From: an uncultured virus (IMG/VR IMGVR_UViG_3300010885_058378)
Lineage: Duplodnaviria > Heunggongvirae > Uroviricota > Caudoviricetes
IMG/VR virus record: IMGVR_UViG_3300010885_058378
Location: 111,482-131,481 of that record
Length of the DNA: 20,000 nucleotides
Direction: 5' to 3' (one strand)
Positions 1 to 20,000 of this stretch are shown here, one piece after another. The translations under genes were made by a program, and so were the position numbers. A model generated the notes under the pieces. The model saw only the letters and a program-made list of their open reading frames with translations, was not told where the DNA came from and searched no databases. Position 1 is the stretch's first letter, and each line of letters starts with the position of its first letter.

Positions 1-3000
1 AGTAGCTTCTCTTACGCTTCCTGTTTCTCTTAATGTTTGATTAAATGCCTTACGAGCATCTCTTTGATTACTAGCACCATTTAATCCTCCAGAAAGATTT
101 CTTTGAAGTCTTATAAATGTTTTATTAAGTTTGTCGGCTTCTTCTGGAGTATTTGTTAGTAATGTATTAACAAAACTTTCTCTATTCTTCTGAAGATCTC
201 TAACATTCTTTAAATCATCAAATGCTTTTTCTACTAATTCTGTGCTACTTGCTAATGTGTCTAAAGCTTCTCTTGTATCTCTTAATTGATCGTCTAATGA
301 TCTTAGTTGTATAGCAGATTTTTTAAGTTCATCAGGATCGCTCATGCCCTGTCTTTTTTCTTCTACTGCTGTTCTTTGTGCTTGTAAGTCAACAATTCTA
401 TTTTTAATTCCACCAACAGAGGTTTGTCCACCGGCTAATCCGGCCACATCACCCATAACTCTTGCTTGTTTCTCACCATAAGTTTCGCCAACTCCGGTCA
501 TAACCTCTCTAAGATTTCTATTCCCTTGGGTGCTAATATCTCTAGATTTCTTAAAATAATTCTGAGAATCTTTTGCTGCTTTACTAGCATCTCTAAGACC
601 TTCGGAGAAATCGGCTAATGCCCCTTGCTTAAACGATGATAATGCTTTTACTGCTTCAAGCGTTTTAACTCCAAAGGCCCCAAGAATATTATCAGCCTCT
701 CCTAATCCTTCTCTAAAAGCGTCTAATTCTGCTTGAGGCGTATCATTTTTTTTCTTAGATTCTTCTGCTAAATTATTTATTCTTGTTTCTGCTTGTTTTT
801 TAAGACTTGTCTTTTGTTCGTCTGATAAGTTTGTTTTATCTATTTGTTCATTAGTAGTTTTAATAGCCTCTGTTTTGGCTTGATCAACGTTCAAATTTGC
901 ATTAGTATTTAATTTTTCTGCTATACTTTTTGTTATAGCATTTGGTAATTGTTGTTGTAGTTGTGCTCCGCCTATTAACTGGTTCCTAGTTTTTTCATCA
1001 ACTCCTGCTGTTGCAGACTGTAAGGCTTGATTAAAATCTTTTTCAGAATAGGCATTTGGATTTTCAAGAACATTTAATTCTCTTAGCTTGGGTCCACGAT
1101 CTTGTGATTCTCCTCTTAATGCTGATCTACTTTCTTCGGCTGATGATTTTCTAACATCAGATTCGAATTTAATTCTATTAACAGATTCACTAATAATACT
1201 TGATAATTTTTCAAAACTAGCTGCTAGTTTTCTGCCAGCTTTGTCTGCAGCCTCTAAAGCATCAGACATTTGTTTTGTTTTTATTGCAGATTGAACCTGA
1301 ACATTTGTCAGTATTTTTTGATTAGCAACTTCATCTAATATTGCATCTTGTTTTTCTTTAGAAACCTTCTCATACCCACCTTCTTCCATAATTCTTGCTC
1401 TAACCGTTTTAAGAGCATCTTCATCTGCTAATACTAATGCTCTTCTAGCACCAATTAATTCTTTATCTGCTTGTATAGATTCTACACTAGCTCCAGTATT
1501 AATTTTTTGTGATATTAAAGCAAATGCCTTGTCTCCACTATCAGCATTTCTTTCAGCTATCTTGCTATCTAATTCATTAAAATCTTGAGTATCCATCTTC
1601 GGCTTTTCTGCTCCGGATAGAAACTCTGTCCATGTTCTGGTTTTACCCTTTTCATTTTGTGCAACCTTAGTCTCAGCAGAAACAGCTTTTAGAGATGATT
1701 CTGATGATCTAACAAGAGCCTTATCTAAAGCCTTTTGTAGATCTATATTACCAATATCTTTCTCAAAATCCTTGAAAGCCTTAGCTAAATCTTTTTCAGA
1801 AGCGGCCACTTCTTCAAATCGTAAATTCTTTTCCATTTCTAGAGCAGCAGTTTTTTGTGCTCCAGTAAAATCAGTAAAATAATCAGTAGTAGCATAAACT
1901 ACTGTTCCTAAAGCCGCTAATCCGCCTAATAGAGGATTTATAGCCATTAATTGAGAAGCAGTAGTTAAACCAGTTGCTAGTGTTGATCCGGCCTGTTCAA
2001 TAGCGGCACCCTTACCAGCAGCAGCAATCTTTCCTTCGTCTGTGGAAGTATCATACATTAGATTTGCAATATTTTTCCCTTGTCCACCAACTAATCCTGC
2101 CACCATACCAACGTCTCCCAAAGCTGTTCCAATTCCTTGAGACGCTGTTCCTGAGAAGTATCTTTCTTGAACAGCTTTTTTAATAGGACTATTTCTCCAA
2201 TCAGTCAACCCACCAGCGCCAACTCCTTTTTCGCCCTGCTCTTTGGCCATTTCATTAATCATTTCTCTTCTTTTACCAACTTCTTCCTTAGCAAGAGAGA
2301 GTGCTTCTGATGCTGATTTGACTGAGACACCTCTAACAGTTCCAGCATTCTTATACTCTTCTAATCTCATTGCAATAAGCTGCTTATCCATCTGGGCCAA
2401 TGTTTTACGATCAGTCATTGACTGAGAAATATAGCTTTGAATATCAGATCCACCAATACCCATATCCGATAATTCTGATTTTTTAATTCCTGTAACTTTT
2501 TGAGTAGCACTACTAAAAGACATTTCTTTTATTTCTTTGGCCTGTTCATCTAATCTGCGTTTAACTTCTTCTTTAATTTGACTAGCATTACCAAATGATG
2601 GTCCGTATCCTCCTGGTCCACCGCTAAGACTTTGTGTTAATTGCTTCTCCCTTTGTGCTTTAATACTTTTTTCTATCCTGTCGGCTTCTGTTAAAATGGC
2701 TTGCTGGGCACCACCAGAACCAAGAACTTTACCCTTTTTTGATTCTTTTAATCCTGCTTCTAAAAATTGTCGTTTTACTACTGCTGTTTTAGCTTGATCT
2801 CTAACATTCTTTAATGCTTTTTCTGCTGCTATTATAGTGTCTATTGATGCTCCAGTAATCTTGAGTCTTTCAACATCCTTAGTCATTGCCTTTTCAATAT
2901 CTTTATAAGATATGTCAGCTCCTGCCCCAACTTGCTCAAGAACTTTCTTAAAGCTTATCATACTATAACCAGCTTCTTCAAACCCTTTTGTTAATAGTTT

Positions 3001-3135
3001 AATATTATTAACTAGTTCTGATGAAGCTTCTATACTTTTACTATCAATAGTTTCTGGTCTGGTTTTTAATTTTTGAACTGCTGGTTCAGCAAAACCTTTT
3101 AATGCTTTCATTATTTCTTCGATACTAAAAACACT
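1..3135 (-). other. C-terminal helical/coiled-coil TMP region with Gly/Ala-rich hydrophobic segments
   Basis: Sequence rich in E/K/A/Q/L and poor in Pro. Hydrophobic stretches GIGTALGDVGMVAGLVGG (about 2136..2084) and LMAINPLLGGLAALGTVVYA (1950..1891). Confidence 0.75.
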
Positions 3136-6100
3136 ACCTCCAGTAGCAAATCTTTGAATTACTCCTCCACCAACTACTCCTCCCTTATTATAACCCTGTA
3201 ATTTATCCGCTTTATTTAATGTCTCTAACTTGCCATATCCTATTTTTTCTGCTGCTTTCTTATTAACAACAAATTCACCAGGAGTTAATAATGCAGGAAC
3301 AGTGTCCTTTGATGATATTCCTGCTTGTCCTCCTTGAGCAAAGGTCTCGATATTGGTTGGCTTCAAGGGAGATGATCCAACATATTTTAATGCTAATCCT
3401 AGTGGTTTTTCAAAAAGTTTGGATTCAAATGAATTTATTAATTCGGGATCTCCAGATTGTATTCTGGACATAAGTTGACCCAATAAAGCCCCTTCTCTTA
3501 CATCTCCTTCACTTCCGGCATAAATAGATTTTCTTGATCCTCCAGGCAAGGTAAACTCTGTTCCATCTTCGGATTTTAATGTTTGAGATCCTTCTTGAAC
3601 ACGTACTCCAACCGACATCATCCCAGCATCTGGATTTTTATCGAACTTACCTTTTAATCCTGTTTGATTTTCAGTAGGAGCATATTTATCTTTAAGAGTA
3701 TCGTAATTATCATGCATCCATTGTACCACTAGTCCTTTTTGTAATTCATAATCTAAATCATAAGTTTTTGGATCTAAAGTTTCATCAAAACTTAATACCA
3801 TTGGCTTTCCTGATCTATCTCCTTGAGCAACAGTGAAGTTGCTTCCTCCATTAACTCTCATCTTAGCTTGTTGTTCTGCTTTATTCTTTTCTGTATATAA
3901 GTAGAATCCTTCTCCTTGACCATATCCTTTAGCAATATTAGAAAGAGCGCCCTTTTCTTTAAAGCTTTTTAGAACGCTATCATCAACTCCAGTATTGCTT
4001 CCGTGATATAGTTTAACTTTTCCTCCAGTAGCATATCCTCTATTTTTTCTCCACATTTTTTCATCATTAGTTTTGGTCTCAAACTCTTTTGGCTTGCGAC
4101 CTTGTTTTTCCATAGCCTCTTGTATTCTTTTTTGTTTATTAGCCTGGGCAAGTTCATATCTTTCTTGTTCTGGTGATGTTTTTTTAGATGGTATTAGTCC
4201 AAATCTTTTGTTTATCTCCCAGTCTGGAATAGCATAGTCTTTATATCTATTATCTAATCGTTCTTCTAATTTTGCTGTGAGTTCTTCTTGGCTCATGCCC
4301 AAAGTCTTTGCTCGTGCGGCAATATCGGGTGGAGAATATGATCCTCTTACCCAGCCACCGTCAGAAAGCATTTGTATGTCTTCTTTGACGGGTTCTGGAA
4401 TTCCATATTGTTGTCTAAAATGTTTTTGGAATTCTTCAACAGCCTTGCCTCTACTATTACTATCTATTGTTCTTTTAACTTCTGTTGGAATATCAGGATC
4501 GATACCAAATATTTTTGCTGCTTTAGGTCCGATTCCCATTGGGAAGTCAATCGGACGAGTTCTTAAAGCATCATCTAATATTGTAGCGTCTGCTGATCCA
4601 AAAATTTGTTCTAGTAAAGCTCCTTCAATATTACCTTGACCTAATGTTTCTCTTTGTTTTTTACTTAATTTCTTTGGTTCTATGCCAAGAAGTTTTGAAG
4701 CTCCTCCTACAATTTCTTCTGTTTGACCACTAAGATAATCAATTACATTTTGATATTGATTTGGTAATCCTCTCTGAACTATTGAAGCATCTATTGATCT
4801 TTCTTGTCCAGACGAATCAACTCCAAGATTCCAAGTTTCTGGCCCTAGTAATCCAGTATATCCCAATGGATTTAAGCCTACTAATCCTAATTGTTTGGAT
4901 GATAATACAGCATTAGTTGTTTCTGCTAAAGTTGTAGCCTTTTGAGTTCCTTGTGATTGTTTAAATTTATCTATTAAGTAATCTCTTGTTGCAATATAGT
5001 AGGCCAGTTTATCTGCTTTTGTTTCTGGTCTAAATGCAGAATTCCAGTATTTTAATTTTCCTCCTTCAGCGGTATCTCTTACTGTTTTTCCTGAGAATGG
5101 ACCAAAACTTGCGTCATTTGGTAATCTGTCTGTTCCAAATCTTTTTAATATCTCTGTTCCTTGTGCTGGTAATATCCCAGAAGACTTCTTGACCTGAGTG
5201 GCCTTTTCTACATTTTTTAGTATAGCCTCTTCTAGTCCAGAAGGCATTGCTGTTGGAACTCCGCCAAATTCACCGGACATCTGTTCTGATAGTTGTGCTG
5301 CTATGGCTTCTTTTGTTATGTCTGATGGTTGTGTCGATACGGCGGATTTTCTTGATGGGTCTAGTCCATAAATTTCTGGATATTTTGCAGATAGGGCGCT
5401 TATTATATTAAATGCTCTATAGCCAAATGCTCCTTTAGATACTCGGTCTCTTTTGTCCCTTATCTGCTTAACTTGATCAGCTATTTCTGGATAATTTTTC
5501 TTTAAATCAGCACTAACATTACCATAAGGACCACCAGGAGCATTTGATAATATTTGTGAAACCTCATCATTGGATCGTATTTTTTCTTGATCAACAAATT
5601 TTTGTATTTCTTCTATTAGCATAGGAACCATAGTGCTACGATTACGCAATTGTGATCTATTGCCCATTAATATTGATGCTATATCAGGATTCATTAAATT
5701 AGCCAGCGATTTATCATCACCATGAAATAATGCGTCTCTAACTGCAGTAGCACTAATGTCTTCTATTCTAGGAATATCTTTAACATCTATTCCTGCTCTT
5801 TGGTATTTACCTAACACTTTATCGTCTTTACCAGAGGTTATTGCCATAGCTCCTTTTAATCTAGCAAATTTTCTTCTATCTCCATCGCCAATAACTTCCA
5901 TAAATTTTGGTAAACTACCGGCAGGCTGACCTTGGGTGCTAATCATAGCATTTCCAAAATTCATTTTGCTGAATAAGGTCCTTATATCTGCTGGAAAAAT
6001 ACCATATCGCGCAGCATGATCTATGCCTTCTTTACCAACAATCATTGGAAGATCAGGAGCAACACTAACAAGAATATCTTCTAAAGAAGAGCTTGGGTTC

Positions 6101-9100
6101 TTTGCTAACATATTTTCTAATAAAGTATCTAACGCTCCTCTATGACCTCTTGTTGGTGGGGCAAAACCGCCCATATAAAATCCACCAGCCTGAACTATTT
6201 CTGGTAATTCATTCTCTTTTTTACGCCGTAAGCCAAAACCATCTGATTTTCTTCCTAATACTGTTGCCTTTTTTCCAAGCTCATCTCGTAATATTGTTTC
6301 TTCCAAACCAAAATCAGTATCAGCTCCTCTTGTGGTTCCTGGTTTACGACCATATAGCCCTTGTCCAGTAGCGTCTCTTTGTTCTCTATTTGCTCGTAAT
6401 TTTTCTTGTTCTGATTGAGTATTAGAACTTAATATATATGCTCTATCAACATCTCTTAAATAAGCATCAAGTTTGGATTCACTAGCAGTTGATGTTATAG
6501 CAATAACTTCATTAACTTTATCAATATCTTCAGGAGTTAATATTTGGGAGCGAATTGTTTTTCTTAAAGAAGCATCATCATTGGCGCTAAATCCTGTAGC
6601 CAAACTACTTTTTCCACTACCAGCAGCACCAGCGATTGCTGTTAGTCTTGACAAAGAACCAGTTTTTCTTGCTTTAGCAGATAGTTCTCCTAGTTTTGTT
6701 GTATAGTCACTAACATCGGTTATTCCTAGTTTTTCCATTGCTTTATCAACAATACTAGCATTTGCTGGATCTCTAAGAACATCAGTATCAATAATTCCAA
6801 TTTTTCTTTCTACTTTTCCACCAGCAGCATAAGTTTGTCTCTGAATACCAGCACTACCCAATAGATCAGTTAGTGTAGAATCTAAAGCTCCTTGAAGATT
6901 ACTATCAAGTCTAGGATAGTTCTGAACTAGTGTTGTTAAAAATTCTTCTTTCCCACTATCTTCTATTCTATCAATATAAGATTGAGAAATACTATTATCT
7001 AATAATGCCTGATTAACTTCTGGATTTAATGGTTTAAAATCTTTAGCCTTTTTAATACCAAGAGATTTTGCCCAAAGAGAGGATGCGGCGGTGGCTGCTT
7101 CGGGAGTTTTAGCAGGCTTGTCTCCCCTGCTAATAGATCGATTTTGTTGTATAATTTGATCTAATGTTCCAACTTTGTATGAACGTCCATATACAACATC
7201 CGAACTGTTATAGCTAGACTCTAAAGAATCAAATGCATCCGCTAAATCATTATTGTCTCCACCAAATAAAGAAACAACTCTTGATTTATATTTATCAAAA
7301 CTCTCTGATGATCGTGTTCGTAATCCTTGAAATAATTGGTGGGTCATTTCGTGATAAAAAGTATCATTTTTTCTACCAGAAAGTCTTCCGGTGCTCATGG
7401 TGATCGCGCCACGGCCAGTAGCTTTAGCTGTGGTTTGCATCTGATCCATGGCAGTTAATTCTGCTTGGTTTTTTAATTTTTTAGTATTAGATATCTTCAT
7501 TTGAAGATCATTAATCTCATCCCAAGTTTGTTTAGCTAATGCTTCATCATATGAAAAAGATCCGTCATCAAAAGTTTTTACTTGTGTTTTTATTATTTTC
7601 TTCAATTCTTTTTGTTTTTCTGCTACTAATTTTTCATATCCATAAAGATCCTGGTCATTGGCCTCTGTATATCCAGAACTAGATAGGTCATAGCCAGATG
7701 TTCTTTTGGTGCCGGTGCCAGTTCTATCGAATTGGCCAAGACCTCTTAATCCTAAATCAGTAAAATCAATATGATTTGGTAGAGCTAATGATAAATCTTC
7801 TCTAGGCAGTCCTATGAATTTAGCAAAGTCGCTCATTCTTCTATAAATAGCGCTATTAGCTAATTTACTCTTGAAAGAATCTGCAAACTGCTTTCTATCG
7901 AATGGCATTGAGTCAAAAGCTTCGGTTGCTTTTGCTTGATCCACTTTGAATCTAAAGTCTTCTGGATATTCCAAGAAGGATCCTCCACTAAAAGCTTTAT
8001 CAACTTGTTCTTTATTTAGCTTGGCGTCTATTTCTTTGAAATAGGCATTACTAATTCTTTTGGGAAATGGAAAAGTTCCACTTCCAAATGATCGGGTTTC
8101 TTTTGCTTTTCCTCCGACCATGAACCTGGCCAATCCTTTGGTTTCTTTCATCTTCTTTACAAAACCATTGTCATCCAGTGTAGGTATTTTTCTTGTTCGT
8201 CGTTGTATTTTGTTATTAATAATTCTATCTGGATCACCTTCTGGAAGATAATTAAACATATAATCATCTCTAATGACTCTATCCCAAGATGATGTTTTCA
8301 CATTCCCAAATCCTTCATTATTTTGCATTATTTTTAATCTGTTAGCTAATTTATCAGATTGTATAATATCTTGTCCTGGTCCAGTTCCGTGCTCCTTGGC
8401 TACTGCTGCTTTAATTAGTGTATCATTTAATGATTGTAATTTAAGAAGGGGTCTTCCATAAACATCAACCTGATTTGTATCTTTAAATGCTTGCGATACA
8501 TTTTCTGCTCCTAAATCTGTAATAAAGTCAATAGTTATTTGCTTAGCAGCTCTTGCCTTCTCTCTATTGCTAGCAGAGGCTGGTCCACCAGAAGCCCCAT
8601 AAACTTCTCTTTCTTGTTTAGATAATCTCATTTCAAATGCATCAACACCATCTAGCCTTGAAGATGTTTTGAATCTACCTTGCTCTTTAGGGTATAATAG
8701 AGTTTTATTATCAGGTTTTTTATATTTTTTATTAAATAATTCTGGAGTTGGATCAACCTCAACCGCAATACTGTCTCCATCACTAGCTTTTAATTTACCC
8801 GCATTGGCTTTATTGCTTTTTGCAAAAGGTAGCGGATCTATATCATCATATAATTTACCTCCTTGAGTAACCATGCCAGCATTAGCAAATCTTTGTCTTT
8901 TTTTTGCTGATCCGGCCCTTATACTTCCACCGCCCCCATACTTATTCATATTATGAAGATTATCTGATCCTATAGTCTCAACAGCCTTTTTTCGTATCAC
9001 AAATTCTCCTGGCTCTAACATTGCAGGAACAGTATCTCCACTACCAGTTCCTGGAACAACTCCACCTCTTGCAAATTTTCTAATTACTCCACCATTAGCT

Positions 9101-10650
9101 TTACCATCTGGTCCTCTTTTAACTCCAGTACTAAAACCACTAGCAAATTGAGTTAAAGCTTTGGCACCCTTAAATGCTGTTATAACAGCAAGAGCGGGTA
9201 ATATTCCTTTAACAGCATCTGTCACTTTAATTAGTCCACTAGCTAAACTTAAAGCTCCTCTTATTAATGACTGAAAACCTTTTGATTGTCCTATTTCTCT
9301 GAATAGAGCAAAAAACTCTTGTCTTACTTTGCTAATCTGATTTGCTAAAGAAAGTTGTGCAGTTGCGGCGTCTTTCGCTAACGATCCTTGGCCAGCTTGA
9401 GCGGTCTTTAATGCTTCTTGAGCAACTGTGAACTGCTGAATAAGCGGAATAACTTTACCTATTTGTCGGAATCCACCAAGTTCTTCAACTATCTTAGAGA
9501 ACTGAGCAGTTCTTGGATCAATTCCACTCAACCCCTTACTTAATAATTCAACAGCTTTATATGCTCCTACGAATTTACCTTCGGTATCAGTTAGATTAAC
9601 TCCAAACTCTTTGAGAGAATCAATTGTGCTTCCTCTCTGAATACGAGTAAAAATAGTTCTTAAACCAGTAGCAATAGTTTCAGCACTTTCACGAGTTGTA
9701 GCACGAACACTTGTAAACACTGCTATAAATTCATTTAAAGCATCCTTACCTTCACTAACTCCTTTACTTGCAGTTGCAAATACGCTACCCGTTCTTTGAA
9801 CAGCAGTAATAATGTCAGAAGATTCAACGGCGAATTTTGCAGCAACAGTATTTACAGCACCTAGTGCTCCTTCTAAATCATCAGCACTAATACCAAACTG
9901 TCTCATTAATGCGATACTTCCTTCTACTGTCTCATTCATATTATCAAATGATGGAGCTAAACTACTTAAAGCTAAAGCTCTTAATGCTTTTTCTGTTTCT
10001 CTCGCACTCAAACCAGCCTGTGCTAATGTAGAAGCAACAGAGGTTAAATCTTTAGAACTAACACCAAATGTTGTTGATAGATTTGTAATTTGTTCTTGTA
10101 GTTTGGCAAGACCGGTTGACGATTCACCAGTAACTTGTTGTAGTTTAACTAACTCTTTATCATAATCAATAAATGCTTGAACACCCTGACTAATACTATT
10201 TGTTAATCCGTATATAACACTAGTAACAGTACTAAATGCTACGAATCTTCTAATGGCAAGACCAGCCTGTTTACCGAACTCTTGCATCTCTGCTGATGCT
10301 GATCCAAGATCTTTTGCTGATGAGGCTGATGCTTTGTTAAGTTTATTAACAGCATTAGCTGCCGCATTGATTTGTTGTGGAACATTATTTATTTTGACAC
10401 TATTTATACTATTACCAAAAGCTTTGATAGCTGCCGAGGCAGCAGTAGCAGATGTTGTTGTTGAACCAAATGCTGCATTTAAGCCTTTTAGGGACGAGGA
10501 CAAAGCCGCAACATTTTTAGTAACAGCAGGATCAAGCTTAAAAGTAATATTTGCATTAATGTTACCAAGATCTTTTTTAATTTGTGCAGCAATTTGCTTT
10601 ACATTTGTTGGTCCTTGTAAATTCAGTTGTGCAGTTAAGTTGAATGCCAT
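1..10650 (-). CDS. Giant tape measure protein carrying multiple enzymatic cargo domains (at least 3550 aa, 3' end outside the window)
   Basis: Hand translation from ATG at 10650 (MAFNLTAQLNLQGPTNVKQIAAQIKK...) found no stop down to base 1. AGGA Shine-Dalgarno lies 10 nt upstream. It has an N-terminal Ala/Ser-rich helical TMP core and sits downstream of the tail tube and chaperone-position genes. It is probably absent from the ORF track because its stop is outside the window. Confidence 0.93.
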   Translation of the reverse strand, partial: MAFNLTAQLNLQGPTNVKQIAAQIKKDLGNINANITFKLDPAVTKNVAALSSSLKGLNAAFGSTTTSATAASAAIKAFGNSINSVKINNVPQQINAAANAVNKLNKASASSAKDLGSASAEMQEFGKQAGLAIRRFVAFSTVTSVIYGLTNSISQGVQAFIDYDKELVKLQQVTGESSTGLAKLQEQITNLSTTFGVSSKDLTSVASTLAQAGLSARETEKALRALALSSLAPSFDNMNETVEGSIALMRQFGISADDLEGALGAVNTVAAKFAVESSDIITAVQRTGSVFATASKGVSEGKDALNEFIAVFTSVRATTRESAETIATGLRTIFTRIQRGSTIDSLKEFGVNLTDTEGKFVGAYKAVELLSKGLSGIDPRTAQFSKIVEELGGFRQIGKVIPLIQQFTVAQEALKTAQAGQGSLAKDAATAQLSLANQISKVRQEFFALFREIGQSKGFQSLIRGALSLASGLIKVTDAVKGILPALAVITAFKGAKALTQFASGFSTGVKRGPDGKANGGVIRKFARGGVVPGTGSGDTVPAMLEPGEFVIRKKAVETIGSDNLHNMNKYGGGGSIRAGSAKKRQRFANAGMVTQGGKLYDDIDPLPFAKSNKANAGKLKASDGDSIAVEVDPTPELFNKKYKKPDNKTLLYPKEQGRFKTSSRLDGVDAFEMRLSKQEREVYGASGGPASASNREKARAAKQITIDFITDLGAENVSQAFKDTNQVDVYGRPLLKLQSLNDTLIKAAVAKEHGTGPGQDIIQSDKLANRLKIMQNNEGFGNVKTSSWDRVIRDDYMFNYLPEGDPDRIINNKIQRRTRKIPTLDDNGFVKKMKETKGLARFMVGGKAKETRSFGSGTFPFPKRISNAYFKEIDAKLNKEQVDKAFSGGSFLEYPEDFRFKVDQAKATEAFDSMPFDRKQFADSFKSKLANSAIYRRMSDFAKFIGLPREDLSLALPNHIDFTDLGLRGLGQFDRTGTGTKRTSGYDLSSSGYTEANDQDLYGYEKLVAEKQKELKKIIKTQVKTFDDGSFSYDEALAKQTWDEINDLQMKISNTKKLKNQAELTAMDQMQTTAKATGRGAITMSTGRLSGRKNDTFYHEMTHQLFQGLRTRSSESFDKYKSRVVSLFGGDNNDLADAFDSLESSYNSSDVVYGRSYKVGTLDQIIQQNRSISRGDKPAKTPEAATAASSLWAKSLGIKKAKDFKPLNPEVNQALLDNSISQSYIDRIEDSGKEEFLTTLVQNYPRLDSNLQGALDSTLTDLLGSAGIQRQTYAAGGKVERKIGIIDTDVLRDPANASIVDKAMEKLGITDVSDYTTKLGELSAKARKTGSLSRLTAIAGAAGSGKSSLATGFSANDDASLRKTIRSQILTPEDIDKVNEVIAITSTASESKLDAYLRDVDRAYILSSNTQSEQEKLRANREQRDATGQGLYGRKPGTTRGADTDFGLEETILRDELGKKATVLGRKSDGFGLRRKKENELPEIVQAGGFYMGGFAPPTRGHRGALDTLLENMLAKNPSSSLEDILVSVAPDLPMIVGKEGIDHAARYGIFPADIRTLFSKMNFGNAMISTQGQPAGSLPKFMEVIGDGDRRKFARLKGAMAITSGKDDKVLGKYQRAGIDVKDIPRIEDISATAVRDALFHGDDKSLANLMNPDIASILMGNRSQLRNRSTMVPMLIEEIQKFVDQEKIRSNDEVSQILSNAPGGPYGNVSADLKKNYPEIADQVKQIRDKRDRVSKGAFGYRAFNIISALSAKYPEIYGLDPSRKSAVSTQPSDITKEAIAAQLSEQMSGEFGGVPTAMPSGLEEAILKNVEKATQVKKSSGILPAQGTEILKRFGTDRLPNDASFGPFSGKTVRDTAEGGKLKYWNSAFRPETKADKLAYYIATRDYLIDKFKQSQGTQKATTLAETTNAVLSSKQLGLVGLNPLGYTGLLGPETWNLGVDSSGQERSIDASIVQRGLPNQYQNVIDYLSGQTEEIVGGASKLLGIEPKKLSKKQRETLGQGNIEGALLEQIFGSADATILDDALRTRPIDFPMGIGPKAAKIFGIDPDIPTEVKRTIDSNSRGKAVEEFQKHFRQQYGIPEPVKEDIQMLSDGGWVRGSYSPPDIAARAKTLGMSQEELTAKLEERLDNRYKDYAIPDWEINKRFGLIPSKKTSPEQERYELAQANKQKRIQEAMEKQGRKPKEFETKTNDEKMWRKNRGYATGGKVKLYHGSNTGVDDSVLKSFKEKGALSNIAKGYGQGEGFYLYTEKNKAEQQAKMRVNGGSNFTVAQGDRSGKPMVLSFDETLDPKTYDLDYELQKGLVVQWMHDNYDTLKDKYAPTENQTGLKGKFDKNPDAGMMSVGVRVQEGSQTLKSEDGTEFTLPGGSRKSIYAGSEGDVREGALLGQLMSRIQSGDPELINSFESKLFEKPLGLALKYVGSSPLKPTNIETFAQGGQAGISSKDTVPALLTPGEFVVNKKAAEKIGYGKLETLNKADKLQGYNKGGVVGGGVIQRFATGGSVFSIEEIMKALKGFAEPAVQKLKTRPETIDSKSIEASSELVNNIKLLTKGFEEAGYSMISFKKVLEQVGAGADISYKDIEKAMTKDVERLKITGASIDTIIAAEKALKNVRDQAKTAVVKRQFLEAGLKESKKGKVLGSGGAQQAILTEADRIEKSIKAQREKQLTQSLSGGPGGYGPSFGNASQIKEEVKRRLDEQAKEIKEMSFSSATQKVTGIKKSELSDMGIGGSDIQSYISQSMTDRKTLAQMDKQLIAMRLEEYKNAGTVRGVSVKSASEALSLAKEEVGKRREMINEMAKEQGEKGVGAGGLTDWRNSPIKKAVQERYFSGTASQGIGTALGDVGMVAGLVGGQGKNIANLMYDTSTDEGKIAAAGKGAAIEQAGSTLATGLTTASQLMAINPLLGGLAALGTVVYATTDYFTDFTGAQKTAALEMEKNLRFEEVAASEKDLAKAFKDFEKDIGNIDLQKALDKALVRSSESSLKAVSAETKVAQNEKGKTRTWTEFLSGAEKPKMDTQDFNELDSKIAERNADSGDKAFALISQKINTGASVESIQADKELIGARRALVLADEDALKTVRARIMEEGGYEKVSKEKQDAILDEVANQKILTNVQVQSAIKTKQMSDALEAADKAGRKLAASFEKLSSIISESVNRIKFESDVRKSSAEESRSALRGESQDRGPKLRELNVLENPNAYSEKDFNQALQSATAGVDEKTRNQLIGGAQLQQQLPNAITKSIAEKLNTNANLNVDQAKTEAIKTTNEQIDKTNLSDEQKTSLKKQAETRINNLAEESKKKNDTPQAELDAFREGLGEADNILGAFGVKTLEAVKALSSFKQGALADFSEGLRDASKAAKDSQNYFKKSRDISTQGNRNLREVMTGVGETYGEKQARVMGDVAGLAGGQTSVGGIKNRIVDLQAQRTAVEEKRQGMSDPDELKKSAIQLRSLDDQLRDTREALDTLASSTELVEKAFDDLKNVRDLQKNRESFVNTLLTNTPEEADKLNKTFIRLQRNLSGGLNGASNQRDARKAFNQTLRETGSVREAT
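3136..3342 (-). repeat. Copy 2 of the FAxGG...DTVPA.L.PGEFV...YxxGG TMP module
   Basis: FAQGGQAGISSKDTVPALLTPGEFVVNKKAAEKIGYGKLETLNKADKLQGYNKGGVVGGGVIQRFATGG, clearly paralogous to 8926..9102. Confidence 0.9.
3343..4020 (-). other. ADP-ribosyltransferase-fold cassette (H-Y class, PARP/diphtheria toxin-like) within the TMP
   Basis: KLYHGSN (LYHGS 4011..3997) followed by YGQGEGFYLYTEKNKAEQQA (GQGEGFY 3921..3901), matching the YHG[ST]...G.G[FIV]Y NAD-binding signature. The third (Glu) catalytic residue was not identified. Confidence 0.72.
4036..4353 (-). other. Small cassette (about 105 aa), possibly XRE-type HTH-like
   Basis: Bounded by LSDGG and YATGG. IAARAKTLGMSQEELTAKL...AIPDWEINKR resembles the XRE HTH pattern (G.TQ.ELA.KL...IS.WE.G.R) with an insertion. 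Confidence 0.3.
4380..4900 (-). other. Probable PD-(D/E)xK nuclease-fold domain within the TMP
   Basis: GNIEGALLE helix (4635..4609), RPIDF (PIDF 4554..4543) and TEVKRT (EVK 4482..4474) occur in the canonical motif I-II-III order. The N-terminal boundary is approximate. Confidence 0.55.
5650..6190 (-). other. HxGH-superfamily nucleotidyltransferase domain (NMNAT/NadD/CoaD-like) within the TMP
   Basis: FYMGGFAPPTRGH (GGFAPPTRGH 6171..6142) fits GxFxPx(T/H)xGH. The C-terminal ISATAVR (5757..5737) fits the ISS/AT.IR motif. Confidence 0.85.
6200..6816 (-). other. P-loop kinase-like domain within the TMP
   Basis: Hydrophobic strand plus Walker A, LTAIAGAAGSGKSSLA (GAAGSGKS 6630..6607). A later Arg-rich segment LRANREQRD could be a kinase lid. 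Confidence 0.75.
6840..8109 (-). other. Zincin metallopeptidase cassette within the TMP
   Basis: GAITMS strand followed by TFYHEMTHQLF (HEMTH 7353..7339). A distal helix KEEFLTTLV (EE 6948..6943) is a candidate third Zn ligand. Bounded by FMVGG and YAAGG. Confidence 0.7.
8390..8800 (-). other. Staphylococcal nuclease (thermonuclease, SNase) domain within the TMP
   Basis: All four SNase motifs occur in order: DGDSI (DGDS 8781..8770), RLDGVDAFE (8658..8632), DVYGR (8466..8452) and LNDTLIKAAVA (about 8430..8398). Confidence 0.85.
8926..9102 (-). repeat. Copy 1 of the FAxGG...DTVPA.L.PGEFV...YxxGG TMP module
   Basis: KANGGVIRKFARGGVVPGTGSGDTVPAMLEPGEFVIRKKAVETIGSDNLHNMNKYGGGG. Confidence 0.9.
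9320..10260 (-). other. Tape measure core domain (TP901/PhageMin_Tail-like)
   Basis: FIDYDKELVKLQQVTG...LSTTFGVSSKDL...LAQAGLS...VAAKFAVESSDI...ESAETIATGLRTIFTRI...LKEFGVNLTDTEGKF is the typical TMP core pattern. Confidence 0.88.
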
Positions 10651-10660
10651 AATTTGATTG

Positions 10661-10664
10661 TCCT
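10661..10664 (-). promoter_or_regulatory. Shine-Dalgarno (AGGA) of the giant TMP gene
   Basis: Minus strand reads TTAGGACAATCAAATT-ATG. Confidence 0.7.
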
Positions 10665-10680
10665 AATTAATTATTTAGCT

Positions 10681-10725
10681 AAAAAAATATTCCCAGCCAC
10701 AAGAAAAATCTCATGGTTGGGAATA
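10681..10725 (-). terminator. Rho-independent terminator directly upstream of the TMP gene
   Basis: Minus strand TATTCCCAACCATGAGA-TTTT-TCTTGTGGCTGGGAATA followed by T7. The stem is 17 bp with one mismatch and two G-U pairs, and the loop is 4 nt. Confidence 0.85.
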
Positions 10726-10752
10726 CTAAAAAGAAGAATTATGTTATAAAAA

Positions 10753-11652
10753 CTAAGCTGGAGCAACCTCTTTTGATTCAGAAACGACGGGCTGAGCTGG
10801 TTGGGTCTCTGGCTCGACTGTTTCTGTTTTTGCTGTTGGTTCATCTTTTTTGTCTTCTTCTAAGATAACTGGGTTTCCGTTTTCATCTAGGAAAGGCTGT
10901 GCATCAACGAGATAATCTCCATCAGAAGTTACTCTGTTGCCATACTTGTCAACAAAATTACCTTCTTCGTCTATGAATCTTCCACTCTCATCAATCAGCC
11001 TACCTTCCGCATCAATTAGTCTGCCCTTCTTGTCTACTAATCGTAGCTTATCATCAACAAATTTAAACTTCTTTAAGAATTTGTTTTCTGGTAAATTACT
11101 TTCGTAGTCATTATCCAAACCATACAGCATATTGGCCAAGTTTTGTGCTCCTAGTAGTCCAACCTGATCAGTTGATCTATTAAGATAGTCTTCCATATTA
11201 TTAAAATACGGTTGCTTGCTATCATTATACACCACACAAACACTAACTAAATAGTTAAATCTAGCATTATCAGCTTGACCTTCAGCACTATGGTTGTCTA
11301 GAGATGTACGAACACTGATAAGATCTCGTATTTCATCTCTGACGCCCTTCATTTTAATCGCAAGGTCTTTGGCTTCGTTTAAACTAAATCCACCCTTAGC
11401 AAGCCTCTTCTCGCCATCAAGCAACTCTTTTTGCAAGGTGGTGAACTTAGCCTGTTTTTCATCATTCCATAATCCTTGATCTTCTAATAGATCGTCTAGT
11501 TTTGCCCTTACAACACTTTTGCTTTTAATAGCATCAGTAAAAGCTTGATTATAAACTTTCTGAGCCTCTCTTTGATCATTTAAAGACGGTGTTTTAACAA
11601 GAAACTCTTTTTCTGCACCATCAACTGTTGTTTTAAAAGTCTTAGTCTTCAT
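10753..11652 (-). CDS. Putative tail assembly chaperone with 7-aa repeats and an acidic tail (299 aa)
   Basis: Immediately precedes the TMP gene. The N-terminus has a chaperone-like strand-strand-helix pattern (KTFKTTVDGAEKEFLVKTPSLNDQ). Start revised from TTG 11679 to ATG 11652 because AAGGAG precedes that ATG. Function inferred from position. Confidence 0.55.
   Translation of the reverse strand: MKTKTFKTTVDGAEKEFLVKTPSLNDQREAQKVYNQAFTDAIKSKSVVRAKLDDLLEDQGLWNDEKQAKFTTLQKELLDGEKRLAKGGFSLNEAKDLAIKMKGVRDEIRDLISVRTSLDNHSAEGQADNARFNYLVSVCVVYNDSKQPYFNNMEDYLNRSTDQVGLLGAQNLANMLYGLDNDYESNLPENKFLKKFKFVDDKLRLVDKKGRLIDAEGRLIDESGRFIDEEGNFVDKYGNRVTSDGDYLVDAQPFLDENGNPVILEEDKKDEPTAKTETVEPETQPAQPVVSESKEVAPA
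10912..11058 (-). repeat. Tandem 7-aa repeats [VI]D-x-x-G-[RN]-[LF]
   Basis: VDDKLRL VDKKGRL IDAEGRL IDESGRF IDEEGNF VDKYGNR VTSDGDY. Confidence 0.9.
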
Positions 11653-11944
11653 ATCTATCTCCTTCTTTCTTTTTATCAAAGTTAAATTGATATTTTTGTT
11701 TTACTGTTCCGTTATTTCCAAAATAATTGCTAAGATCATCAATTGCTGATCGTGCTTGTTTATTTCCATTATTGAGTATGCTATTTCTAGCATATTCCCA
11801 CATATCTTCAAATTCTTCAGCTTCTTTGCTATCATTTTCCCATAAATGTCCAAAAATAGCTTCGAATCTTGCTAGTGAGCCAATCATTGTGGTTTGAAAT
11901 TTTTTATATACATTATCTACTAATATTTTTTGTTCGTTTGTCAT
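11642..11944 (-). CDS. Hypothetical protein (100 aa) in the tail chaperone region
   Basis: ORF track; fits the operon and overlaps the next gene by 11 nt. Confidence 0.75.
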   Translation of the reverse strand: MTNEQKILVDNVYKKFQTTMIGSLARFEAIFGHLWENDSKEAEEFEDMWEYARNSILNNGNKQARSAIDDLSNYFGNNGTVKQKYQFNFDKKKEGDRYED

Positions 11945-11955
11945 GGTGTTACTTT

Positions 11956-12993
11956 CTATCTTTTTCTTGCTTGAGATGCTTGATTCATTAAATCCATTCT
12001 AACGTCGGGTAAATTCCCGTCATCAACAGAGCCCACTTGCTGAACATAATTCATTTTCTCTTTCATTCTTCTTAAAGAGTCCGGAGAATTTAATCCAATA
12101 ATATCCTCAATTTCTTCCTTGCTTTGTGGTATTAAAAATACTTCCTGGGCATTTTTTAATTTCGGATTCATCTCATCAATTTGGGCTTGTTTTTTCGCTT
12201 TTTGATTTTTCTCTCTTTGATGAATCATCCAACCGTCTAACATATCGTCATCTTCAATAACATTATCTGACGGACACTCAGGATGATCATAAATATTATC
12301 ATACATTCTAGTTACGCTAACTGTTGTACGCTGATCATCTGTCCAGTCACATACTGCTTTATTAAAAACTTTTTCTTTATTGCAGTTCCAGTATGATCTC
12401 CACATGGAACTTCGTGCTAATTCTTTATATGAGTCTATTGCTATGTTTTTTTTATTAACTTCTGTTACTAAATCATTAAAGTAAATATATGATGCTTGGT
12501 CACTAGATACTTGTTTGGGAAAAACTCTCATATTATTTTTAAATAATGTATTACAAAGTATATACTCATTTTTTATGGATGATGCATATCCTTCTAAACT
12601 ATGAGAAAATAGATCGTTTTTATAGTCCATAATTTTATTTAATTGATTTCTATATTCACTTAATGATCTTTTAATTTTTTTTACTTTATCTGATAATGCT
12701 GCTGATAAAAACATATCCACTTTGCTTCTTTCAATCTTTTTTTCTATATCTTTAATAATCTTGTTTGTGTCCTTTGACCACAGACCCAAACTAATTAGCA
12801 TATTGTCTAAATCTTCTGCTCTAATCCAATCATTATATTTTTCATCATTAATAATACTATCATATAATATTTGAGCTTCATACTTAATATCAACAGACGA
12901 GTTTTTTAGCTCATATTGCTCATTTTTATATGTGAATAATATTTTTCCTGATAACACTCTATATAATAATAATTCCAGATCAGCATCAGTCAT
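11956..12993 (-). CDS. Hypothetical protein (345 aa), candidate tail assembly chaperone
   Basis: Long helical ORF between the tube and TMP genes, with a Trp/acidic block (ARSSMWRSYW...YDNIYDHPECPSDNVIEDDDMLDGW). Function inferred from position only. Confidence 0.55.
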   Translation of the reverse strand: MTDADLELLLYRVLSGKILFTYKNEQYELKNSSVDIKYEAQILYDSIINDEKYNDWIRAEDLDNMLISLGLWSKDTNKIIKDIEKKIERSKVDMFLSAALSDKVKKIKRSLSEYRNQLNKIMDYKNDLFSHSLEGYASSIKNEYILCNTLFKNNMRVFPKQVSSDQASYIYFNDLVTEVNKKNIAIDSYKELARSSMWRSYWNCNKEKVFNKAVCDWTDDQRTTVSVTRMYDNIYDHPECPSDNVIEDDDMLDGWMIHQREKNQKAKKQAQIDEMNPKLKNAQEVFLIPQSKEEIEDIIGLNSPDSLRRMKEKMNYVQQVGSVDDGNLPDVRMDLMNQASQARKR

Positions 12994-13129
12994 CCTTGTT
13001 CCTGGTTTGTTTTAACTTTAGAATTTCAGAATCCTTGTCCTTTAACTGCTGCTGTAAACGCTCTAGCAGTTTTTGCATATTATACATGTCTACATATAAT
13101 TTTCCTACTATACTAAATAGCTCATCCAT
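12986..13129 (-). CDS. Small coiled-coil protein (47 aa), not in the ORF track
   Basis: MDELFSIVGKLYVDMYNMQKLLERLQQQLKDKDSEILKLKQTRNKDD*. AGGA lies 5 nt upstream, and the ORF overlaps the start of the next gene by 8 nt. Confidence 0.75.
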   Translation of the reverse strand: MDELFSIVGKLYVDMYNMQKLLERLQQQLKDKDSEILKLKQTRNKDD

Positions 13130-13184
13130 AGTTGTCCTAAGTCCTGTTCAATATCCCTTGTCTGCTTACAAATTTAAATAATTA

Positions 13185-14306
13185 TCAGTCACCCACTATA
13201 GCATCGTTAGTATTATCTACAAAACTAATAGCCGTAGGATCAGTACCAGTGCCGAATGTTCCGCTACCAGTTACAACAAGCTTATTAAAGGTTTGATAGC
13301 TATATGTGACAGTAGCATTACCACCACCAGTATCTCCACCATTATAATTAACACTTGTTAGTTTATTCTTTTTTCCAAGATCAAGCCTTAATGAATCATT
13401 AATACCAGAACCACAAATAACAATATTAACTTCTTTATCTTGTAAATTCTTATAAACAGTAGAACAACTTGATGTTAGTGAACTAAAGTCTGAAGCCTCA
13501 ACCATATCTCCACTAGCAGCAATAATTTGGAATTCACTAGTAACTTCGAGTGGGAATGTTACATAACGATAGTATGGAGCCATGGATCCTAGTTCGTAAA
13601 TTGCTTCACGACCAAGGTTAGCACTAATAGTAACGCTTTGCATTCTTGGCTTTCCACCACCAGGAGCAGGAATACCACCGCCAACACCAGTTGGAATAAT
13701 ACTTTGTACCGTGTTATATTTATAACGTCTAGCAATTGATGGAGCTGTCATGGTTCCAGCGTCAGTGCCTCCACCGAAGATACCATTCGAACTTGGAGCC
13801 CCATTTAATCCGCTATTCCATACTTTATTATTTCCAACAAGGGTAACGTCTTCTGTAGCATTTCCTTCAACAGGAATGGTATAGCTAATGCTTGACAAAT
13901 ACATTCCGCTGCAGTCAACATAATTACTTGGTGTTCCAGTAGCTGCTGCTAAATCGTCGCTATAAAGACCTAAACGAACGTTAACTCTATTATTGGCTAA
14001 GGAAACAAGTTCTTTTCCACTAGCACTAGCAGGACCAGCACTTCCACCCATGCATAATAGATATAGTGGGAATGTTCCATCAATAACTTTGCTCATTGTA
14101 ACTTCAACTTCAGGAACATTTTCAATGTTGTCATAAAGTTCGATTTGACCTAATTGAAAAACTTGTTCTAGTGTGAAGTTTGTTGTGATGCCTATGCTTT
14201 GTAAGCCTCTGGGATAGTACCAGTTACCATTAACTGATGTTCCGTCTACGTTTTGTCCTTTAAGAGCAACACCTTGTGTGGCGTAAAAAATTCTATTAAA
14301 TGGCAT
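13185..14306 (-). CDS. Major tail tube protein with two tandem tube-like domains (373 aa)
   Basis: Beta-rich with a GGAG RBS, located after the terminator-like gene. Internal duplication: LQSIGITTNFTLEQVFQLG / MQSVTISANLGREAIYELG and YLSSISY...GNAT / KLTSVNY...GNAT. Confidence 0.75.
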   Translation of the reverse strand: MPFNRIFYATQGVALKGQNVDGTSVNGNWYYPRGLQSIGITTNFTLEQVFQLGQIELYDNIENVPEVEVTMSKVIDGTFPLYLLCMGGSAGPASASGKELVSLANNRVNVRLGLYSDDLAAATGTPSNYVDCSGMYLSSISYTIPVEGNATEDVTLVGNNKVWNSGLNGAPSSNGIFGGGTDAGTMTAPSIARRYKYNTVQSIIPTGVGGGIPAPGGGKPRMQSVTISANLGREAIYELGSMAPYYRYVTFPLEVTSEFQIIAASGDMVEASDFSSLTSSCSTVYKNLQDKEVNIVICGSGINDSLRLDLGKKNKLTSVNYNGGDTGGGNATVTYSYQTFNKLVVTGSGTFGTGTDPTAISFVDNTNDAIVGD

Positions 14307-14333
14307 TTGTATTCTCCGAATAAGGGGTGTTTT

Positions 14334-14354
14334 GATTTATATGTAATATACACC
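14334..14354 (-). promoter_or_regulatory. Candidate late promoter upstream of the tail tube gene
   Basis: Intergenic GGTGTATATTACATATAAATC. It shares GTGTATA with 19828..19838 and includes a 7/8 match to TATAAATA. Confidence 0.4.
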
Positions 14355-14357
14355 AAG

Positions 14358-15293
14358 TCATGGAAAAATTTCTATCGACCATCTGATAAGACCATTATAT
14401 AAGTTGCTGCTCAAAGTATTCATTTCGCCAAGACTGCTACTTTTAATATTACACCAATACTGCCTAAAATTAGATACCAAATCAGGATAATTTTGTCCAT
14501 TTCGATTAATGCTTCCTTCAGAAGTTAATGAATAAACTTGGTTTTTGGCTACTTTATCAGAGTCATATAAAAATAGAACCTTATCTTTTTGAGCTAATAG
14601 TATATCAATTAGAATATTTCTTTGAGTTGCAGTTGGAGAAAAAACATGAAGAAAAACATCCTGAGTCCAAACATTTTGAGTAGTTCCTAATTGGAAAGGA
14701 GTTAATTCTGTTCTTGGAGCAAGCTCTATCATAACTGCTGGTAATTGAACTCTATGAACAGAGGTAATAGCATAGTCTCCATTGGGTTTATAATTAGCCG
14801 GATTATATGTTTCTTTTTGAACCTCTTTCCACCATAATGAATCACTAGATTTATAAGTTTGAATATATCTATATGAATATCCTGCAGTAACAGAGCTAGT
14901 GGCCGAAACAGCATTGGTAAATTTAATTTGACCTAATGGATAATTTACAGAATATGTATAACTACCACTTCCTGATGGAGCAGGCAAGAAGGTATTATTT
15001 AAATATACTCCGGAGAATAAAGACGGCGAAACTCCACTGTATACTATTCCTGATTCGTAAACCCAATCTTTTCTTGGGGCCTCCCATAATCTATTTCCTG
15101 CAATAGTCGGGTCAGTTGACAACTTTAATGTTTGAAAACCAACTGTTCCAGTTATAGCCACTGTTGGAGTTGATACATTTATAAATCCTCCAATATTTAA
15201 AAATGACCAATCTAGAAAACTCTTTAAATTGTCTTCTAAATTTGATATTTTATCTTTATATGTTATTGAGCCAACATTATGAAATTGTGTCAT
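14358..15293 (-). CDS. Putative tail terminator/completion protein (311 aa) with an inserted beta-rich domain
   Basis: Directly upstream of the tube gene. VQLPAVMIE...QDVFLHVFSPTATQRNILIDIL resembles the terminator (SPP1 gp17/lambda gpU-type) pattern. ATGA overlap with the upstream gene. Confidence 0.55.
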   Translation of the reverse strand: MTQFHNVGSITYKDKISNLEDNLKSFLDWSFLNIGGFINVSTPTVAITGTVGFQTLKLSTDPTIAGNRLWEAPRKDWVYESGIVYSGVSPSLFSGVYLNNTFLPAPSGSGSYTYSVNYPLGQIKFTNAVSATSSVTAGYSYRYIQTYKSSDSLWWKEVQKETYNPANYKPNGDYAITSVHRVQLPAVMIELAPRTELTPFQLGTTQNVWTQDVFLHVFSPTATQRNILIDILLAQKDKVLFLYDSDKVAKNQVYSLTSEGSINRNGQNYPDLVSNFRQYWCNIKSSSLGEMNTLSSNLYNGLIRWSIEIFP

Positions 15294-15931
15294 AGATTTT
15301 TTTCTATATTCTCTTGAATAATTTTATAGACACTATCTTCTACACTATTTATGGCCCTGGTTGTCCAATTATCATTTTCTGTTCCGGCAAACTGTGGAGG
15401 AACTCTCCAAGAACTTGACGATGGAATCATAATGGCCATTCCTGATCTTGAATATGGAGATGGAAAATATGATACCTCATAGTTTTTAACTAATATTTCA
15501 TTACCTTTTAATAATAGCCATTCTAGCCATGGCAAAGAATATCCACTAGCATCTTTTACAGACGCTGGTTCGGTATATATTACTCCATTCATGTCATCAG
15601 ATTTCATCATTGTAAGCACGAATCCACCAGATAAACCTTTATTTGTAACTTTTATATCGTTTCTTTGAACAGCCAATGTCTCTATTAGAGCGTCTATCAC
15701 AGAATTTATTGAAGTAGCATCAGCTATACCTAATTCAGCTTTTAGCGTTCCTGTCATTAAAGAAGAATATTCTGGTTGGTTTCTTAAAGATTCACTAATA
15801 AGAATTTTAATTTCTGTTGAGATTTTTGGAAGGGCTGTATTGATAGCTTTATCTAGAATAATCTTTAATTCATCCATGATTAGTTTAGAAATTTGACTAT
15901 CAGTTTCTAACAATCGTAAAGAAAATTTCAT
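15290..15931 (-). CDS. Putative neck/tail completion protein (213 aa)
   Basis: Position between the closure-like and terminator-like genes; TGTLKAELG and LPWLEWLL segments; helical ends. Family call inferred from synteny. Confidence 0.45.
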   Translation of the reverse strand: MKFSLRLLETDSQISKLIMDELKIILDKAINTALPKISTEIKILISESLRNQPEYSSLMTGTLKAELGIADATSINSVIDALIETLAVQRNDIKVTNKGLSGGFVLTMMKSDDMNGVIYTEPASVKDASGYSLPWLEWLLLKGNEILVKNYEVSYFPSPYSRSGMAIMIPSSSSWRVPPQFAGTENDNWTTRAINSVEDSVYKIIQENIEKNL

Positions 15932-16461
15932 TTACGTTTCCACATGGTTATAATATATGAATTATTACCAAGTCCTGCCGGTTCTGGATCTCCAGCTCTT
16001 TCATAAGTATAATTACCATATTTGCTGATCTTAGAGTCTATAATAATTTCAGAAGCATTTCTAATTTTGGGTAAAAGTTCAACTTTACATATTGTTTGAA
16101 CCATCCCATCTGGAATATTAACAGTTTTTGAAGACCAATTCATCCAATATTTACTATCGAATATGCAAGCTAAATATACTGTTTCGCTTGAGGATGATGA
16201 TGTTGTCATGCCCATACCCATACAAGAAGGACATATTGAACCTTCTGGAAATGGATTTGGTCCTCTATTATTATATTTATTTGAAGATAATCCAGATATA
16301 GTATCAAAAATACAGTTATTACAATAAACAGTATTTCCCGCACCAGAGTATTTGAACACACAAGGAACAGTCAATGCTGTGGTTTCCAACAAAGAGTCTA
16401 TAGCATCTTTATATAATTGTTTAAATTCTGAATTTATTAAACTAGAAAAAGGATTTGTCAT
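15928..16461 (-). CDS. Putative head-closure (stopper) protein with a Cys4 zinc finger (177 aa)
   Basis: CNNC (aa 47-50) and CPSCMGMG (aa 77-84), a beta-rich C-terminal half, and a position in the neck module. Confidence 0.5.
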   Translation of the reverse strand: MTNPFSSLINSEFKQLYKDAIDSLLETTALTVPCVFKYSGAGNTVYCNNCIFDTISGLSSNKYNNRGPNPFPEGSICPSCMGMGMTTSSSSSETVYLACIFDSKYWMNWSSKTVNIPDGMVQTICKVELLPKIRNASEIIIDSKISKYGNYTYERAGDPEPAGLGNNSYIITMWKRK

Positions 16462-16655
16462 TTTAATATATAAACCATGTTTGTTGAACTATTTTGAAGA
16501 TCGACAGACGTTTTAGTTAAGTTCTGACTATACTGTAAAATAATCTTAGAAATACTAAGAGTATTTGTAATAAGATCATTCATAGAAATAGATAGACTTG
16601 ATTGTTCTATATTAATAGATCCAATATTTTTATAGTTTTCTTTAACAATATTCAT
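16458..16655 (-). CDS. Hypothetical protein (65 aa)
   Basis: ORF track; coupled to both neighbours by TAATG and ATGA overlaps. Confidence 0.55.
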   Translation of the reverse strand: MNIVKENYKNIGSINIEQSSLSISMNDLITNTLSISKIILQYSQNLTKTSVDLQNSSTNMVYILK

Positions 16656-16897
16656 TATGGATTATTTGCTGGTACGACTTTAGCTTCTCCAGGAACCCCA
16701 GGAGCAGCAGGAGCATAAGGAGCATCTTTATCAACTATTGCCTGAATGCATAATTGTGCCCATAATTCGGCTTCTGTAGCGGATGCCCAAGGTGTTGAGT
16801 CTGGCCAATCTGGTTGATATACAATTGGCTCAGTTCGTCCTTCAGTAAAAATATTAATCGCAAAACTATTGGGATCTACTGTGTAAGTTAAATTCAT
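16655..16897 (-). CDS. Hypothetical protein (80 aa), possible fibre-associated chaperone
   Basis: AGGAG RBS; follows the propeller gene; contains YQPDWPDSTPWASATEAELWA. Confidence 0.65.
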   Translation of the reverse strand: MNLTYTVDPNSFAINIFTEGRTEPIVYQPDWPDSTPWASATEAELWAQLCIQAIVDKDAPYAPAAPGVPGEAKVVPANNP

Positions 16898-16928
16898 AAA
16901 ATCATCTCCTATATTTAAAATTAAAATA

Positions 16929-18239
16929 TTATGTAATACTATACCAATTGTCTGTAGTTATTGATCTTTGTGTCCAAGATATTCCATTTGTTGATGTCGC
17001 TACTATACTACCATTACCAATAGCAATAAAAGTACTGTTTTTATATATTATACTACTCCACTGATTAGCAAAAATAGTTTGACTTGACCAACTGGATGTA
17101 TTGCTAGATAGGGCAACAGCCGATGAGCCGTTTGCTATAGCAACATAAACTCCATTTCCATAGGCTACTGTTGTCCAATAATTAGAAGATGGCAGTGTTG
17201 CAGAAGTCCAACTTATTCCATCTGAACTAATTAAAACATCGTTTGTATTAGCGCCAACAATCACAAAATTACCATTTCCAAAAGTTATGTCTTTCCATTC
17301 TCTGGATAATGGCAATGATCTTTGAGTCCATGTGGTGCCATTTGTTGATGTTGCTATTGTTGATGATGAATCTACTATAGCAACAAATATACCATTCCCA
17401 TATACTACAGATTTCCATGTGGCACTAGCTGGTAGATTTACTGCGTTCCAAGTTAATCCATCAGACGATGTGGCAGCAATATATGATGTTGATAGCACAA
17501 GGAATATACCATTAGCATAGATTGCCTTCGTCCATTGATTATTGGCATTAGCAATATTAAAATTATTACTGGCCCAAGTTATACCATTCGACGAATAATC
17601 ATAATCTGAACTATTATATGCACATGCTATAACTTTATTGCTTCCAAAAGCTACGCCTGTCCAATATCTAGAAGCTGTTAAATTATTAATATTCCATGTT
17701 GCTCCATTATTTGTAGAAGCTGCTGATCTGTTACTATTAAAGGCCACAGCAACAGGAAAACCTCCAACAGGATATAAAACGGGCATTGTGGGATCGGGTG
17801 TTGGACTTGGTTCTGGCATTGGGCTTGGTTCTGGCGTTGAAGTAACAGTTTGAGTAATTGATGGAGTAGGGGTGACGTAAGGAGTAACAGATATTGTTGG
17901 TGTTACTGTGCTTGTTGGTGTTACTGTTTGAGTTACTGAAATTGTTGGTGTTCGTGTTGGACTTATACTAATTGTGGGAGTAACAGTTCTTGTTTGTGTT
18001 GGAGTCTTGGTAACTGTGCGAGTTGGTGTTCTTGTTACTCCGGGCAGTGCTGCTCCTGGCCCAAGCTTATAATAAGCAGGATCATCAAACTTTTCATCAT
18101 ATTTATCTATATCGGATGGATTAATTGGATCAGTATCTTTTGAGCTATCATAGCGACCTATTCCTTGTCCACCTGTATTTACAGTACTAGAACCATTACT
18201 TATTGGTTTGTCTTCTCTTGCTTTTGAAATATCTGTCAT
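16929..18239 (-). CDS. Putative virion appendage/adhesin: Pro/Thr stalk plus 7-bladed beta-propeller
   Basis: Seven repeats of about 40 aa (W..V.YGNG.FVA...S.[DN]G.[TS]W, Asp-box-like), with the terminal WYSIT strand closing blade 1. ATG 18239 is preferred over TTG 18242 given the AAGGA spacing. Confidence 0.75.
   Translation of the reverse strand: MTDISKAREDKPISNGSSTVNTGGQGIGRYDSSKDTDPINPSDIDKYDEKFDDPAYYKLGPGAALPGVTRTPTRTVTKTPTQTRTVTPTISISPTRTPTISVTQTVTPTSTVTPTISVTPYVTPTPSITQTVTSTPEPSPMPEPSPTPDPTMPVLYPVGGFPVAVAFNSNRSAASTNNGATWNINNLTASRYWTGVAFGSNKVIACAYNSSDYDYSSNGITWASNNFNIANANNQWTKAIYANGIFLVLSTSYIAATSSDGLTWNAVNLPASATWKSVVYGNGIFVAIVDSSSTIATSTNGTTWTQRSLPLSREWKDITFGNGNFVIVGANTNDVLISSDGISWTSATLPSSNYWTTVAYGNGVYVAIANGSSAVALSSNTSSWSSQTIFANQWSSIIYKNSTFIAIGNGSIVATSTNGISWTQRSITTDNWYSIT
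17787..18035 (-). repeat. Thr/Pro-rich low-complexity linker
   Basis: TRTPTRTVTKTPTQTRTVTPTISISPTRTPTISVTQTVTPT...PEPSPMPEPSPTPDPT. Confidence 0.9.
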
Positions 18240-18262
18240 CAATATATCCTTTATTTATAAGA

Positions 18263-19261
18263 TTATGGTTTGTATGTTAGTACAAGTTTCCAGCCACCTA
18301 TTGATCCAGAAATTGTGGGATCGGTATCTTTTACTATGAGATTCCAAACTCCGGTTACGCTATTTCCAAATAAATGATTAAAATTATATGCTAAAGTTTC
18401 ATTTGAGTATTTGATAGAGTTTATTTTTTGACTATTATTATATATATTACATAGATTACCGTTAGATACATTATGTAGATATACTGTTGGTAGTGCTTTA
18501 TTAGAAAACATAAAACTAAAGTTATTACTATTATTAGATATTTTATGATTACCAGCCAAGAGTATTTTATTACCAGAAGGTGGAGCTAATAGTAATTGCA
18601 AATCTTGTGGAGATGAATGGTTTAGATTATTTATAACAAGTTCCACATTTTCTATTTGTCTGGTATCTGTTGTAGAAACTGATCCAGTAACGGATGATAG
18701 GTCGGGTATTTGTAGTGACGATCCTTCATATACTTTAGAATAAATATCAATGTCTAAACAGTCAGTTTTTAAGCATAGATCTTCAGCATCTGGTACTGGG
18801 GTGGTTGTAGGAGTTGATGTTCCTCCATCGATATTGCCTCCTGCTGTTCCTGTGCCGGTTCCTGTACCTGAGTTTGTCTGTAATAGTTGACAATTTGGAA
18901 ATGGAGTTTGTCGTTTCTGAATAGTTATAGAACCAGAAACTAATCTAATAACTTTGGTTCCTTGTATAAGATCTAAATCATATACGGCACTATTGAATGA
19001 ATATAATTTAGTTAATGAATTATCAAGCTTTAAACTAATAAGACCTTTATCAGAACCAATTAAAGAATAATTACTAGCCTGAGTTGTTGTTGAGAAAGAT
19101 GTTGTTGCATCTACTCCTGAATTGGGTATCATTTGTAAAACAACACAAGAATTCTGATTATTGCTTAGGTCAACAGGATTATTATTTTCATCATTATATT
19201 GAAAATTAATTTCAAAATCAGAACCCTGTTCAATAATAAAATTATAATTTACTGCTGGCAT
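18263..19261 (-). CDS. Structural protein: N-terminal beta-sandwich (BppU_N-like) plus C-terminal proprotein-convertase P domain (332 aa)
   Basis: N-terminus YNFIIEQGSDF...PVDL...AVYDLDL...RLVSGSITI, then a GTGTGT linker. C-terminus IPD...IENVELVINNLNHSSPQDLQLLLAPPSG...GNSVTGVWNLIVKD...GSIGGWKL matches the P-domain signature. Confidence 0.75.
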   Translation of the reverse strand: MPAVNYNFIIEQGSDFEINFQYNDENNNPVDLSNNQNSCVVLQMIPNSGVDATTSFSTTTQASNYSLIGSDKGLISLKLDNSLTKLYSFNSAVYDLDLIQGTKVIRLVSGSITIQKRQTPFPNCQLLQTNSGTGTGTGTAGGNIDGGTSTPTTTPVPDAEDLCLKTDCLDIDIYSKVYEGSSLQIPDLSSVTGSVSTTDTRQIENVELVINNLNHSSPQDLQLLLAPPSGNKILLAGNHKISNNSNNFSFMFSNKALPTVYLHNVSNGNLCNIYNNSQKINSIKYSNETLAYNFNHLFGNSVTGVWNLIVKDTDPTISGSIGGWKLVLTYKP

Positions 19262-19273
19262 AAGATTTCCTTA

Positions 19274-19783
19274 TTAAAATAAGTCTCGTCCTCTATTATC
19301 AGAGAATAGTGATCGTGGATCAAATTTATTACCAACAAACGGACCAAGAATTGCTCTAACAGCAGTAGCCTGACTAACATCCCATTGAGAAGTTAATTCA
19401 TCATATGATGCACACGGGCCTTTTTCTAGTATCTTTATAAATCCTTCCAAACTTCCCTTAACAGTTAGTGTTGCTGATCCTAGTGATGCTCTTATTCCTT
19501 CTAAAGCGGCCTTTGTTCTTAGAGCACTTTGGTCAACAATACAAGCGGCTTTAAGAGATACTAAACTAACAAAAATTTCATCATTAATATCTGTTGGATC
19601 AGGACTAATACTTCCTTCAACAACATCTACATTATAAGAATGATCAAGAACAACGTCAAATTGAACATATTTAGCAGAAACTGCTATTATTTGTTTTAAT
19701 CTTTCGTCACTATATGACGGTTGATCACTTAAATCATTAATGAGTGTTCTTACAATAATTGGTATTTCTATATCCCAAGACAT
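19274..19783 (-). CDS. Putative head-tail adaptor protein (169 aa)
   Basis: IVRTLINDLSDQPSYSDERL resembles the VR.LI.D....SD.E adaptor N-terminus. Helical, and first gene of the neck module. Confidence 0.6.
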   Translation of the reverse strand: MSWDIEIPIIVRTLINDLSDQPSYSDERLKQIIAVSAKYVQFDVVLDHSYNVDVVEGSISPDPTDINDEIFVSLVSLKAACIVDQSALRTKAALEGIRASLGSATLTVKGSLEGFIKILEKGPCASYDELTSQWDVSQATAVRAILGPFVGNKFDPRSLFSDNRGRDLF

Positions 19784-19827
19784 AATATGGCCTTTTTAAA
19801 AAATGAAATCTACTTATAGGCATTATC

Positions 19828-19838
19828 TATTTATACAC
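19828..19838 (-). promoter_or_regulatory. Candidate late promoter GTG-TATAAATA
   Basis: Exact match to the T4-type late -10 consensus TATAAATA (19835..19828) in the intergenic gap upstream of the adaptor gene. Confidence 0.5.
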
Positions 19839-19841
19839 TTT

Positions 19842-20000
19842 TTAAACTGATCCTGATGGATTTGGGAGCGAATCTATTATGGTTACTGTACCATCCTCAT
19901 TCATGGTAAATTGACCAATTAAAGCCAATCCTTTACTAATAGCTTCTGGTTTAATATTAGCAATTAATTGCCCCAGAGCATAATGTAATTCAAATACCTC
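19842..20000 (-). CDS. 3' end of a hypothetical protein (partial)
   Basis: Frame open from the window edge: EVFELHYALGQLIANIKPEAISKGLALIGQFTMNEDGTVTIIDSLPNPSGSV*, with TAA at 19844..19842. Confidence 0.7.
   Translation of the reverse strand, partial: EVFELHYALGQLIANIKPEAISKGLALIGQFTMNEDGTVTIIDSLPNPSGSV

Follow-up and report, generated by a model that had tools for sequence, protein, structure and literature searches.

The tape measure protein (TMP) of an uncultured large phage is best explained as doubling as a cargo carrier, with interchangeable enzyme cassettes held between copies of a tape-measure module. A short recurrent peptide, hereafter the joint, is supported as a junction-specific element that delimits these swappable cassettes and is conserved at the level of the protein. 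The window, a stretch of 20,000 nucleotides, contains the first 3,550 codons of the 5,642-codon TMP gene as a single open frame on its minus strand (positions 1–10650). The whole gene lies at G000 C1:105203-122131 (minus strand) and its full protein (P0002) is 100% identical to the window translation. All window coordinates given below refer to minus-strand features.

The N-terminal tape measure domain (residues 1–516; 9103..10650) is matched by PF10145 (E 3.9e-24; 86.1 bits, cut-off 33.2), by TIGR01760 (E 2.1e-30; 106 bits, cut-off 28.8) and by nine PHROG tape-measure families, which places the protein among the TMPs of both curated profiles. A Pfam search with the whole protein and with seven segments returned only this domain above the cut-off, with all hints for the cassettes lying below it. 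The domain is followed by joint module 1 (residues 517–592; 8875..9102), which contains KANGG, FARGG, a DTVPAMLEPGEFV core, YGGGG and FANAG and opens cargo zone 1. The zone is closed by joint module 2 (residues 2437–2505; 3136..3342) with FAQGG, a DTVPALLTPGEFV core, YNKGG and FATGG. Beyond it, a helical tape-measure body (residues 2506–3550; 1..3135) runs past the window to a third module near residue 3790; residues 2510–3780 are covered to at least 60% in 61 of 119 homologues. At least five copies of the joint module are present in the full protein, and isolated joints flank each cassette. Query coverage among the homologues drops stepwise (100, 79, 62, 41, 22, 14 and 4%). No match to the window was found among cultured phages by Megablast, and PHROG searches with the 11 upstream ORFs gave a single match, to a family of unknown function.

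Cassette 1 (residues 593–842; 8125..8874) is SNase-like and is common to 21 of the 119 homologues. Its nearest named ESM Atlas clusters belong to PF00565 SNase (score 0.93, 188 shared features, 27 of 30 matches); it had no Pfam match at E ≤ 1, and a PDB sequence search gave only chance-level rows, with no related structure at E ≤ 1. PDB sequence searches with two other cassettes gave no rows at E ≤ 1. Cassette 2 (residues 852–1273; 6832..8097) is a helical domain with an invariant HExxH motif (His271, Glu272 and His275 in 21 sequences) and is a candidate zinc peptidase. It occurs in 47 of the 119 homologues and was modelled by AlphaFold with a pLDDT of 85.1 and a pTM of 0.80. Foldseek returned no match for the model and Pfam no peptidase family at E ≤ 1, MPTase-PolyVal included. 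A wide VIA search gave mostly helical hairpins, the sole whole-domain row being anthrax lethal factor (1yqy_A; Z 6.4, r.m.s.d. 6.7, 168 residues aligned), and this row is too weak for the cassette to be assigned to a family. Across 27 loci the HExxH cassette occupies varied positions beside varied neighbours, with joints on both sides in 26; in the remaining locus the N-side joint, equivalent to FMVGG here, reads FMAGS. A free-standing form was not found: there were three matches of 237–755 residues, all on contigs of 2–6 kb, and these look like fragments of multi-cassette proteins because all carry joints and two of the three carry HExxH.

Cassette block 3 (residues 1279–2094; 4369..6816) comprises a putative P-loop kinase, a putative HIGH-type nucleotidyltransferase and a further C-terminal part. 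These assignments draw on Pfam hints to P-loop families and HIGH_NTase1_ass (E 0.03–0.1, below the cut-off) and on Atlas leads (0.85) to phage Zeta_toxin/AAA_33 and CTP_transf_like clusters. Sub-boundaries that carry no joint are found within the block at about residue 1775 and at residues 1900–1990. Cassette 4 (residues 2100–2205; 4036..4353) is a small domain that was called HTH-like in the preliminary description and is common to 21 of the 119 homologues. Cassette 5 (residues 2211–2436; 3343..4020) probably has an ADP-ribosyltransferase (ART) fold, a conclusion with modest support from structural searches with its AlphaFold model (pLDDT 79.2, pTM 0.77). In a second VIA search at least 48 of 50 rows belonged to the ART superfamily (Z 5.5–8.5), the best being Tpt1 (8tg6; Z 8.5, r.m.s.d. 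3.6, 89 residues aligned), and the same folds dominate the Foldseek list at E 0.03 or weaker. His17, Glu103 and Tyr224 are invariant in 51 sequences and are candidate H-Y-E-type residues; a Pfam search with these 51 homologues assigned no family.

Eleven occurrences of the motif had been listed in the preliminary description, and all were found exactly at the positions claimed, in one open frame. By window position (residue number in parentheses), these are KANGG at 9102 (517), FARGG at 9075 (526), YGGGG at 8940 (571), FANAG at 8889 (588), FMVGG at 8124 (843), YAAGG at 6831 (1274), LSDGG at 4368 (2095), YATGG at 4035 (2206), FAQGG at 3342 (2437), YNKGG at 3192 (2487) and FATGG at 3150 (2501). 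The strict form, [FY]AxGG, occurs five times in the window-encoded protein against a shuffle mean of 0.17, and the loose form, [FY]xxGG, nine times against an expected 1.70; neither count was reached in any of 2000 shuffles. The strict motif is absent from the remaining 113 ORFs on the contig (37,380 residues; 0.51 expected). In 120 homologues there are 646 strict motifs against 27.6 expected, and the residue before A-x-G-G is enriched 29-fold for Phe and 15-fold for Tyr. The full joint in these 120 giant homologues spans about 13 residues, GG-x-[VI]-Q-[KR]-[FYL]-A-x-G-G-x-V, and one extended consensus is common to module-linked and isolated joints (825 distinct contexts). The proposal that a basic residue often precedes the motif was confirmed, with Lys or Arg at position −1 in 40–52% of distinct contexts against a background of 12.3%. 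Joints can also repeat in tandem with a nine-residue period. Among the matches listed in a literature search for the motif strings, there were only primers or unrelated uses.

Homology breakpoints gather at the joints. In the full protein, 47.8% of 765 internal BLAST breakpoints from the 119 homologues lie within 20 residues of [FY]xxGG against 9.7% for random placements, none of which (0 of 2000) reached the observed value. Across the homologues, 46.6% of breakpoints lie within 15 residues of a joint against a null of 12.3%, the association being present in 120 of 120 proteins, and of the 882 strict motifs, 672 have five or more breakpoints within that distance. The claim of the preliminary description that the motifs mark the cassette boundaries stands for the gathering of breakpoints at joints; it does not extend to every boundary, as breakpoints at about residue 640 and at residues 1770–1780 and 1900–1990 have no motif, and one motif lies inside a block. 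The latter, FYMGG (residues 1491–1495; 6166..6180), is a full match inside the nucleotidyltransferase that had been overlooked when only weak look-alikes were reported within cassettes; it has no breakpoint cluster and is not a joint.

The isolated joints show the same pattern individually. FMVGG (residues 843–847; 8110..8124) coincides with 20 homology starts at residues 840–849, and YAAGG (residues 1274–1278; 6817..6831) with 45 starts at 1260–1279 and 22 ends at 1280–1289. LSDGG (residues 2095–2099; 4354..4368), part of the variant I-Q-M-L-S-D-G-G-W-V, coincides with 24 ends at 2100–2109, and YATGG (residues 2206–2210; 4021..4035) with 24 starts at 2200–2209. LYHGS begins three residues past YATGG, as had been noted. 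In the AlphaFold models the joints lie right at the margins of the folded domains, with three of the four modelled joints in low-confidence segments: FMVGG has a pLDDT below 50 (model residues 1–22), and YATGG a mean pLDDT of 49 over model residues 1–10. The exception is YAAGG, which the model folds into a small hairpin where the domain ends (model residues 445–450). No pairing was predicted between the N- and C-side joints of one cassette. The 122 homologues of cassette 5 with at most 400 residues align only between its two joints, starting 1–4 residues after YATGG. As the strict motif is absent from 121 of these 122 free-standing ART-fold homologues, the joint is not part of the cargo enzymes.

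The joint module is also found in phage lambda. A profile built from 362 module instances matches residues 730–788 of gpH with 23.6 bits (E 0.0017 for a nominal database size of one million), and a single-sequence phmmer search of the PDB aligned residues 732–795 of 8iyk_H (E 0.27). We conclude that the module is homologous to the C-terminal module of lambda gpH type. FATGG (733) and YATGG (778), named in the preliminary description as features of gpH, are both present and lie inside the matching segment. According to passages of PMC12617516, gpH is converted to gpH* and gpHC by removal of a C-terminal fragment after tail assembly, the cut being estimated from a fragment of ∼14 kDa or as giving ‘residues ∼690 to 817’. 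The matching segment lies within the fragment removed at maturation, in agreement with the earlier statement that gpH is processed in this region. The published estimates put the cut 0–40 residues upstream of FATGG, and a fragment that began with residue 734 would have a mass of 12.5 kDa. Lambda gpH has one module and no cargo cassettes, whereas the TMP described here has multiple modules together with isolated joints that bound each cassette.

A second parallel is provided by T5 pb2, which according to passages of PMC10038345 is cut after Arg1127 into pb2* and pb2C, separating the body of the ruler from an enzymatic C-terminal part. Arg1127 is directly followed by A-E-G-G, the same A-x-G-G core as in the joint, with Arg rather than an aromatic residue before the Ala. 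Searching pb2 with the module profile gave no match (−4 bits at most, in an unrelated region), and pb2 contains no [FYLM]AxGG motif. Homology of the T5 site to the joint was therefore dropped, and the parallel is a resemblance over four residues.

Several explanations of the joint can be weighed against these data. The motif might arise by chance in a protein that is rich in glycine and of low complexity, and plain GG dipeptides are indeed mildly over-represented (39 against 28.3 expected; 41 of 2000 shuffles reach the observed count). This explanation is refuted by the shuffled sequences, by the enrichment of Phe and Tyr and by the tie to breakpoints in every protein. Alternatively, the joint could be mainly a recombination seam with no biochemical function of its own, at which swaps that keep the motif yield in-frame, viable proteins. 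The exchange of cassettes at joints and the stepwise fall in homologue coverage agree with such a seam, but we consider it improbable, as the joints offer no usable DNA homology. Among 30-nucleotide stretches at 37 joints in five genes, the longest exact pairwise match has a median of 5 nucleotides, a 95th percentile of 8 and a maximum of 21. Glycine codons at the joints follow background usage (p 0.48), alanine codons lean weakly to GCT (p 0.022) and codons vary much as elsewhere in the gene. Conservation of the amino acids while the codons vary points to selection on the peptide, and the joint thus appears to be maintained by selection on the protein.

Our tentative reading of that function, with a little less than an even chance of being correct, is that the joint is a processing site at which a protease would recognize the peptide and cut the TMP into separate proteins. 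Cutting would occur late in tail assembly, as for lambda gpH and T5 pb2, or after ejection into the host, and the released enzymes could then act independently. If the register is taken from T5, the cut is predicted between the [FYL] residue and the Ala, [FYL]|A-x-G-G. The protease could come from a conserved phage-encoded pair of trypsin-like and subtilase enzymes, could be a host enzyme or, in homologues that carry it, could be the HExxH cassette; the trypsin-like gene adjoins the subtilase gene in this contig and in both of two complete relatives. If position 0 of the joint is P1, then [VI] at −3 is P4 and [FYL] is P1, which suits subtilases. Against processing, the N-terminal joint is left disordered in the AlphaFold model of the HExxH cassette with both joints, Lys or Arg occupies position −1 in only about half of the joints and some cassette boundaries carry no joint. 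Alternatively, the joint may be an uncut structural or docking element, with the cassettes acting while tethered; we regard this as plausible but lean against it. It could be a short β-hairpin hinge (strand, A-x-G-G turn, strand) for stringing bulky cassettes or packing them in the tail lumen, or it could serve as a docking site, for example for the tail assembly chaperone, for tip proteins or for the wall of the tube. The module matches 144 cultured-phage records, mostly annotated as TMPs and mostly ordinary and cargo-free, and occurs 3–4 times in the TMP of Gordonia phage Bosnia (for which Pfam gave nothing useful), so that its primary role may be structural. The tandem repetition and the hairpin-like strands that AlphaFold places around YAAGG and FAQGG agree with a structural element, and passages of PMC12617516 name only T5 and lambda as having TMPs known to be cut. 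Joints are no sparser in the 73 homologues that lack the embedded HExxH cassette (1.79 per 1000 residues) than in the 46 that have it (1.40), and this independence also favours a structural element. On the other side, three of the four modelled joints have low confidence, no pairing is predicted between the two joints of one cassette, and a residue-specific consensus over ten positions would be unnecessary in a mere spacer. The module region of lambda was not seen by cryo-EM according to the same source (PMC12617516), which suggests that this region is not rigid in the virion.

The protein resembles the polyvalent proteins, in which passages of Iyer et al. (2017; PMC5512222) describe many shuffled enzymatic domains in one virion-associated polypeptide and propose release of the units by an embedded metallopeptidase. 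Here too, several unrelated enzymatic domains (nuclease, peptidase-like, kinase, nucleotidyltransferase and ART) occur in one phage polypeptide with shuffled architectures. The term ‘tape measure’ does not occur anywhere in PMC5512222, and no cleavage motif is named where that paper discusses cleavage and processing. In contrast to the polyvalent proteins, the carrier is a tape measure, TMP modules enclose the cargo and each unit has a defined joint peptide. Mycobacteriophage TMPs carry embedded cell-wall hydrolase domains. Passages on two other phages describe rulers whose embedded domain enters the host, an SLT domain in P1 Sit (PMC9024508) and an enzymatic domain entering along with the ruler in T5 pb2 (PMC10038345). 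Each of these proteins has one small envelope-directed domain, whereas the giant TMP family has several large enzyme cassettes that are probably cytoplasm-directed, in two cargo zones. Among the titles and abstract openings listed in a literature search, none describes giant cargo-carrying TMPs.

We hypothesize that the giant TMPs may act as polyproteins from which the cassettes would be released. A broader proposal, which we think rather unlikely in its full extent, is that the joint is a general TMP processing code. It would mark cuts in lambda gpH (at or beside FATGG 733) and in many siphophage TMPs, and would have been multiplied in large uncultured phages to give a tail-lumen polyprotein that delivers shuffled host-takeover enzymes, each freed just before A-x-G-G. 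The cut site and mechanism of gpH have been open since the 1970s, with both site and catalyst given as unknown in the 2025 Ur-lambda paper, and the giant TMP family offers a precise candidate site, conserved from lambda to phages of more than 200 kb. Even if the joints are not cut, they would still define how these proteins are put together from cassettes. If they are cut, the tail lumen would be a second route, besides the capsid, for programmable delivery of enzymes into the host, and the joint would offer an existing seam at which phage tails could be engineered to carry cargo.

The tape measure protein (TMP) gene lies at C1:105203–122131 within the 131,481-base virus record (C1 is its contig), the remainder of which carries phage replication and structural genes. 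A single open frame on the minus strand runs from 10650 to the window start (3,550 codons) and encodes the beginning of a protein of 5,642 residues (P0002, 100% identical). Residues 1–516 form the tape measure domain (PF10145, E = 3.9e-24; TIGR01760, E = 2.1e-30; nine PHROG tape-measure families). Both complete relatives (229 and 244 kb) have terminal repeats. The ORF directly upstream (window 10753–11679, minus strand; 308 residues), which only its position marks as a putative assembly chaperone, ends in tandem G-R-L-I-D-x-E-like repeats; its overlap with a 100-residue ORF (11642–11944) recalls a G/GT frameshift pair.

Cassette 1 (residues 593–842) is SNase-like by language-model features (0.93), and the HExxH cassette (852–1273) has invariant H, E and H residues. 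Block 3 (1279–2094) carries Walker-A and HIGH-type signatures, with phage kinase and cytidylyltransferase clusters as leads only (0.85). Cassette 5 (2211–2436) is assigned an ART fold, since at least 48 of 50 VIA second-look rows are ART-superfamily entries (best Z 8.5). The top Foldseek row for its model (window 3316–4053, minus strand) is the 1,071-residue chain 9k3a_B of the cyanophage A4 pre-ejectosome (E = 0.03, probability 0.60), hinting at a similar domain in a podophage's ejected proteins.

These cassettes are bounded by a recurrent peptide, the joint (strict form [FY]AxGG, loose form [FY]xxGG). All eleven motifs of the preliminary description were found in place. The protein contains five strict motifs against 0.17 in shuffles (0/2000 reach five) and nine loose ones against 1.70 (0/2000). 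The strict motif is absent from the contig's 113 remaining ORFs, which total 37,380 residues, with 0.51 expected. The statement that only weak look-alikes occur inside cassettes needs correction: FYMGG (residue 1491; window 6166–6180, minus strand), in the glycine-rich start of the nucleotidyltransferase, is a full loose match that had been missed; it is not a cassette boundary, and no homology breakpoints fall there. Across 120 homologues there are 646 strict motifs against 27.6 expected, two proteins having none, and the first residue is enriched 29-fold for F, 15-fold for Y and 4.9-fold for L. The extended joint from 825 distinct contexts, GG-x-[VI]-Q-[KR]-[FYL]-A-x-G-G-x-V, is common to module-linked and isolated joints, and the basic residue described before the motif was borne out (K or R at −1 in 40–52%, background 12.3%).

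A search with residues 500–2520 scored 2001 candidates, of which 169 reached E ≤ 0.001; the 120 of them that were listed are 2,193–6,201 residues long, and query coverage among them drops stepwise (100, 79, 62, 41, 22, 14 and 4%). The proposed coincidence of motif and domain boundary holds across the whole protein: of 765 internal BLAST breakpoints, 47.8% are no more than 20 residues from a [FY]xxGG, against 9.7% for random placements (0/2000). Some breakpoints, at ~640, 1770–1780 and 1900–1990, lack a motif. When the 120 proteins were compared all against all, 46.6% of breakpoints fell within 15 residues of [FYLM]xxGG (null 12.3%), the excess was present in every protein, and 672 of 882 strict motifs had at least five breakpoints within 15 residues. 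Depending on the viral locus, the HExxH cassette lies at residue 774, 1656, 1822, 2398, 906 or 2161; it has varied neighbours across 18 metagenome loci and is flanked by joints on both sides in 26 of these 27 loci, the N-side of the exception being FMAGS.

The enzymes themselves do not include the joint. A search with the ART-fold cassette among 1.84 billion representatives returned 154 relatives at E ≤ 0.001, including 140 newly found proteins, 122 of them of at most 400 residues. The strict motif occurs in one of these 122 and the loose motif in 32, at internal positions in the examples listed; alignments of listed short homologues begin 1–4 residues after YATGG and stop at FAQGG, and embedded copies align across both joints. 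The AlphaFold model of residues 830–1290 (21 sequences; pLDDT 85.1, pTM 0.80) has an N-terminal joint with pLDDT below 50; YAAGG, at the end of the domain, is modelled as a small hairpin. The ART-fold model (51 sequences; pLDDT 79.2, pTM 0.77) has mean pLDDT values of 49 and 55 in the blocks holding its joints. Joint codons are variable: at 37 joints from five genes, Gly codon usage does not depart from background (p = 0.48) and that of Ala shows a weak bias to GCT (p = 0.022). The longest run of identical bases shared by two 30-nt joint stretches is 5 nt in the median (95th percentile 8, maximum 21). Selection thus appears to act on the joint peptide rather than on the DNA.

The joints at residues 517–592 and 2437–2505 form both ends of a module whose core, D-T-V-P-A-x-L-x-P-G-E-F-V, is invariant. 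These two copies enclose the entire cargo zone of the window, and more lie beyond it. On its own, the module has matches in 144 cultured-phage records (101 from Gordonia, the rest from Synechococcus, Rhodococcus, Pelagibacter and others), mostly annotated as TMPs. In the TMP of Gordonia phage Bosnia, the module matches significantly at three places, and there are six [FYLM]AxGG motifs against 0.5 expected (0/5000 shuffles). In the PDB, 8iyk_H and the JBD30 TMP 8rk3_A aligned with E values of 0.2–0.3. Two subtypes were seen in loci L003, L007 and L010 and in P0002 beyond residue 3,700, one with the head F-A-x-G-G followed by V-P-G, the other with the head Y-A-S-x-G-Q, then N-F-x-P-x-G-T, and the tail G-G-V-V-Y-L-x-x-G-G. 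The second subtype flanks a second, far more variable cargo zone, common to six of 119 homologues.

The best single reading, still a tentative prediction, is that the joint is a cleavage site; its close rival, somewhat less probable, is an uncut structural or docking element. Lambda gpH does carry FATGG (733) and YATGG (778), as stated in the preliminary description, and a profile built on 362 instances of the module matches its residues 730–788 (23.6 bits), a segment belonging to the C-terminal fragment that maturation removes (PMC12617516). That paper gives gpH residues ~690–817 as unresolved and both cleavage site and catalyst as unknown. Computed C-terminal fragments weigh 14.4 kDa from residue 713 and 12.5 kDa from 734; set beside the published estimates, these masses therefore place FATGG near the estimated cut site but not demonstrably at it. 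T5 pb2 is cut after R1127, according to PMC10038345. Its sequence record has A-E-G-G directly after that residue. Weighing against the parallel, pb2 has no match to the module profile and no [FYLM]AxGG. For JBD30, PMC11445458 assumes a cut at residue 1066 by analogy only.

Candidate proteases are the embedded HExxH cassette, a trypsin-like/subtilase pair or a host enzyme. No free-standing form of the HExxH cassette was found and structure searches with its model gave no fold assignment; it occurs in only 47 of 119 homologues, with 1.79 joints per 1000 residues without it versus 1.40 with it. The trypsin-like gene (PF00089, E = 7e-12) adjoins the subtilase gene (PF00082, E = 2e-51) outside the window at C1:13249–14899, after two giant ORFs (1,406 and 1,654 residues). 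Both complete relatives also have the two genes next to each other; of two fragmentary relatives, neither has the trypsin-like gene and one has the subtilase. With a hydrophobic residue at the putative P4 and an aromatic residue or Leu at the putative P1, the joint would suit a subtilase. The title of a 1973 paper by Zweig and Cummings reportedly speaks of host involvement for T5.

Elsewhere on the contig, an actin homologue of the Volactin family (PF25216, E = 5e-64) lies near a RuvB-like ATPase (C1:2744–3742 and 1408–2328). A RecA-like gene with LAGLIDADG and homing-endonuclease domains (C1:52625–54679) and a split DNA polymerase III alpha gene (C1:60358–63437), with a weak, below-cut-off intein-splicing match at the break, look intein-bearing. 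FGE-sulfatase (C-type-lectin-like) domains occur in two large proteins downstream of the TMP, and a third ORF has an Mtd_N match (C1:101742–105200, 91101–94781 and 39701–41005); such folds are typical of diversity-generating-retroelement targets. Past the tail genes that follow the TMP lie giant ORFs at C1:74907–82637 (~2,576 residues) and 82637–89059 (~2,140 residues), the latter without a Pfam match.

TMPs with one embedded wall hydrolase are known, as is TMP maturation in lambda and T5. Polyvalent proteins have also been described, in a paper (PMC5512222) from which the term 'tape measure' is absent. Our literature search, covering mostly titles and abstract beginnings outside subscription journals, surfaced no account of cargo-carrying giant TMPs or of the joint. 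The first observation is confirmed: the joint is a genuine and specific peptide, confined to the junctions between swappable cassettes.
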